A stretch of 64,000 bases of DNA from Gemmatimonadota bacterium (GTDB taxonomy: Bacteria > Gemmatimonadota > Gemmatimonadetes > Gemmatimonadales > GWC2-71-9). This document shows positions 1 through 64,000 of this stretch, in pieces (position 1 is the first letter of the stretch; the number at the start of each line of letters is the position of its first letter). The stretch covers positions 26,455-90,454 of the forward strand of contig JBDHJR010000006.1 of NCBI GenBank assembly GCA_039586815.1, given 5' to 3'. A program made the translations under genes and the position numbers. Under the pieces are notes generated by a model. It saw only the letters and a program-made list of their open reading frames with translations, did not search any database and was not told the origin of the DNA.

Positions 1-222
1 CTGCCCGAGAACACCGTCCTGTTCCACGCAGGCACCGCGCTGGACGATGCCGGTGTGTTGCGCGCCGCGGGCGGCCGCGTCCTGAACGCCACCGGGCTCG
101 GACGTGACGTGGTCGAGGCCGCCGAACGAAGCCGTGCGCTCGCCGAGAGCATAGTCTTCGAGGGCCGCCAGTACCGCCGCGACATCGCGTGGCGCGAGGT
201 AGCCCGTGCCGGAGCTGCCTGA
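1..222 (+). CDS. purD: Phosphoribosylamine--glycine ligase, C-terminal fragment (5' truncated)
   Basis: Frame 1 reads LFHAGT...GGRVLNATGLG...FEGRQYRRDIA, the GARS C-domain signature; TGA at 220-222. Confidence 0.9.
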   Translation: MPENTVLFHAGTALDDAGVLRAAGGRVLNATGLGRDVVEAAERSRALAESIVFEGRQYRRDIAWREVARAGAA

Positions 223-1042
223 GGTCGAAACGATCGTCCGCGACCTCCGGCCCAGGATCGCCGGTCGCAAGCTCACCACCCCACACCTCCACCGCACCGA
301 CGTGCTGCGCAAGGTCAGCCGCCCGCGCCTGCTGCGCACCCTGGACCGCAACCGGATCGCCGCAGTCGATCGCCGCGCCAAGCACGTCGTCATGCTGCTG
401 GCCAGCGGGCACCGCCTGATCATTCAGCCCCGCATGACCGGCAATCTGCTGGTGTACGAGCGACGGCTCACGGCGGAACAGCGCCGCTACGCGGTGCTCG
501 ACGTGGGCATCGGGGGCGGGGCGCGTCTCGTATACCGCGACGTGCGCCGGCTCGGCACCATCTGGCTCTTGGACGAACGCGGGTGGGAGTCCTATACTGC
601 GCGCATCGGTCCCGAGCCGCTGGCCGCCGACTTCGATGCCGACCGCTTCCAGGAGCAGATGTCAGGGACGCGCCAGGCCATCAAGAAGGCGATTATGGAC
701 CAGCGTCGCCTGGCCGGTGTGGGCAACATCTACGCGAACGAGGCGCTCTTTCGGGCGCGTCTTGATCCCTCTCGGCCGGCACATCGGCTGACGCGTGCCG
801 AGCTCCACCGGCTGTACCGGCATGTGCGGGAGATACTGGAGGAAGCGATCACCGCACAGGGCACGACCGTGCGGGACTACCGCACAGGGACCGGACAATC
901 CGGCTCGTACCAGAACTCGCTGCAGGTGTACGGGCGCGGTGGGGAGCCGTGCCGCCGGTGTGGCGCGCGGCTCGTAACCACGCACGAGATCGACGGGCGC
1001 GCCACCACGTTTTGCTGGCGCTGCCAGGGGAAGCCGCGATGA
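206..1042 (+). CDS. mutM: Formamidopyrimidine-DNA glycosylase
   Basis: N-terminal PELPEVE, H2TH GVGNIYANE, C-terminal CRRC/CWRCQ zinc finger. Confidence 0.96.
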   Translation: MPELPEVETIVRDLRPRIAGRKLTTPHLHRTDVLRKVSRPRLLRTLDRNRIAAVDRRAKHVVMLLASGHRLIIQPRMTGNLLVYERRLTAEQRRYAVLDVGIGGGARLVYRDVRRLGTIWLLDERGWESYTARIGPEPLAADFDADRFQEQMSGTRQAIKKAIMDQRRLAGVGNIYANEALFRARLDPSRPAHRLTRAELHRLYRHVREILEEAITAQGTTVRDYRTGTGQSGSYQNSLQVYGRGGEPCRRCGARLVTTHEIDGRATTFCWRCQGKPR

Positions 1043-2058
1043 AGATCGCCGTCGTGTTCGACACGCCGAACGACGGGTGGGAAGACGAGGACTACAAGAA
1101 AGAGGTCGAGGCTGAGATCGACGAGCAGGAGTACCACGTCGCCGAGGCCCTGATGGAGTACGAGCACGAAGTGCTGTTGGTGGGCGTGCACGACGACCTG
1201 CACCACATGTTCGAGCGGCTTGCCGTGTTCAAGCCCGACCTGGTGTTCAACTGTGCGGAGGGCTTCCACGAGCGCTCGCGCCTCGACTACATATTCGCCG
1301 CGCTGCTGGAAGCGGAGGGCTATCACTACACCGGCGCGCCGCCCATCGCCCTGCTCACCACGCGCAACAAGGCGATGAGCAAGAAGATCCTCGCCTGGCA
1401 CGGGCTCAAGGTGCCGGGCTTCGTAACGTACCGGCGCACCGAGGAAGTGGTCGAAGCTCCCAGCCTGGCCTTTCCGCTGATCGTGAAACCGCTGCAGGAG
1501 GACGCCTCGGAAGGCATCGCTCAGGCGTCGGTGGTGCAGGATCTCGACGGGCTCAGGGAGCGCGTCCACTTCATCCACGAGACATTCCGCCAGCCAGCAA
1601 TAGCCGAGGAGTTCGTGGAGGGCCGCGAGCTGTACGTGAGCGTCCTGGGGAACGGCGCGAAGCTGGAGATCCTCCCCATCATCGAGATGGTGTTTGACAA
1701 GGAGAAGAGCAAGCCTGAGGAGCGCATCGCCACCAAGGCGGCCAAGTGGGACGTGCCGTATCGCGAGCGCAGAGGCATCAAGAACGTGTTCGCCCGCCGA
1801 TTGTCGCAGGCGGCGCAGGAGCGAATCGGCGAGACATGCCGCACGGCGTTCCACGCCCTGTGGCTGCGGGACTATGCCCGGGTGGACGTGCGCCTCACGC
1901 CCGACGACGAGGCGTACGTCGTGGAGGTGAACGCCAACCCGTTCATCTCCTTCGGGCACGATACCTCCAATGCCGCAGAGAAGATCGGCATGGATTACTA
2001 CGCGTTCATCGACCGCATCGTCCAGGAGGCGCTCGCCCGGTATGAGCCCCACCCGTAG
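1039..2058 (+). CDS. D-Ala-D-Ala ligase-like ATP-grasp protein (non-canonical)
   Basis: ATGA overlap with mutM; FPLIVKP, EDASEGI, EEFVEGRE, YARVDVR, EVNANP motifs. Confidence 0.85.
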   Translation: MKIAVVFDTPNDGWEDEDYKKEVEAEIDEQEYHVAEALMEYEHEVLLVGVHDDLHHMFERLAVFKPDLVFNCAEGFHERSRLDYIFAALLEAEGYHYTGAPPIALLTTRNKAMSKKILAWHGLKVPGFVTYRRTEEVVEAPSLAFPLIVKPLQEDASEGIAQASVVQDLDGLRERVHFIHETFRQPAIAEEFVEGRELYVSVLGNGAKLEILPIIEMVFDKEKSKPEERIATKAAKWDVPYRERRGIKNVFARRLSQAAQERIGETCRTAFHALWLRDYARVDVRLTPDDEAYVVEVNANPFISFGHDTSNAAEKIGMDYYAFIDRIVQEALARYEPHP

Positions 2059-3082
2059 GAGGAAGACCCGCCACCCAACGCCGCGCCCCGAGCTGCGCTG
2101 CAAGTGCGGCCAGGAGCTGATTCGGTTCTGGCCCCACTGCCCCTGGTGCGCCCGCAAACAGGTATGGCGCGACGACCCACCGGTCACGGAGGCGGAGTGC
2201 TACAAGTGCGGCTGGGTCGTGTCGGACCACTACAGCTACTGCCCCTGGTGCGGCACCGACATCTACGAGGAGGGCTACTCGTCCGAGGAGCCGCTCAAGG
2301 CTCCCCGCGGGTTCCGCTTCGACGCGCGCTGCGACTACGGCTGCGGCGGCGGGGTGGAGTACCCCATGGTGCACTGTCCCTGGTGTGGCGAGGAGCAGGA
2401 CTGGGAGGGCGAGGACGAGAGGATCGACGGGCCCTGCCCGCACTGCCACCGCGGCGTAAGCGACTGGATGCGTACCTGTCCCTGGTGCGGCGGCGATCCC
2501 ACGGGCCAGGACCTCATACCGCGGGCGCTGCGGCGCGTGCGTGAGCTGTTGCGCGCCTCGCGCATAAAGGATTGGAACTACCGCGTGGTGCTGCGCCCCG
2601 GCGTGTCGGGCGTCGACCCCAAGTTCCCCAAGATCATAGAGATCGACTGGGACTACGTGGTTAAGGCGCGGGGGCGCGACGACATTCCCTGGACCACGCT
2701 GGTCGGCCTCATCTGCCACGAGGCGGGGCACAGCTTTCTGTACCATCACTGGGGCTGGACCAAGACGCCCGGGTTCAAGCGCGCGTTCGGCGAGGTGCAC
2801 AAGGCGTATCGCGTGAGGGACGACAGCTGGGTGGACATGCAGCGCCGCCGCGTGAGCAAGACCAAGGCGGAGTACGTGAGCGCGTACGCGTCGAACCACC
2901 CGCTGGAGGACTTCGCGGAGACGTTCCGTTACTACGTGGTGCGGCGCGGCCGCATGCGGGAGCTGCTGGCCGAGCTGGGCCAGAAGCGCAAGGCGGTGAT
3001 CGTGTACGAGAAGTTCCTCGCGCTCGACCACTATCTGCGACAGGTCCGCTCACGCCAGCGGGGCAAGGGAACGTGGCGGTAA
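2042..3082 (+). CDS. Multi-zinc-ribbon protein with C-terminal putative zinc metallopeptidase
   Basis: Four Cys-pair ribbons ending in CPWC; HEAGH (HExxH) and YASNHPLEDFAETF; overlaps the upstream gene. Confidence 0.8.
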   Translation: MSPTRRRKTRHPTPRPELRCKCGQELIRFWPHCPWCARKQVWRDDPPVTEAECYKCGWVVSDHYSYCPWCGTDIYEEGYSSEEPLKAPRGFRFDARCDYGCGGGVEYPMVHCPWCGEEQDWEGEDERIDGPCPHCHRGVSDWMRTCPWCGGDPTGQDLIPRALRRVRELLRASRIKDWNYRVVLRPGVSGVDPKFPKIIEIDWDYVVKARGRDDIPWTTLVGLICHEAGHSFLYHHWGWTKTPGFKRAFGEVHKAYRVRDDSWVDMQRRRVSKTKAEYVSAYASNHPLEDFAETFRYYVVRRGRMRELLAELGQKRKAVIVYEKFLALDHYLRQVRSRQRGKGTWR

Positions 3083-4188
3083 GCCAGGCGCTCGCCCTCC
3101 CGCTGGGCGACCTCGACATGCTGAAGCGCCGCGTGGCGGCGCTGGCCGAGAAACGCCCCGGCGTTTACCGCATGCTCGATCCCGGCGGCCGCGTGGTGTA
3201 CGTGGGCAAGGCCAAGCAGCTGAGGGCCAGGCTGTTGTCGTACTTCCGCGCGAGCTATCCCGAGGAGAAGGCGGCCCGCATATTGCACGCGGCGGCCGAC
3301 ATCAGGTGGGACTACACTCCCTCGGAGTTTGCCGCGCTGCTCACCGAGCTCAACCAGATCCGCCGCTACCGGCCCGTGTTCAACGTTCGCATGAACCGCC
3401 GCAGACGCGTGGGGTTCATCAAGATCTCCGACGGTACGGCCCCCAAGATCTACGTGGGCGGGACCGTCGCGGGCGACGACGTGCGGCACTACGGCCCGTT
3501 CGTGGGCGTGGGACGGCTAAAGGAGAGCGTGAAGATCCTGAACGACCTGCTGGGACTGAGGGATTGCGCGCTGTCGATGCCGATGGTGTACTCCGACCAG
3601 CGGGACCTGTTCGCGGGACCGCAGCGTGCCGCGTGCATGCGACACGAGCTGGGTACGTGCACGGCGCCCTGCGCCGGGTTCGTGAGCGAGCCCGAGTACC
3701 GCAGCCGGGTGCACGCCGCGGCCGACTTCATCGAGGCGCGTGACACCGGTCCCCTGGAGCAGATCATCAGCAGCATGACGGCGGCGAGCGAGGCGCAGGA
3801 CTTCGAGCGCGCCGCGTGGTGCCGCGACAAGTTCGACGCCCTCACCTGGCTGCTGTCGGCCTGCACCAGGGCGCAGGCGGCCCTGGAGGCGCTGAGCTTC
3901 GTGTACACCGACCCGGGCGTCTATGGCGACGACCGCACCTACGTCATCAAGCGTGCGACCGTGCGCGCGGCTGCGCCGGCTCCGCACACTCCCATCGAGA
4001 TAGAGGCGTTCCGTTCGCTGGTCGCCGAGCACGCCGGCGGAGACCCCGAGCCGGGACCCATTCCCACGGCCGCGATCGACGAGACGCTGCTGCTGCTCTC
4101 CTGGTTCCGGCGTCACCCCGGCGCGCTGCGACGCACGGTCGGCCTGGAGGAGTGGCTGGAGCGGCACGCGGCGGAGTCGCACGCATGA
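3073..4188 (+). CDS. UvrC N-terminal-like (Cho-like) GIY-YIG endonuclease
   Basis: PGVYRM...VYVGKAKQLRARLLSYF, Cys-rich cluster, UVR-like FERAAWCRD; no RNase H or HhH C-terminal half. Confidence 0.85.
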   Translation: MAVSQALALPLGDLDMLKRRVAALAEKRPGVYRMLDPGGRVVYVGKAKQLRARLLSYFRASYPEEKAARILHAAADIRWDYTPSEFAALLTELNQIRRYRPVFNVRMNRRRRVGFIKISDGTAPKIYVGGTVAGDDVRHYGPFVGVGRLKESVKILNDLLGLRDCALSMPMVYSDQRDLFAGPQRAACMRHELGTCTAPCAGFVSEPEYRSRVHAAADFIEARDTGPLEQIISSMTAASEAQDFERAAWCRDKFDALTWLLSACTRAQAALEALSFVYTDPGVYGDDRTYVIKRATVRAAAPAPHTPIEIEAFRSLVAEHAGGDPEPGPIPTAAIDETLLLLSWFRRHPGALRRTVGLEEWLERHAAESHA

Positions 4189-5171
4189 TCCCGCAGGCCG
4201 GCCTGGCGATCATCGAGCTCGGCTTCGGGCTCGCAGTGCTGTTCTACGGCGGCAGCCTGCTGGTACGGGGCGCGACGGCCGTGGCGCTGCTGGCGCGCAT
4301 CTCCACCGCCGTCGTGGCCCTCACCGTGGTGGCGATGGGTACCAGCCTGCCGGAGCTGGCGGTGAGCGTGCGTGCGGCCTCGCGGCAGGCCACCGACATC
4401 GCCTACGGTAACATCATCGGCTCCAGCATATTCAACGTCGGGGCCATCCTGGGACTGGCCGCCGTCATGGTGGCAATCCACGTGCGCAAGCACACGCTCA
4501 AGGTCGAGTACTGGATAATGCTGGCGGCCACCGGGGCCGTGCTGTACTTCGCCTCCAACGGCAACGTGGGCCGCTGGGAGGGCGCTGCGCTCTGCCTCGG
4601 TCTCGTCCTCTTCGTGCTGTACACCATCTACCACGCCCGCCGTGACGTCACGGGGAGCGAGGCGGCCAGCCTGGAGCGCGAGGTCAAGCGCGCGGCGCAC
4701 CTGAAGGACGGTGCGGCGCGTGCCTGGGGACTCAACGTCACGCTCATCGTGCTGGGCCTGGTCCTGCTGGCGGGCGGAGCGGAGCTCTCCGTGCTGGGCG
4801 CCCTGACCGGTGCGCGCGTGCTGGGAGTGGAGGAACGGGTAATCGGCCTCACCGTGGTGGCCATGGGAACCAGCCTGCCGGAGCTCGCCACATGCGTGGC
4901 CGCAGCACGGCACAAGGAGCCGGACATCGCGCTGGGCAACGTGATCGGCTCCAACATCTTCAACCTGTTCGGCATCCTGGGAGTCACCGCCGCAGTGTTC
5001 CCGGTGCCGGTGCAGGGCACCTTCCTCACCGCGGACAACTGGGTACTGCTCGCGTTCACCGTGGTGCTGTTCCCCATCATGCTGACGCGCCGCATGGTCT
5101 CGCGCCGCGAGGGCGTAGTCCTGCTGGTGGGGTTCTCCGTCTACATCGCGTGGGTGGTGGTGGCGGGGTAG
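4185..5171 (+). CDS. Calcium/sodium antiporter (YrbG/CaCA family)
   Basis: Two GTSLPEL alpha-repeats, GNxIGS motifs, about 10 TM segments; ATGA overlap. Confidence 0.92.
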   Translation: MIPQAGLAIIELGFGLAVLFYGGSLLVRGATAVALLARISTAVVALTVVAMGTSLPELAVSVRAASRQATDIAYGNIIGSSIFNVGAILGLAAVMVAIHVRKHTLKVEYWIMLAATGAVLYFASNGNVGRWEGAALCLGLVLFVLYTIYHARRDVTGSEAASLEREVKRAAHLKDGAARAWGLNVTLIVLGLVLLAGGAELSVLGALTGARVLGVEERVIGLTVVAMGTSLPELATCVAAARHKEPDIALGNVIGSNIFNLFGILGVTAAVFPVPVQGTFLTADNWVLLAFTVVLFPIMLTRRMVSRREGVVLLVGFSVYIAWVVVAG

Positions 5172-5174
5172 CTA

Positions 5175-5648
5175 CTACAAATCCACCAACCTCGCCCGGG
5201 GCGGGATCCCGGGCTCCAGCTCCATGACCCCCACTGAGGGCCGCAGCCCGAAGCCTCTTGGTCCGGCCGACCCCGGGTTCATTACCGTCACCGTCTTGTT
5301 CACCAGCTCGAGCAGCGGCTTGTGCGTGTGACCGTATGCCAGGATCTCCGCGTGCGGAAAGGCGTCCACGAGCTTGTCGGGCGCCGGCGTGCCGAACTGG
5401 TCACCGTGGGTCACCACGACGATGAACCCGTCCAGCTCCACCTCGGCCACCTGCGGGCATTTGGCGCGCACGTCGAAGCCGTCGGTGTTGCCGTACACGG
5501 CGGTTACGGGCGCTAGCGCTTCCAGCTCGGTTAGCACGTCGAGCCGGCCGATGTCTCCCGCATGCAGGATGTGATCCACCTGCTCGAACACATCGAACAC
5601 TTCGGGGCGCAGGTGGTTGTGGGTATCCGAGATGACGCCGAGGCGCAC
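5175..5648 (-). CDS. YfcE/MJ0936-family metallophosphoesterase
   Basis: SDTH, HAGD, GNTD, GHTH, NPGS motifs. Confidence 0.92.
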   Translation of the reverse strand: MRLGVISDTHNHLRPEVFDVFEQVDHILHAGDIGRLDVLTELEALAPVTAVYGNTDGFDVRAKCPQVAEVELDGFIVVVTHGDQFGTPAPDKLVDAFPHAEILAYGHTHKPLLELVNKTVTVMNPGSAGPRGFGLRPSVGVMELEPGIPPRARLVDL

Positions 5649-5652
5649 GCGC

Positions 5653-6237
5653 TCACCCGTCCCAGCGGGGCACCAGCTCCGCGTCCACTCCCATGTGGTC
5701 CAGCACGCGCTGCACGATGAAGTCCACCAGGTCCTGTACCTGCTGCGGGCGGTGGTAGAAGCCCGGAGCGGCGGGGATGACCGTGGCTCCAGCCTCGGTC
5801 ACCGCGGTGAGGTTACGCAGGTGCACCAGGGAGAGCGGCGTTTCGCGCGGCACGAGAATCAGCGGTCGCCGCTCCTTGAGCGTCACGTCGGCGGCGCGCT
5901 CGACGAGCGAGCGGCTGTTGCCGCGCGCAATGGCCGACACGGTACCCATGGAGCAGGGACACACCACCATGCCCGCACTGCGGGCCGAACCCGACGCGGG
6001 CTTGGCGCCGCGGTCGGCATCGTCGTACACGGTGATGCTGGACCAGTCCCCGCCCGTCGCCTCGCGCAGCTCCTCCTCGGAACCGATCCCCGTCTCCGTT
6101 TGCAGCAGGCGCCAGCCATGGCCCGACACCACGAGCATGAGGGGCACCTGGTGCCGCGCTAGCACCTCCAGCAGGCGCACCGCGTAGGGGCCGCCCGAGG
6201 CACCCGTGATCGCGAGAGTCCAGGGAGCGGCGCTCAC
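5653..6237 (-). CDS. ubiX: Flavin prenyltransferase UbiX
   Basis: ITGASG, ASGS, PCSMGT, RAADVTLKERR, RETP, PGFY. Confidence 0.95.
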   Translation of the reverse strand: MSAAPWTLAITGASGGPYAVRLLEVLARHQVPLMLVVSGHGWRLLQTETGIGSEEELREATGGDWSSITVYDDADRGAKPASGSARSAGMVVCPCSMGTVSAIARGNSRSLVERAADVTLKERRPLILVPRETPLSLVHLRNLTAVTEAGATVIPAAPGFYHRPQQVQDLVDFIVQRVLDHMGVDAELVPRWDG

Positions 6238-6419
6238 TGGCCCCTCCGGTTGGGTGTTGGGACCTTGTGCGGATGGCGCGGCGGGCCAGGGGGTGCCGGG
6301 CCCTTCGGTCCCTTGGGAGGAACACCCTTCCCCGCTCCCGGCTTGCGCGAGGGAGCTCCTTGGCGGCGCCGCGGACGCCCACCAGGCTTACCATGTTGCC
6401 GTCCCCTATCCCCCGTCAT
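6234..6419 (-). CDS. Putative small basic Pro/Gly/Arg-rich protein (61 aa)
   Basis: Exactly fills the ubiA-ubiX gap with 4-nt overlaps at both ends; low complexity, no recognisable domain. Confidence 0.4.
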   Translation of the reverse strand: MTGDRGRQHGKPGGRPRRRQGAPSRKPGAGKGVPPKGPKGPAPPGPPRHPHKVPTPNRRGQ

Positions 6420-7315
6420 ATCAGCCTATCCCCCAGCGCAAATAGGAACACAACTATGCTCACGATCCCGTTCATCCGGAAGAAGGCCGCATCGAGGCGG
6501 CTCAAGTCACCGGGCTTCACCAGCTGATGCTCCCACGCGAGCAGCACGGCCGCCAGCGCAACACCTGCGTAGTACACCGTGCCGAACGGTGTGCCGAATC
6601 CGAACCCCACGAGGGCGGCGATCGTGACACCGTGAAACAGCTTGCCCAGCAGGATGGCCCTGCGCTCACCGAGCAGCACCACCGCGCTCTTGAGCCCGTG
6701 CTCCCGGTCGAACGACTCGTCGGGCAGCGCGTAGAAGATGTCGAACCCGCCCACCCAGGTGAGCACGGCTAGCGCGATCACCGGCAGCGTCCACCACGGC
6801 TCGCCCCATGCTCCCGTCACCGCTATGTAGCCCGCGCCGGGCGCGATGCCCAGTCCCATCCCGAGCCACAGATGGCTCAGCGACGTGATGCGCTTGGTGT
6901 AGCTGTAGAACAGGATCCACGCCAGCGCGAGGGGACTGAGCAGCAGGCACAGGCGGTTGAGCAGCGCCGCAGCCGCCACGAACACCGCGCACGCCACCAC
7001 GACCGACAGCACTGCCTGACCCAGCGTCAACCTGCCGGTGGGAAGCTCCCGATACCGGGTGCGGGGGTTGCGCGCATCGTAGTGCCGGTCCACTACCCGG
7101 TTGAAGCCCATCGCAGCGAACCGCGCCGCGGTGAACGCAACAAGCACGAGCACGAGCTGCCGCAGAGTGACCGGCGCAGCGAACGACGCGTACACGACAC
7201 CCAGGAATGCGAAGGGGAGCGCGAAGACGGTGTGGGGCAGCTTGACGAAGTTGACGTAGCGCAGCAGCAGCGACTCCCCCGCGAACGTCTGCCCTTCTGG
7301 TTGCTGCGTGGTCAC
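6416..7315 (-). CDS. ubiA: UbiA-family polyprenyltransferase (MqnP-like)
   Basis: KLPHTVFALPFA, NRVVDRHYDARNPRT, YSYTKR, GFDIFYA; multi-TM. Confidence 0.92.
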   Translation of the reverse strand: MTTQQPEGQTFAGESLLLRYVNFVKLPHTVFALPFAFLGVVYASFAAPVTLRQLVLVLVAFTAARFAAMGFNRVVDRHYDARNPRTRYRELPTGRLTLGQAVLSVVVACAVFVAAAALLNRLCLLLSPLALAWILFYSYTKRITSLSHLWLGMGLGIAPGAGYIAVTGAWGEPWWTLPVIALAVLTWVGGFDIFYALPDESFDREHGLKSAVVLLGERRAILLGKLFHGVTIAALVGFGFGTPFGTVYYAGVALAAVLLAWEHQLVKPGDLSRLDAAFFRMNGIVSIVVFLFALGDRLI

Positions 7316-8808
7316 TGGTGGCGCCGCGGCGTGAGCCTGATCCCTAGCTCACCCCACATGGCGTCGACCCTGGCCTTCGTCTCGTCGTCCATCTCGATGC
7401 GGTCGGGCCAGTCGCGGTCGAAACCCTCTTCCTTCCACTTGGTGGTGGCGTCGATCCCCATCTTCGAGCCGTAGGTGAACGCGCGCGACGCATGATCCAG
7501 CACGTCTATGGGACCCATGGTGAACCGAATGTCGCGCTCGGGATCGATGTGGTTCAGCGCCACCCACCACGCCTCCTCGGGATCCCGCACGTTCACGTCC
7601 TTGTCGAGCACCACGATCACCTTGGCCAGCGACATGAGCCCCATGCCCCACAGGGCGTTCATCACCTTGTACGCCTGGCCGGGATACTGCTTGTCAATGC
7701 TCACGAATACGAGGTTGTGGAAGATGCCGGCGGCCGGCATGTGGTAGTCCACGATCTCCGGCAGGTTCATTCGCAGCAGGGGGAGGAATATCCGCTCAGT
7801 CGCATGTCCCAGGTAGAAGTCTTCCATGGGCGGACGCCCGACGATGGTCGCGGGGTAGACCGGATCCCGCCGCATCGTCACCGCGGTCACGTGTACCGCG
7901 GGGTAGTCGTCGGCCAGAGAGTAGAACCCCGTGTGGTCGCCGAACGGCCCCTCCAGCACCAGCGGCTCCGCCGGATCGATCAACCCCTCGATCACGACGT
8001 CGGCCTCGGCCGGCACCAGGAGGTCGTTGGTCACCGCCTTGGCCAGCGCCACGGGCTTGCGACGCAGGAAGCCGGCGAAAATGTACTCGTCTATGTTGGG
8101 CGGCAGCGGAGCCGACGCGGAGTAGATCGAGGGCGGGTCACCGCCCAGTGCGATCGCTACCGGCATCTTCTCGCCACGCGCGGCCATGTCCCGCCAGTGA
8201 GCGGCACCCACCTTGTGTCGTTGCCAGTGCATGGCGAGCAGATCTCTCTCCAACACCTGCACCCGGTACATCCCCACGTTGCGCACGCCGGTCCTGGGAT
8301 CGCGGGTCACCACCTGCGGCAGCGTAATGTAGGGGCCGCCGTCGTCCGGCCAGCACGTGGTGATGGGCAGCCGGCCCAGGTCGACCTCGGCTCCCTGCAG
8401 CACTACCTGCTGGCACGACGGCTTGCCCGACACCGTGCGCGGCGGGTACTTGGCGATCTCGGCGAGCTTGGGGAGCATGGCGAGCTTCTCGCGCCAGCCC
8501 TCGGGCACCTTGAGCTTGATCAGCTCCTCGATGCGCCGCCCGATGTCGTCCAGGTCGTCCACGCCGAGTGCCATGCCCATCCGCTTCAGCGAGCCGAACA
8601 GGTTGATCCCCACGGGGACGTCCGACGCCTTGCCGTCGTCCAGCAGCGGCTGCTCGAACAGCAGGGCCGGTCCGCCGCCCGCGCTCTTCATGCAGCGGTC
8701 CGCGATCTCGGTGATCTCCAGCTTCACCGAAACCGGCCGCTTCACGCGCACCAGCTCGCCCGCGTGGTCCAACGCCGTGACGAACTCGCGCAGGCTGTCC
8801 ATCGTCAT
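7312..8808 (-). CDS. ubiD: UbiD-family decarboxylase (menaquinone, MqnL-like)
   Basis: NVGMYR, EGPFGDHTGFY, VLDHAS, GSKMGIDAT; start at MTMDSL overlaps the ubiE stop. Confidence 0.94.
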   Translation of the reverse strand: MTMDSLREFVTALDHAGELVRVKRPVSVKLEITEIADRCMKSAGGGPALLFEQPLLDDGKASDVPVGINLFGSLKRMGMALGVDDLDDIGRRIEELIKLKVPEGWREKLAMLPKLAEIAKYPPRTVSGKPSCQQVVLQGAEVDLGRLPITTCWPDDGGPYITLPQVVTRDPRTGVRNVGMYRVQVLERDLLAMHWQRHKVGAAHWRDMAARGEKMPVAIALGGDPPSIYSASAPLPPNIDEYIFAGFLRRKPVALAKAVTNDLLVPAEADVVIEGLIDPAEPLVLEGPFGDHTGFYSLADDYPAVHVTAVTMRRDPVYPATIVGRPPMEDFYLGHATERIFLPLLRMNLPEIVDYHMPAAGIFHNLVFVSIDKQYPGQAYKVMNALWGMGLMSLAKVIVVLDKDVNVRDPEEAWWVALNHIDPERDIRFTMGPIDVLDHASRAFTYGSKMGIDATTKWKEEGFDRDWPDRIEMDDETKARVDAMWGELGIRLTPRRHQ

Positions 8809-9533
8809 CGCCGACTCCCCCAGTGCAGCGTCGCAATGCCAAACGTGAGCGGCTCCTGCCGTATGTCCTCGAAGCCGTGCCGCTCCATCGTGGCGCGCAG
8901 CTCGGCCGGCTCGGCGAACTCTTCTACCGAGCCCGGCAGGTACGTGTAGGCCGTCGCGTGCCCCGACACCATGCGCCCGACCCGCGGAAGCACATGGCGG
9001 AAGTAGAACAGGTACAGCGAACGTAGCGGCCCAGCCGCCGGTGTCGAGAACTCCAGGATCACGAGGCGCGCGCCCGGCTTGAGCACGCGCGCCATCTCGC
9101 CCACGCCGGCGCCGATGTCGACCAGGTTCCGGATGCCGAACCCAATGGTGCAGCCGTCGAACGCGGCGTCGGGAAACGGCAGCTCGAGCGCGTCGGCGCC
9201 CACCGGCCTGAGCGCCTCTGCCTTCCCCATCCCGAGCCGGAGCATGGGCACCACGAAGTCGGCACCCACCACAGTGCCGGCGAAGCCCGGCCGTCCGGCA
9301 AGCTCCGTAGCCAGGTCGAGCGTGCCGGCACAGAGGTCCAGGTAGGTACCTTGGGTAGCAGCCTGCCATCCCAGTCGTGCGATGGCCCGGCGGCGCCAGC
9401 CGCGGTCCACGTTGAGACTGAGCAGGTGGTTGAGCAGGTCGTAGCGCGGAGCGATGGCCGTGAACATGCTCCGCACGTACGATCGTCTGGTCTCGCTACC
9501 CGGGGTGCCGACTTCCGGGGGGGTCAGGGTCAT
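8805..9533 (-). CDS. ubiE: Demethylmenaquinone methyltransferase UbiE/MenG
   Basis: MFTAIAPRYDLLNHLLS, LDLCAGT, FGIRN, RVLKPG, YTYLPGS. Confidence 0.93.
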   Translation of the reverse strand: MTLTPPEVGTPGSETRRSYVRSMFTAIAPRYDLLNHLLSLNVDRGWRRRAIARLGWQAATQGTYLDLCAGTLDLATELAGRPGFAGTVVGADFVVPMLRLGMGKAEALRPVGADALELPFPDAAFDGCTIGFGIRNLVDIGAGVGEMARVLKPGARLVILEFSTPAAGPLRSLYLFYFRHVLPRVGRMVSGHATAYTYLPGSVEEFAEPAELRATMERHGFEDIRQEPLTFGIATLHWGSRR

Positions 9534-9584
9534 AGGCGCGAAAGGTACTGGTACGCTTGAACTTGCCGCAAGAACGGTGCAATC

Positions 9585-9611
9585 TGCAACCATCCGCGGC
9601 GCTCCTGCGTA
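9585..9611 (+). promoter_or_regulatory. Putative autoregulatory ECF (SigW-type) promoter TGCAAC-N17-CGTA
   Basis: Motif lies 15 nt upstream of the ECF sigma ATG; close to B. subtilis SigW consensus TGAAAC-N16-CGTA. Confidence 0.6.
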
Positions 9612-9626
9612 GAGCATTAGGCACCA

Positions 9627-10229
9627 ATGCACTATTCCCCTGACCTCTCCACAGCCACCGACCAGCAGGTGGTGGAGTGGGCGACGGACGGCGCCGAGGC
9701 CGCTTACCGTGAGCTGCTGCGCCGCTACCAGCGCCCCGTGTTCTCGCTCATCTACCGCATGGTGCGCGACCGGGAGCTGGCGGAGGACCTCACGCAGGAG
9801 ACCTTCGTCAAGGTCCTGAACGCGATCGACCGCTATCGCCCCGAGTACAAGTTCTCCTCCTGGATCTTCAAGATCGCCAACAACGCCGCGATAGATCACC
9901 TGCGGCGCAAGGAGCTGGACACCCTCTCGCTGGAGGGCCGGCCCGACGCGACAACGCCAGACCGGGTGGAGGCAACGGCGCTGCAGCTGGGCGATGGATC
10001 GGAGTCACCGTTGGATGAACTGGAGGCCCGTGAGCTGGGCACGCAGATCGAGCATGCGATCGGGCGGCTCAGACCGGAGTACCGCGCCTGTATCATCATG
10101 CGACATGTGGAGGGGCGTCCCTACGACGAGATAGCCGAGACCCTCGATCTGCCGCTGGGTACGGTGAAGACGTACATCCACCGCGCCCGGGCCGAGCTGA
10201 AAGAGACGCTGGCCCCCCTGAAAGAGTGA
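9627..10229 (+). CDS. ECF RNA polymerase sigma factor (SigW/RpoE-like)
   Basis: AEDLTQETFVK, FSSWIFKIANN, YDEIAETLDLPLGTVKTYIHRAR. Confidence 0.95.
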   Translation: MHYSPDLSTATDQQVVEWATDGAEAAYRELLRRYQRPVFSLIYRMVRDRELAEDLTQETFVKVLNAIDRYRPEYKFSSWIFKIANNAAIDHLRRKELDTLSLEGRPDATTPDRVEATALQLGDGSESPLDELEARELGTQIEHAIGRLRPEYRACIIMRHVEGRPYDEIAETLDLPLGTVKTYIHRARAELKETLAPLKE

Positions 10230-10252
10230 AACCAGGGCCCTGCGGGTCCGTA
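10227..10252 (+). promoter_or_regulatory. Internal ECF promoter, exact TGAAAC-N16-CGTA
   Basis: TGAAAC at 10227-10232 (includes the sigma stop codon), CGTA at 10249-10252. Confidence 0.65.
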
Positions 10253-10264
10253 AGGGAGAGTGAG

Positions 10265-10771
10265 ATGAACGATCGCGAGATGAGCGAACTGACGCCAGCA
10301 CAAGAGGATCCGGCAATCCACCGGATGCTCTCCACGCTGACGGCCTGGACACCCGGACCGGGGTTCGACAGCCGGGTGCTGGCCCGCGTGTGGCGGCCGC
10401 ACCCGCTGTGGCTGCGGCGCGCGGAGGCGTACTGGGGTGAGCTCGTCGAGACGGGCCAGGTCTGGCTGATCGCCGGAGCCTTCGCGCTGGGAAGCCTGAT
10501 CCCCGTCATCGCCCTCACTGCCCTGGTCTCCGCCCACATGGCCGAGATCTGGACGTTCTTGGATTGGCTCGTGGCCGAGGGCATCCCGGTGGCCTGGATG
10601 GCGACTTTGGCGTTCCTCTCGGGAGTTGTTTCAACTGTGAACACCGTGGCGAGCGCGCTGCTCCCCAACGCCCGAGCCCTGACGCTCGCGGTCGTTGCTT
10701 ACCTGGTGCTCCTCGCCGGCTGCGCGGGGGGCCTGTACCGCACCATGAGTGCTCCGAGTGCTACGAGGTAG
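10265..10771 (+). CDS. Probable membrane-bound anti-sigma factor
   Basis: Directly follows the ECF sigma; PGPGFDSRVLARV followed by about 3 TM helices; start ambiguous (10226/10265/10280). Confidence 0.6.
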   Translation: MNDREMSELTPAQEDPAIHRMLSTLTAWTPGPGFDSRVLARVWRPHPLWLRRAEAYWGELVETGQVWLIAGAFALGSLIPVIALTALVSAHMAEIWTFLDWLVAEGIPVAWMATLAFLSGVVSTVNTVASALLPNARALTLAVVAYLVLLAGCAGGLYRTMSAPSATR

Positions 10772-10778
10772 TCGCCCC

Positions 10779-12005
10779 ATGACACGCATTGGTCGCTGGA
10801 TAGTCGTGTTGCTCTTCATCGCTGCCCCCGCGCTTGGGGCGCAGGAGGTGGTGGGACACTCCTCGACTCGCTCGGACGAGGCGGTCACTCTCAACTTCGA
10901 GCTCGCAGGCGGAGAGACCCTCACCTTCACACTCATTCACGGTCGCCTCCTGCTGGACGGCGAGGAGGTGGGACGCTACGAGCGGGGCGGCGCCTTCGAG
11001 CAGGCGGTGCGCGAGGCCGTGGCACGGTCACGCGCCCAGGAGACCGAGGGCCTGCTGGCAGAGCTTCAGGGCATCGAGACCGAGGAGCTCACCAGGGCCG
11101 AGGAATTGTCCTACGAGGTGATGACGGAGGTCGTGGCAGCCCTGAGCATGGTCGAAGCGATGCTGCCGGAGCTGGCGGCCATCGAAATCGACACCGGGAG
11201 CGAGCACGCCGAAGCCGTTGTCGCGCCCTCAGGGGTCACCATCGTGACGGCTCCGAGCGTGGGCGTCGAGGTCCCGTTGGCACCGACCCCGCGTCAAATG
11301 CAGTACGACATGCGCTACGAGCTGATGCAGGAGAGCACCTCCTTCGTGGGCGGCGTCGTCGGCAACGCCATGAGCCTCGCGGCCACGTTCCTCTCCATGG
11401 CGTTCCTCGGGCTCGGCATGCTGTTCTTCGCCCCGAGGCAGCTCGAGACCGTGGCGGACACGGTGTGGAGCTCGTTCGGGCGCTCGTTCCTCACAGGGCT
11501 GTTCGCTCAGCCGCTCGTCCTACCGGTCTTCGGGATGATGATCGTGGGGCTGGCGCTCACCGTCGTCGGTATCGTAGTGATCCCGTTTGCGATCGCGGCG
11601 TTCGCGCTGGGACTGTTCCTGGCCGTGGTCGGTGGCTACGTGGCCGTGGCGCGCACGGTCGGTGAGATCTACCTGCGGCGCAAGATGGCCCGGGGCGACG
11701 CGATCCAGACTTGGGGGACCTACCGCTACATCGTGTACGGGCTACTGGGTCTGATGTCGATCTGGCTCCCCGCCGTGTTGCTCGGGCGCGTGGCCGTGGC
11801 CGGACCGATCGCCGTTGTGAGCGCCGCGACGATCACCTGGGTGCTTGCCACCGCCGGGTTCGGCGCTGCGATCCTCACGCGGGGCGGCGTGCGGGGAACG
11901 TTTGTGCGGCGCCTCGACCTGGCGCTCACCGACGAGCAGTTCTGGACCCCCGATTCGGTGTCGTCGGCCCGCAGTCGCGGGCGCGTGCCGCGCACGGGTT
12001 CATGA
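10779..12005 (+). CDS. Exported-domain multi-TM membrane protein of the ECF operon
   Basis: Signal peptide (...PALGA-Q), acidic domain, then about 5-6 TM helices. Confidence 0.75.
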   Translation: MTRIGRWIVVLLFIAAPALGAQEVVGHSSTRSDEAVTLNFELAGGETLTFTLIHGRLLLDGEEVGRYERGGAFEQAVREAVARSRAQETEGLLAELQGIETEELTRAEELSYEVMTEVVAALSMVEAMLPELAAIEIDTGSEHAEAVVAPSGVTIVTAPSVGVEVPLAPTPRQMQYDMRYELMQESTSFVGGVVGNAMSLAATFLSMAFLGLGMLFFAPRQLETVADTVWSSFGRSFLTGLFAQPLVLPVFGMMIVGLALTVVGIVVIPFAIAAFALGLFLAVVGGYVAVARTVGEIYLRRKMARGDAIQTWGTYRYIVYGLLGLMSIWLPAVLLGRVAVAGPIAVVSAATITWVLATAGFGAAILTRGGVRGTFVRRLDLALTDEQFWTPDSVSSARSRGRVPRTGS

Positions 12006-12871
12006 ACTTCCGCCGCCTGGTCCCGGCCACCGCTGTAGGAGCGCTGCTGCTCCTGCCAAGCGACATCGCCGCGCAGACCTGGCAGTCGGCTTCCGCTTCG
12101 CGCCGCGTGCAGGGCGAAGAGCGACTGCGGGTGGAAGTAGAGTTCGCGGTCGGCACGTTCCGCCTGCGTCCCGCCGCAGGAAACACACTGTACCAGGCGG
12201 ACATTCTGTACGATGCCGAGTACTTCGAGCCGCGCATCGAGTACAATGCCCGGCGTGGCCGGCTCGACCTGGGCGTCATCCCCGAGGTCGAGAGCGGCCT
12301 GGACCTGGACTACGAAGATACCGACCAGCACCTCACGGTCGAGCTGTCCCGCTCGGTGCCGACGATCCTGGACCTCAAGTTCGGCGCTGCGCGGGCGGAG
12401 ATCGAGCTGGGCGGGATACCGATCGAGCGCGCCGAGATCAAGACCGGCGCGAGCGAGAGCACGATATCGTTCGATCGCCCCAACCCCGTCGCGTGCACCA
12501 GGCTCGAGGTTGGCGCGGGCGCTGCCGACTTCACCATCGAGAAACTCGGCAACTCCCGCTGCCGGGTCATCGAGGTAGCCGGCGGGATCGGCGAGATCAC
12601 GCTGGACTTCACGGGTGAGTGGGCACCGGAGGTCGATACACGCGTGAAGATCGTGGCGGGGCTCGGCGAGGTGAACCTGATTCTGCCGATCGGCATCGGC
12701 GTCGAGGTGGACATTGACCGCCTGTTCGCCGGATTCGAGGAGTCGGGCTTCGACCAGCGTGGCTCCCGCTACTTCAGCTACGACTTCGACGGCGCTGCCC
12801 GCAAGATCCGCTTCGACATCAAGGCGGCACTGGGCGATGTGAACGTGGATTGGGTGGAGGCGGGCTACTAG
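12002..12871 (+). CDS. Secreted beta-rich protein, toast-rack/LiaF-like
   Basis: Signal peptide; repeated GA/GxG-E-hydrophobic beta units (FGAARAEIEL, GASESTISF, GIGEITLDF, GLGEVNLIL). Confidence 0.65.
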   Translation: MNFRRLVPATAVGALLLLPSDIAAQTWQSASASRRVQGEERLRVEVEFAVGTFRLRPAAGNTLYQADILYDAEYFEPRIEYNARRGRLDLGVIPEVESGLDLDYEDTDQHLTVELSRSVPTILDLKFGAARAEIELGGIPIERAEIKTGASESTISFDRPNPVACTRLEVGAGAADFTIEKLGNSRCRVIEVAGGIGEITLDFTGEWAPEVDTRVKIVAGLGEVNLILPIGIGVEVDIDRLFAGFEESGFDQRGSRYFSYDFDGAARKIRFDIKAALGDVNVDWVEAGY

Positions 12872-13644
12872 CTCCCCACTTCGCCACGCGCCTCGGTGGC
12901 GCCCAGCCATACTTCAGCTCCCACACCAACCCCTAGAGCCTGCGCCGCAGACCGCTCGCGCGCTGCGATCTCGACCGTACCACCAGACCCACCGAACGCC
13001 ACGAGAGCCCCCAGCTCGACATCGCGGAATGTCCTCCCCACGGGGGCGGTGAACTCCGCGCCGATCGTGACCAAGCCCCCTCCCTCGATGGCGGCAGCCG
13101 GGATGTTGGTGATCAGAGTGCCGAAGCGATCGACGTAGACGACCTCCCCCACCATGCGTCCCTGCTCCTCGCGGGGAGTGGGAGGCGGAGAGCTGATGGG
13201 ATCGGAAACGGCCGTACCCAGCGCCCCGAGTGCCTCTCCCAGGACGAGCCGCGCGGCGGCTGGGGCGAACACGTCGCGCCCATGGAACGTTGCCGAGGCT
13301 TCGTCGGAGACGGAGAGCTGAACCACGGTCGCAGCTTCGAGCACCGGGGTGAGCAGGCCGTTGTCCGGCGCCACGAAGTAGTGCCCCTCCGCAGCCGCCG
13401 CCAACGCCCGCCGCGCCGTGCCCACGCCCGGGTCGACCACCGCCAGGTGCACCGTTCCCGGCGGGTAGCGATGCCAGGTGCGCGCGAGCAGGTACTGACC
13501 GGCCACCACGCTACCGAGAGGAACGTCGTGGCTGATGTCGATCAGGGTGGCTGTGGGAGCCGCTGAGAGGATGACGCCCTTCACCTCGGCTACGTAGCTG
13601 TCGCTGCGGCCGAAATCGGTGAGGAGCGTGATGAGCTGCGGCAT
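12868..13644 (-). CDS. SAM hydroxide adenosyltransferase (DUF62 family)
   Basis: ITLLTDFG, VVDPGVGT, APDNGLL, TFHGRDVFAP, DRFGTLITN. Confidence 0.92.
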   Translation of the reverse strand: MPQLITLLTDFGRSDSYVAEVKGVILSAAPTATLIDISHDVPLGSVVAGQYLLARTWHRYPPGTVHLAVVDPGVGTARRALAAAAEGHYFVAPDNGLLTPVLEAATVVQLSVSDEASATFHGRDVFAPAAARLVLGEALGALGTAVSDPISSPPPTPREEQGRMVGEVVYVDRFGTLITNIPAAAIEGGGLVTIGAEFTAPVGRTFRDVELGALVAFGGSGGTVEIAARERSAAQALGVGVGAEVWLGATEARGEVGS

Positions 13645-13671
13645 CGAACCTCCGGATGCCGGTTGCGCCAC

Positions 13672-14781
13672 CTAGCCGGTTATGACGGGTAGCGAGATAC
13701 TCTTGCCGCCCGCCCGGTCGGCGACGGCCTTTGCGATCGTGGCCAGCGCCTTCCCCGCAGGGGACTCGGACTGCCCCACGACCACGAGCCTTCCCTCGTC
13801 CTGCTCCGCGGTCATCCCCGGCTGCAGGGGAATCTGCCCCAGGAGCGGCACTCCCAGCTCGTCGGCGAGGCGCTGCCCGCCTCCACCCGAGAACACGTCG
13901 CTGCTCTCGCCGCAGTGGGGGCACTCGAAGTAGCTCATGTTCTCCACCACACCGAGCACCGGCACGCCCACCCGCTCGAACATCTTGGCCCCGCGCAGCG
14001 CGTCGCCGGTGGCCATCTCCTGCGGCGTGGTGACGATGATCCCGCCCTTCATGAACACGGCCTGCGCCAGGGAGAGCTGTGCGTCGCCCGTCCCGGGCGG
14101 CAGGTCCACCAGGAAGTAGTCCAGCTCACCCCACTCCACGTCGCGCAGGAATTGATGGATGATCTTGGTGACGATGGGACCCCGCCAGATCGCAGGCATG
14201 TCACGCTCGACCAGGAACCCGAGGGAGATGAGCTTCACGCCGTACTTCTCGAGCGGCATGATGCGCTGGTCGCGCACCGGGGGACGCTCGTCGATCCCGA
14301 ACAGGCGCGGGATGTTGGGCCCGTAGATGTCGGCGTCCATGATCCCGACTCGGTGACCCTCGCGTGCGAGCTCTGCAGCGATGTTGGCGGCTACGGTGGA
14401 TTTCCCCACGCCTCCCTTGCCGCTGGAGACCGCTATGACCGAACCGAGTGCGGGAATCTCCACCGCTTCGGAGGGAGCGGCCGGTGCCGCCGCGGGTGCC
14501 GTCCCCTGAGGGGGAGCGGTGCGGTCGGCTTCACCAGAGCGTGGCTCGACCACCTCGATCTTCACTTCCGTCACGCCTTCCACTTCCTGCACGGCCTTGC
14601 GCGCTTCACGCACCAGGCCGCCCGGATCGTCCTGGGTGAGGAGGAAGGTGAGGGTGACGCGACCCTGCTCGTCGATGGCGAGGTCCTGCACCATCCCTGC
14701 AGAGATCACGTCGTTGTCAACGCGGGGATTGCGAATGTTGGTCAGCGCGCCCGCGACGAGCGCATCGAGTTTTCTGGACAT
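13672..14781 (-). CDS. mrp: Mrp/ApbC Fe-S cluster carrier ATPase
   Basis: GKGGVGKST, DADIYGP, WRGP, DLPPGTGD, ENMS..CPHC. Confidence 0.95.
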   Translation of the reverse strand: MSRKLDALVAGALTNIRNPRVDNDVISAGMVQDLAIDEQGRVTLTFLLTQDDPGGLVREARKAVQEVEGVTEVKIEVVEPRSGEADRTAPPQGTAPAAAPAAPSEAVEIPALGSVIAVSSGKGGVGKSTVAANIAAELAREGHRVGIMDADIYGPNIPRLFGIDERPPVRDQRIMPLEKYGVKLISLGFLVERDMPAIWRGPIVTKIIHQFLRDVEWGELDYFLVDLPPGTGDAQLSLAQAVFMKGGIIVTTPQEMATGDALRGAKMFERVGVPVLGVVENMSYFECPHCGESSDVFSGGGGQRLADELGVPLLGQIPLQPGMTAEQDEGRLVVVGQSESPAGKALATIAKAVADRAGGKSISLPVITG

Positions 14782-14805
14782 GGTCGAGGAATGATAGACG
14801 GGGCG

Positions 14806-15852
14806 TCAGGGCCGAGCAACCGACCGCGCAGCCTCCAGCACCCTGGCCTGCACCTCGTCGAGCGTGCCCTCGAGCGAGGCGCCGGCCGCCCTGCGGTGCC
14901 CGCCTCCGCCGAAGGACTCGGCCATCTTGGCCACATCAACGTCACCGACCGAGCGGAACGACACCTTGATGCGGCCGTTGGCGAGCTCGCGGAACAGGAT
15001 GGCCAGGTCCACGCCGCGCACCGCGCGCGCAAACTCCACAACGCCGTCCAGGTCCGACGCGTCTACGCCGTGCCGCTGCATGGCTCCCGGCGGCACCGTT
15101 ACCCACGCCAGCTGATGGCCGGGCTCGACCACCAGCGTCTCCAGCACCTCCCCCAGCAACCGGATCTTCCCTTCCGGCTCGGATGCATACACCTCGCGAT
15201 AGATCTGCTCCGCGCCCAAACCGCACTCCAACAGGTGGGCGGCCACCTGTAGGGTGCGCGGCGTGGTGTTGCTGAAGCGGAATCCCCCCGTGTCGGTCAG
15301 GATGGCGACATAGAGGGCGCGCGCCACTTGCGGTGTCAGCTCCCAGCGGGCCGAGCGCGCGAGATCGTATACCAGTTCGCCCGTGGCGCACGCCGCCGCA
15401 TCCACCAGTCGCGGGCCCGAAGGCAGGGTGCCGTCGCTCAAGTGATGGTCGATGCAAGCCACCGGGATCTTGGCCTTCGCCACCACACGGCTCAAGTGAC
15501 CCAGGCGGTCGAGATCGGCTATGTCCAGCACCACGATGGCGTCGGCCCGCTCAAGATACTTCACGCCCGATGGCGACTTGTCGGCGCCGGCAGCCTTGTC
15601 CAGCAGGAAGCCGAAGCGCTCGGGAAACGGGGTGGGGTTGGTTATCGCCGCACGGACGCCGCGCCGCGTGAGGAGGTGCCACAATGCAATCTCACTGCCC
15701 GCACCGTCGCCGTCGGCATTTACGTGGGTCATCAGCGCCACTCGCATCCCCGGCTCGAGCAGCTTGAGCACCTGCTTGGCCGCCCGGCGCCGTGCTTCGG
15801 GAACCGGGACCCCGCGTGAGGGAGATGGCTTGGACTTCTTTGCTGACGGCAT
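14806..15852 (-). CDS. nrnA: DHH/DHHA1 oligoribonuclease/pAp phosphatase
   Basis: HVNADGD, IDHH, TDTGGFRFS, GGGHRRAAG; start approximate. Confidence 0.88.
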   Translation of the reverse strand: MPSAKKSKPSPSRGVPVPEARRRAAKQVLKLLEPGMRVALMTHVNADGDGAGSEIALWHLLTRRGVRAAITNPTPFPERFGFLLDKAAGADKSPSGVKYLERADAIVVLDIADLDRLGHLSRVVAKAKIPVACIDHHLSDGTLPSGPRLVDAAACATGELVYDLARSARWELTPQVARALYVAILTDTGGFRFSNTTPRTLQVAAHLLECGLGAEQIYREVYASEPEGKIRLLGEVLETLVVEPGHQLAWVTVPPGAMQRHGVDASDLDGVVEFARAVRGVDLAILFRELANGRIKVSFRSVGDVDVAKMAESFGGGGHRRAAGASLEGTLDEVQARVLEAARSVARP

Positions 15853-15947
15853 CGCGCGTACCAATGTAACCAGCTTAGTCGCTCGGGTCTTGCCCTGCCA
15901 CCACCCGCGGGCCCATCTTGTGACCCTTCATCCACCAGAAGACGCGC

Positions 15948-17690
15948 ATGGAACTGCTCGAGAGAATCGTCACGACCGCTTCCGAGTTCATCTGGGACCG
16001 CGGTATCCCGTTCCGGGGCGAGGAGATCCCCTGGGTTGTCGTCGCACTCCTCGGCACCGGGATCTTCCTGACGGTGAGGCTGGGGTTCCTGCAACTGCGC
16101 AAGCTGGGCCACGGCTTCAAAGTCACCTCGGGCTACTACGACGACCCCGCTGAGCCGGGCGACGTCTCCCACTTCCAGGCGCTGACGACCGCGCTCTCCG
16201 CCACGGTTGGGATCGGCAACATCGCCGGCGTCGCGTTGGCCATCCACTGGGGCGGGCCGGGGGCGCTTTTCTGGATGTGGATGACGGCGCTGGTCGGGAT
16301 GGCCACCAAGTACTCCGAGGTCACCCTCGCACAGTACTACCGCACGGTCGAGAAGGTCGACGCCGACCCGCACAAGTGGGAGGGCTCGGTCTCCGGCGGG
16401 CCCATGTACTACATCGAGCGCGGACTGGGGCCGGCGTGGAGGCCGCTGGCGGTGTTCTTCGCGGTAATGCTGGGGACGACGGCGTTCCTCACGGGCAACG
16501 CCATCCAGGCCAATACGGTCGCCGACACGATGAACACCATCCTGGGGATCCCCGTGTGGATCACCGGATTGTTCACTGCGACCATCGTGGCAATGGTCAT
16601 CATCGGTGGTATCACGCGGATCGGCAGGGTGACCAGCATTCTCGCGCCGGCCATGGCCGCCATCTACGCGGCGGGCGCGCTGATCATCATCCTGGCCAAC
16701 GCCGGCGAGATCGCTCCCACGTTCGCGCTCATCTTCCGCGAGGCCTTCAACCCGACGGCCGGCGTTGCAGGCACCGGGGTGGGCGTGTTCCTGCTCACCA
16801 TGATGTGGGGAGTGAAGCGGGGGCTGTTCTCCAACGAGGCGGGCCAGGGCTCCGCGCCCATCGCCCACGCGGCTGCCAAGACCGATGAGCCCGTATCCGA
16901 GGGAGTGGTCGCGCTGGTGGAGCCGTTCATCGACACGATCGTGATCTGCACCATGACCGGCCTGGTGATCATCATGACGGGAGTATGGTCCGCGCGGATC
17001 CCCACGGAGATCACACTGGGCGGCGGCGACATCTCGTACGTGACGCAGCAGGAGAACGGCAACTACAACACAGTGCAGGACGGCGGCACAATCACGCTGG
17101 AGCAGGGTCGCCACGTGGACGCGGCCGGCGCGCAGGTGGCGTGGCACGAGGTGCCGGTCGAAGTGCTGTACGTGGATTCGGACCAGACACAGCCGTTCAC
17201 GGGAGTCATCAATGCGGACAGTGCCGTCGCGATTGCCTTGGACGGCACGACGCTCACGTCGCTCTACGGCGACGCCGCCGAGAGCGGTGCGCCACTCACG
17301 ATGATCGCCTTCGAGCGGGGATTACCGGGATCGTTCGGGCGCTACATCGTGGTGTTGAGCGTGTTGCTGTTCGCGGTCTCTACAGCGATTGCGTGGAGCT
17401 ACTACGGCGACCGCTGCGCCAACTACCTGTTCGGCCACTCGGCGGTGCTGCCCTACAAGTTCGCCTTCGTGAGCATGCACTTCGTGGGCTCCGTCCTGTC
17501 GCTCTCGGTGGCGTGGACGCTGGGCGACGTCTTCCTGGGGATCGTGATTCTGCCCAACCTGCTGGCGCTGCTGTTGCTGTCGCCCAAGGTGCTGGAGCTC
17601 ACCAAGAGCTACTTCAAGCGGACGCCCTGGGTAGCCAATCGCGAGGCGCGGCTCAGGTACCTCGAGGAGAGGAGAACGGGGAGGGGCTAG
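15948..17690 (+). CDS. Alanine/glycine:cation symporter (AGCS) with inserted loop domain
   Basis: TVGIGNIAGVA, GGPGALFWMW, GGPMYYI, RGLFSNEAGQGS, WSYYG. Confidence 0.95.
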   Translation: MELLERIVTTASEFIWDRGIPFRGEEIPWVVVALLGTGIFLTVRLGFLQLRKLGHGFKVTSGYYDDPAEPGDVSHFQALTTALSATVGIGNIAGVALAIHWGGPGALFWMWMTALVGMATKYSEVTLAQYYRTVEKVDADPHKWEGSVSGGPMYYIERGLGPAWRPLAVFFAVMLGTTAFLTGNAIQANTVADTMNTILGIPVWITGLFTATIVAMVIIGGITRIGRVTSILAPAMAAIYAAGALIIILANAGEIAPTFALIFREAFNPTAGVAGTGVGVFLLTMMWGVKRGLFSNEAGQGSAPIAHAAAKTDEPVSEGVVALVEPFIDTIVICTMTGLVIIMTGVWSARIPTEITLGGGDISYVTQQENGNYNTVQDGGTITLEQGRHVDAAGAQVAWHEVPVEVLYVDSDQTQPFTGVINADSAVAIALDGTTLTSLYGDAAESGAPLTMIAFERGLPGSFGRYIVVLSVLLFAVSTAIAWSYYGDRCANYLFGHSAVLPYKFAFVSMHFVGSVLSLSVAWTLGDVFLGIVILPNLLALLLLSPKVLELTKSYFKRTPWVANREARLRYLEERRTGRG

Positions 17691-17718
17691 AGCGGGAAAC
17701 GGGAAGGGGGAAGCGGGA
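17691..17718 (+). repeat. Degenerate heptamer tandem repeat (AARSGGG-like, about 4 copies)
   Basis: agcggg aaacggg aaggggg aagcggg; 17693-17705 is the perfect reverse complement of 17787-17799. Confidence 0.55.
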
Positions 17719-17755
17719 ACCGTACGACCGGCCACGTGCGAGCCGGAATGCAGAG

Positions 17756-17800
17756 CGCCGCGGAGCTGCCTTACACTCCGCGGCGTTTCCCGTTTCCCGT
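17756..17800. terminator. Putative terminator hairpin between convergent AGCS and guaB
   Basis: 10-bp stem CGCCGCGGAG/CTCCGCGGCG, 10-nt loop, followed by TTTCCCGTTT. Confidence 0.55.
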
Positions 17801-17822
17801 AGGTAGCGGGGCGGCAGGGCGG

Positions 17823-19391
<1,569 letters not shown>

Positions 19392-19751
19392 TCAAGCGTC
19401 CGTCTCGCCACCTCCCTCATCCTCATCGGACGCCGCTTCACCCTCCGGCTTCTTAGGCGCCTCGGGCGTCAGCTCGTCGGCCACGACCCGTCCGGCAGCG
19501 GCCAATCCCTCGATGACGCTGCTGGCGGCGTCCACCACCTGGGCCGTGCCCTTGGCCGCCACCTCTGACAGTCGGACGCTGCCGATCTTGTCCTCTATTC
19601 CCTCGGCGATGCGCTGCACGGCGGAAGGAGACCGCCGGCTGAGATTGTAGCGCGAGTCGAGGAACTCCATGTAGTCGAGCAACTGCCGGCCGATCTCGTC
19701 GGGGAGGTCGTCCAGCTTCCGCGTGATCTTCGACTTCAGATTCTCGTTCAT
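19392..19751 (-). CDS. Hypothetical helical protein
   Basis: MNENLKSKITRKLDDLPDEIGRQLLDYMEFL, normal codon usage, acidic tail. Confidence 0.7.
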   Translation of the reverse strand: MNENLKSKITRKLDDLPDEIGRQLLDYMEFLDSRYNLSRRSPSAVQRIAEGIEDKIGSVRLSEVAAKGTAQVVDAASSVIEGLAAAGRVVADELTPEAPKKPEGEAASDEDEGGGETDA

Positions 19752-19761
19752 GACTGCGACC

Positions 19762-20796
19762 TCATTGCCTTCTCTGTGCCATGTCCACCAGGTCGAGGAC
19801 GGGGTTCCCCAGGTACTGGGACCGCGCCGTGCGAACCCTTCCAATGATCACCAGCTCTGTGAGCGGCTCCAGCCGCTCTACCGCGATCAGCTGCTCGCTA
19901 TCCAGCACGACGTACACGAAGCCGGCTTCAGGCAGCGGGCCCCGGGCCAGCATGTAACGCTGCCCCTCCGGGATTTCCCGCCGCAACTCATCGGCACGCT
20001 GGATCGCGATGTACTCGAGGGTCCACTGCACCAGCCTCCCCTCGAACTCCTCCGGCTGCGAGCGCACCTCGGCGCCGCTCACACCAACCAGCACACCCGG
20101 TGACGACGGGCGCAGGTCGCTCTCGCGAATCCAACCCTCGGCCTGAACCCGCACCCACTCACCCGAGCGGGCGATGATGCGCACCGAAGCGTCGGCGCCC
20201 AGGGAGCCGGTCGGCGCGCCGTCGGGCGTCCGGTGCATCTCGGCCTCCCCCGCCGTGACCGCCCAGTCGAGCCCCACCGCGTCACTGTCTACCGGCGCTG
20301 CCGGTTGGGGGGCAGCGGTCGCCGGCTGGGCGCCCGCGCCGGCCCCGACCCGTTCGAGGGAGTTCCCCCACATCCATGCGCTGCGCCTCACGCGGATCCA
20401 GCCCGGCTGCCGCTGGACTTCCTCGAGCAGGGCGCCCGATTCGAGACGCGCCACGATGCTCCCGTTGGGCGCCGCACGCAGGTTTTCGCCGCTGGCCGCC
20501 GCCACACGCAGGTCGTAGCCCTGCGAGTCGCTGGCCTCCGTGGAGCGGGCCCAGATCCACCCCTCGAGGGTCACCGCCACCCATTGGCCCCGCGAGCTGT
20601 CACCCTGCATCCGCACCCCGGCATTCACCGTGGCCAGCAGGGCCGCACGGCCCGAGGGCTCGCGGCGGAGGTTCTCCGTGCTTATGACTCGGAGGTCCTG
20701 CTGCGCGGCGAGCCGTGCGGTGCCCGGCCACGCCGCGAGGAAAAGCAGAACCCCGCAGGCTGGTAGTGCTCGAAGGACGTGGCTAGATTGCCTCAT
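19762..20796 (-). CDS. Secreted protein with three SH3-like repeats
   Basis: Signal peptide; three (E)NLR..P.G...W..V...GW units. Confidence 0.75.
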   Translation of the reverse strand: MRQSSHVLRALPACGVLLFLAAWPGTARLAAQQDLRVISTENLRREPSGRAALLATVNAGVRMQGDSSRGQWVAVTLEGWIWARSTEASDSQGYDLRVAAASGENLRAAPNGSIVARLESGALLEEVQRQPGWIRVRRSAWMWGNSLERVGAGAGAQPATAAPQPAAPVDSDAVGLDWAVTAGEAEMHRTPDGAPTGSLGADASVRIIARSGEWVRVQAEGWIRESDLRPSSPGVLVGVSGAEVRSQPEEFEGRLVQWTLEYIAIQRADELRREIPEGQRYMLARGPLPEAGFVYVVLDSEQLIAVERLEPLTELVIIGRVRTARSQYLGNPVLDLVDMAQRRQ

Positions 20797-20859
20797 TCTC
20801 GTACCCGAGGGGATTGTAGGAAGAACCCCGGTCCCGTATCAATTTACATCGGGAGCAAT

Positions 20860-21570
20860 ATGAGACACCTAATCGGGGCGGCAACGGCCGCCCTGCTCGT
20901 CCTCTGGCCGGGAACGGGCGCAGCCCAGGTAGGGCACGACCCGGCCTCTTCACCCTACCGCGACATTTTCGGGAAGTGGACGCTCGGGGTGGAGGGAGGG
21001 TACGCCAGCGGCTCGGGCGGGAGCGCCGGTGTGGGACCGACCGACGGCCCGTTCGGCGGCCTGCGGTTGGACATGCACCTGACGGGACCCGGAAACGCCG
21101 GGTTCGAGTTGCTCTACGCCAGCCTGGACCGCCTGATAATAGATCCCGCCCTGCCCCCGGACGAGCGCGAGCTGGGGACTGAGAAGCAGTCGATCATATA
21201 CCTCATGGCCGGAATGGGCCTCCACTTCACGGGCCGCAAGACGTGGCACCGCCTGGAGCCGTTCATTGGGGCGTCCATCGGTCTGGCGTTCGGCGGCGAG
21301 GTTCAGGGTGACTCCACCGTGTTCGACCCGTTCGAGTTCAACACTAAGTTCGTGGTTGCACCCTGGGCCGGCGTTCGCCTGCACTTGTCGAGGCGACTCT
21401 CCCTGCGCATCGAAGCGCGCGACATGATCTGGCAGCTCAGCTACCCCAACTCGTTCTTCGAGCCGCCCGAAGCGGGCGGTCCGCCGGTGCTCAATCCGCT
21501 CGTCCAGGGCACCACCGAGTGGACGCACAACTTCTGGTTCATCGGCGTGCTGGGGTACACCATCTCCTAA
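20860..21570 (+). CDS. Outer-membrane beta-barrel protein
   Basis: Signal peptide (GAA-Q), alternating amphipathic strands, EPFIGASIGL, C-terminal FIGVLGYTIS. Confidence 0.75.
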   Translation: MRHLIGAATAALLVLWPGTGAAQVGHDPASSPYRDIFGKWTLGVEGGYASGSGGSAGVGPTDGPFGGLRLDMHLTGPGNAGFELLYASLDRLIIDPALPPDERELGTEKQSIIYLMAGMGLHFTGRKTWHRLEPFIGASIGLAFGGEVQGDSTVFDPFEFNTKFVVAPWAGVRLHLSRRLSLRIEARDMIWQLSYPNSFFEPPEAGGPPVLNPLVQGTTEWTHNFWFIGVLGYTIS

Positions 21571-21576
21571 CAGCTC

Positions 21577-22272
21577 TTGGACTTCTTCGCGGACGGCCTG
21601 CGGCGCGGCGTCGAGCTCATCCTGGGCGGTGACGCCGAAGTCTTCGACATCACCCTCCTCTCCATCAGGGTTGCGCTGATCTCGACCATCCTTGCCTGCG
21701 GCGTGGGAGTGCCCGCGGGCTTCCTCGTGGGCACGACGCGGTTCTGGGGCAGGCGCGCCGCAATCACTGTACTGAACACGATGCTCGCGTTTCCCACTGT
21801 GGTCGTGGGCGTGCTCGTCTGGGGGCTGTTGGCGCGAAGCGGTCCCTTCGGCGGCGCGGGACTGCTCTACACGTGGTGGGCCATCGTCATCGCCGAGGTC
21901 GTGCTGGCGGCTCCGATTGCCGCCGCCCTGACCGCTGCCGCGGTTCAAGGGATCGACCCGCGGGTGCGACGTACCGCGCTCACACTCGGCGCGAGTCCGT
22001 GGCATGCCCACCTCGCGGTGGCCCGGGCTGCACGCTATGCACTGGCCACTGCCGTGGTCGTGGCGTTCGGCCGCGTCCTGGCCGAGGTGGGAGCGGCCAT
22101 GATCGTGGGTGGGAACATCCGCCACTACAGCCGGACTCTCACGACCGCCGTGGCCCTGGCCACGTCGCAGGGTGACTTCGCCCTGGCCATGGCGCTCGGA
22201 CTGGTGCTGCTGGCACTGGCGCTCACCGTGAACGTGTTGCTGCAACTGTTTCAGGGACGGGGCGATGCTTGA
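21577..22272 (+). CDS. tupB: Tungstate ABC transporter permease
   Basis: PTVVVGVLVW, FGRVLAEVGAAMIVGGNI, RTLTTA. Confidence 0.88.
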   Translation: MDFFADGLRRGVELILGGDAEVFDITLLSIRVALISTILACGVGVPAGFLVGTTRFWGRRAAITVLNTMLAFPTVVVGVLVWGLLARSGPFGGAGLLYTWWAIVIAEVVLAAPIAAALTAAAVQGIDPRVRRTALTLGASPWHAHLAVARAARYALATAVVVAFGRVLAEVGAAMIVGGNIRHYSRTLTTAVALATSQGDFALAMALGLVLLALALTVNVLLQLFQGRGDA

Positions 22273-23260
22273 GGCACTGGGCATCGAGCACGGGTACGCC
22301 GGGCGCACTGTCCTCACCGTCGAGGCGTTGGAGCTGGAGCGCGGGACGGCAACCGCCCTCGTCGGGCCCAACGGATCGGGAAAGAGCACGCTGCTGCGGC
22401 TGCTCGCGTTCCTCGAGCGCCCGCGAGTGGGCGCCATCATGCTGGACGGGAGTCTCGTCGTAGGACGACGCGAGCGGCAGGCGGCCCGGCGCCGGATCAC
22501 CATGGTGGAACAGCACCCCTACCTGTTCTCGGGCAGCGTACGGCGGAATCTGCTGTACGCCCTCGCGCTGCACGGTGAGCGTGGCGAAGCGGCGGCGCGC
22601 CGTGCGGGAGCCGCACTCGAGCGGCTGCAGGTGTCGCACCTGGCGGAGCGCCCCGCTCGCGATCTGAGCGCGGGAGAGGCACAACGAGTGGCGGTGGCGC
22701 GAGCGCTGAGTCTCGAGCCGTCGGTGCTGCTGCTGGACGAGCCGGCCGGAGTCACCGACAGGGCGGCGACCGCGCAGCTGTACCGAGTGCTCGAGGAGGA
22801 GCGGATGAGCGGCACCACGCTGTGCTTCGCGTCGCATCAACTGGAGGACGCCTACCGCTGGTCGGACCGTCTCATCGCACTGGCCGAGGGACAGGCCAGC
22901 CGGGTGACGCCCGAGAACCTGTTCCGCGCCGACGTCCCCGGCGGCAGCGGACCGAAAACGGTGCTCGCGGGCCCGCTCGAAGTGCAGGTTGTGACCGACA
23001 AGGCCGGCCCCTCGACGATCGCCATCCCGGCCGACGAAATCCTGGTGAGTCGTGAGCCGCTGCACTCCAGTGCGCGCAACGAGTTTCGCGGCAAGGTCAA
23101 GCGAATCGCAGACGATGGGCGCGGGGGTGTCACGCTCATGGTAGACGTGGGCGTGGATCTCGCCGCGCGCGTTACGCCTCGAGCCCTGGAGGAACTCGGC
23201 ATCGGACTCGGCGACGAGGTGGTGCTCGCCGTCAAGGCGCTGGCCGTGCAGGTCTTCTGA
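22265..23260 (+). CDS. tupC: Tungstate/molybdate ABC ATPase with TOBE domain
   Basis: GPNGSGKST, LSAGEAQR, LLLDEP, SSARN TOBE motif. Confidence 0.85.
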   Translation: MLEALGIEHGYAGRTVLTVEALELERGTATALVGPNGSGKSTLLRLLAFLERPRVGAIMLDGSLVVGRRERQAARRRITMVEQHPYLFSGSVRRNLLYALALHGERGEAAARRAGAALERLQVSHLAERPARDLSAGEAQRVAVARALSLEPSVLLLDEPAGVTDRAATAQLYRVLEEERMSGTTLCFASHQLEDAYRWSDRLIALAEGQASRVTPENLFRADVPGGSGPKTVLAGPLEVQVVTDKAGPSTIAIPADEILVSREPLHSSARNEFRGKVKRIADDGRGGVTLMVDVGVDLAARVTPRALEELGIGLGDEVVLAVKALAVQVF

Positions 23261-23280
23261 TTCATCACTACATTCCCGAC

Positions 23281-23697
23281 ATGCCTACCGTGCGCCTGAC
23301 ACGTGTCGTTGTCTTCAGCGCCGCGCACCGCTACTTCCGACCCGATTGGTCTCCGGAGCAGAACGCCGAAGTGTTCGGCGCCTGCGCCGAGGAGCACGAC
23401 CACCGCTACGAATGTCACGTGACGGTGGCGGGCCCCATGGACGAAGAGACGGCCATGATACTCCGGTTGGACGACCTCGACCGGGTGCTGGGCGAGGAGA
23501 TCACCGAGCGGTTGGACCAGAAGAACATCAACCGCGACGTCCCGGACTTCGCCCCGGGGAAGCAACTTCCCACTTGCGAAGCACTGGCCGTTCACCTGTG
23601 GGGGCGCCTTGAGCCGCGTCTTCCGGTGGGGGTCCGCCTGGAGCGCGTACGCGTGCAGGAGGATCCAAGCCTGTTCGCCGAGTACGACGGTGCGTAG
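23281..23697 (+). CDS. queD: 6-carboxytetrahydropterin synthase/PTPS family protein
   Basis: FSAAH, FGACAEEHDHRY, PTCEAL; T-fold size. Confidence 0.75.
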   Translation: MPTVRLTRVVVFSAAHRYFRPDWSPEQNAEVFGACAEEHDHRYECHVTVAGPMDEETAMILRLDDLDRVLGEEITERLDQKNINRDVPDFAPGKQLPTCEALAVHLWGRLEPRLPVGVRLERVRVQEDPSLFAEYDGA

Positions 23698-24301
23698 CGC
23701 AGTGCTGGCGGGCGGGGCTGCCAGCCGCTTCGGCGGCCGCCCCAAGGGACTGGAGCTGGTGGGAGGGGAGCGGCTGCTGGACCGAGTGGTGCAAACCGTG
23801 CGCGCGGCGACCGGGACCGATCCCCTGCTCGTCGCCAACGATCCCGACGCGAGCCAGTGGTACCCTGGACTCGAGGTGACGGCCGACCTCATTCCCAACT
23901 GCGGCTCCCTCGGGGGGATCTACACCGCCGTCGCTGCCGGCGAGGGACCAGTTCTGGTTGTGGCGTGGGACATGCCGTTCGTCACGGCCGAGCTGCTGCG
24001 CGCGCTCGTCGGGGGCTGGGAGGGCAACGATGCGTTCCTGCCCGAGAGCCGGGGACCCCTGGGCGTCGAGCCGTTGTGCGCCGTGTACGGACCCGCCTGC
24101 AAGGAACCCATCAAGCAGAGTATGGACGTGGAAGATCTCCGAACCACGGCGTTCCACACCGCCGTGCGCGTCGGCTCACTCCCGGTCGATCAGGTCGCGA
24201 CATTGGGCGACCCCGAAACGCTGTTCTTCAACGTCAACGATCCCGATCAGCTCCAGGCGGCCGAGTCCATGTGGCGCAAGCAGCAGGCCTCGGCTCGATA
24301 G
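23690..24301 (+). CDS. mobA: Molybdenum cofactor guanylyltransferase
   Basis: LAGGAASRFG..K, GSLGGI, DMPF, EPLCAVY, FNVN. Confidence 0.92.
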   Translation: MRSAVLAGGAASRFGGRPKGLELVGGERLLDRVVQTVRAATGTDPLLVANDPDASQWYPGLEVTADLIPNCGSLGGIYTAVAAGEGPVLVVAWDMPFVTAELLRALVGGWEGNDAFLPESRGPLGVEPLCAVYGPACKEPIKQSMDVEDLRTTAFHTAVRVGSLPVDQVATLGDPETLFFNVNDPDQLQAAESMWRKQQASAR

Positions 24302-24317
24302 CGCGGCGCCATCTTCC

Positions 24318-25571
24318 ATGAATGCAGCCCCACACACTCGCCTGACCCCGTCCGAGGCTTCGCGCGCCGTCATGGCCGAGATCGAGCCGCTGGAGCATGA
24401 GCAGGTGGCCCTGGGGGACTCGCTGGGGCGGGTGTTGGCAGCAGATGTCACCAGCCCGGTAGATCTGCCGCCATGGGACAACTCGGCCATGGACGGATAC
24501 GCGGTGCGCGCCGCGGACCTGAGCGCGGGAGCGGAGTTGCGGATAGTCGAGACCGTACCCGCCGGGGGCTCTCCGACGCGGAAATTGGGGCCGGGTGAGT
24601 GCGCCCGCATCTTCACCGGCGCACCGGTGCCGCAGGGCGCCGATTCGGTCATTCGCCAGGAACACACGACCGCACTGGAAGGCGACCGGGTGCGCGTAGA
24701 CGACGCGCACGACGCTGGGCGCAACGTGAGGCCGCGCGCAGAGGACATGGCGGCGGGCAGCGTGGCGCTCGAGGCGGGGACCGAGATTGGACCGGCCCAA
24801 ATGGCGCTACTCGCCTCGATGGCCAACTTCACGGTCGAGGTGCACCGCAGGCCCACCGTGGCGATCCTCTCAACCGGTGACGAGGTCGCCGACGAGGACG
24901 AACGCGAGGAGATCCTGAGCGGCCGCAAGATCGCATCCTCGAATACCTATGGGATGGCTGCAGCGGCCATCGCGGCGGGGGCTGACGCGCTCAGCCTGGG
25001 CATCGCACGCGACGACCCGACGGAGATACGCGACCGACTGGAACTCGCGCACACCGCCGATCTGCTGGTGACCTCGGGCGGCATGAGCGTGGGAGAGCAC
25101 GACCACCTGCGCGCGATCCTGGAGGAGTCGGGTGACGCGATGCGCTTCTGGCGCCTGCGCTCCAGGCCGGGGGCGCCGGTGGGTTTCGGCGTGCTGGAGA
25201 GCTTGCCGTGGCTCGGGCTCCCGGGAAACCCGGTGAGCGCCATGGTCACGTTCGAGCTGTTCGCGCGACCGGCGATTCGCAAGCTACTGGGACACCGCGA
25301 GCCGTTTCGGCGCGCAGTACCGGTGGTGATGGGCGAGCAGATCGAGACGCCGGCCCGGCTCACGCACTTCCTGCGCGTCACGCTTTCGCAGGAGGGGGAC
25401 GCGCTCGTTGCGCGCCTCACCGGACCTCAGGGATCGGGGTTGCTGTCGTCGATGGCGAAGGCGCAGGCGCTGCTGATCGTGCCGGAGGAGGTGGACGAGG
25501 CGGCTCCGGGTGAGGCACTCCGGGCGATCCGGCTGGACGAGGTGGCGCACCAGGAGCAGGCGCCCTTCTGA
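24318..25571 (+). CDS. moeA: Molybdopterin molybdotransferase
   Basis: SAMDGYA, IFTGAPVP, STGDEV, TSGGMSVG, GLPGNPVS. Confidence 0.95.
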   Translation: MNAAPHTRLTPSEASRAVMAEIEPLEHEQVALGDSLGRVLAADVTSPVDLPPWDNSAMDGYAVRAADLSAGAELRIVETVPAGGSPTRKLGPGECARIFTGAPVPQGADSVIRQEHTTALEGDRVRVDDAHDAGRNVRPRAEDMAAGSVALEAGTEIGPAQMALLASMANFTVEVHRRPTVAILSTGDEVADEDEREEILSGRKIASSNTYGMAAAAIAAGADALSLGIARDDPTEIRDRLELAHTADLLVTSGGMSVGEHDHLRAILEESGDAMRFWRLRSRPGAPVGFGVLESLPWLGLPGNPVSAMVTFELFARPAIRKLLGHREPFRRAVPVVMGEQIETPARLTHFLRVTLSQEGDALVARLTGPQGSGLLSSMAKAQALLIVPEEVDEAAPGEALRAIRLDEVAHQEQAPF

Positions 25572-25635
25572 GGGCACACCGCCAGTTGCGGAACTAGGGC
25601 ACCACCACGTCTGTATACCCAGTGGGAGGAGTGGA

Positions 25636-26418
25636 ATGGGACCCTCAAGATCCGGCGTATCTAGACGCGATTTCCTCAAGACCGGCCTGGCCGCTCTGGC
25701 CACTCCGGTGCTGGCCGGTTGCAAAATCGAACCCCTGGGGAATCCGGATGCCGGCCCGGTAGCGGACCCCAAGCTCACGGCCCAGCCGGGAGAGCCGTCC
25801 TTCACCCCCACCATAGGCCTCAGCTCCATGGGCACCGGGCGAGTGGGCAGCGCCGTCATGTACGTGCCGGCGAGCTACTCCCCCGACACACCCGCCCCGC
25901 TGTTCGTCGGGCTCCACGGCGCCGGCGGTAGTGGGAGCGACTGGGTCAGCTACCATGCGCGCGCCGAGGAACGCGGCATGGTGTTCGTGGCTCCCGACTC
26001 GGTCTCCCACACCTGGGATCTGGTGGCCGGCAACTTCGGCCCGGACGTCCGTTTCCTCGATCGCGCGCTGCACCACACCTTCGAGCGCTGCCTCATCGAC
26101 CCAGCCAGGATAGCGATCGGGGGATTCTCCGACGGAGCGTCGTATGCACTCTCGATGGGGGCCATCAACGGCGACCTGTTCAGCCACCTCGTAGGCTACT
26201 CGCCCGGGTTCTGGAGGGCCCCCGAGCGAGTAGGGCTGCCGCAGGTCTACATCTCCCACGGCACGGAGGATACGATCCTCCCCGTCGGCCTGAGTCGCGA
26301 CACCATCGTGCCTACCATGCGCGACAGAGGCTACGACGTCACGTACCAGGAGTTCGAAGGGGGCCATCAGGTGCCCGCGGAGGTCTCCGAGGGAGCACTC
26401 GATTGGTTCCTGCAGTGA
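25636..26418 (+). CDS. Tat-exported lipoprotein esterase (phospholipase/carboxylesterase family)
   Basis: SRRDFLK Tat motif, LAGC lipobox, LHGAGG, GFSDG nucleophile, HGTED, GGH. Confidence 0.85.
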   Translation: MGPSRSGVSRRDFLKTGLAALATPVLAGCKIEPLGNPDAGPVADPKLTAQPGEPSFTPTIGLSSMGTGRVGSAVMYVPASYSPDTPAPLFVGLHGAGGSGSDWVSYHARAEERGMVFVAPDSVSHTWDLVAGNFGPDVRFLDRALHHTFERCLIDPARIAIGGFSDGASYALSMGAINGDLFSHLVGYSPGFWRAPERVGLPQVYISHGTEDTILPVGLSRDTIVPTMRDRGYDVTYQEFEGGHQVPAEVSEGALDWFLQ

Positions 26419-26435
26419 GCTGAGCGCGCCGCGGT

Positions 26436-28094
26436 CTACATTCGCTTGTACTGCGGCCCCGCCCCACCCTCACGCGGCGTCCAGCGCGGCCCCACCACGT
26501 CGGTAGCCTTGCAGTCCACGCAGTTGGGAGCGTTCACCACCAGCTTTCCGTCGCTCACCTCATACACGCCCGCGGGGCACATCTGGGCGTAGAACTCGGC
26601 CACGTCTGACGGCACGTTCTCGCCGACGATGACGTGACTCGGGATGGTGTCGCGGGTCGCGTTTCCCGATTTGAAGACAGCATCCACCTTGCTGTAGGTG
26701 AGCTTGCCGTCGTAGGTAACGGGATGCACGGCGCCGGGACGGCGTGACGCCGTGGAATCCGGCTCCATGTCGATCCGCCCACCCGGAAAGCGCCCCCCCG
26801 TGAAGGTGGCCAGTCCCGCCTTGAGCGCCCCCTTCCAGAAGCCGTCCTTGAACGCCGGGCGCACGTTGCGGGTGCGGTACAGGTCGTCGCGGATGTAGGA
26901 GTCGCCCACCAGGCGATCGTACTTGGTGAGCCGCGCCTGCGTAGTGTCGCCCGCCTTCAGCGCCTCGAATATGGCGCGCGCCGCGTACATACCCGACTGC
27001 ATGGCGTAGTGCACTCCCTTGAGGGAGGGCACGTCCACGAACCCCGCCGAATCTCCCAGGATCACGACACCATCGCCCGAGAGCCGCTGCGGCAGCCCGA
27101 AGTAACCCCCCTCCGGAATCGTCTTGGCGCCCCACTCCACGAGTTCGCCACCCTCGAGGTATTGTCGGAAGAGCGGGTGCCCCTTCATGCGCTGCAGCCG
27201 GTCGTGCACGTCGAAGGTGCGATCCGCATAGTCGAGCCCCACCACGAGTCCCAGCGCCGCCACTTGGGGCTCCAGCGGGTACATGAAGCTCCCCCCGAAC
27301 GCGTCCGTCGGCAGCGGCCAGCCCATGGTGTGGATCACCCGGTCGAGCGGCCGCTCGAGCTCCCAGAGCTCCTTCACGCCGAGCGCGTAGATCTGCGGGT
27401 TCTCGGAGCCGATGTCCTGCCACTCGAGGTATGCCTGGGCCAGCATGCCGCGCGTGCCCTCGGCAAGCGCCGTCACCTGCGCCACTATGTCGGCAGGCGG
27501 CATGTAGCCGGAAAGCTGCTCGCCGTCGCGCCCCAATCCGGTGGCCACGGTGCGCACCCCGAGCACACGATCACCTTCAGTGAGCAGCGCGCCCGCCGGG
27601 AAGCCGGGCAGCACGTCCACGCCCAGCTCCTGCGCCTTCTCTCCCAGCCAGCGCACGATCTCGCAGATCGAGCTCACGTAGTTGCCATGATTGCGCATGG
27701 TGGGCGGCGTTGGCAGGCGCCGGGCCCTTTTCTGGGAGAGCCAGTAGAGCGATTCCTTGGCCACCGGCGCACCGAAGGGGAAGTCGCCGTCGCTCAGCTC
27801 GGGGAACAGCTCGCGGAAGGCGCGAGGGTTCACTACCGCACCGGAGAGTGAGTGCTCGCCGAGAGAGGCCGCCTTCTCGAGCACGCCTATGGTCACCTCG
27901 CCCATCCCGTCACCCGATTCGTTGTCTCGCTGGACTAGCTGGGCGAGGTGGATGGCGCCGGCGAGGCCGGCGGGACCCGCACCGACGAAGACCACGTCCA
28001 TGTCGATGCGCTCCGCACCCGGGGCCTCGGTGAGAACGAGCCGCTCGCGGGGGAGGTCGGGCTGGTGCTCCGCGGGAATGAGTCGTCCCGCCAT
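26436..28094 (-). CDS. ETF:quinone oxidoreductase
   Basis: VGAGPAGL FAD motif, LGVKELW, KTIPEGG, C-terminal CPAGVY/CVDCKA; follows etfA. Confidence 0.92.
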   Translation of the reverse strand: MAGRLIPAEHQPDLPRERLVLTEAPGAERIDMDVVFVGAGPAGLAGAIHLAQLVQRDNESGDGMGEVTIGVLEKAASLGEHSLSGAVVNPRAFRELFPELSDGDFPFGAPVAKESLYWLSQKRARRLPTPPTMRNHGNYVSSICEIVRWLGEKAQELGVDVLPGFPAGALLTEGDRVLGVRTVATGLGRDGEQLSGYMPPADIVAQVTALAEGTRGMLAQAYLEWQDIGSENPQIYALGVKELWELERPLDRVIHTMGWPLPTDAFGGSFMYPLEPQVAALGLVVGLDYADRTFDVHDRLQRMKGHPLFRQYLEGGELVEWGAKTIPEGGYFGLPQRLSGDGVVILGDSAGFVDVPSLKGVHYAMQSGMYAARAIFEALKAGDTTQARLTKYDRLVGDSYIRDDLYRTRNVRPAFKDGFWKGALKAGLATFTGGRFPGGRIDMEPDSTASRRPGAVHPVTYDGKLTYSKVDAVFKSGNATRDTIPSHVIVGENVPSDVAEFYAQMCPAGVYEVSDGKLVVNAPNCVDCKATDVVGPRWTPREGGAGPQYKRM

Positions 28095-28097
28095 GGG

Positions 28098-29066
28098 TCA
28101 GCCCTCCTTGGCTTGCTTGATCTCCTGGGTCAGACGCGGCACGACCTCGAACAGATCTCCCACGATGCCGTAGTCGGCCACCTTGAAGATCGGCGCGTCC
28201 GGATCCTTGTTGACCGCCACGATGGTCTTGGCAGTGCGGATGCCCGCCAGGTGCTGGATCGCTCCCGAGATCCCGATGGCGAAGTAGAGATTGGGGCTCA
28301 CCACCTTGCCGGTCTGCCCCACCTGCTCCGAGTGCGACCGCCACCCTGCGTCCACTACCGCTCGGGACGCACCCACCGCACCGCCGACCGCCTCAGCCAG
28401 ATCCTCGATCAGCTTGAAGCTCTCCGCGTCCCTGAGGCCACGGCCGCCGGCCACGACCACCGACGCCTCGGCCACGTCCTGCGCCGCACGGTCGGGCTGT
28501 TTGATCTCGAGCGTCTTGGCGGCCGTCCTGTCACTCTCAGCCGCGGCCGCCTGCTCGTCCGTCGCGTCCCGCTTCGCTTCAACCGGCATGACCGCATTGG
28601 GCCGCAGCGACACGACACAAGGGGTCGCGGTGACCTTGAGGGTGTAGTCGGCCTTGCCCGCGTACACCGGACGCGTCACCACCACGCCGCCGTCGTGCCG
28701 CACGCTGGTCACGTCGGACGCAAACGGGCAATCCAGCTTGGCGGCGATCCGGGGGGCGAGGTCTTTGCCGAGTGCCGTGGCCGGTACGATTGCCGCTGCA
28801 TAGTCGTCCGATCCGACCTGAGCCGCCGCTATCTGCGCGTACTGGTCGGCCTGGTACAACGTCAGCGCGTCGTCCGCCGCGACGAAGACCTTGTCCGCTC
28901 CGTAGGTTCCCACGTCACCGGCGTCGATTCCCGCGGGACCGATGACCAGCGCATGCGCTTCGCCCCCAAGCGCGTCTGCCAGCGCCCTGGCCGCGGTGAG
29001 CGCCTCGTAGGAAACGCGTTTCAGCGTGCCGTCACGCTGCTCGAGCACTGCGATCACGCCCGCCAT
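28098..29066 (-). CDS. etfA: Electron transfer flavoprotein alpha subunit
   Basis: [32 protein letters not shown]. Confidence 0.96.
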
Positions 29067-29818
29067 CAGAGCACCTTCGCTTCGTTGCGCAGCGCTTCGA
29101 TCAATGCAGGCACCGCGTCCGCCCCCTCTCCCACGATCCGCCCCGCCTTCCGTTCGGCGGGAGGAGCGAGGTTCACCACTTCGATGCCACCCGACTCGAG
29201 CGCCGCGTCCTTCACCTCCAGCGGCTTCTTCTTCGCCATCATGATACCGCGCAGCGCCGGATAGCGCGGCTCGTTGAGACCCTTGTCTGCAGTGATCACG
29301 GCCGGGAGCCCGAACTCGACCACCTCCACACCGCCCTCGATCTCCCGTTCCGCCTTGCCCCCACCCTCGCCCATTTCCAGGTGCGCCGCCGCAGACACGC
29401 ACTGCATGCCGAGCAGTTCCGCCACCATCGGGCCCACCGCGTGGCTTGAGTCGTCGATCGCCATCTTGCCGAGCAGTACCAGATCGTAGCCGCCGTCCTT
29501 CAGCTCGCCCGCGAGTGCCTTTGCCACCGGCAGGGGATCGAGCCCCACCTTGTCGGCTTTGAGCAGAACTCCCGTGTCGGCCCCCATGGCAAGGGCGGTG
29601 CGGATCGTCTCCTGCGCGGCTTCCGGCCCCACACAGACGATTACCACCTCGCCGGAGCCGCCCGCTTCCTTCAGCTTGAGCGCCTCTTCGACAGCGTATT
29701 CATCGTAGGGATTGAGGACGAACTTCACGCCGGCCTCGTCGATGGCCTTACCATCGGCGCCGACTTTGATGCGGGCCTCCGAGTCGGGAACCCGCTTGAC
29801 GCACACTGCGATCTTCAC
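29066..29818 (-). CDS. etfB: Electron transfer flavoprotein beta subunit
   Basis: CVKRVPD, NPYDEYAVEEA, ALAMGAD, NEPRY. Confidence 0.96.
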   Translation of the reverse strand: MKIAVCVKRVPDSEARIKVGADGKAIDEAGVKFVLNPYDEYAVEEALKLKEAGGSGEVVIVCVGPEAAQETIRTALAMGADTGVLLKADKVGLDPLPVAKALAGELKDGGYDLVLLGKMAIDDSSHAVGPMVAELLGMQCVSAAAHLEMGEGGGKAEREIEGGVEVVEFGLPAVITADKGLNEPRYPALRGIMMAKKKPLEVKDAALESGGIEVVNLAPPAERKAGRIVGEGADAVPALIEALRNEAKVL

Positions 29819-29857
29819 GCGAGCCTCTTCGATGTCTTCGGGTTGGACAGCGCCGTG

Positions 29858-29886
29858 AAACTACTCCTCCGGCGACGGCGTCGCAA
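29858..29886 (-). promoter_or_regulatory. Putative sigma70 promoter for etfBA, TTGCGA-N17-TAGTTT
   Basis: Hexamers with 17-nt spacing about 40 nt upstream of the etfB start. Confidence 0.45.
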
Positions 29887-29891
29887 CGCGA

Positions 29892-30083
29892 TCAAGTTTC
29901 GTCGCTGAAGCCGGTGACCTTGTGCGCGCCGTCGCAGAATGGCTTGGTGCGCGAGTGGCCGCAGCGGCAGAGCGCGAAGTTGTCGGGGTTCTTGGGCGTG
30001 ATAGGCTTCCCCTCGTGGTCTGTGATCTCGCAGCCGCCGGTGACGAGGTAGGGGCCGTCCTTACGCACTTTGATCGTAGCCAT
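29892..30083 (-). CDS. CDGSH iron-sulfur domain protein
   Basis: DGPYLV...ALCRCGHSRTKPFCDGAH. Confidence 0.92.
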   Translation of the reverse strand: MATIKVRKDGPYLVTGGCEITDHEGKPITPKNPDNFALCRCGHSRTKPFCDGAHKVTGFSDET

Positions 30084-30111
30084 CGTAGCGTTCCCTTCGA
30101 GGGTGATCCGG

Positions 30112-31860
30112 TCAGGGGCGGCGCAGCAGCTCCAGCAACCGCTCCAGCGGATACGTGTTGATAACGTCGTCAGCGCCCAGCCACGCACGACGGGCCTGAT
30201 CTACGCCGTACTTCATGAGGTCGAGGTCGCGCACCCGGTGGGCGTCGGTGCCTAGCGAGACCTTCAGTCCCAGCTCCCGCGCCCGCATCAGGTGGGTGTC
30301 CTTCAAATCCAACCGCTCCGGGTGCGCGTTGAGTTCCACGATCACGCCGTGCTCGGCGCAGCAGGCCAGCACCTCCTCAACCTCGAACTCCATCGGGTCG
30401 CGGCGGTTGATCAGACGGCCCGTGGGGTGCGCCAGCACGTGCACCGCCGGATGCTCGACCGCCCGCAAGACACGCCTGGTCTGCTCGGCAGCCGGCAAGT
30501 CGAACCGGGAATGGACGGACACCAGCACCAAGTCGAGCTGCTCGAGCATCTCGTCTTCCAGATCCAGGCTCCCGTCGGCCAGGATATCCACCTCCATGCC
30601 GCGCAGAATCCGGATCTCTCTCCTCCGGGCAGCGATCTCCGCGATCTCATCCCACTGCTCTCGCAGCCTGGCCGCATCGAGCCCACCAGTCATGGCTAGG
30701 GCCTTGCTGTGGTCGGTGATCGCGAAGTACTCGTAGCCCCGGGCAAGGCACCCGTCGAGCATCTCCTCGATCGAGTTCTTGCCGTCCGACCAGGTGGAGT
30801 GCATCTGGAGGTCGCCGCGCAGGTCCTCGAGCGTGATCAGCTCGGGGAGGCTGCCCGCTTCGGCCGCCGCCATCTCTCCCCGGTCCTCCCTCAGCTCCGG
30901 AGCGATCCAGGGCAGGCCCACCGCGGCATACACGTCCGCCTCGTCCGTCCCCGCCACCAGTTCTCCGGAGCCGGGCTCGACCGCGTCACTTCCGCCCGGC
31001 ACCTTCGCCACGCCGTACTCCGAGACACTCAGGCCCCGAGCGACCGCCCGCTTGCGCAGCTTCACGTTGTGCTCCTTGGAGCCGGTGAAGTACTGCAGCG
31101 CGGCACCATAGCTCTCGGGGGGGAGCAGGCGCAGGTCTACCTGGAGTCCCGACTTGAGGATTACCGTCGCCTTGGTGTCGCCGGCCAGCTCCACCTTGCG
31201 CACGTCGCGGTAGGAGGTGAACTGCCCCATCACCTCCTCCGCCCCCCGGGCTATGACCAGGATGTCCACGTCGCCCACCGTCTCCCGGCGACGCCGGTAG
31301 CTGCCTGCCACCTCGATGCGCTCCACCGAGGCGAGCTCCCGCAGGTGCGCCACCAGGGGCTCGACGATCTGCTCCGCATCGGCGAGCCGGAAGCGACCGG
31401 TGCGCTTGCGGTAGGCCGCGATGGCCGAGAGGATCTTCTGCTGGCTCTTCTCACCGAAACCCGCGAGTCGCGCGACCTCACCCTCCTGCCCGACCCGCTC
31501 CAGGTCGTCGATCGTCTCGACTCCCAGCTCGTCCCACAGCTTCTTCGCCTTCTTCGCGCCGACGCCCGGCAGGCGTGTCAGCTCGATGAGCGAGAGCGGG
31601 ATCTCCCGGGACAGCTCGTCCAGCAGCGACAGCTTGCCCGCCGTGACGAGCTCGGTGACGTGACTCGAAATGTCCTTGCCGACAGCCGGCAGCTCGGTGA
31701 GGTCGGCCTCGTCTTCCACCATCTTCCGCAGCGGGGTGGTGTGCGACTCGATGGTGCGGGCCGCGTTCTGGTAGGCGCGGATGCGGAACGGATTGGAGCC
31801 CTTGATCTCCAGCAGTACCGCCACGTCCTCCAGCACGCGCGCGATCTCGATGTTTTCCAC
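30112..31860 (-). CDS. polX: DNA polymerase X with PHP domain
   Basis: NPFRIRAY, GSYRR..GDVD, VDLR, FTGSKEHN; PHP motifs HSTWSDG, TDHS, HPTGR, TDAH. Confidence 0.95.
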   Translation of the reverse strand: MENIEIARVLEDVAVLLEIKGSNPFRIRAYQNAARTIESHTTPLRKMVEDEADLTELPAVGKDISSHVTELVTAGKLSLLDELSREIPLSLIELTRLPGVGAKKAKKLWDELGVETIDDLERVGQEGEVARLAGFGEKSQQKILSAIAAYRKRTGRFRLADAEQIVEPLVAHLRELASVERIEVAGSYRRRRETVGDVDILVIARGAEEVMGQFTSYRDVRKVELAGDTKATVILKSGLQVDLRLLPPESYGAALQYFTGSKEHNVKLRKRAVARGLSVSEYGVAKVPGGSDAVEPGSGELVAGTDEADVYAAVGLPWIAPELREDRGEMAAAEAGSLPELITLEDLRGDLQMHSTWSDGKNSIEEMLDGCLARGYEYFAITDHSKALAMTGGLDAARLREQWDEIAEIAARRREIRILRGMEVDILADGSLDLEDEMLEQLDLVLVSVHSRFDLPAAEQTRRVLRAVEHPAVHVLAHPTGRLINRRDPMEFEVEEVLACCAEHGVIVELNAHPERLDLKDTHLMRARELGLKVSLGTDAHRVRDLDLMKYGVDQARRAWLGADDVINTYPLERLLELLRRP

Positions 31861-33876
31861 CTAGACGTCGGCCCCCTTGGATCGCACGAACTCCACGAAC
31901 TCGTCTTCGGTGAGTGTCTTCACGCCCAGGCGCTGCGCGTCGTCGAGCTTGGAGCCGGGGTTCTCGCCCGCTACGACGAAGCCGGTCTCCTTGCTCACCG
32001 AGGAGGTCACCCGCCCACCGAGGGACTCGACCAGCTGCTTTGCGTCGCGCCGCGAGAGCCGCGCCAGCCCCCCGGTGAACACGACCTTGATCCCGGCCAG
32101 CTGTGCCGCGGCCCCTCCCGTGGGCTCCACCAGCTCCATCCTCTTGTCGAGGAGCGTATCCAGCATCTTGCGGTTCCGCTCGTTCTCGAAGAATGCCTCG
32201 ATCTGTTGCGCCATCTTGGGGCCCACTCCCGGTACGCCTTCCAGGTCTTCGACCGAAGCGCGGCGCAGCGCGTCCAGCGAACGGAAGTGCCGTGCCAGAT
32301 CCCGAGCCACGGCCACGCCCACCTCCGGGATCCCCAGACCGATGAGAAACCGGTGCAGCTCCACGCGGGACGCGCGGGCGATCCCGTCCACCAGGTTCTG
32401 CGCCGACTTCTCCGCGAAGCCCTCGAGCTTCACCAACTGCTCCCGCGTGAGCTCGAACAGATCGGGTAGCTGCCGCACCAAGCGCTCTGCGACCAGCAGC
32501 TTCGCCCTCTCGTCACCGATCCCCTCGATGTCGAGGGCGTCACGCGACGCGAACAGCAGGATCTTGCCGGCCAGCTGGGCGGGGCACTCGAAGCCGTTGG
32601 GGCACACCGTGAACGGCCCCCGCTCGATCAGTGGCGAGCCGCACGACGGACACTTCTTGGGCATGCGGTACCGGGCGGCGCGCTTGCGTCCCGCCTCCTG
32701 CACGCGCTCAAGTACCTGCGGGATCACGTCGCCAGCACGCTGCACCCGCACCCGGTCGCCCTCGCGTATATCCTTGCGCTCCACCTCCTCCCGGTTGTGC
32801 AGGCTCGCGCGGCTCACCGTCACGCCGCCCAGCTCGACCGGACGGAGCATGGCAATGGGTGTGACCGCACCGGTACGCCCCACGCTGGGGACGATGGCGA
32901 GCACCCGGGTCACTTCCTTGCGCGGCGGGAACTTGAACGCATACGCCCAACGTGGGTGGTGCGACGTGGCCCCCACTTCGTCGCGCAGAGCCAGGTCGTC
33001 GAGCTTGATCACGATGCCGTCGATCTCGTACGCCAGGTCGTCCCGCTGCTCGTACAGCTCACCGTGGTACGCGGCTATCTCTGCGACCGATGTGACGTGA
33101 CGCGCCAGCTCGTTCACGGGAAAGCCCCAGTCCCCGAGCGCAGCGAGCGCTTCCCATTGCGTAGCCACCTCCACGCCTTCGGCGGCCAGTATGTCGTACA
33201 CGTACAGGTCGAGCGGGCGCTGAGCGGTGATCTGGGGATCGAGCTGGCGCAGCGAGCCCGCCGCCGCGTTGCGCGGATTGGCGAACGGCTCCCTCCCCTC
33301 CCTCAGCAGGCGCTCGTTCAGCTCCTCGAACGCGCCCACCCGCATGATCACCTCACCGCGCACGGCGAGCAGCGTGGGCGCGGCACGGTCACCGTCCCGC
33401 AATCGTAACGGAGCCGCCCCAATGGTGCGGATGTTCTCGATGATCCCCTCACCGTGCTGCCCGTCACCCCGCGTGGAGGCGCGCACCAGCACGCCGTCCT
33501 GGTACACCAGCTCCACTGACGCGCCGTCGAGCTTGGGATCGATCACGTAGGCGATGTCGCCGCCGAGTGCCTTGCGCAATCGCTCGTCGAAGCGCTCGAG
33601 CTGCGCCGTATCCTGCCCGGAGTCCAGGCTCAGCATCGGGGCGGCGTGCTCTACCGTGGGGAACTTGTCGAGCGGAGCGCCGGCCACCCGCTGCGTCGGC
33701 GAGTCGGGCGTGCGCAGCTCCGGGTATTGCTCTTCCAGCTGCTTCAGATCCCGGAACAGAGCGTCGTACGCCTCGTCCGAGACATCCGGCGCGTCCTTGA
33801 CGTAGTACAGATAGTCGTGGTGCCGGATCTGCGTGCGAAGCTCGCGAATGCGCTTCTCGGCCTGGGTGCGGTTCAT
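31861..33876 (-). CDS. ligA: NAD-dependent DNA ligase
   Basis: HDYLYY, KLDG, RNAAAGSLRQLD, Zn finger, HhH, BRCT; start MNRTQ overlaps the MFS stop. Confidence 0.97.
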   Translation of the reverse strand: MNRTQAEKRIRELRTQIRHHDYLYYVKDAPDVSDEAYDALFRDLKQLEEQYPELRTPDSPTQRVAGAPLDKFPTVEHAAPMLSLDSGQDTAQLERFDERLRKALGGDIAYVIDPKLDGASVELVYQDGVLVRASTRGDGQHGEGIIENIRTIGAAPLRLRDGDRAAPTLLAVRGEVIMRVGAFEELNERLLREGREPFANPRNAAAGSLRQLDPQITAQRPLDLYVYDILAAEGVEVATQWEALAALGDWGFPVNELARHVTSVAEIAAYHGELYEQRDDLAYEIDGIVIKLDDLALRDEVGATSHHPRWAYAFKFPPRKEVTRVLAIVPSVGRTGAVTPIAMLRPVELGGVTVSRASLHNREEVERKDIREGDRVRVQRAGDVIPQVLERVQEAGRKRAARYRMPKKCPSCGSPLIERGPFTVCPNGFECPAQLAGKILLFASRDALDIEGIGDERAKLLVAERLVRQLPDLFELTREQLVKLEGFAEKSAQNLVDGIARASRVELHRFLIGLGIPEVGVAVARDLARHFRSLDALRRASVEDLEGVPGVGPKMAQQIEAFFENERNRKMLDTLLDKRMELVEPTGGAAAQLAGIKVVFTGGLARLSRRDAKQLVESLGGRVTSSVSKETGFVVAGENPGSKLDDAQRLGVKTLTEDEFVEFVRSKGADV

Positions 33877-35060
33877 GGCTCCGGGGAATGTAGTGCGCGA
33901 TTGGGCGCCCACGCGAGCAACAGAGCGAGCGTTGCCGCTCCGAGCGCCGCGCTCGCCAGGAACGCCCCACCCACACCTCGCAGAGCGAATGCTGCTCCCG
34001 CCGCCACCGGACCCAGGGTCTGGCCCAGCCGCAGCGCCATCCCGTTGACCGACATGAAGGCCGCACGCGACTCCGCCGGCGGGTACCCGGCAACGATGGT
34101 CAGGATCGACGGGATGTTGATCCCGTTGGCGGCGCCGAACACCAGGATGAGCGCGATGATTCCCCAGATCGAATCGGCAAACGGGATGGCCGCGAACGCC
34201 ACCACGTACAGCATGAACCCGAACTTGATCAGCCTGCCCTCGCCGTACGCCCGGGCCAGCCGACCCAGATAGAACGATGCCACGGCCGTGGCGATAGAGG
34301 TCGTCGCCATGACCAGGCCGATCCACAGAGAGGAGAACCCGAACGACCCCTCGAGCAGGAACGGCAAGTACGACAAGTAAGCCCCATAGATCAGGATGAA
34401 GGTCACGATGCCGGCGGCGAACAGAGCGAGCACTTCGCGGTTTTGGAACATGCGGAGCGTGGAGCGGAGATACTCGCCCAGCCCGGTCCGCACCGTCGGC
34501 TCCGGACTCTGCAGTACCAGCAACACGAACAGCCCCACAGGCACGGCGAGGATCGGCAGAAAGAACGGCATGTACCACCCGATCAGGGCGAGGGCGCCTC
34601 CAATGGCCGGGTAGAGCGCCGTTCCCACGCTCAGTACCGAGGCGTTGTACCCGAACGCAGTGGTGCGGCGCGGGCCCCGGTACAGATCACCGATGATCGT
34701 GACGTTCATCGAGCCCAGTGCCGCGCCCCCCAGGCCCTGCAGCAAGCGCAGCCCCACCAGCAACTCGAAGGTCCGGGCGAAGCCGCAGGCGAAGCCCCCG
34801 ATGCCGAACAGAAACAGCGACGGCACCAGAATGCGCTTGCGGCCGTAGCGATCGGCCAGCACTCCGAGAAACGGGGTCAAGACGGCGCCGGGCAGGGTGA
34901 ACACCGAGATCAGCAGGCCCACCGACTGCGGGGTCACCGTCAGCTGCTCTGAGATCTGCGGGAACGCGGGCGTCACGCTGGCCACTCCGAGCATGGCCAT
35001 GAGCGTCACGCCGAAAACGACGTGAAGGTTCGGATCCCGGAGGAGCGGGGGCCGCTCTAC
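33873..35060 (-). CDS. MFS transporter
   Basis: GVLADRYGRK motif A, about 12 TM; first canonical start is GTG 35009 but the frame is open further upstream. Confidence 0.88.
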   Translation of the reverse strand, partial: VERPPLLRDPNLHVVFGVTLMAMLGVASVTPAFPQISEQLTVTPQSVGLLISVFTLPGAVLTPFLGVLADRYGRKRILVPSLFLFGIGGFACGFARTFELLVGLRLLQGLGGAALGSMNVTIIGDLYRGPRRTTAFGYNASVLSVGTALYPAIGGALALIGWYMPFFLPILAVPVGLFVLLVLQSPEPTVRTGLGEYLRSTLRMFQNREVLALFAAGIVTFILIYGAYLSYLPFLLEGSFGFSSLWIGLVMATTSIATAVASFYLGRLARAYGEGRLIKFGFMLYVVAFAAIPFADSIWGIIALILVFGAANGINIPSILTIVAGYPPAESRAAFMSVNGMALRLGQTLGPVAAGAAFALRGVGGAFLASAALGAATLALLLAWAPNRALHSPEP

Positions 35061-35064
35061 CGCC

Positions 35065-36252
35065 CTACCCCCCGGAGTACGCGCTCATTCCGGTGACCGC
35101 CTCACCCAGGATGAGCGTGTGGATGTCGTGCGTGCCCTCGTACGTGTAGACGCTCTCGAGGTTGGCCATGTGTCGCATGGCCTGGTACTCGGCCAGGATG
35201 CCGCTCGCGCCCAGCAGCCGGCGTGTCTCGCGGGCACACTCACAGGCCATGTCCACGTTGTTCCGCTTCGCGAGTGAAACCTGCTGAGGCGTCGCCTCGC
35301 CCCGGTCCTTGAGGCGCCCTAACTGCAGGCAGAGCAGCTGTGCCTTGGTGATCTCGGTGAGCATGTCCGCGAGCCGCTGCTGCTGGATCTGGAAGCCGCC
35401 GATGGGCCGGTCGAACATCACCCGCTCCTTGGCGTAGCTCACCGCCTCCTCGAAGCACGCCATGGCGGCGCCGATGCCGCCCCACGCGATCCCGTAACGT
35501 GCCTGCGTGAGGCACATCAGCGAGCACTTGAGTCCCTTGCTGTTGGGCAGGATGGCGTCCTTGGGAACGCGCACGTCCTCGAGCACCAGCTCGCTGGTAT
35601 CGCTTGCCAGCAGCGAGAGCTTCCCTTCCTGATCCTTGGCCGTGAACCCCTTGGTGTCGGTGGGCACGATGAAGCCGTATATGGAGCGCGCGTCATCGAG
35701 CTCTCCGGTCTTGGCCCAGACGATGGCAACGTCGGCCATGGACCCGCTGGTGATCCACATCTTGGCACCGTTCAGCACCCACTCGTCGCCGTCCTCGCGC
35801 GCGGTGGTGATCAGCCCGCCGGGGTTCGAGCCGTAATCGGGCTCGGTGAGCCCGAAGCACCCGATGACCTCGCCGGTGGCGAGCTTGGGCAACCACTCCC
35901 TACGCTGCTCCTCGCTGCCGAACGTGTGGATCGGATACATCACGAGTGCGCCCTGCACCGAGGCAAACGACCGCAGTCCCGAATCGGCCCGTTCCAGCTC
36001 TTGCATGATGAGCCCGTACGCTACGTTGTTGAGCTCCGCGCAGCCGTACTCCGCCGGGAGATTGGCACCGTACATGCCCAGCTCACCCATCTGAGGGATG
36101 AGCTCCTCGGGGAAGCGCCTCTCCAGGTAGTGCTCTCGGATGATCGGCATGACCGAATCGTCCACCCAGCGGCGTACGGTGTCGCGCACCGCACGCTCCT
36201 CTTCGGTGAACAGTGAATCGACATCGTAGAAGTCCACACCCTTGAACGTCAT
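35065..36252 (-). CDS. gcdH: Glutaryl-CoA dehydrogenase
   Basis: DSGLRSFASVQ, GCFGLTEPDYGS, ARYGIAWG, NLESVYTYEGTHDIH. Confidence 0.9.
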   Translation of the reverse strand: MTFKGVDFYDVDSLFTEEERAVRDTVRRWVDDSVMPIIREHYLERRFPEELIPQMGELGMYGANLPAEYGCAELNNVAYGLIMQELERADSGLRSFASVQGALVMYPIHTFGSEEQRREWLPKLATGEVIGCFGLTEPDYGSNPGGLITTAREDGDEWVLNGAKMWITSGSMADVAIVWAKTGELDDARSIYGFIVPTDTKGFTAKDQEGKLSLLASDTSELVLEDVRVPKDAILPNSKGLKCSLMCLTQARYGIAWGGIGAAMACFEEAVSYAKERVMFDRPIGGFQIQQQRLADMLTEITKAQLLCLQLGRLKDRGEATPQQVSLAKRNNVDMACECARETRRLLGASGILAEYQAMRHMANLESVYTYEGTHDIHTLILGEAVTGMSAYSGG

Positions 36253-36980
36253 GCTGCCCCCTCTTCCTCTTGGTCCCCGGTCACGTAGCGCGGCCTCACG
36301 TCCACGTCGCGGCTCGCAACCGGGGCAATCCCGACCTCCCGTGCCTTGCGGCGGAAGCTGGGACCATGATCGGCCTCCTGTCCCGACTCCGCCTGCCATT
36401 GGTGCACCATCTCATGCAGCAACGTATGACCTACCTCATCCCACCCGTCATGCGCTATGTGGCGCCGGCTCACGGCTATCTCGATCGCCTGGCCCGTGTG
36501 CGCGTCGATGGTGAGCTCCCCCAGGCGAGTGCGCATCCTGCTGGAGATGCGCAGCGCGATGGGCGACAGCGCCCCCGAGAAATGCCGCCGGTTGAGCTCT
36601 CCGTGCAGCTCCCGCAGCCGGGCCAGCACATGGCGGTCGCCCGGTCGCAGACGGGGGCTGCGGCGGCGGCGCGGGCGCACGAACTCGTCGACGGGAAACG
36701 CACCCAGGAGCCGCTCCGCCTGCTTGCGTGCGGCGGGACCCGCGCCGGACGAGACGTAGGTGACGACGGCTCCCAGCACACGATCGGACGCGTACGCGTA
36801 ACCCCGGTGGATGCGAAGAGCTCCGTGCTTGGTGACGCTCACCAGTACCGTGTGGTTCTCGTGCATTTCGAGCCGTGGAACGGGGGGGAGACCCAGCTCC
36901 ACCAACCGCCTGGCGAGAAGCTCCTCGTCGGCGCGCCGCGCCGAAGCGTCAGCCCACGCTCGTCGCGACTTCCGCCTCAT
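36249..36980 (-). CDS. SprT-like zinc metalloprotease
   Basis: LNRRHF, RMRTRLG, TLLHEMVH, HGPSF. Confidence 0.8.
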   Translation of the reverse strand: MRRKSRRAWADASARRADEELLARRLVELGLPPVPRLEMHENHTVLVSVTKHGALRIHRGYAYASDRVLGAVVTYVSSGAGPAARKQAERLLGAFPVDEFVRPRRRRSPRLRPGDRHVLARLRELHGELNRRHFSGALSPIALRISSRMRTRLGELTIDAHTGQAIEIAVSRRHIAHDGWDEVGHTLLHEMVHQWQAESGQEADHGPSFRRKAREVGIAPVASRDVDVRPRYVTGDQEEEGAA

Positions 36981-37806
36981 GCCGCCTGTGCGGGCGCGGG
37001 AAGCTGTGGACGTCGGACCTCATGAACAACCGACGGCCGGCCTCCCAGCGGTACTGCTCCACGTGAATCCCTTCGTCCTCGATCCTCACACGGTGGAACA
37101 CCGACGGGCGCCCGCCCCTCGACCGGGTCGAGAGAGTGCCGGCGCAGGACACCACTACCCGGCCGTCCATCACGTCCGCCTTCTCCTGGTGATCGTGCCC
37201 GCAGAGCACCAGATCCGCCCCCGACTCCACGATTCGCCGCTGCGCCTGGCGCCAGCGAGCCAGGCCCATGCGGCGCGAGAGCTCGCCCCGCATCACGTTG
37301 TGGTGCACCACGAGCACGCGCGCCTGGCCCGGCTCCGCCTGCGCGAAGACCTGGCCCACCCGCTCGATCGCCTTCTTGGGCAGATGCCCCTTCACCGCCA
37401 GGTCGCGCAGGCGCCAGGTCAACGACCCCCACGTCACGCCGTGGGAGGTGAGGGCGCTCGCGATCACGGCCTCGGGAAACTTGAGGGTGGGTGCCAGCAC
37501 CGGCCCGAAGTAGCGCACGTACTTGCGGTACTTCGCCGCCGAAGCGAACGGGATGAAGGGCCGCCACCACCACTGCACGTCGTGATTCCCCGGTACGGCG
37601 AACACCGGCGCCGTGCGCTCCAGCTCGCGGACGAAGCCCCGGGCGGCCTGGTACTCGCCGTGGCGGCTGCGCAGCGAGACATCGCCCGACAGCACGATCA
37701 CCCGCGGATCGAGATCCGGAACCAGCTCCTCCACCGCCTGGATCTGCTGCAGGTCCGCCACGTTGCCGAAGTGGGGATCGGATATATGAACGATGCTGAA
37801 CGTCAC
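36949..37806 (-). CDS. Calcineurin-like metallophosphoesterase (CpdA/Icc-like)
   Basis: SDPHFG, SGD, PGNHD, HH, GHDH. Confidence 0.9.
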   Translation of the reverse strand: MTFSIVHISDPHFGNVADLQQIQAVEELVPDLDPRVIVLSGDVSLRSRHGEYQAARGFVRELERTAPVFAVPGNHDVQWWWRPFIPFASAAKYRKYVRYFGPVLAPTLKFPEAVIASALTSHGVTWGSLTWRLRDLAVKGHLPKKAIERVGQVFAQAEPGQARVLVVHHNVMRGELSRRMGLARWRQAQRRIVESGADLVLCGHDHQEKADVMDGRVVVSCAGTLSTRSRGGRPSVFHRVRIEDEGIHVEQYRWEAGRRLFMRSDVHSFPRPHRRHEAEVATSVG

Positions 37807-37819
37807 CTGAGGGATCGCC

Positions 37820-38089
37820 TCACTTGAGATACTCCCGCAGTATGCGTTTGACGACCAGGTACGTGAGCAGGTACCAGATCGCGATGGATGCCGCGCCCAC
37901 CATGCGTGAGGTCGGCTCCGCCGGCATCTTCAGCAGCACGTAGATGCCCACGCCTATCGTACTGACCAACGCCACCAAGCGGCCAATGCGGTGCGCCCTG
38001 CGCTCGATCTCCTGACGGCAAGCCGGGCAGAGCTCGCCGAGGGGAAGCTCCACCTCTCGCTGGCAGCGTGGGCACTCGTGCTCAACCAA
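37820..38089 (-). CDS. Small zinc-ribbon two-TM membrane protein
   Basis: CPRC...CPAC followed by two hydrophobic helices; TTG start overlapping the icd-family stop assumed. Confidence 0.6.
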   Translation of the reverse strand: MVEHECPRCQREVELPLGELCPACRQEIERRAHRIGRLVALVSTIGVGIYVLLKMPAEPTSRMVGAASIAIWYLLTYLVVKRILREYLK

Positions 38090-39101
38090 GACGCCCAAGA
38101 ACGGCGTCTGTGAACTCGATCGTCGTAGCATTTCCCCCGAGGTCCGGCGTGCGCGGCGCGCCATCCAGCAGCGTCGCTTCCAGAGCACCGCGAATGCGCT
38201 GCGCCGCCTCCATTTCGTCCAGATGATCCAGCATCAGGCATGCTGCAAGCAGCAGCGCCGACGGGTTGGCGACGCCCTTGCCGGCGATGTCGGGCGCCGA
38301 TCCGTGCACCGCCTCGAACAGGGCCGCACGGTCACCCACGTTGGCACCCGGCGCCAGCCCCAGACCACCCACCAATCCCGCGATCTCGTCGCTCAGGATG
38401 TCCCCAAACATGTTGGTTGTCACGATCACGTCGAACTGCGAGGGATCGAGCACCAGCTTCATCGCAGCAGCGTCGATTATCACGTCGTTCACGTCCACGC
38501 GCCCGGTGTAGTCCTGCGCCACCTCTCGCGCCGTGTCGAGAAACAGCCCGCTCACAGCCTTGAGGATGTTCGCCTTGTGGCAGATCGTGACCTTGCACCG
38601 CCCGTGTTTCAGCGCGTACTCGAACGCGAACCGCGCGATCCGCTCGCAACCGCGGCGAGTGACGACCGCGTTGGACTGAGCCACCGCCCTGGGATCGTCG
38701 CCCATCGGGATCGTGGCCTCGAAGCCGATGTACAGCCCTTCCGTGTTCTCCCGCACCAGCACGATGTCCACGTCCTCGAACCGCCCACCGCGGAGTATCG
38801 TCTTGGCGGGACGCACGTTGGCATAGAGATCGAACTCACGGCGCAGCGCCACGTTCACGGATCGAAACCCGCTGCCCACCGGCGTCGTGAGGGGCCCCTT
38901 GAGTGCCACTCCGCAGCGGCCGAAGCTCTCCACCGTGGCGTCGGGCAGCGGCGAGCCCGTGCTTTCCAGCGCTGCAACGCCGGCGGTCTGCTCGTCCCAT
39001 TCGATTGCGACACCCGCGACATTCAGCACCCGCAGGACGGCTTCAGTGATCTCCGGTCCTATGCCGTCGCCCGGGATGAGGGTGACGCGGCGTGCGGTCA
39101 T
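38082..39101 (-). CDS. Isocitrate/isopropylmalate dehydrogenase family (NAD-IDH-like)
   Basis: IPGDGIGPE, SVNVALRR, RENTEGLY, HKANILK, NMFGDILSD, HGSAPDIAG. Confidence 0.9.
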   Translation of the reverse strand: MTARRVTLIPGDGIGPEITEAVLRVLNVAGVAIEWDEQTAGVAALESTGSPLPDATVESFGRCGVALKGPLTTPVGSGFRSVNVALRREFDLYANVRPAKTILRGGRFEDVDIVLVRENTEGLYIGFEATIPMGDDPRAVAQSNAVVTRRGCERIARFAFEYALKHGRCKVTICHKANILKAVSGLFLDTAREVAQDYTGRVDVNDVIIDAAAMKLVLDPSQFDVIVTTNMFGDILSDEIAGLVGGLGLAPGANVGDRAALFEAVHGSAPDIAGKGVANPSALLLAACLMLDHLDEMEAAQRIRGALEATLLDGAPRTPDLGGNATTIEFTDAVLGRLG

Positions 39102-39739
39102 GGCAGGCCGGGAACCAGGCTGACGAGCGCCTCCCACAGTGCCGACCAGGGGTCCTCTCCCTCGCCCCGCGCCACCGTGCGCCAGTCCACGCTGCCGCTG
39201 CGTACCTCGACCACCACCATCGTCAGCTCGGCACGTGCCACCCCGGCAGAGTCGGTGGCGAAGTAGGCGAGGCTCGCCGGCACGAGCGCATAGCGGTCAC
39301 CGGCCACGCCGGTGAGGTTGCGCATCTGGCTGCGCAGCGGGTCGGGGACCTTCTCGAGACCCTCCGCCCGCAGCAGAGCCGTGCCCATCTTGCCGGGGTC
39401 ACTCAGCATTCCCGGCGCCTGCCGCGCCATGTGCCGCAGCACGCCGGTCATGACCCAATCCGCCTCGGGCGCCCGCTCATCGAGGAACAACTCTATCAGG
39501 CTGTCGGCGTGGTGCAGCGCTTCATCTCGCGGCCGGATCAAGCTGTCCCACTCGAGCTTCGGCTCGGCCACGATCAGCGTGAGGGGATAGACCGTGACCG
39601 GCTCCCCTGCCAGGCCGGCCGTGGGGAGGGGATGAGTGACAGGCTCGACAGGCTCCTCAGGCTCCTGTTTGGAGGAGCAGCTCCATGCGGCGACCGCGAC
39701 GCCGAGGAGCAGGAGGCCGGGGATCAGGCGTCGCGCCAT
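39098..39739 (-). CDS. Hypothetical lipoprotein
   Basis: Signal peptide with AWSC lipobox; overlaps neighbours. Confidence 0.72.
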   Translation of the reverse strand: MARRLIPGLLLLGVAVAAWSCSSKQEPEEPVEPVTHPLPTAGLAGEPVTVYPLTLIVAEPKLEWDSLIRPRDEALHHADSLIELFLDERAPEADWVMTGVLRHMARQAPGMLSDPGKMGTALLRAEGLEKVPDPLRSQMRNLTGVAGDRYALVPASLAYFATDSAGVARAELTMVVVEVRSGSVDWRTVARGEGEDPWSALWEALVSLVPGLP

Positions 39740-40491
39740 TGTGGCTCCCTCTTCTCGATGTAGGCCTGGATGCCCTCGTGGGCGTCGTGCAGCGCCATCA
39801 GGTCGTGCAGATACAGGTTCTCGGCCTTGTACAGGGCCTCCTCGTAGGCCGAGTAGTAGGACTCCATCTGCGCCCGCTTGGCGAGCATCAGCACCGGCCC
39901 CGACTTCGAGGTGAGCTCACCCACGAACGCCTCGAGGCCGGCCTCGAACTCGTCGTCGGGGAACACCCGGTTCACCAAGCCGTACGCCTCGAGCTCATTG
40001 GCCGTGATCATGTTGCCGGTGAGAATCCACTCCATCGCCTTGCGCCGCGGCGCCGCCCGGGGCAGCACCACGCAAGCCACGGGGGGGATCACTCCCAGCT
40101 TGATCTCCGGCACGGCGAACTTGGCGGACTCGGACGCGACAACCAGGTTGCACCCGATGGCCAGCTCGAACCCACCACCCAGCGCCATGCCGTCCACCGC
40201 CGCGACGGCGACGACGTCCAGCAACCGGATGGTCTCGGGTATGCGGTGGAACACCTGGAGCATGCGGGCGACCTTGTCCCGCGTGTGATCTGCGATGTCG
40301 ACCCCCGCGCTGAAGGCCTTTCCCCTGCCCCGAACCACCAGCACCTTGAGCTCTGGGTGGGACTTGAGTTCCAGCAGCGCGGCGTTGATCTGCTCCATCA
40401 TCTCAATGTTCATGACATTGAGCGGTGGACGATCGAGGGTCAGGGTCGCAACGCTCTCCTTGAACGTGAGTTCGATGAGGTCGTAGCTCAC
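39724..40491 (-). CDS. Enoyl-CoA hydratase (dienoyl-CoA hydratase Dch-like)
   Basis: AFSAGVDI, GGGFEL, PEIKLGV, C-terminal YLHDLM..HDAHEGI. Confidence 0.85.
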   Translation of the reverse strand: MSYDLIELTFKESVATLTLDRPPLNVMNIEMMEQINAALLELKSHPELKVLVVRGRGKAFSAGVDIADHTRDKVARMLQVFHRIPETIRLLDVVAVAAVDGMALGGGFELAIGCNLVVASESAKFAVPEIKLGVIPPVACVVLPRAAPRRKAMEWILTGNMITANELEAYGLVNRVFPDDEFEAGLEAFVGELTSKSGPVLMLAKRAQMESYYSAYEEALYKAENLYLHDLMALHDAHEGIQAYIEKREPQWRDA

Positions 40492-40561
40492 CTGAGAATC
40501 TCCCTGCGAGTTTGTTCGTGACGACGGCCCGCCAGCCTGCGCCGACGAGCGGCGGCGGGAA

Positions 40562-41332
40562 TCAGTGGAGGGTCAGCCCTCCGTCCACAAAGATAACCTG
40601 CCCCGTTATGTGTCGGGCATCGTCGGAGCAGAGGAAGACGGTGACGTGGGCGACGTCCTCGGGCTCTCCGATACGCCCCAGCACGGCCCCCTTTTCGGCG
40701 TCCTCCAGCACCTCTGGTGGGAGGGTCTCGATCAGCTCGGTGCGCACGAAGCCGGGAGCCACCGCGTTGACGTTGACGTTGTAGGGACCCAATTCGACCG
40801 CCGCCGACTTCGTCAGGCCCACGACCGCGGCCTTGCTGGCCGCGTAGTTGGCGACCCCGAATCCGGGCATGTACGCCTGGTGCGAGGCCACGCTCACCAC
40901 CTTGCCGTAGTGCTGTTCGCGGAAGTAAGGGGCTACCGCTTGGATGCAGTTGAATGTGCCCGTGAGGTTGGTGTCGACCACGTCCCGCCATGCCCTTTCG
41001 GGCAACCGCCACAGGGCCCCGTCGCGGTGGATTCCCGCGTTGTTGACCAGGTAATGCAGGCCGCCCAGCTCGGCGTGCGCCGCGCCCATGAAGTCGTCGA
41101 GTGCGTCGCGGTTGCGCACGTCGCAGGCAGCACTGTAGACGGCGACGCCGCACGCCCGCAGAGTGGTCTCCGTGAGCAGCGCCTGTGCGGTGACGTCGCG
41201 GTTGGGAAGCTCTATGTAGTTGAAGGCTACGTTCACGCCGCGCCTGGCAAACTCCAGGGCGATTGCACGCCCCAGCCCGGTTGCCGCCCCGGTTACCACG
41301 GCCGTGAGCCCTCGCATCTCCCGGCGGGCCAC
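40562..41332 (-). CDS. SDR oxidoreductase (FabG-like)
   Basis: TGAATGLG, NNAG, YAASK, NAVAPG; may extend to 41425. Confidence 0.92.
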   Translation of the reverse strand: MARREMRGLTAVVTGAATGLGRAIALEFARRGVNVAFNYIELPNRDVTAQALLTETTLRACGVAVYSAACDVRNRDALDDFMGAAHAELGGLHYLVNNAGIHRDGALWRLPERAWRDVVDTNLTGTFNCIQAVAPYFREQHYGKVVSVASHQAYMPGFGVANYAASKAAVVGLTKSAAVELGPYNVNVNAVAPGFVRTELIETLPPEVLEDAEKGAVLGRIGEPEDVAHVTVFLCSDDARHITGQVIFVDGGLTLH

Positions 41333-41505
41333 GCGCTCGGCCTGCGGCTGCTCGACGAGCGCGGATCCTGACCGGTGCTCGCTCCGGGGGCCGAACTCAA
41401 CCGGGTCGGGCGGGTCGTACGGGATGGTTCACCTTCTGTTTCGAGAGCTTCGAACGTACGGCGCAAGCCAACAACTGGCAACCACTTCCGGCACCCCGCC
41501 GGAGC

Positions 41506-43242
41506 CTATTTCCGCAATGCTCGCCTCACTGCCCCGGCGGCCTCGAAGATGAGCCACAGCTCGAGCACGAAGATCGCGCCGCCCACCGCCAGCAGTATGG
41601 CCTGGCTGTCCGTGTAGTAGCGGATCAGGTTGAGCACCATCGCCCAGGTGGTCATGAACAGCAGGAAGATCATGGGGATGGCGGTTACCCAGATCTTCCG
41701 CTTGAGGCTCAGCAGGAAGAGCGTCACGACCAGCAGGCTGAGGGCTCCGGTGAGCTGGTTTGTGGTTCCGAACAGGGGCCACAGGCGCATCCCGCCGGCG
41801 CCGCGGTCGATCCCCAGGGCGAGCACCGCGCAGCTCGCGACCGCCACCAGCGTGGCGAGCCAGCGGTTCTGCGCCGCCTTCACTCGGTACTGGGCGCCCA
41901 GCTCCGAGATGATGTAGCGCTGCAGCCGCACTCCCGTGTCCATGGTGGTGGCGGCGAACGAGATCACTACCACGGCGGCGAAGATCACCGCCACCTGGCG
42001 TGGGATTCCGACGCCCTCCGCAAGCACCCCGACACCGTTCACGAACGCGGTGGTCGCCCCGCTCGAGGCCTGGGCCCAGCTGCCGTAGTGCTGATGCCAC
42101 CCGTCGACCCCCACCACGATGGCGAACCCCGCGGTGGTGGCCAGGATCGACGTGAGGGCCAGCGTGCCCTCGCCGATCATCCCGCCATACCCAACGTAGC
42201 GGGCGTCGGTCTCCTTGTTGAGCTGCTTGGAAGAGGTGCCCGACGCCACCAGACCGTGGAACCCGCTGATGGCGCCGCACGCGATCGTGATGAACAGCAG
42301 GGGAAACCAGCTCGGTGCGTCCGCCGGCAGCTCGGTATTCACCGCCGGAGCGACGACCTCCGGATTCACGATGAGAACCCCTAGGAAGATGATTCCCAGC
42401 GCTACGAACAACTGGTGGCTGTTCACGTAGTCGCGCGGCTGGAGCAGGACCCACACCGGCAGCACACTCGCGAAGAACGCGTACACGAACAGCAGAATCA
42501 CCCACCCGGCTCGCATGCCGTCGACCTGGGCAGCAGCCTGGGCGGCGCTCGCATCACCGGCGGCGGCTTCGAGCTGGGCCGCACTCGGCGCGAAGCCGAA
42601 CACGTCGGGCAGCGTGAAGGGGACGTACTGGCCCAGCCAGATGAGGACGTAGAGGACGGCGAGCGCCCCGAGCGACGGCCACAGGATTCCGGTGCGCGTG
42701 CGGTAGATCATCAGCCCTACGATGACGGCCACCGCGAGGCTGCCCCAAACGGGAAGCACCGCACCGGGGTTGGCCACGAACAGGTTCGCGATCACCACGG
42801 CGAACACCGCGTTCACCAGCAGCAGCAGGAAGAATATGATCAGCAGGAACAGCACCTTCGCCCGGCCGCCCACAATCTGCTCGGTCAGCGTCCCTATGGA
42901 ATTGCCCTTGTGCCGCACCGAGATCCACAGCGTCCCGAAGTCGTGCACCGCTCCGGCGAAGATGGTGCCGAGGGTGACCCACAGGAACGCCGGCAACCAG
43001 CCCCAGATCACGGCTATGGCGGGGCCCACAATGGGTGCCGCCCCCGCCACGGAGGTGAAGTGGTGCCCGAACAGCACGTGGCGGTTGGTGGGCAGGTAGT
43101 CCACGCCGTCCTCGAACTCGTGCGACGGCGTGACAAAGTCAGGATCGAGTTGGTAGATGCGCCGAGAGATGTAGCGGGAGTAGACGTGATACCCCGTGAG
43201 AAAGGCCAGCAGCCCCACCACCAGCAGTGCAATCGCGCTCAC
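41506..43242 (-). CDS. cstA: Carbon starvation CstA-family transporter
   Basis: FGHHFTSVAGAAPIVGP, LLQPRDY, ACGAISGFH, WPLFGTTNQL; AGGAGG SD. Confidence 0.95.
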   Translation of the reverse strand: MSAIALLVVGLLAFLTGYHVYSRYISRRIYQLDPDFVTPSHEFEDGVDYLPTNRHVLFGHHFTSVAGAAPIVGPAIAVIWGWLPAFLWVTLGTIFAGAVHDFGTLWISVRHKGNSIGTLTEQIVGGRAKVLFLLIIFFLLLLVNAVFAVVIANLFVANPGAVLPVWGSLAVAVIVGLMIYRTRTGILWPSLGALAVLYVLIWLGQYVPFTLPDVFGFAPSAAQLEAAAGDASAAQAAAQVDGMRAGWVILLFVYAFFASVLPVWVLLQPRDYVNSHQLFVALGIIFLGVLIVNPEVVAPAVNTELPADAPSWFPLLFITIACGAISGFHGLVASGTSSKQLNKETDARYVGYGGMIGEGTLALTSILATTAGFAIVVGVDGWHQHYGSWAQASSGATTAFVNGVGVLAEGVGIPRQVAVIFAAVVVISFAATTMDTGVRLQRYIISELGAQYRVKAAQNRWLATLVAVASCAVLALGIDRGAGGMRLWPLFGTTNQLTGALSLLVVTLFLLSLKRKIWVTAIPMIFLLFMTTWAMVLNLIRYYTDSQAILLAVGGAIFVLELWLIFEAAGAVRRALRK

Positions 43243-43365
43243 CCGAGACCTCCTATGGCGTCACGCGCGTAATGTACGGGCGACGGCCGAGCGAGGCGAG
43301 CGCGCTTGCCAGCGGCGGCTGGTGGTGCGAGTAATAGGCACCGCAACCAGACCGGAAGAGACCCC

Positions 43366-44268
43366 ATGAGCAAAGAGAATCGCGCGCTGCGCCTGTCTAC
43401 CGTCGGTGCTCTGTTTCTGGCCGCGCTGGGCATCGCGTTCGCCTGGCTCACCGCCTCGGGAGCCATCCTGCTGGACGGCTTCTTCAATCTCATCTCGTTC
43501 GCGATGGGACTGCTGTCGCTCAGGGTCGCGGGTCTGCTGCAGCAGCCGGACGATGAGCGGTATCACTTCGGCTACGCGTTCTTCGAGCCGTTCCTCAACA
43601 CGATCAAGGGACTCGTCACCGTAGCTGTGGCGGCCTTCGCCGGCGCCTCGGCGGTGGACGCAATACTCCAGGGCGGCCGCGAACTGGCGTTGGGGCCGGC
43701 GGTGGGATACGCCGTGGTCGCGACGGCCGTGTGCGTGATGGTGGGGCTGGTTCAGGTGCGAGTGGCCAAGCAGGTGCATTCGCCCCTCGTGGAGGTGGAC
43801 GCGCGCAATTGGGGCCTGAACGCCGCGGTGAGCGGGGTGGTCGCGGTGGCCTTCATCGCGGCGTTCTTGCTGCAGGGCACGCGGTGGTCGGGACTCGTTC
43901 CATACGTCGATCCGGCGCTGGTGCTGGCCCTGGTCGTCGTGGCGATCCCGATTCCGATTCGGATCGTGATTCAGAGCGTTGGGCAGCTCCTCAGCGCTGC
44001 GCCCGACCCGGCGGTGCAGCAGCGCGTGCGCGAGGCGTTCGCCGAGGCCGTGGCGTCTTACGGGTTCCCCCGGACCTCGCTGCGCATGGTGCGAGTGGGG
44101 CGCTACTTCTACGTGCTGAACCACATTCTGGTGACGGGTGACTTCCGGGTGGCGCGGGTGAGCGAGCTGGACGACATCCGCCGCAGCGTGCGAGACGCGA
44201 TTCAGTCGGTCGAGCGCTCGCTGGTGATCGACACTGTGTTCACCGAAGACGAAGCGCTGATCAGCTGA
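43366..44268 (+). CDS. Cation diffusion facilitator family transporter
   Basis: 6 TM, ASGAILLDG, PDDERYHFGY..EP, cytosolic C-domain RVGR. Confidence 0.82.
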   Translation: MSKENRALRLSTVGALFLAALGIAFAWLTASGAILLDGFFNLISFAMGLLSLRVAGLLQQPDDERYHFGYAFFEPFLNTIKGLVTVAVAAFAGASAVDAILQGGRELALGPAVGYAVVATAVCVMVGLVQVRVAKQVHSPLVEVDARNWGLNAAVSGVVAVAFIAAFLLQGTRWSGLVPYVDPALVLALVVVAIPIPIRIVIQSVGQLLSAAPDPAVQQRVREAFAEAVASYGFPRTSLRMVRVGRYFYVLNHILVTGDFRVARVSELDDIRRSVRDAIQSVERSLVIDTVFTEDEALIS

Positions 44269-45229
44269 GGGCGGCGCGCTCCGATTCGGGAAGCGATGCG
44301 ATGATGCGTCGCAGCGCCGCGAGACCGTGCGCGTCGGTCTCCAGCAGCGGGATGCGGTGCACCGGATGGGCGGCGAACGCGGCGTCTGCACGCTCGAGAT
44401 ACCGCGCCTCGCGCTCGCGACGGCGCTCAACGAACTCCCCAGCCGCTGCGTCGGGCAGCACCCGGTTGAGAAACACGGCCCCCACCGGAACGCCGTAGCA
44501 ATCCAGGGTGTGCACGGCCTTCTCGGCCTCCAGCAGGGGAAGCCGTTCGGGAACCGCCACCAGCACGAACGTGCTGCGCCGCTCGTCAGTGAGCACAGCG
44601 CGCGCCCGCTCGAAGCGCGCCTTGCGATCCTCCAGTGCCGCCAGCACCCGGTCGTCCGGCGCGTGTCCGTCACCGGCCGCGGCGCCCGATACGCGGCGCC
44701 ACATGCGTCCCAGGGCATTCATCTTCCTGCGCCGTCCGATCAACCCGCCCATCCACGTCGCCATCTGCTCCGGCAGTGACAGCAGCCGCAGCGTGTGCCC
44801 CAGCGGCGCGGTATCGAACACCAGGCGATCGTAGCGCTCGCCCGCCTCCTCCATGATCCGGGCGAATCGCTCGAACAGCGCCGCTTCCTCGGCGCCCGGC
44901 GACACCCGCGCGATGTCGATCTGCCGCTCCACCTCTGCCATCAAGCGGGGCGGCGTGGTGTCGGCGATTCGGGACTTCACGTCGGCGATGTAGCGGTCCG
45001 CTTCCTGTACGGGATCGATCTCGATGGCCCAGAGCCGCGGCAGGACCTCGCGCGGCTCCGGCCCCACCTCCAGCTCGAGGATGTCACCCGTGGAGTGGGC
45101 CGGATCGGTGGAGACCAGCAGCGTGCGCTTCCCCTGCTCGGCAGCCAACAGCGCAAACGCAGATGCCAGTGTCGTCTTCCCGACACCACCCTTGCCACCG
45201 AAGAACAGGACCTCGCGCTCTAGCAGCAC
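44261..45229 (-). CDS. Single-domain ArsA/Get3-family ATPase
   Basis: FFGGKGGVGKTT, STDPAHS, FDTAPLGH; GTG 45229 preceded by GGAGG (alternative ATG 45277). Confidence 0.9.
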   Translation of the reverse strand: MLLEREVLFFGGKGGVGKTTLASAFALLAAEQGKRTLLVSTDPAHSTGDILELEVGPEPREVLPRLWAIEIDPVQEADRYIADVKSRIADTTPPRLMAEVERQIDIARVSPGAEEAALFERFARIMEEAGERYDRLVFDTAPLGHTLRLLSLPEQMATWMGGLIGRRRKMNALGRMWRRVSGAAAGDGHAPDDRVLAALEDRKARFERARAVLTDERRSTFVLVAVPERLPLLEAEKAVHTLDCYGVPVGAVFLNRVLPDAAAGEFVERRREREARYLERADAAFAAHPVHRIPLLETDAHGLAALRRIIASLPESERAALS

Positions 45230-45492
45230 CGGAAGCCTCCCTCGGGGGGATGCTCCATTCCCATGCGCAGATGCCACTGGTGGAACTGCTCGATCAGCTC
45301 GGGATAGAGCTCCAGCGTGTAGAACGCCACCGGATTCGGTGCACCGAGCAGGTCGGAGAACCCGGCGAGCAGGAAGAGGTCGCGTTGCTCCAGATACTCG
45401 CGGTAGATCTGCGCGCGGTAGGGGGCGACGAACATGCCCTCGTAGATCTCCCGCGCGGCGCGCAGCCGCCGCCGTAGCTCGCCATCAGTCAT
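45220..45492 (-). CDS. CstA-associated small protein ending in Cys-Cys (cory-CC-star-like)
   Basis: LGAPNPVAFYTLELYP, FHQWHLRMGM, terminal GFRCC-TAG; upstream of the ArsA-like gene. Confidence 0.8.
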   Translation of the reverse strand: MTDGELRRRLRAAREIYEGMFVAPYRAQIYREYLEQRDLFLLAGFSDLLGAPNPVAFYTLELYPELIEQFHQWHLRMGMEHPPEGGFRCC

Positions 45493-47101
45493 CCAGCCCC
45501 ATGCCCCACCGGATGAGGCTCACCGGGAGGCCGCCGTAGCCTAGCACGGTGTCGTGGAAGTCTTGCAGTGAGTAGTCTGCACCTCGCGCCGCACGGTAGG
45601 CCTCGCGCAGCGAGCGGATCTCCCTGCGCCCCACGGCATAGCACAGCTGATAGGCCGGCTCCGCACAGTAGCGGCGCACCTCTGCCTCGGCATGGGACCG
45701 ATCCACCTGGATCCGCTCCATCATCTGTGCCACGGCCTCTTCGAATCCCATTCCACGAGTGTGAAGGCCGACGTCGAGCACGACGCGCAGCGCGCGCCAC
45801 AGCAGCGCGATCTTCTGGAAGAGCAGCTCCTCCGGACCGGAGTAGAACCCTTCCTCGGCCATCATCTCCTCGCAGTACAGTGCCCAGCCCTCGAACGTGA
45901 GAGGCGTGTCCACGACCCTGCGCACCAGGCGCTCCTGGCTCTGAGCCGCCAGGAATTGCAGGTGGTGGCCGGGATATCCCTCGTGCAGCGCGGTGGACGC
46001 GAGATCGTGTACGCAGTGATCGCGCAGGATGCGCTCTTCCAGGTCCGGTGCCTCCCCCGCCTCGGGCGGCGTGACGAAGAACCAGCCGCTGCGGTCGGGC
46101 GAGAAGGCTCCGGGCGGATGATAGGCCGCAAACGGAATGAGCGGGCGGAGAAACTCGGGCGTGGCGATCACGTGCAACTGACCATCCGGAATGGATGCGA
46201 GACCCCGCTCTTCCACGAAGCGCCGGGCACGCTCCATCTGCTCGGCGTAGGCACCCACCAGCTCGTCGCCCGCGGGATGCTCGGCCCGCAGGTGATCCGC
46301 CACGTCCTGCCACGGGACACCCGGCTCGATCAGGTTGGCCGCCTCGGCGAGTTCCGCTTCGACTTCCTCCACCAGCGCGAGGCCGTAGCGCCACAGCTCC
46401 GGCGCGGTGTTGCGCAACGCGTGCTGGTAGTGAAGGCGGAAGTTGAACGCCTCCTCTCCGATGGCGAAATCGTTGCCGTTCTCGGTCAGCAGCTCGCCAC
46501 GAAGGTACCTGTCGAAATCGTGCAAGGCGGTCGTTGCCGCATCGCAGTCATCCGCAAATGCTTCATCGTCGGGTGGCGCCAGCTCGCGGCGGATCTCTCC
46601 CACGAGCACTCCCCCCCGGGCGATCACGTCGATGCAGGTCTCCACGAACACCGAGGGACAGTCGCGTAACGTGGCTTTGCCGCTCTCCAGGTAACCGGGC
46701 ACCGCGCGGATGCGCGCGGCTGCCGCACGAGCGCGATGCTCCCACGGCCGATCCTGCATCATGAGCAGCTGGTACAGCCCCTCGAGCACGTGTGATGCCC
46801 AGAACGTGGGGTTGCGGACGTGGGGTTGTTCACGCTCCAGGCGGTGGATCGCAAACCGCGCGTCGTCCAGCAGCGCCGTGCGGTCGATCTCGTCCTGCAG
46901 TCCGTCGGGATCCGTTTCCTCCATGGCGCCAGTGAGCGACTTCAACGCAGCCAAGTACTGCCGGGTCTCTTCCTCGCCGTGGGCTCCCAACCGGTGGTCG
47001 TGCTCCACGACACCCGCGGCACTAGCCGCCACCGGGTCCATGTTCCAGCGGAGATCGAGGTAGGACTCTACGAGCTCGTTGAATGCCGCAGTCGTGCTCA
47101 C
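45485..47101 (-). CDS. DUF885 family protein (putative metallopeptidase)
   Basis: HEGYPGHHLQ, EGWALYCE, RALRVVLDVGLH, EVRRY; no signal peptide. Confidence 0.88.
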   Translation of the reverse strand: MSTTAAFNELVESYLDLRWNMDPVAASAAGVVEHDHRLGAHGEEETRQYLAALKSLTGAMEETDPDGLQDEIDRTALLDDARFAIHRLEREQPHVRNPTFWASHVLEGLYQLLMMQDRPWEHRARAAAARIRAVPGYLESGKATLRDCPSVFVETCIDVIARGGVLVGEIRRELAPPDDEAFADDCDAATTALHDFDRYLRGELLTENGNDFAIGEEAFNFRLHYQHALRNTAPELWRYGLALVEEVEAELAEAANLIEPGVPWQDVADHLRAEHPAGDELVGAYAEQMERARRFVEERGLASIPDGQLHVIATPEFLRPLIPFAAYHPPGAFSPDRSGWFFVTPPEAGEAPDLEERILRDHCVHDLASTALHEGYPGHHLQFLAAQSQERLVRRVVDTPLTFEGWALYCEEMMAEEGFYSGPEELLFQKIALLWRALRVVLDVGLHTRGMGFEEAVAQMMERIQVDRSHAEAEVRRYCAEPAYQLCYAVGRREIRSLREAYRAARGADYSLQDFHDTVLGYGGLPVSLIRWGMGLDD

Positions 47102-47185
47102 TGGACTCTCACTCGGGGCGCCGGAGGGCCTATGCGTCCCAATATCGCCAAAGTGTGCCGCCGTGGATGACGCGAGTCAACCCGG

Positions 47186-47953
47186 CTAGAGTGCGTCGCG
47201 CAACCAGTCGGCAATATACGTCGCGACGTCCTGCCAACCTGGCTCTCCGACCGTCCAATGCGCGTGACCGGGGAATTCCCGATACGTGCAATGGGGGCCG
47301 TACCGAGCTGCGATCTGTCGCGTCACGGCCACCGGCGTGATGCGATCCTCCGCACCCGCCACTATCAGCACGGGACGCCGCACCCGCTCTTCGATAACTT
47401 GCGACGCCTTGTGGCGATCGAACAACCAGAAGCCGGCCTCGCTCGCCGCGCGCCCCGATTCGTGCACGAACCGCGCGTACGCCTCCCGCTGTTCCTCCTG
47501 ACTGAACAGATGCAGCATGGAGTACGCGGCCTCTTCGAACGTCTGCCTGAACGGCTTGCGCCAGAATCCCCAGGTGGTAAGGGCGCTCTTGAACGAGCGA
47601 ATCACCGAGGGACGCAGCGCGAACACACCGCGCGGCGGGGCGGGATTGAGCTGTACCAATGCCTTGCCGGCACCACGGCTCGCCACAATGGCGCTGAGCA
47701 GGCCACCCATCGAGTGCCCCATGAGGATGGGATCGGTGCCGAGGCTCGCAATCTCTTCCTCCAGGTCACGCACGTAGTCCAGCAAGCTGGTGGTTCCGAG
47801 GTTGGGGTCGGGCGGCGCGGCAGGATCCACGTCGTGGTAGCGCAGCGTGGGCGTCACACAGCGGTAGCCTTTGGCCTCGAAGAAGGATCTGAACTTGGCC
47901 CAGTACCACCCGCCGCCCCACATACCGTGGGTCATGAAGATGGTGTCGCTCAT
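47186..47953 (-). CDS. Alpha/beta hydrolase
   Basis: HGMWGG, GHSMGG, AEDRITP, HAH. Confidence 0.9.
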   Translation of the reverse strand: MSDTIFMTHGMWGGGWYWAKFRSFFEAKGYRCVTPTLRYHDVDPAAPPDPNLGTTSLLDYVRDLEEEIASLGTDPILMGHSMGGLLSAIVASRGAGKALVQLNPAPPRGVFALRPSVIRSFKSALTTWGFWRKPFRQTFEEAAYSMLHLFSQEEQREAYARFVHESGRAASEAGFWLFDRHKASQVIEERVRRPVLIVAGAEDRITPVAVTRQIAARYGPHCTYREFPGHAHWTVGEPGWQDVATYIADWLRDAL

Positions 47954-49452
47954 GGCAGCGGGTAGAGTCCCTCGGGCACGTTGCGGTAGTCGATCGTACT
48001 GAGATCGGCGGGACCCAAGCCGGGCGCGTCGACTATGACCACTGCTCCCGCGAGTCCGGTCTCCACGAAGCCGCGGCGGAAGTGCACGCGCGACTTGAGC
48101 ACCACCATATCCACCTCGCCGAGGTCTATTCCCAGCCGCCCGAAGATCCCCGGCGTCGTCACCTGGTGCAGCTGCGGGGTGAGGATCACACGGTTGTTGT
48201 TGCCGAACCGCAGCACGGCCACCGTGTCGGCCCGACCGTACTCGCCCAGATACTCTACCACCCCCTCAATTGGGACTGGCCTGCCGGCGAAACGGTCGGC
48301 GTAGCCACCCACGTTCACGCTCACGCGCTCGCCCGCCTGCGCCCGCGACACTACCTCGCGAATCGCCAGGGAGTCCGCAATGGTGGCGACTACGAAGTTG
48401 CGGGCACCCTGGCGGATCAACTCCTCCAGGATGTGGGTCGAGTTCCCCGTGCGATCGGCGTGGTCGGCCACCACCACGGGAGTGCGCCCCGCCCTGGCTG
48501 CCGCGACGGCCTGGGCAACACCCGCCCGGGTCTTGGGAAGTCTCTTGCCCGCGAATTCCTCGCGCACCCGCCAGATGTAGTCAGACATGTCGTCGGCGAT
48601 GCGGTCGGCCAGCTCCTGGTCGCCGTTGGCCACGACCATCACCGTCGCTCCCACCTCGGGCACGTCGGCATACGCGAACCCGAAGGCCACCGACACGAAC
48701 ACGTCGGTCTCCCGGTTCTCCCAGCGGCGCGCCCGCTCCATGATGTCCATGGCCGGCGACTCGCCCGTCCCCTGGAAAACGCTCGGCGTGATGACTCCCG
48801 GCTTGCGGGTGGCCATCACCGGCGAGAAGGTGCCGCGTATGGTCCGCAGCATGATGCGAGCCGCGCGCTCACCCTGGAGCCGCGCGTCGTAGTGGGGGTA
48901 GCGCTTGACGATGAACACAGCGTCGGCAGCGTCTGACAACTCGTGGTCCTCGTTGGCATGGAGATCCAGCGTCACGAAGATCGGAATGTCTCCCACCACC
49001 TCACGCACGCGCCGCACGATCTCGGCCTCGGGTCTGGCCACGTCGGTGACGGCCATTGCACCGTGCAGCGCGAGGAACACGCCGTCCAGCCGCCCGGCCC
49101 CCCGCAGGTCATCCGCGATGCCGTAGCTGTACTTGTCGAACGCCTCCTTGGTGATCCAGCTGCCCGACGATCCCCCCTTGGCGCCCCGCGGCGACAGGAT
49201 GCCCACGAGCTCTACGCCGCGGTGCTCGCGGGCACGGCTCACGAAGCCCTCGACGTAGGAACCTCGCTCGAGCACCGAATCGCCCCTTATCGGTGGGCCG
49301 TAGTACTCCCACTCGGCAACGCCCGTGGGTACCGGGCAGAACGTGCAGGTCTCGTGCGAGAATGTGGCCACGCCGATCCTGACAGTGTCCTGGCCGCAGC
49401 CCGCCACCGCCAGCAGCAGAGCCGGCGCTACGATCCGTGTCGCTGACCTCAT
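47950..49452 (-). CDS. MlrC/M81-family metallopeptidase lipoprotein
   Basis: VAGC lipobox, HETCTF, LHGAM, DLHAN, YPHYD, KSRVHFR. Confidence 0.88.
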   Translation of the reverse strand: MRSATRIVAPALLLAVAGCGQDTVRIGVATFSHETCTFCPVPTGVAEWEYYGPPIRGDSVLERGSYVEGFVSRAREHRGVELVGILSPRGAKGGSSGSWITKEAFDKYSYGIADDLRGAGRLDGVFLALHGAMAVTDVARPEAEIVRRVREVVGDIPIFVTLDLHANEDHELSDAADAVFIVKRYPHYDARLQGERAARIMLRTIRGTFSPVMATRKPGVITPSVFQGTGESPAMDIMERARRWENRETDVFVSVAFGFAYADVPEVGATVMVVANGDQELADRIADDMSDYIWRVREEFAGKRLPKTRAGVAQAVAAARAGRTPVVVADHADRTGNSTHILEELIRQGARNFVVATIADSLAIREVVSRAQAGERVSVNVGGYADRFAGRPVPIEGVVEYLGEYGRADTVAVLRFGNNNRVILTPQLHQVTTPGIFGRLGIDLGEVDMVVLKSRVHFRRGFVETGLAGAVVIVDAPGLGPADLSTIDYRNVPEGLYPLP

Positions 49453-49474
49453 GGCAGATGCTCCTCTCTCATTC

Positions 49475-51031
49475 TCAAGGCAGCTCGATCGCGCCGATCG
49501 GCGGTGTGGACTTGGGCGGCCGCCTGTGCTGAGTCGCCTGCTCGTACGAGTACGCCAACCCGATGAGAGTCGGCTCCGACCAGGCGTCGCCCAGAAACTG
49601 CAGCCCCACCGGCAGCGTGCCACGCACGAAACCCATGGGCACCGTGACGGCGGGGAATCCCGTCGGCGGCGAGAGCTGGTAGCTGTTGTTGCCGTGCGGC
49701 GTGGTGAGATCGCCGATCAGCCTCGGGGGGTTGTTCCACGAAGGATAGACCACCGCGTCGAGCTGCTGCCCGTGCAGCACCCGCTGCACTCCGGCGCGCA
49801 GTGTTGCCGCGTTCACGGTGGCCTCCTGACACCCCTCGTCTTCCTCCGGCGGCTTGTCGAAGCGCTGCATGAAACGGAGCCGCTGCTCGATCGGCGGGTG
49901 GAATTGGTCCGACTCGATGATCTGCTCCAGCGTCGTGAAGGGGGCGTCAGGCCCCAGGCTCGCCAGATACGCCTCGATGTCGTGCCGGAAGCGGCGGCAC
50001 CACAGGCTGCCCTCGATCGTGTCCAGCTCGACTATCACCACAGGGTCGATCACCGTCGCCCCTGCCGCGCGCAGATCGTCGAGCGCCTCGTCGAACCGCT
50101 TGAGCACGTCCGGATCGGCCGTCTCGGTGTTCGACATTTGGCGCACCACACCGATGCGGGCGCCGCGCAGCCGGTCGGCGACGAGATAGTCGGTGTACCG
50201 CTCGGCTCGACGGTCCGGCACACTCCAGGAGTCGGCCGGGTCGTGTCCCGCGATCACGTCGAACACTATGGTCGCATCCTCCACGGTGCGCGTCATCGGG
50301 CCGCCGATGTCGCGGTCGAGGTACAGCGGCACGATGCCGTCGCGGCTCGTGAGCCCCATGGTCGAGCGGATTCCCACCAGACTGTTGTGTGACGACGGGC
50401 CTCGTATGGAGTTGCCGGTGTCGGTTCCCACGCCTACAGCGCCGAGGTTGGCGGAGACGGCCGCGGCGGTTCCTCCACTCGAGCCTGCCGTCACACGGTT
50501 CAGCGCGTAGGGGTTGCGGGTGTAGCCGGGGAGCGCCGACCCCACGGTCTCGTACGGCGAGAAGGCGAACTCCGCCATGTTCGACTTGGCCAGCACTATC
50601 GCGCCGGCTTCGCGCAGCTTGCGGACCTGGTACGCGTCGTCGGGCGGCACCGACGCCTGGAGCGAGAGCGAGCCCGCGGTGGTGGGCATGTCGTGCGTGT
50701 CGTAGTTGTCCTTCACGATGACAGGAATGCCGTGCAGCGCCCCCACGAACTCGCCCGTGCGCGCGAAGTGTGCATCGAGAGAATCGGCGCGCTCCAACGC
50801 CCTCACGTTGAGGGTGACGACCGTGTTCAGGGCGGGGCCCTGCTTGTCGTACGCCTCGATCCGCGCCAAGTAGTGCTCCACCAGGTGGCGCGCGGTGAGG
50901 CCCTGCTCACGCATCGCACGGTGGATCTCCGAGATCGTCGTCTCTTCCACCTCGAACGCCTGTGCCTGCGCCGTCCCCGCTGCCCCGAGCAGCAGGGTCC
51001 ACACGAGCATGCCGGCCGTCGCCCTCGCCAT
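49475..51031 (-). CDS. Secreted amidase-signature family amidase
   Basis: Signal peptide; VKDN, GSSGGTAAAV, GTDTGNSIRGP. Confidence 0.93.
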   Translation of the reverse strand: MARATAGMLVWTLLLGAAGTAQAQAFEVEETTISEIHRAMREQGLTARHLVEHYLARIEAYDKQGPALNTVVTLNVRALERADSLDAHFARTGEFVGALHGIPVIVKDNYDTHDMPTTAGSLSLQASVPPDDAYQVRKLREAGAIVLAKSNMAEFAFSPYETVGSALPGYTRNPYALNRVTAGSSGGTAAAVSANLGAVGVGTDTGNSIRGPSSHNSLVGIRSTMGLTSRDGIVPLYLDRDIGGPMTRTVEDATIVFDVIAGHDPADSWSVPDRRAERYTDYLVADRLRGARIGVVRQMSNTETADPDVLKRFDEALDDLRAAGATVIDPVVIVELDTIEGSLWCRRFRHDIEAYLASLGPDAPFTTLEQIIESDQFHPPIEQRLRFMQRFDKPPEEDEGCQEATVNAATLRAGVQRVLHGQQLDAVVYPSWNNPPRLIGDLTTPHGNNSYQLSPPTGFPAVTVPMGFVRGTLPVGLQFLGDAWSEPTLIGLAYSYEQATQHRRPPKSTPPIGAIELP

Positions 51032-51048
51032 GCTTGCCTCCTTGTTCT

Positions 51049-51369
51049 TCAGCGTCTCTTCCCGTCGCCCTGCAGGAAGGTCTTGAGCCGCGTCTCCTCC
51101 GACAACTCGCGGTCACGCTGCGCCCGCGCGGCGCGGCGGCCCTGGTCGATCGCCGATGCCACCACCAGGAGCACCGTGGCCGCCACCACCCATGGTGCGA
51201 ACGCGGTGGTGGAGAGGCCGATGCCGGAGCCGAGCACCACCAGGCTCCCGACCGCGAGCTCGGCCCACGCCAGGGACGAGATCCCCACCGAGGCGCGGAT
51301 CCGCTTGCGCAGCTTCACTCCGCCCGAGAGTCCCGCGATCAGGCCCACGAGAAAGAGCAGCATACCCAT
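51049..51369 (-). CDS. Small three-TM hypothetical membrane protein
   Basis: ATG 2 nt after the upstream stop; three hydrophobic segments. Confidence 0.6.
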   Translation of the reverse strand: MGMLLFLVGLIAGLSGGVKLRKRIRASVGISSLAWAELAVGSLVVLGSGIGLSTTAFAPWVVAATVLLVVASAIDQGRRAARAQRDRELSEETRLKTFLQGDGKRR

Positions 51370-51371
51370 GG

Positions 51372-52355
51372 TCAGGGTGCCTCGGCGATCTCGCCCCGCG
51401 CTGCCACCATGTTGTGCAGAGTCATGTCGGTGACGACGCTGTCGTCTCCCAGGAGAGAATGCTCCACGGTTGAGCCCTGCACCACCGCGTGGGGCCCGAT
51501 GATCGCATCCCGCACGGTGCTGCCGCGCACCGCAGCCCCCGCGTCGATCGAGACGTTGGGACCTATGGTGCAGTTCTCCAGGGTCACCCCGTCGGCGACG
51601 AACACCGGATCCACCAGCGTCACGCCGTCGCTCGCCTCGGGGCGGCGGCGGCGGCCGTGCTCCAGCAGGTGCAGGTTGGTGGACAGCACCGTCTCCACCT
51701 TGCCACAGTCGTACCAGCCACCCACCTCTGCGGTCAGCAGCTTTCTTCCGCGATCGATCATGTACTGGAATGCGTCGGTCAGGAACCACTCCCCCTTCAT
51801 CTGCGGCCCCGCGAGAGTGTGGTCGATACCCTCGAACAGCGTCTGCCAGTCCCGGATGTAGTACAGGCCGATGTTGGCCAGCTTGGAGATCGGCTCGGAC
51901 GGCTTCTCCACGATGCGCTGCATGTAGCCCCGCCCGTCGGTCACCACCACGCCGTAGCGCTGGTAGTCCTCCACTTCCTTGGCCCAGATGATGCCGTCGG
52001 CGTCGGTGCGCTGCAGCAGCGAGAGGTCGGCATCGAACACGGTGTCCACGAAAACGATCAGCACCGGCCCGTCCACATAGGGACGCGCCAGATTCACCGC
52101 GCCCGCTGTACCGTCTTGCACCTGCTGTTCCACGAACCGCGCGGGGATGTCGTACGCCGCGCGCACGTATTGCTCGATCTGCTCCTTGAGATGCCCCGTG
52201 ATGAAGATGAGTTCCTCCACGGAGAGTCCCTGCAGCTTGTCGATCACGTAGTCGAGCACCGGCCGGCCGGCCACCCGCACCAGCGGCTTTGGGACGTGTT
52301 TGGTGATCGGCAGCAGTCGGGTGCCCTTGCCGGCCACCGGTAGGATGACCTTCAC
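51372..52355 (-). CDS. Sugar-1-phosphate nucleotidyltransferase (long form, left-handed beta-helix tail)
   Basis: PVAGKGTRL.P.T..PKPL, EKP, WYDCG, hexapeptide repeats. Confidence 0.9.
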   Translation of the reverse strand: MKVILPVAGKGTRLLPITKHVPKPLVRVAGRPVLDYVIDKLQGLSVEELIFITGHLKEQIEQYVRAAYDIPARFVEQQVQDGTAGAVNLARPYVDGPVLIVFVDTVFDADLSLLQRTDADGIIWAKEVEDYQRYGVVVTDGRGYMQRIVEKPSEPISKLANIGLYYIRDWQTLFEGIDHTLAGPQMKGEWFLTDAFQYMIDRGRKLLTAEVGGWYDCGKVETVLSTNLHLLEHGRRRRPEASDGVTLVDPVFVADGVTLENCTIGPNVSIDAGAAVRGSTVRDAIIGPHAVVQGSTVEHSLLGDDSVVTDMTLHNMVAARGEIAEAP

Positions 52356-52356
52356 C

Positions 52357-52710
52357 TCACGCCCTCCCGTAGCGGTCCTTCAGACGGACCACGTCGTCCA
52401 GCTCGGGGGTCGAGACCTCCAGCAGATCGGTGGACACGACGGCCTCCATCTGGTGCACCGTGCCCGGAGTGACGTGGTACGCTTCCCCCTCCTTCATGGG
52501 CCGCTCCACCAGCTCGTCCTCGCCCTTCTCCTGCACGCGAAACACGATCTCGCCCTTGAGCACGAAGATCGTCTCGTCCTTGCGCTCGTGATACTGGAGG
52601 CTCAGCAGGTGTCCCGGCTCGATGTGCAGGATCTTGCCGACGTAGCGATCGGTCTTCGCCCAGATCAGCTCGTGTCCCCAGGGCTTCTCCACCCGGTACG
52701 GCGTCTCCAC
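52357..52710 (-). CDS. Cupin (mannose-6-phosphate isomerase-like)
   Basis: VEKPWGHE, LSLQYH..KDET, PGTVH, EVSTPELDDVVRL. Confidence 0.88.
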   Translation of the reverse strand: METPYRVEKPWGHELIWAKTDRYVGKILHIEPGHLLSLQYHERKDETIFVLKGEIVFRVQEKGEDELVERPMKEGEAYHVTPGTVHQMEAVVSTDLLEVSTPELDDVVRLKDRYGRA

Positions 52711-52723
52711 AGCCGCTCCTTGC

Positions 52724-53332
52724 TCAGAAAGTGAGATGTAACTTCAACGACGACGGTGTGGTAACGCAGGCTCGCACGCAGACCCCACACCCCACACACC
52801 CCTCAGCATACAGCACCGGCCGCCCGGCGTCATCGAGTCCGATGGCCTCCTCTCCCAGCGGGCAAACCCTGGCGCACACCCCGCACTCCACGTCCTGGAA
52901 GGCGATGCACCGCTCCGGGACGAGCTCGAGGGTCGCCATGCGGTAGCCGTCCCATAGCTGCTCGGGCAGCTCGAGCGCGTCGGTGGGACATGCCTTGGCG
53001 CACAGCATCTCGTTGCACACGGTGCACGGCTGCACCGCCGGATCGATCATGGGGGTGCCCACTGCGAGACCGGCTCCGGGCGGCGCCGTCACGATGGCGT
53101 TGGCCGGGCAGACATCGATGCAATCGCCGCAGCGGGTGCACGCGGCGAGGAAGGCGACCTCATCCATGGCCCCCGGAGGTCGAAACACCGGGAGCGGAGC
53201 CACCCGACGCTCGGCCCGTCGCACAACCTCGTTCATGAGACGCCCAACGGTCTCGCGAAAGAAGGTGCGCCGGTCGCCTTCGCTGCCGGTCAGGAAGTCG
53301 GCGCCGAACTGGTCGTCACGCGGCGGTACCAT
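52724..53332 (-). CDS. NapF/NapG/MauM-type multi-[4Fe-4S] ferredoxin
   Basis: RPPGA plus four Cys cluster motifs. Confidence 0.85.
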   Translation of the reverse strand: MVPPRDDQFGADFLTGSEGDRRTFFRETVGRLMNEVVRRAERRVAPLPVFRPPGAMDEVAFLAACTRCGDCIDVCPANAIVTAPPGAGLAVGTPMIDPAVQPCTVCNEMLCAKACPTDALELPEQLWDGYRMATLELVPERCIAFQDVECGVCARVCPLGEEAIGLDDAGRPVLYAEGCVGCGVCVRACVTTPSSLKLHLTF

Positions 53333-53610
53333 GCGCCCTAAGGTATGAGCCCGCCCAGCAGGGCGGCAGGGCCCGATGTGAGCAAGCGCACAGCCACCGT
53401 CGTGGCACCGCAGGCACGTTGCCGTTGGTGGCGACACCCTCTCCATACGCCACCGACCCGACAGTGGCGGCAGGTGGCTTGAGAGGATGGTGTCATACGG
53501 AAATACCGGAGTCCGGGAGCGCCCGCCTGGCGCCGGAGCCCGACCCGGCCCTAGCGAAGCTCCCGCAGTGCCAATAACTTAGCTGCCCTTCAACCGACGG
53601 CATTGCGCCC

Positions 53611-55917
53611 ATGCGTCGGACAGGCGGAACGTGGCTGCACGTTCAGCAGCCCGCCCTCAACGTGCTGAGGGCGGGCCTCTTGCTCTCTTGCCTTCCGGTC
53701 GCCTTGGCCAGCTGCAGGCTCGATGACCTGGTTACGTCCCCTGGGGACCCCACGGTAGAGCTGCAGCTGTCCCGGACGATCGTGGGGGTGGCGGACTCTG
53801 CCCTGCTCACGGCCACGGTACTGGTCGATGGGGAAGCTCAGGACGGGGTGCCGCTGTCGTGGCGCACGGGCGACAGCGCCATCGCGACGGTGACGCCGGC
53901 GGGGCTGGCCCAGGGCCGCACAAGGGGCAAGGTGGTCGTCACGGCCCAGGTCCAGGGGGGCGCCGTCTCCAGCATGGATGTGGCAGCCTCCGACACACTC
54001 TGGGTGGTCGCCGCCACGCTGGCCCTGACGCCTGCGGACACCACGCTCACCAGTGCGGGCGACACGCTGTGCCTCGAGTACGAGATTCGCGATGCCGGTG
54101 GAACAGCGCTCACGGGAGGGGCTCCGAGCTTCGCATTGATGGAAGACCCCGATTCGACCGTGTCGCTCACCCAATCGGGCGCCTGTGTGGTGGCCCGGGG
54201 GAGCGGGCGGGAAGCCATGGTTCAGGCGACCGTGGACACGGCGACCGCCAGCGCGACGATCAGCGTGCTGCAGACCATCACGGCGCTCGAGATCGAGCCG
54301 GATAGCGTGGAGCTGCTGAGCCTCGGTGCCACGGAGCAGCTCACGGCCGAAGCCACCGACCGCCGCGGCAACGCCGCGCCGGCCACCTTCGTCACCTGGA
54401 CGTCGAGCGACACCAACGTGGCCGTGGTGGACTCCGCGGGGGAGGTGACCGCTCGCGGTGCCGGCGAAGCGCTCGTGTACGGGGCGTCGGACGGACTGAG
54501 CGACAGCACGGTGGTGAGCGTGACACCGCCCGAGCTGAGCGTCGCCCCCACCTCGGTGAGCGCCTCGGCGAAGGTGGGAAGCACCGCGTTGCACACGGCA
54601 GACCTCACGATAGACAACGCGGGCACCGGCTCGCCTCCCTGGTCGGGTACCAAGTCCAGCGGTTGGCTGAGCATGTCCAGGACAGGCGGTGGAATGCCCG
54701 ACAACGTACAGCTCAGCCTCGACCCGGCTGGGCTCGCCGAGGGTACTCACCACGACACGGTCGTCATCACGGTGTCCGGTGCGAGCGGCAGCCCGGCGGA
54801 GATTCCGGTGACCTTCGAGCTTCTGCCCTGCAGCGTGACGGGCATCGCGCCGGACGTCACGCTGGGTGGCGTCCTCTCGACCGGCGACTGCGGGGCGCCG
54901 CACCGAGCCGGCAGCTTCGCCCGGGTCTACTCGATCACGGGAGGGTGGGGAGATACGGTCTCGCTACGCCTCGACGGTGACTTCGACGCATATCTGCTGG
55001 TGCTCGACGGAAGCGGCACGGTACTGGCCGAGAACGACGAATGTGCAGGCAACCCCGTGCGCGGGCCGGCCTGCATTGAGGAGTTCGCCCTGCCGACGGC
55101 CGGCACCTACCGGATAGAGGCCACGAGCTTCGACGCGGCAGCAACCGGCAACTTCTCACTGCGCGCCACAATCCCGACGGCACCCGATGCACCGCAGGTG
55201 CTGGGCCAGTTCCGCAGCGACGGGATCACCCCGATCTCCCTGGGCGCGGCGACCGGCCAGACGACCGTGGTCTTCGAGGCCACGCTGAGCGACAGTGATC
55301 CCGCGGACAGCCTCCGGCTCGAGGTCGAGGTCCAGCCGCTGGGCGGGGCATTCACCGGCACGCCTACCGCCACGAGCGCGGTCACGACCAGCGGGAGCAG
55401 CGCCACGGTATCGGTCTCGGGCCTGGCAGACAACGCGAGCTTTCACTGGCAGGCCCGCGCCGTGGACCAAACCGGTCGCGCCGGACCCTGGACGTCGTAC
55501 GGCGGCAACGGAGAAGGAGAAGCCGACTTCCACGTCGACGTCGCTCCCCAGGATCCCATCACGCCGGCCAACGCCGGCCAGTTCAAGGTCGGCGGAGCAC
55601 CCATCGACACGAGCGGGACCACCGACGAAGCCACCGTGATCTTCCAGGCGTTGCTCACCGACCCCGACCCGGCCGACTCCCTGCGGCTCGAGGTTGAGGT
55701 GCAGCCGGTGGGCACCGCGTTCACCAACTCGCCCACCGCCACGGGCGCCAGCGTCGCCCGGGGCACTCTGGGGCAGGTGGCCGTACCCGGACTGCTCGAC
55801 AACACCGACTACCACTGGCAGGTGCGCGCCCGCGACCGCACGGGCCGCTTCAGCCTGTGGATCAGCTTCGGCGGCAATCCCGAGACCGCGGTGGACTTCC
55901 GCGTGGAGATTCCCTGA
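53611..55917 (+). CDS. Large lipoprotein with Ig-like (Big_2), BACON-like, PPC-like and two FN3-like domains
   Basis: LASC lipobox; W..SD..VA.V...G.V Big_2 motifs; DFDAYLLVLD...ENDE PPC motif; C-terminal tandem repeat; start uncertain. Confidence 0.8.
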   Translation: MRRTGGTWLHVQQPALNVLRAGLLLSCLPVALASCRLDDLVTSPGDPTVELQLSRTIVGVADSALLTATVLVDGEAQDGVPLSWRTGDSAIATVTPAGLAQGRTRGKVVVTAQVQGGAVSSMDVAASDTLWVVAATLALTPADTTLTSAGDTLCLEYEIRDAGGTALTGGAPSFALMEDPDSTVSLTQSGACVVARGSGREAMVQATVDTATASATISVLQTITALEIEPDSVELLSLGATEQLTAEATDRRGNAAPATFVTWTSSDTNVAVVDSAGEVTARGAGEALVYGASDGLSDSTVVSVTPPELSVAPTSVSASAKVGSTALHTADLTIDNAGTGSPPWSGTKSSGWLSMSRTGGGMPDNVQLSLDPAGLAEGTHHDTVVITVSGASGSPAEIPVTFELLPCSVTGIAPDVTLGGVLSTGDCGAPHRAGSFARVYSITGGWGDTVSLRLDGDFDAYLLVLDGSGTVLAENDECAGNPVRGPACIEEFALPTAGTYRIEATSFDAAATGNFSLRATIPTAPDAPQVLGQFRSDGITPISLGAATGQTTVVFEATLSDSDPADSLRLEVEVQPLGGAFTGTPTATSAVTTSGSSATVSVSGLADNASFHWQARAVDQTGRAGPWTSYGGNGEGEADFHVDVAPQDPITPANAGQFKVGGAPIDTSGTTDEATVIFQALLTDPDPADSLRLEVEVQPVGTAFTNSPTATGASVARGTLGQVAVPGLLDNTDYHWQVRARDRTGRFSLWISFGGNPETAVDFRVEIP
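55174..55914 (+). repeat. Intragenic tandem duplication of an approximately 123-aa domain
   Basis: Both copies contain GQF, DPADSLRLEVEVQP, PTAT, GL.DN..[FY]HWQ.RA.D.TGR...W.S[YF]GGN.E...DF. Confidence 0.9.
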
Positions 55918-57455
55918 TGCCCGACGCGCCCAAGAAGCAGCGCCGCTGGACGAGAGAGGGCGCTACTCTCTGCCCCACCTGCCGCACGGGGGAGATCCTG
56001 CCGCACTCCATGGAGTGCAACCACTGTCACCAGCCGATGACGAGAGCCGAGCCTCCCGAGCCGCCGGCGGCAGAGGAAGTCGAGCGCAACGTACGCAGGC
56101 ACCTCGGCGCCAACTACCAGCTCGACGGTCTGTTGGGTCGGGGCGGCATGTCACTCGTCTATCTGGCGCGGGAGAAGGAGCTGCACCGGCCCGTCGCCCT
56201 CAAGGTTCTGCCCCTCCAGCTCGTGCTGGGAACAGCCGCCGCCGAGCGCTTCAGCCGTGAGGCGAAGATCGCGGCCTCGCTCGACCAGCACCACATCGTC
56301 CCGATCTACCGCGTCGGGACCACGTCCAGCTTCCTGTGGTACACGATGAAGTACGTGAAGGGACGCTCCCTCGCGGAAGTGCTTGAGAGCCATGGCACGC
56401 TCGAGCTGGACGCGACGCTCGACATCATGGCACAGGTAGCCAGCGCGCTACACTACGCGCACCGCCGCGGCATCGTGCACCGCGACATCAAGCCCGAGAA
56501 CGTGCTGATCGATGAGGACGGCTGGGTGTGGGTGTGCGACTTCGGCGTGGCCAAGGCGTTCGGCGCGATCCCGCTCACCAACACCGGCACCACGCTCGGC
56601 ACGCCGAGCTACATGTCGCCCGAGCAGTGCTACGGCCAGAGCGTAGATGGACGCTCGGACCAGTACTCGCTGGCGGCGCTCACCTATCGCTGTCTCGCAG
56701 GGCAGACGCCCTTCGTCGCGAACTCGCTGGGACTCATGATCCGCAAGCAGTGCCTCGAGTCTCCCAGGGAGCTGATCGAGTTGCGATCGGACCTGCCGCC
56801 CCGAGTCTCGAGCGCGGTGCGCCGCGCGCTGAACAAGAAGCCGGAAGACCGCTACCCTGACATCGTGCAGTTCATCGAGGCGCTGGGCGGGCGCGTCTCC
56901 GTGCGGACCACGAATCCGTCGCTGCAGGAACTCACGCAGCCGACCCCGCTCCCGGCCGATTCGCCGCCACGCGAGCCGCCGCGGCGCTGGCGCAGGCCGC
57001 GCGCGCGCCTGGTTGCGGCGTTCGTCGCACCGCTGGCCGTGGCCGGAGTCGTGCTGTGGCCTTACCCGGATACGGTGCGGCAGGAAGCGCCGGGCAGCGG
57101 GGACGGACCACCGGTGGCCGCGGAATCGCCACTGACCCTCACGGACGCGGGTGAGCCGACTCGGGACGAGCCGGCCCCGCAGCAGAGCCCCCGGCAGCGC
57201 TCCGCCGATCGGGCGACGCCGGCGGCGGCAAACGAGCCGGCGCGCCTCTGGGTCCAGTCGGAGCAGTGGGGCTACGTGTACCTCGACGGGCGCCAGCTCC
57301 AGATGACGCCCGTCCTCGACTTCCCGATTCCCGCCGGCACCCACACGGTGCGCATCGTGCGCGACGGCTTCGAGCCGTTCGAGCAGGTGATAGTGGCCGA
57401 GCCGGGGCAGTCGATTCGTCTCACTGGAATCGCCCTGCGGGAGCAGCAGCCGTAA
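55917..57455 (+). CDS. Hanks-type Ser/Thr kinase 1 (Zn ribbon-kinase-TM-PEGA)
   Basis: CPTC/CNHC, GRGGMS, VALK, HRDIKPEN, DFG, YMSPE, one TM, PEGA-like C-terminus; TGATG coupling. Confidence 0.93.
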   Translation: MPDAPKKQRRWTREGATLCPTCRTGEILPHSMECNHCHQPMTRAEPPEPPAAEEVERNVRRHLGANYQLDGLLGRGGMSLVYLAREKELHRPVALKVLPLQLVLGTAAAERFSREAKIAASLDQHHIVPIYRVGTTSSFLWYTMKYVKGRSLAEVLESHGTLELDATLDIMAQVASALHYAHRRGIVHRDIKPENVLIDEDGWVWVCDFGVAKAFGAIPLTNTGTTLGTPSYMSPEQCYGQSVDGRSDQYSLAALTYRCLAGQTPFVANSLGLMIRKQCLESPRELIELRSDLPPRVSSAVRRALNKKPEDRYPDIVQFIEALGGRVSVRTTNPSLQELTQPTPLPADSPPREPPRRWRRPRARLVAAFVAPLAVAGVVLWPYPDTVRQEAPGSGDGPPVAAESPLTLTDAGEPTRDEPAPQQSPRQRSADRATPAAANEPARLWVQSEQWGYVYLDGRQLQMTPVLDFPIPAGTHTVRIVRDGFEPFEQVIVAEPGQSIRLTGIALREQQP

Positions 57456-58508
57456 GTGCCACACCGCGCAATCGTCTGCCTGGCACTCGTACTTGCAGTC
57501 GCCGCTCCGAGTGCCCGCGGGCAGACCGCCACCGAGCAGCTGCAGTACGGCATAGAGGCGTATCGCAACCTGGAGCTGGAGGCGGCAGTCGGCTTCCTGC
57601 GCCGCGCCCTAGCAGCGGCCCCTGAGGGTGGGCTCTCCACCAGCGAGCGCACCAGCGCGCTGAGTTACCTGGGCGCAGCCGAGTTCTTCAGCGGCAGGCG
57701 CGACTCAGCCTCAGCCGCCTTCCGCCGCCTGGTCACCCTCGAGCCGCGCCACCGGCCGGACTCCGTGGTCTTCCCCCCGCAGGTGCTTCAGCTGTACGAC
57801 GACGTGCGGCGCGGCACGCGAGTGGTCACGGCCGTCGCCCCGGCCGACACGGCGATCGTGCTGGGGCGCGACACCTTCACAGTACAATTGTACGCCGCCA
57901 CCTACCACTGGATTCGCGCACAGCTAATCCGCGACGACGGCTCCATAATGCGTCCGCTGTACGACGGCGAGGTGGGCGACAGCCTGTTGCTGCACTGGGA
58001 CGGGCTGGACGACTCCGGCGCCCCGGCGGCGGGGCGCTACACCCTGCTGGTCGAGTCGCTGGCGCCGAGCGGCGGTGTCGAGCGCATCGTGCACTTCCCG
58101 GTCGAGGTGGAGGTGGTGCGCCTCGACACGGTGCCGCACCCGCCGCCGCCTCCCGACTCGCTGCTCCTGCCCGAGCGGCAGCCGGCCGGCCCGGCGTTGC
58201 GCAGCCTCACCGCGGGCCTGGCCCTGGGCGGCCTTGCGATCGCCCTTCCCTCGCTGGCGGGCTCGAGCGCCGAAGCCTCCGACGCGCGCTTCGCGGTGGG
58301 CGGAGCGATCACGCTGGCGGGGGTGATCGGGTTCTTCAAACAGAAGCCGGGCCGTGCGCTCCCCGACAACATCACCGCCAACCAGCATTTGATTAGCCAG
58401 TGGCGCGATCGGCGCGACACGGTGGTGCGGGAGAACGACGCGCGACGCGACGCGCGTCTGCGGATCCGGACCGGCCCCACCGTGCGAGAGGATCTCGAGA
58501 GGCCATGA
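57456..58508 (+). CDS. Secreted TPR-like/FlgD-Ig-like protein 1
   Basis: Signal peptide, TPR-like helices, FPP motif, WDGLDDSG..GRY, hydrophobic hairpin. Confidence 0.78.
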   Translation: MPHRAIVCLALVLAVAAPSARGQTATEQLQYGIEAYRNLELEAAVGFLRRALAAAPEGGLSTSERTSALSYLGAAEFFSGRRDSASAAFRRLVTLEPRHRPDSVVFPPQVLQLYDDVRRGTRVVTAVAPADTAIVLGRDTFTVQLYAATYHWIRAQLIRDDGSIMRPLYDGEVGDSLLLHWDGLDDSGAPAAGRYTLLVESLAPSGGVERIVHFPVEVEVVRLDTVPHPPPPPDSLLLPERQPAGPALRSLTAGLALGGLAIALPSLAGSSAEASDARFAVGGAITLAGVIGFFKQKPGRALPDNITANQHLISQWRDRRDTVVRENDARRDARLRIRTGPTVREDLERP

Positions 58509-59143
58509 GGCGCACCCTGCTCGTGCTGCTGTCGCTCGCGCCCGCCGGGTTGCAGGCCCAGGCGCCGCTCCGCTTCGCGGCGGGGGCCACGGCCATGCAG
58601 TACCGGGTGCACAGCGAGCTGAACGGCGAGACCGAGTCCCTGAGCGCGCCCGGCTTCGGCATCGAGGGCCTCGTCTCGTCGGGGCGGGTAGCACTCGAGG
58701 GACGCTACGTGCAGGCCGACCTCGACCCCAACACCGCCGGAGCGCTCGCCCGTGACGCGGCCGAGGGACACCTGCTCCTGGCCGTGCGAGCGACTCCCTG
58801 GCTCACCCTGGCGACCGGTCCGCTGTCGCGCAGCTATGAGACCACCCTGGGGAGCCAGCGCTGGGTGCTGTGGACCGTGCGCGCACGGGGAGCGCCGGTC
58901 CTGGTGCCCAACCTGGTGCGCGGCTACGCCGAGCTGTGGGGCGCCCTACCGCTCGACTTGAGCGTACCCGAGAGCTGGAACAGCGGCTGGGGCGGCGACG
59001 TGGGGCTGACGCTGGCGTTGCCGCGCCTCCCGGTGTGGCTCCGTCTCGGCTACCGCTTCGAGCAGTATCGGCTGGGCGACGGAACTCGACGCGAGACGAT
59101 CGACGGCGCCACGCTGAGCCTCGGGGCCGGACGGCTCTGGTAG
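58505..59143 (+). CDS. Small outer-membrane beta-barrel protein
   Basis: Signal peptide (LQA-Q), amphipathic strands, LRLGYRFE, terminal aromatic W; ATGA overlap. Confidence 0.7.
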   Translation: MRRTLLVLLSLAPAGLQAQAPLRFAAGATAMQYRVHSELNGETESLSAPGFGIEGLVSSGRVALEGRYVQADLDPNTAGALARDAAEGHLLLAVRATPWLTLATGPLSRSYETTLGSQRWVLWTVRARGAPVLVPNLVRGYAELWGALPLDLSVPESWNSGWGGDVGLTLALPRLPVWLRLGYRFEQYRLGDGTRRETIDGATLSLGAGRLW

Positions 59144-59263
59144 CCGTCCGCGCCTCGGCGACCCCTCCGATCCTTCCCGCCCGGTCTCACGGCATGCTGG
59201 CGCCGAATGCTGCAGATTTGTAAATAGAATCGATGTGCAGCGGCGGAGCGTAGTGATACTGAC

Positions 59264-60706
59264 GTGAGCCACCCGCGATTGATCTGCCCCAAGTGCGGCG
59301 CGGCCGAAATCCTCGAGGACACGGGGACGTGTCCTGCGTGCGGCTACTCGGCCGCACACGACAGCACCGACTCCGAGGGCATTCCTCCCGTCATGGAGGC
59401 CGGCATCCGGCGGGAGCTGGAGCACGAGTTCCGCATCGAGCGCGTGCTGGGCCGCGGGGGGATGTCCGTCGTGTACCTGGCGCGCGAGCTGGACCTCAAC
59501 CGCCTCGTCGCCATCAAGGTGCTCCCCCTCCAGTTGCAGATGGGTCCGGACGCCGCCGACCGATTCAAGCGCGAAGCCAAGATCGCGGCCTCCCTCGACC
59601 ACCCCCACATCGTGCCGATTCACCGGGTCGGGACCACCGCAACCTTCATGTGGTACTCGATGAAGTGGGTGAAGGGCCGCTCCCTGCGGGACGTCATCAA
59701 GGAAACGGGGCCGATGAACCTGGACGACGTGCTCCGGATCATCGAGCCCGTGGCCGGGGCCCTGGACCACGCACACCGTCGCGGCATCGTGCACCGGGAC
59801 GTGAAGCCGGAAAACGTGCTGATCGACGAGGTCGGCTGGGTCACGGTGTGCGACTTCGGCATCGCCAAGGCGTTCGGCTCGGTACCGCTCACGCAGACGG
59901 GGGGCACGCTGGGAACGCCGGCGTACATGTCCACAGAACAGTGCTACGGCCAGGCGCTGGACGGCCGCTCGGACCAGTATTCGCTGGCGGTGCTCACCTA
60001 CGAGTCACTGGCGGGTGTGCTTCCGTTCCAGTCGGACTCGTTGGGCGACATCGTGCGGCAGCACTGCATGGAGCCCCCGCCGCGCATCACGGCGGTGCGA
60101 GCGGACCTGCCCGAGTCGGTATCGCACGCGATCCTCACCGCCATGAGCAAGCAGCCCAACGATCGCTTCGAGAGCGTGCTCGACTTCGTGCAGGCCCTGG
60201 GCGCTCCGCCGGCGCGCGCCACGCCCAGCTTCGCCACGGTGCCGACGCAGGAAAGTCTCGCCACCGCTCCGACGGAGCCGGTGAGCACGCCCACCGCCCG
60301 CTTCGCCAAGCGCTACGGCCCCGCCATGTTCGGTGCGGCGCTGATGCTGGCGGTGTTCATCACGGTGCTGGTAACCCGCCCCGACAGAGCCGTGCAGGAG
60401 AACACGCCTGCGGCCCCCGCCTTGGGGGCAACTGCGGAGTCCACGGTGACACGGGACACGGCGCTACTCGAGCCCGGACCGCAGTCTGGGGTCCTCTTCG
60501 TGGCTTCGAACCCCTGGGGGCACGTGTACGTGGACGGCGAGCGGGTGGGCGAGACGCCGCTTGCCAGCTACCCCCTGGAGCCGGGTCGCCACGAGCTGAG
60601 CGTCGAGCGTGAGGGCTTCGAGCCCTTCCGCCAAGTGCTCGAGGTGACGGCTGGCCAGGAGGTCCGCTTGACCGGGATCGTGTTGAACAGACGGAACGCG
60701 CCGTGA
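59264..60706 (+). CDS. Hanks-type Ser/Thr kinase 2 (Zn ribbon-kinase-TM-PEGA)
   Basis: CPKC/CPAC, GRGGMS, VAIK, HRDVKPEN, DFG, YMSTE, TM, PEGA-like C-terminus. Confidence 0.93.
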   Translation: MSHPRLICPKCGAAEILEDTGTCPACGYSAAHDSTDSEGIPPVMEAGIRRELEHEFRIERVLGRGGMSVVYLARELDLNRLVAIKVLPLQLQMGPDAADRFKREAKIAASLDHPHIVPIHRVGTTATFMWYSMKWVKGRSLRDVIKETGPMNLDDVLRIIEPVAGALDHAHRRGIVHRDVKPENVLIDEVGWVTVCDFGIAKAFGSVPLTQTGGTLGTPAYMSTEQCYGQALDGRSDQYSLAVLTYESLAGVLPFQSDSLGDIVRQHCMEPPPRITAVRADLPESVSHAILTAMSKQPNDRFESVLDFVQALGAPPARATPSFATVPTQESLATAPTEPVSTPTARFAKRYGPAMFGAALMLAVFITVLVTRPDRAVQENTPAAPALGATAESTVTRDTALLEPGPQSGVLFVASNPWGHVYVDGERVGETPLASYPLEPGRHELSVEREGFEPFRQVLEVTAGQEVRLTGIVLNRRNAP

Positions 60707-61755
60707 CGCAGGCCATCAGGGTCCCCCTGTGGCTGACGGTCGGGTTCGTGCTGCTCGCGGCTCCGGCGGCGGCGCAGACGCCTGCGGCGCTGCTGACCGA
60801 GGGAGTCTCCGCATACAACGACCTCGAGTTCGCGCTCGCCGCCCGCATCCTGAGACGGGCCGTCGCGAGCGAGGCAGAGCCCGCGCTGTCGCAGGCCCAG
60901 TTGGAGCGGGCCCTGGTGTACCTCGGCGCGAGCGAGGTGCTGTTGGACGAGCGCAACCGGGCGGTCGAGACGTTCCGCGCGCTCGTACTCGCCAACCCGC
61001 GTTACCGCGCCGACGATCTGGTGTTCCCACCGCGCGTGACGCGTGTGTTCGGCGAGGTGCTCGAGACGACGAAGGCAACGGACGTGGAGGCGCCGCGGCG
61101 CATGGTGCTGGTGACGCGCACCGAGCGCATCGGGTTCCAGGTCTTTCCCACGTCGGAACAGCGCATCCGGGCGACCGTAGTCACCAACGAAGGCGCTACG
61201 GTCCGCGTGCTGTTCGACGGCGTCATCGAGGGGCCCCGCACAGTGACGTGGAACGGACTGGACGGGCGCGGCCGAATCCCGCCGCCCGGCAATTACCGGC
61301 TGGTGGTTGCGTCGATGGTGACCGAGGGCGCCGCTCTGCGCTCCATACAGATGCCGATCACGCTCGAGGCCGCTCCCCTCTCTACGGTCGATGTCCCAAG
61401 GCCCCCACCCGACTCGCTGCTCAAACCCGAGAAGCGGTCGGCGGTGCCGGGGCTGAGCATCCTCATTCCGAGTGCCATAGTGGGCGCCGCACTGATCATC
61501 CCGGCGCTGGACGGCGACTCCGAGAACAGCGGGGTACGCATTGCCGTGGGCGGCGCAGTGACCATCGGGGGGATCGTAGGATTCATACTCATGAAGCCGG
61601 GCGCTCCGCTGCCCGACAACGTCGCCCACAACGATTCCCTGAGGAGCGACTGGAATCGCCGCACCACGGATGCGGAACGGGAGAATCAGCGACGCCAGGG
61701 CATCACGCGCTACATCGTCTATACCGGACAACCGTACAGGGTAGAAGGCGGGTAG
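60703..61755 (+). CDS. Secreted TPR-like/FlgD-Ig-like protein 2 (paralog of 57456-58508)
   Basis: Same motifs: YLGA, VFPP, WNGLDGRG..GNY, PPPDSLL.PE, KPG..LPDN. Confidence 0.78.
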   Translation: MTQAIRVPLWLTVGFVLLAAPAAAQTPAALLTEGVSAYNDLEFALAARILRRAVASEAEPALSQAQLERALVYLGASEVLLDERNRAVETFRALVLANPRYRADDLVFPPRVTRVFGEVLETTKATDVEAPRRMVLVTRTERIGFQVFPTSEQRIRATVVTNEGATVRVLFDGVIEGPRTVTWNGLDGRGRIPPPGNYRLVVASMVTEGAALRSIQMPITLEAAPLSTVDVPRPPPDSLLKPEKRSAVPGLSILIPSAIVGAALIIPALDGDSENSGVRIAVGGAVTIGGIVGFILMKPGAPLPDNVAHNDSLRSDWNRRTTDAERENQRRQGITRYIVYTGQPYRVEGG

Positions 61756-61771
61756 CCCCCCGGGACTCCGA

Positions 61772-62725
61772 GTGAGCACGTCGTTCCGTCCCGCCTACCT
61801 CGGACTCAGCCACAGCGAGCTCAGGGAACGATCCGAGCGCGCCGTAGCCTCTCTCTCAGACTGCCGCGCCTGCCCGCGTGACTGCGGGGTCAACCGCCTC
61901 GAAAACAAGTGGGCGGCGTGCAAGACCGGACGCTACGCGGTGATCAGCTCCGCGTTCCCCCACTTCGGAGAAGAGGACTGCCTGCGCGGGCGCAACGGCT
62001 CGGGCACGATCTTCTTCTCGCACTGCAACCTGCGCTGCGTGTTCTGCCAGAACTTCGACATCAGCCAGGCCGTGCGCCCGGGGCCAGCGGCGCCGGGCAC
62101 TCCACCCGAGGAGATCGCGGCGGTCATGCTGGCACTGCAGAACCAGGGGTGCCACAACATCAACTTCGTGACACCGGAGCATGTGGTGCCGCAAGTGATC
62201 GAAGCCCTGGTGCCGGCGATCGAACAGGGACTCCGCCTGCCGATCGTGTACAACACGAGCGCGTACGATTCGCTCGAGAGCCTGGAGCTGATGGACGGCA
62301 TCGTGGACGTCTACATGCCGGACTTCAAGTACTGGTCGGTGGACCGGGCACACACCTACCTGATGGCTGAGGACTACCCCGACGCCGCACGCGCCGCGCT
62401 AAAGGAGATGCACCGACAAGTGGGCGACCTGGTGCTCGACGCCGACGGGATCGCGCAGCGGGGAATCCTGCTGAGACACCTCGTCATGCCGGGGCAGCTC
62501 GACGAGACACGCGCGATACTCGAGTGGGTCGCCACCGAGCTGAGCCGCGGCACCTATGTGAACGTGATGGACCAGTACCGGCCGGCCGGCAAGGTGCACG
62601 CTGCCTGGTTCGAGGAAATCAACCGCCGTGTCACGCCCGCTGAGCTGCGCGAGGCATACGAGATAGCCCGAGAGGTAGGACTCACCCGCCTCGACGAGCG
62701 GAGCGCGCAGGGCAAGCTGCAGTAA
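61772..62725 (+). CDS. PflX-type radical SAM protein
   Basis: CRACPRDC, HFGEE, CNLRCVFCQN, HNINFVTP, YMPDFKY, RHLVMP. Confidence 0.9.
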   Translation: MSTSFRPAYLGLSHSELRERSERAVASLSDCRACPRDCGVNRLENKWAACKTGRYAVISSAFPHFGEEDCLRGRNGSGTIFFSHCNLRCVFCQNFDISQAVRPGPAAPGTPPEEIAAVMLALQNQGCHNINFVTPEHVVPQVIEALVPAIEQGLRLPIVYNTSAYDSLESLELMDGIVDVYMPDFKYWSVDRAHTYLMAEDYPDAARAALKEMHRQVGDLVLDADGIAQRGILLRHLVMPGQLDETRAILEWVATELSRGTYVNVMDQYRPAGKVHAAWFEEINRRVTPAELREAYEIAREVGLTRLDERSAQGKLQ

Positions 62726-63016
62726 TCAGAGCTTCAGCAGTGCCACCATGATCCCTACGACGGTCACCGTATGCCCGGCCCAGAACACAAACATCCAGCG
62801 GGTGATCCTGGCCTCGAAAGCGCGCGTCTCCGCCTTCACCTCGACGAAGAGCTGGTCGAGCTTGGCATCGAACCGCGCGAAGTTGAGCTCGTTGAGCTCT
62901 CTCAACTCCGACCGATACGCCGAGTCTACCTGATTGACCCAATTCACGAGCTCGTCGGCGACCTCATGGCCTAGCCTCTGGTAGAACGCTTTGGAGAACT
63001 TCGCCGTGACGGGCAT
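62726..63016 (-). CDS. Short coiled-coil protein with C-terminal membrane anchor (DUF1640/CCDC90-like)
   Basis: Helical head, heptad stalk, RWMFVFW then TM. Confidence 0.7.
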   Translation of the reverse strand: MPVTAKFSKAFYQRLGHEVADELVNWVNQVDSAYRSELRELNELNFARFDAKLDQLFVEVKAETRAFEARITRWMFVFWAGHTVTVVGIMVALLKL

Positions 63017-63150
63017 TGACCTCTGCACATGATGGCCGCGCCCGTACGATAACCATACACCTTCCCGAGAGATCGTCCAAACCGCGCCCGTTAGACCGTT
63101 CCATCGCGTCCCCCACCGACACCCCGTCCCGCGCGTTAAGTTTCCCTGTC

Positions 63151-63963
63151 ATGCTGGTACTGATTGTCGCGCTGGTCATCCAGATTCAGATCCCCGCACC
63201 CGTCGGCTTCGTGAACGACTTCGCGGGGGTAATCGATCCCGCGTCCGAGCGCTCGATGACCGCGATCCTCGAGGAGGTACGCGCCAAGAGCGGGGGCGAG
63301 ATCGCCGTGGTGACGCTGCCTGACCTGGGAAATCGCTCGCCCATGTCGGTGGCGCGCGACATCGGTCGGGAGTGGGGCGTGGGCGCCCGTGGCGGGCCCG
63401 GCGACCGCGCGCGCAACGCCGGCGTCGTGCTGCTGCTGAAGCCCGGCGAGCGACCGGGAGACGGCCGCGCCGATCTGTTCATCGCCACCGGGACGGGCGC
63501 CGAGGGGTTCATCACGGACGCTCGCGCCGGACGCATTCGGGATGCCATCGGGCGGGCGTCGGTCGAGGGTGGCAGCTACGCCGAAGGCCTCGTGGTGGGC
63601 GTGTGGCTGCTGGGCCAGGCGTTCGCCGAGGAGTTCGAGTTCGAGCTCACCGGCGATCGGCCGCCGAGGGCGCCCGAGAGCGTGCCCAGCGGCAGAGGCG
63701 GCGGTTGGGGCATGCTGGTGCTGCTGTTCCTGTTCGTGTTCGTACTGCCCGCCATTATGCGCGGTGCGCGACATGGCGCGAGGCACGGCTACCACGGTCG
63801 CGGCGACTCTGCCGCCAAGTGGATTCTGCTCGGCATGCTCATGGGCGGCGGGCGCGGTGGCGGAGGAGGAGGTTGGGGCGGCGGCGGCTTTGGTGGTGGC
63901 GGCTTCGGTGGATTCGGGGGTGGCGGTGGCTTCGGTGGCGGCGGCGCAGGAGGGAGCTTCTGA
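63151..63963 (+). CDS. TPM-domain (YgcG-like) membrane protein
   Basis: GFVNDFAGVI, EIAVVT, WGVG, TG.G.EG.ITD, TM, Gly-rich GGGFGGGGAGGSF tail. Confidence 0.9.
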   Translation: MLVLIVALVIQIQIPAPVGFVNDFAGVIDPASERSMTAILEEVRAKSGGEIAVVTLPDLGNRSPMSVARDIGREWGVGARGGPGDRARNAGVVLLLKPGERPGDGRADLFIATGTGAEGFITDARAGRIRDAIGRASVEGGSYAEGLVVGVWLLGQAFAEEFEFELTGDRPPRAPESVPSGRGGGWGMLVLLFLFVFVLPAIMRGARHGARHGYHGRGDSAAKWILLGMLMGGGRGGGGGGWGGGGFGGGGFGGFGGGGGFGGGGAGGSF

Positions 63964-64000
63964 TGGCGAAGAATGTGCACGCGAAACTGGATGCGCTGGC
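63963..64000 (+). CDS. Start of the next gene (3' truncated), unknown product
   Basis: TGATG overlap with GGAG upstream; MAKNVHAKLDAL. Confidence 0.5.
   Translation, partial: MAKNVHAKLDAL

Follow-up and report, generated by a model that had tools for sequence, protein, structure and literature searches.

What purpose is served by a run of bacterial genes that sets Ser/Thr kinases beside secreted TPR-Ig proteins, a lipoprotein and a beta-barrel? This question is raised by a locus within a 64,000-nucleotide stretch of a Gemmatimonadota genome (GCA_039586815.1, contig JBDHJR010000006.1; hereafter the window). An original prediction, made from the letters of the window alone, proposed a trans-envelope relay in which each TPR partner binds the PEGA domain of its cognate kinase. 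We followed up this proposal with profile searches, structure models and a survey of homologous loci.

Gene content and predicted proteins

Six plus-strand open reading frames occupy positions 53611-61755. A lipoprotein (L, 53611-55917, 768 aa) is followed by a kinase (K1, 55917-57455, 512 aa counted from its ATG), an adaptor (P1, 57456-58508, 350 aa) and a barrel (B, 58505-59143, 212 aa); beyond a 120-nt spacer that includes an AT-rich stretch (59144-59263) come a second kinase (K2, 59264-60706, 480 aa) and a second adaptor (P2, 60703-61755, 350 aa). The junctions are tight: L and K1 meet at TGATG (L stop, 55915-55917; K1 ATG, 55917), the GTG of P1 immediately follows the TAA of K1, P1 and B overlap at ATGA, and K2 and P2 at GTGA. 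The start of K1 is thereby corrected from 55914 to 55917; K1 residue numbers given below are counted on the 513-aa product of 55914-57455, one above the ATG-based number. The spacer may provide a separate promoter for K2-P2; a consensus scan returned no promoters and one terminator-like site, on the minus strand, and no Rfam family was found in 52500-63000.

Both kinases consist of a Zn ribbon (CxxC...CxxC), a Hanks kinase domain, one transmembrane helix, a Pro-rich linker and a periplasmic PEGA domain. Pfam assigned Pkinase (PF00069, cut-off 31.7 bits) to K1 (3e-46, 158.2 bits) and K2 (1e-42, 146.6 bits), and PEGA (PF08308, cut-off 20.8 bits) to the region C-terminal to the transmembrane helix of each (K1, 1e-7, 31.7 bits; K2, 4e-15, 55.8 bits). 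K2 also gave weak Zn-ribbon matches, and conservation of the Cys columns reaches at least 90% across 50 family kinases. Catalytic residues are intact in both proteins (ALKVL, HRDIKPEN and DFG in K1; AIKVL, HRDVKPEN and DFG in K2), which are 47% identical. At the PEGA motif position where 68 of 72 relatives have Pro, K1 has Gln. Despite its small size (3.1 Mb), the host genome contains 61 kinase-domain (Pkinase) matches.

P1 and P2, 39% identical, likewise share one architecture. In P1 a signal peptide ending A-Q precedes a TPR-like module (residues 25-120), a FlgD-type Ig sandwich (124-222) and a C-terminal part in which hydrophobic helices at 245-268 and 275-296 lead into a basic helix and a beta-hairpin. 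The adaptor structure model (pLDDT 90) places five TPR-like helices in 25-120, and this module resembles the peptide-binding TPR of P4H (9hre; Foldseek TM 0.71). Searched against the PDB, the family profile retrieved consensus TPR chains and the P4H domain (E 1e-4); no Pfam TPR family scored above cut-off, the best for P1 being TPR_2 (20.4 bits versus 27). The middle domain is similar to the Ig-like domain of FlgD (3c12, 3osv; Foldseek E 3e-4, profile E 1.7e-6). The similarity is limited to that domain, at about positions 128-216 of the adaptor profile, and scores against PF13860 (16.9 bits for P2) and NCBIfam FlgD (21.8) lie below cut-offs of 27 and 230. A flagellar role by way of FlgD was rejected: the match is one of Ig fold alone, the neighbors are kinase and barrel genes, and no flagellar genes lie nearby.

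Signal peptides are present in adaptor and barrel alike, that of B ending AQ. The B model consists of ten long strands (pLDDT 92.8) forming a barrel whose best fold matches are outer-membrane barrels, headed by OpcA (2vdf; Foldseek E 7e-6). Its C-terminal residue is Trp, and Phe in many of the relatives shown. B matched no sequence family in Pfam or NCBIfam, and all nine of the homologs found (9/9) were nameless or termed "hypothetical protein." L carries a signal peptide with a LASC lipobox, a Big_2 domain (Pfam, 4e-7), and BACON_2-like, PPC-like and two C-terminal fn3-like domains, with Pfam matches that are sub-threshold for all but Big_2. In close relatives, L can be aligned over residues 514-768 only (48-50% identity, versus 74-82% for K1), and its position in other genomes is taken by Big_1/invasin arrays or by beta-helix, BACON/PPC or beta-propeller lipoproteins. 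Judged from these alignments, L is the variable member of the cassette.

The original prediction had already described most of this layout. Coordinates and junction sequences agree with its six co-oriented, coupled genes; the lipobox and Big_2 match support an Ig-rich lipoprotein as the first; Pfam matches and conserved Cys columns bear out the order Zn ribbon, kinase, transmembrane helix, PEGA; and the structure models reproduce both the TPR-Ig-hairpin adaptor and the small beta-barrel as fourth gene.

Conservation of the cassette

We examined the neighborhoods of 92 adaptor homologs, 89 from 88 loci of other genomes and 3 from the host genome (taxon names, Gemmatimonadales or Gemmatimonadota bacterium, are those of the homolog and MAG records). 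The cassette order is lipoprotein, kinase, adaptor, barrel. A kinase lies directly upstream of the adaptor in 86 of 92 cases and a barrel directly downstream in 85 of the 90 with room; both flank it in 79 of 92. Because the kinase-adaptor-barrel order recurs so often, the arrangement is far beyond chance. Six of the 92 cassettes lack the kinase, and there the lipoprotein directly precedes the adaptor; five are kinase-adaptor pairs without a barrel. Kinase-adaptor fusions of the "Rosetta stone" type were absent (0/92), and long open frames considered as such proved to be frame overlaps.

The family comprises 464 clusters at 50% identity (E up to 1e-30); of 200 further genomes from the phylum, 52 carry full-length copies, often several each. 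Among the genomes searched, the cassette is confined to the window's own class of Gemmatimonadota, and an Atlas search returned only "hypothetical protein" clusters of Gemmatimonadota. A second complete four-gene cassette lies on another contig of the host genome (C56). Three loci of close MAG relatives (L125, L127 and L128) have the order kinase-adaptor-barrel-kinase-adaptor and a conserved lipoprotein C-terminus; a fourth (L126) has P1-B-K2-P2, its K1 row being absent from a search that kept one match per query. A scan with a single protein found six close loci.

Patristic distances are most strongly correlated between adaptor and barrel (0.94, n = 85), followed by adaptor and kinase (0.83, n = 72) and kinase and barrel (0.82, n = 65); the maximum in 500 shuffles was 0.16. 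The three trees are congruent, including the kinase-partner comparison that had been suggested as a check, and they show several paralogous clades coexisting inside single genomes. L085 is the nearest relative of both K2 and P2. No barrel gene follows P2, and its nearest relatives, L085 and L081, have none either and are bordered by opposite-strand neighbors. The earlier view that kinase and partner were duplicated as a unit is supported, since their trees agree and L085 is nearest to both; a recent tandem copy of K1-P1 was rejected, since K2 and P2 group with L085 and L081. The region is a four-gene cassette accompanied by a barrel-less kinase-adaptor pair from a separate sub-lineage.

A predicted contact between adaptor and kinase

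Binding of the PEGA domain by the TPR partner was upheld in a model of the K1-P1 complex, which scored 0.75 against 0.00 for the best of three controls. As a rough calibration, given that our own alignments were used, 58 of 80 solved complexes score this high, as do 2 of 110 mismatched pairs. At least 39% of contacts are shared between model runs, and partner pLDDT is 80 or more. At the predicted interface, PEGA residues 446-468 and 502-505 of K1 face adaptor residues 37-41, 78 and 104-109, and the interface-side adaptor residues Y36, L39, D102, F106 and P108 are conserved in 76, 79, 84, 54 and 86 of the 92 homologs, respectively. Mean APC-corrected mutual information for the 25 best contact pairs is 0.047, versus 0.000 (sd 0.073), a value matched or exceeded by 11 of 10000 random sets in a test whose contact pairs share columns and whose alignment holds only 72 related rows. 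The adaptor TPR module is thus predicted to contact the PEGA domain.

The same TPR module (hhalign 94.8%) lies downstream of a fourth PEGA kinase of the host genome, where it is fused to Trypsin_2; a fifth PEGA kinase (C62) has no such partner. Relatives sharing just the TPR module come after a PEGA kinase in 7 of 20 further loci and have no adjacent kinase in 13 of 20, two of which lack room. The predicted contact would give PEGA its first candidate role in kinases, that of a docking site for a TPR module, and would tie this module to two partner architectures, one with Ig and membrane helices and one with a trypsin-like protease.

Models for cassette function

As our leading, if tentative, explanation, the cassette most likely builds an envelope-spanning complex. 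It seems to link the lipoprotein and outer-membrane barrel to a membrane kinase, probably reporting the state of the cell envelope. The kinase would cross the inner membrane, its Zn ribbon and catalytic domain facing the cytoplasm and PEGA the periplasm; after export, the adaptor would stay anchored in that membrane through its C-terminal hydrophobic helices and clasp PEGA with its TPR module. Adaptor and ten-stranded barrel, the tightest co-evolving pair, may form the link to the outer membrane, and the lipoprotein, whose modules vary (Ig, BACON, PPC, beta-helix or propeller), could be an exchangeable element that binds ligands or lies at the surface. Changes in the outer membrane or the lipoprotein would alter the adaptor's grip on PEGA, and the altered grip would shift kinase clustering and activity, leading to phosphorylation of cytoplasmic targets. 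No gene for a substrate, phosphatase or FHA protein adjoins the cassette genes, consistent with the earlier remark that FHA and PP2C genes are absent; the closest FHA match lies outside the window but on its contig, and FHA and PP2C matches occur elsewhere in the genome. A bolder reading, possible but doubtful, is a bacterial counterpart of a receptor kinase with its co-receptor: the Hanks kinase or pseudokinase would be an integral subunit of the complex, its PEGA ectodomain gripped by the TPR-Ig adaptor, the adaptor tied to the barrel and to a fast-evolving, exchangeable surface lipoprotein, and ligand binding at the surface would register in the cytoplasm. If this were true, repeated pseudokinase decay in retained cassettes would mirror eukaryotic receptor pseudokinases.

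Such decay is widespread in the window's own clade (A), where canonical catalytic motifs are found in only 7 of 28 kinases and the catalytic Asp is absent in 14 of 28; the kinase-adaptor-barrel order is kept nonetheless. In clades B, C and D, 40 of 44 kinases retain canonical motifs. Given dead kinases in many relatives and cassettes with no kinase, the kinase is not an indispensable core, and phosphorylation would be dispensable for whatever the adaptor-barrel-lipoprotein part does. That part seems primary because half of the clade A kinases lack the catalytic Asp and 6 of 92 cassettes lack the kinase, observations that speak against a pure relay. They also favor an alternative that we rate as conceivable yet rather unlikely: adaptor and barrel form a structural or export module that places, anchors or displays the lipoprotein, with the (pseudo)kinase an optional, PEGA-docked regulatory or scaffolding subunit, by analogy to Slam-type TPR-plus-barrel helpers or to lipoprotein-barrel complexes such as RcsF-OmpA. 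The adaptor-barrel correlation, the strongest of the three, and the barrel that follows 85 of 90 adaptors with room point the same way, as does a lipoprotein position that is always filled, by very different adhesin-like folds. Moreover, in one kinase-less clade of four, Arg stands in place of L39, a predicted PEGA contact, which fits loss of the docking site after loss of the kinase. Against such a module, a ten-stranded barrel is narrow for protein passage, neither DUF560 (Pfam, E up to 0.1) nor another export family was matched, and K2-P2, L081 and L085 have neither an adjacent barrel nor an upstream lipoprotein-class gene; the kinase gene, in addition, is kept in 86 of 92 cassettes, with catalytic motifs largely canonical in clades B, C and D.

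The adaptor could instead regulate the kinase, or be its substrate, in the inner membrane or cytoplasm, with only the second hydrophobic helix spanning the membrane, the conserved basic tail meeting the kinase domain, and barrel and lipoprotein merely co-expressed. The segment after that helix is the most basic of the adaptor (K+R 2.75 versus D+E 1.01), and the loop between the helices has K+R 1.09 versus D+E 1.59, charges that appear more compatible with a tail in the cytoplasm than with a hairpin whose two ends are periplasmic. Within the tail, N309 is invariant in both adaptor alignments and N305 and N327 occur in at least 90% of rows, N327 being invariant in the 17-row alignment; the barrel-less kinase-adaptor pairs (5/92) also suit this arrangement. 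We nevertheless consider it improbable: the confident model interface joins PEGA and TPR on the periplasmic side, the tail consensus contains no conserved Ser/Thr, and co-divergence with the adaptor is tighter for the barrel than for the kinase. Anti-phage defense, with surface lipoprotein and barrel reporting phage attack to a PD-T4-6-like Ser/Thr kinase, is very improbable despite PADLOC matches of up to E 5e-85 (K1) and 5e-89 (K2), as PD-T4-6 is a single-gene system, the matches are confined to the kinase domain, the genome has 61 comparable Pkinase matches, and no PADLOC model matches adaptor, barrel or lipoprotein.

Comparison with known systems

Several known systems resemble the cassette in part. 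The Rcs relay (RcsF-OmpA/BamA-IgaA-RcsCD), which handles envelope stress, shares the cast of a lipoprotein, an outer-membrane barrel, an inner-membrane protein with a periplasmic domain and a kinase; its genes do not form one operon, and a relation in sequence or fold is not expected. Slam, a surface lipoprotein export helper, combines a TPR domain and a 14-stranded DUF560 barrel in one protein. Here, too, the coding sequences of a TPR module and a barrel neighbor a lipoprotein gene, but they are separate genes and the barrel has 10 strands.

To our knowledge, few Gram-negative membrane Hanks kinases have a known extracytoplasmic input. As a test case, the cassette is both conserved and abundant, its concrete predicted interface between ectodomain and adaptor is open to mutation, and understanding one recurrent kinase module could help in reading the unusually kinase-rich, almost unstudied phylum Gemmatimonadota. 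Literature searches, with supplements outside their scope, found no paper describing the cassette. As to the parts, the original statement that no characterized system has this composition stands; a functional analogue has nonetheless been published: the TagQ/TagR(/TagST)-PpkA threonine phosphorylation pathway of the Pseudomonas aeruginosa H1-T6SS, one of the kinases with known extracytoplasmic input (PMC13713981). As described there, a lipoprotein and a periplasmic partner bind the Hanks kinase and are thought to dimerize it upon membrane damage. By analogy, we regard this as the nearest functional counterpart: both sets pair a membrane Hanks kinase with a lipoprotein and an extracytoplasmic partner, known in our case from genes and models. 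In a comparison of Pfam domains, homology was detected for the kinase domain only; on the periplasmic side the cassette kinases have PEGA, with no vWA or other PpkA-type match in Pfam. Their partner is a TPR-Ig protein with a predicted membrane anchor, the set includes an outer-membrane barrel, and none of its neighbors is a Fha, PppA or T6SS gene.

Accessory proteins also control the histidine kinases QseE, through QseG (PMC6075780, PMC12691602), and CpxA, through CpxP (PMC4160245). As described in these reports, the inner-membrane kinase has its activity set by a lipoprotein of the outer membrane or a protein of the periplasm that binds its sensor domain, and in several cases the accessory gene lies beside the kinase gene. 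Those are two-component systems with response regulators, whereas the present set has a Hanks-type kinase and a dedicated barrel. The cassette would be a new form of accessory-protein-coupled envelope kinase signaling.

Gene organization of the cassette

Six open reading frames occupy the + strand within 53611-61755 of the window, whose G+C content is ~68% and which the names of homologs and the records of close metagenome-assembled genomes assign to Gemmatimonadota/Gemmatimonadales. They encode an Ig-rich lipoprotein (L, 53611-55917), a kinase (K1, 55917-57455), a secreted adaptor (P1, 57456-58508), a small β-barrel (58505-59143), and a second kinase (K2, 59264-60706) and adaptor (P2, 60703-61755). 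The tight coupling originally described for the first four genes is borne out by the sequence: L and K1 overlap at TGATG, the TAA of K1 is immediately followed by the GTG of P1, and P1 and the barrel gene share ATGA. K2 and P2 overlap at GTGA. The 120-nt spacer between the barrel gene and K2 (59144-59263) holds an AT-rich stretch in surroundings of ~70% G+C, which may be an internal promoter; a consensus scan of this spacer found no promoter. A radical SAM gene (61772-62725, +) begins 17 nt past P2 on the same strand.

Pfam and NCBIfam scans place Pkinase and PEGA domains above cut-off in both kinases, along with weak Zn-ribbon matches in K2. The lipoprotein matches Big_2, with sub-threshold BACON_2, PPC and fn3-like matches, and the TPR and FlgD_ig matches of P1 and P2 are all sub-threshold. 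These scans returned no match for the barrel, and an Rfam scan of the cassette region found no family. K1 and K2 are 47% identical; P1 and P2 are 39% identical.

Conservation and co-divergence

The genome carries a third adaptor paralog on another contig (C56). Its surroundings repeat the order of the four-gene unit in the window, with a lipoprotein (541 aa) first, then a Zn-ribbon/kinase/TM/PEGA protein, the adaptor itself and a barrel of 208 aa. A profile built from 17 adaptors matched 72 of 201 genomes of the phylum; of the 200 genomes other than the window's own, 52 have a best match at E ≤1e-20 (45 in the family of the window's genome, 6 in its order and 1 in its class); these tallies take in three unpublished genomes, G181, G156 and G057. 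Other families yielded only partial matches (E ~1e-6), which, among the matches listed, cover ~35-80 profile positions, mostly inside the Ig part. More broadly, the adaptor family comprises 464 clusters at E ≤1e-30 in a library at 50% identity. Every database name met is "hypothetical protein," "TPR repeat protein" or "FlgD Ig-like domain."

We examined 88 loci, which carry 89 of the listed adaptor matches; the matches in G181, G156 and G057, the partial ones and one truncated where its contig begins were set aside. Iterated HMMs applied to six-frame ORFs, with the window and C56 included, gathered 92 adaptors, 97 kinases and 85 barrels. A kinase lies directly upstream and a barrel directly downstream of 79 of the 92 adaptors, an arrangement conserved well beyond chance. 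Six adaptors have a barrel without a kinase, five, P2 among them, have a kinase without a barrel, and two have a kinase but no room downstream; none of the 92 is fused to a kinase. Because genes past the barrel and ahead of the lipoprotein differ between loci, frequently lying on the opposite strand, the conserved unit is lipoprotein-kinase-adaptor-barrel. The longer arrangement also recurs: three close relatives from metagenome-assembled genomes (L125, L127 and L128) keep the order kinase-adaptor-barrel-kinase-adaptor and the lipoprotein C terminus, with P1 58-80% identical, and a fourth (L126) shows P1-barrel-K2-P2, its K1 row being unreported by a search that returns one match per query. 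The six-gene observation is confirmed and strengthened.

The three families have diverged together. Patristic distances from FastTree trees correlate at 0.83 between adaptor and kinase (n = 72), 0.94 between adaptor and barrel (n = 85) and 0.82 between kinase and barrel (n = 65); the maximum among 500 shuffles was 0.16. Since single genomes harbor several paralogous cassette clades, this co-divergence goes beyond species history alone. The cassette is a genuine module of the envelope whose parts co-evolve.

The original prediction also held that kinase and adaptor were duplicated as a unit, and K2 and P2 do share their nearest relative, the barrel-less pair L085, with a second barrel-less pair (L081) close by. 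Kinase and adaptor did duplicate together, but the pair is not a fresh copy of K1-P1; it belongs, with L085 and L081, to an old separate sub-lineage.

Structure of the adaptor and the barrel

In the P1 model (mean pLDDT 90, from an alignment of 70 rows), a signal-peptide helix is followed by five TPR-like helices (25-120) and an Ig sandwich (124-222); next come two hydrophobic helices (245-268 and 275-296), then a long helix (303-329) and a β-hairpin. Foldseek matched it to FlgD Ig-like domains (E 3e-4) and to the TPR domain with which prolyl 4-hydroxylase binds peptides (TM 0.71, relative to the target), and both matches are borne out when PDB sequences are searched with a profile. Positive charge is greatest in the stretch past the second hydrophobic helix (K+R 2.75, D+E 1.01); the inter-helix loop is slightly acidic. 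The barrel model (pLDDT 92.8, 54 rows) has ten long strands and in fold most resembles OpcA and other outer-membrane barrels; no solved structure related in sequence was found.

In 85 of the 92 adaptors, the residue right after the signal-peptide Ala is Gln (residue 23, 57522-57524), and a Gln in the same setting is at least 90% conserved among the barrels (residue 19, 58559-58561). PMC5837995 describes the Q-rule as specific to Bacteroidetes and not common to the whole FCB group.

A predicted contact between PEGA domain and TPR module

The proposal that the TPR partner binds the PEGA domain is supported by a model of K1 355-513 (numbered on the 513-aa translation of 55914-57455) with P1 24-350, predicted with a separate alignment for each. 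The complex scored 0.75 (runs of 0.74, 0.75 and 0.75), against 0.00 for the best of three controls. Of 80 solved complexes 58 attained the mark, as did 2 of 110 mismatched pairs; these rates apply here only roughly, since the alignments were our own. The runs share at least 39% of contacts, with partner pLDDT of at least 80. In the confidently predicted interface, PEGA contributes residues 446-453, 464-468 and 502-505, and the adaptor contributes 37-41, 78 and 104-109. Conserved adaptor contact residues, counted among 92 adaptors, include Y36 (76), L39 (79), D102 (84), F106 (54) and P108 (86). The 25 best contact pairs have a mean APC-corrected mutual information of 0.047 versus a background of 0.000 (sd 0.073), a mean reached by 11 of 10,000 random sets; P106/P107 with K452 fall in the top 1%. 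This support is modest, as the pairs have columns in common and the 72 rows come from related sequences.

The TPR module also occurs beside other PEGA kinases, of which the genome encodes five. The fourth, on contig C44 (locus L123, 740-7784, minus strand, of C44:5000-17000), is a Zn-ribbon/kinase/TM/2xPEGA protein followed by a 564-aa protein that joins the same N-terminal TPR module (hhalign 94.8% over 108 columns) to a Trypsin_2 domain, and then by an RCC1-repeat lipoprotein of 1158 aa. All three genes of this variant cassette are tightly coupled. No TPR-module partner was found beside the fifth, on contig C62. Among 20 further loci with the module only, a PEGA kinase lies directly upstream in 7 and is absent in 13, 2 of which lack room for one.

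Kinase decay and a variable lipoprotein

In the clade that includes the window (clade A), the K, HRD, N and DFG motifs are all kept in 7 of 28 kinases, K1 and K2 included. Another 14 read HGN, HGG or HGA and therefore lack the catalytic Asp, and their glycine loops are degenerate, with the kinase-adaptor-barrel order kept. By these motifs the Asp-less proteins (for example in L042, L044, L052, L059 and L061) are probably pseudokinases. Canonical motifs are found in 40 of the 44 kinases of clades B, C and D.

The kinase is also optional among relatives. In six cassettes (L055, L060, L067 and the second copy in L041, and also L038 and L046), a lipoprotein sits directly ahead of adaptor and barrel; those of L041, L060 and L067 scan as BACON_2/PPC or BACON_2/BACON. 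Four kinase-less adaptors of one clade have Arg in place of Leu at position 39, a predicted PEGA contact. Together, the Asp-less kinases and the six kinase-less cassettes speak against a plain kinase relay: they show that adaptor, barrel and lipoprotein serve a role for which phosphorylation is dispensable.

The gene ahead of the kinase varies in type across loci: C56-type lipoproteins (530-590 aa, carrying Big-like and PPC domains), BACON_2/PPC proteins, Big_1/invasin arrays of >1470 aa, β-helix proteins and a PD40 propeller lipoprotein. Even in three close relatives, just the last 255 residues of L align (48-50% identity) where K1 is 74-82% identical; its N-terminal two thirds (53611-55150) are unalignable with L125, L127 and L130. 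A fourth relative aligns over residues 294-768, at 79%. In other genomes, many contigs stop just upstream of the kinase, in or beside repeat-rich Ig-protein genes. The unalignable N terminus and these contig ends suggest fast turnover or strain variation of the lipoprotein gene. C56-type lipoproteins (for example L005:4291-5916, L086, L088-L091, L099, L106 and L115) recurrently carry C-x-x-P-T-(D/E) and further acidic residues right after the lipobox Cys, a motif that, speculatively, may be a sorting signal.

Output and comparison with known systems

The 3.1-Mb genome has 61 Pkinase-domain matches, a very high density of Hanks-type kinases, with PEGA in only 5. The cassette has no FHA or PP2C gene beside it; the genome's 9 FHA and 4 PP2C matches all lie elsewhere. 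PADLOC matched the kinase domains alone, and our literature search found no description of this cassette. The original interpretation of a trans-envelope relay is partly supported, by the co-evolution of the cassette and by the modeled PEGA-TPR binding; that a signal is relayed, that the lipoprotein is exposed at the surface, that adaptor and barrel touch and that cognate pairs are preferred is inferred.

Nothing in the scans of the cassette genes pointed to homology with TagQ/TagR-PpkA, QseG-QseE or CpxP-CpxA beyond the kinase domain. QseG-QseE and CpxP-CpxA are the corresponding systems with histidine kinases. The nearest functional analogue is TagQ/TagR-PpkA, in which, according to PMC13713981, membrane damage is followed by engagement of a Hanks kinase by a complex built from a lipoprotein and a periplasmic protein.
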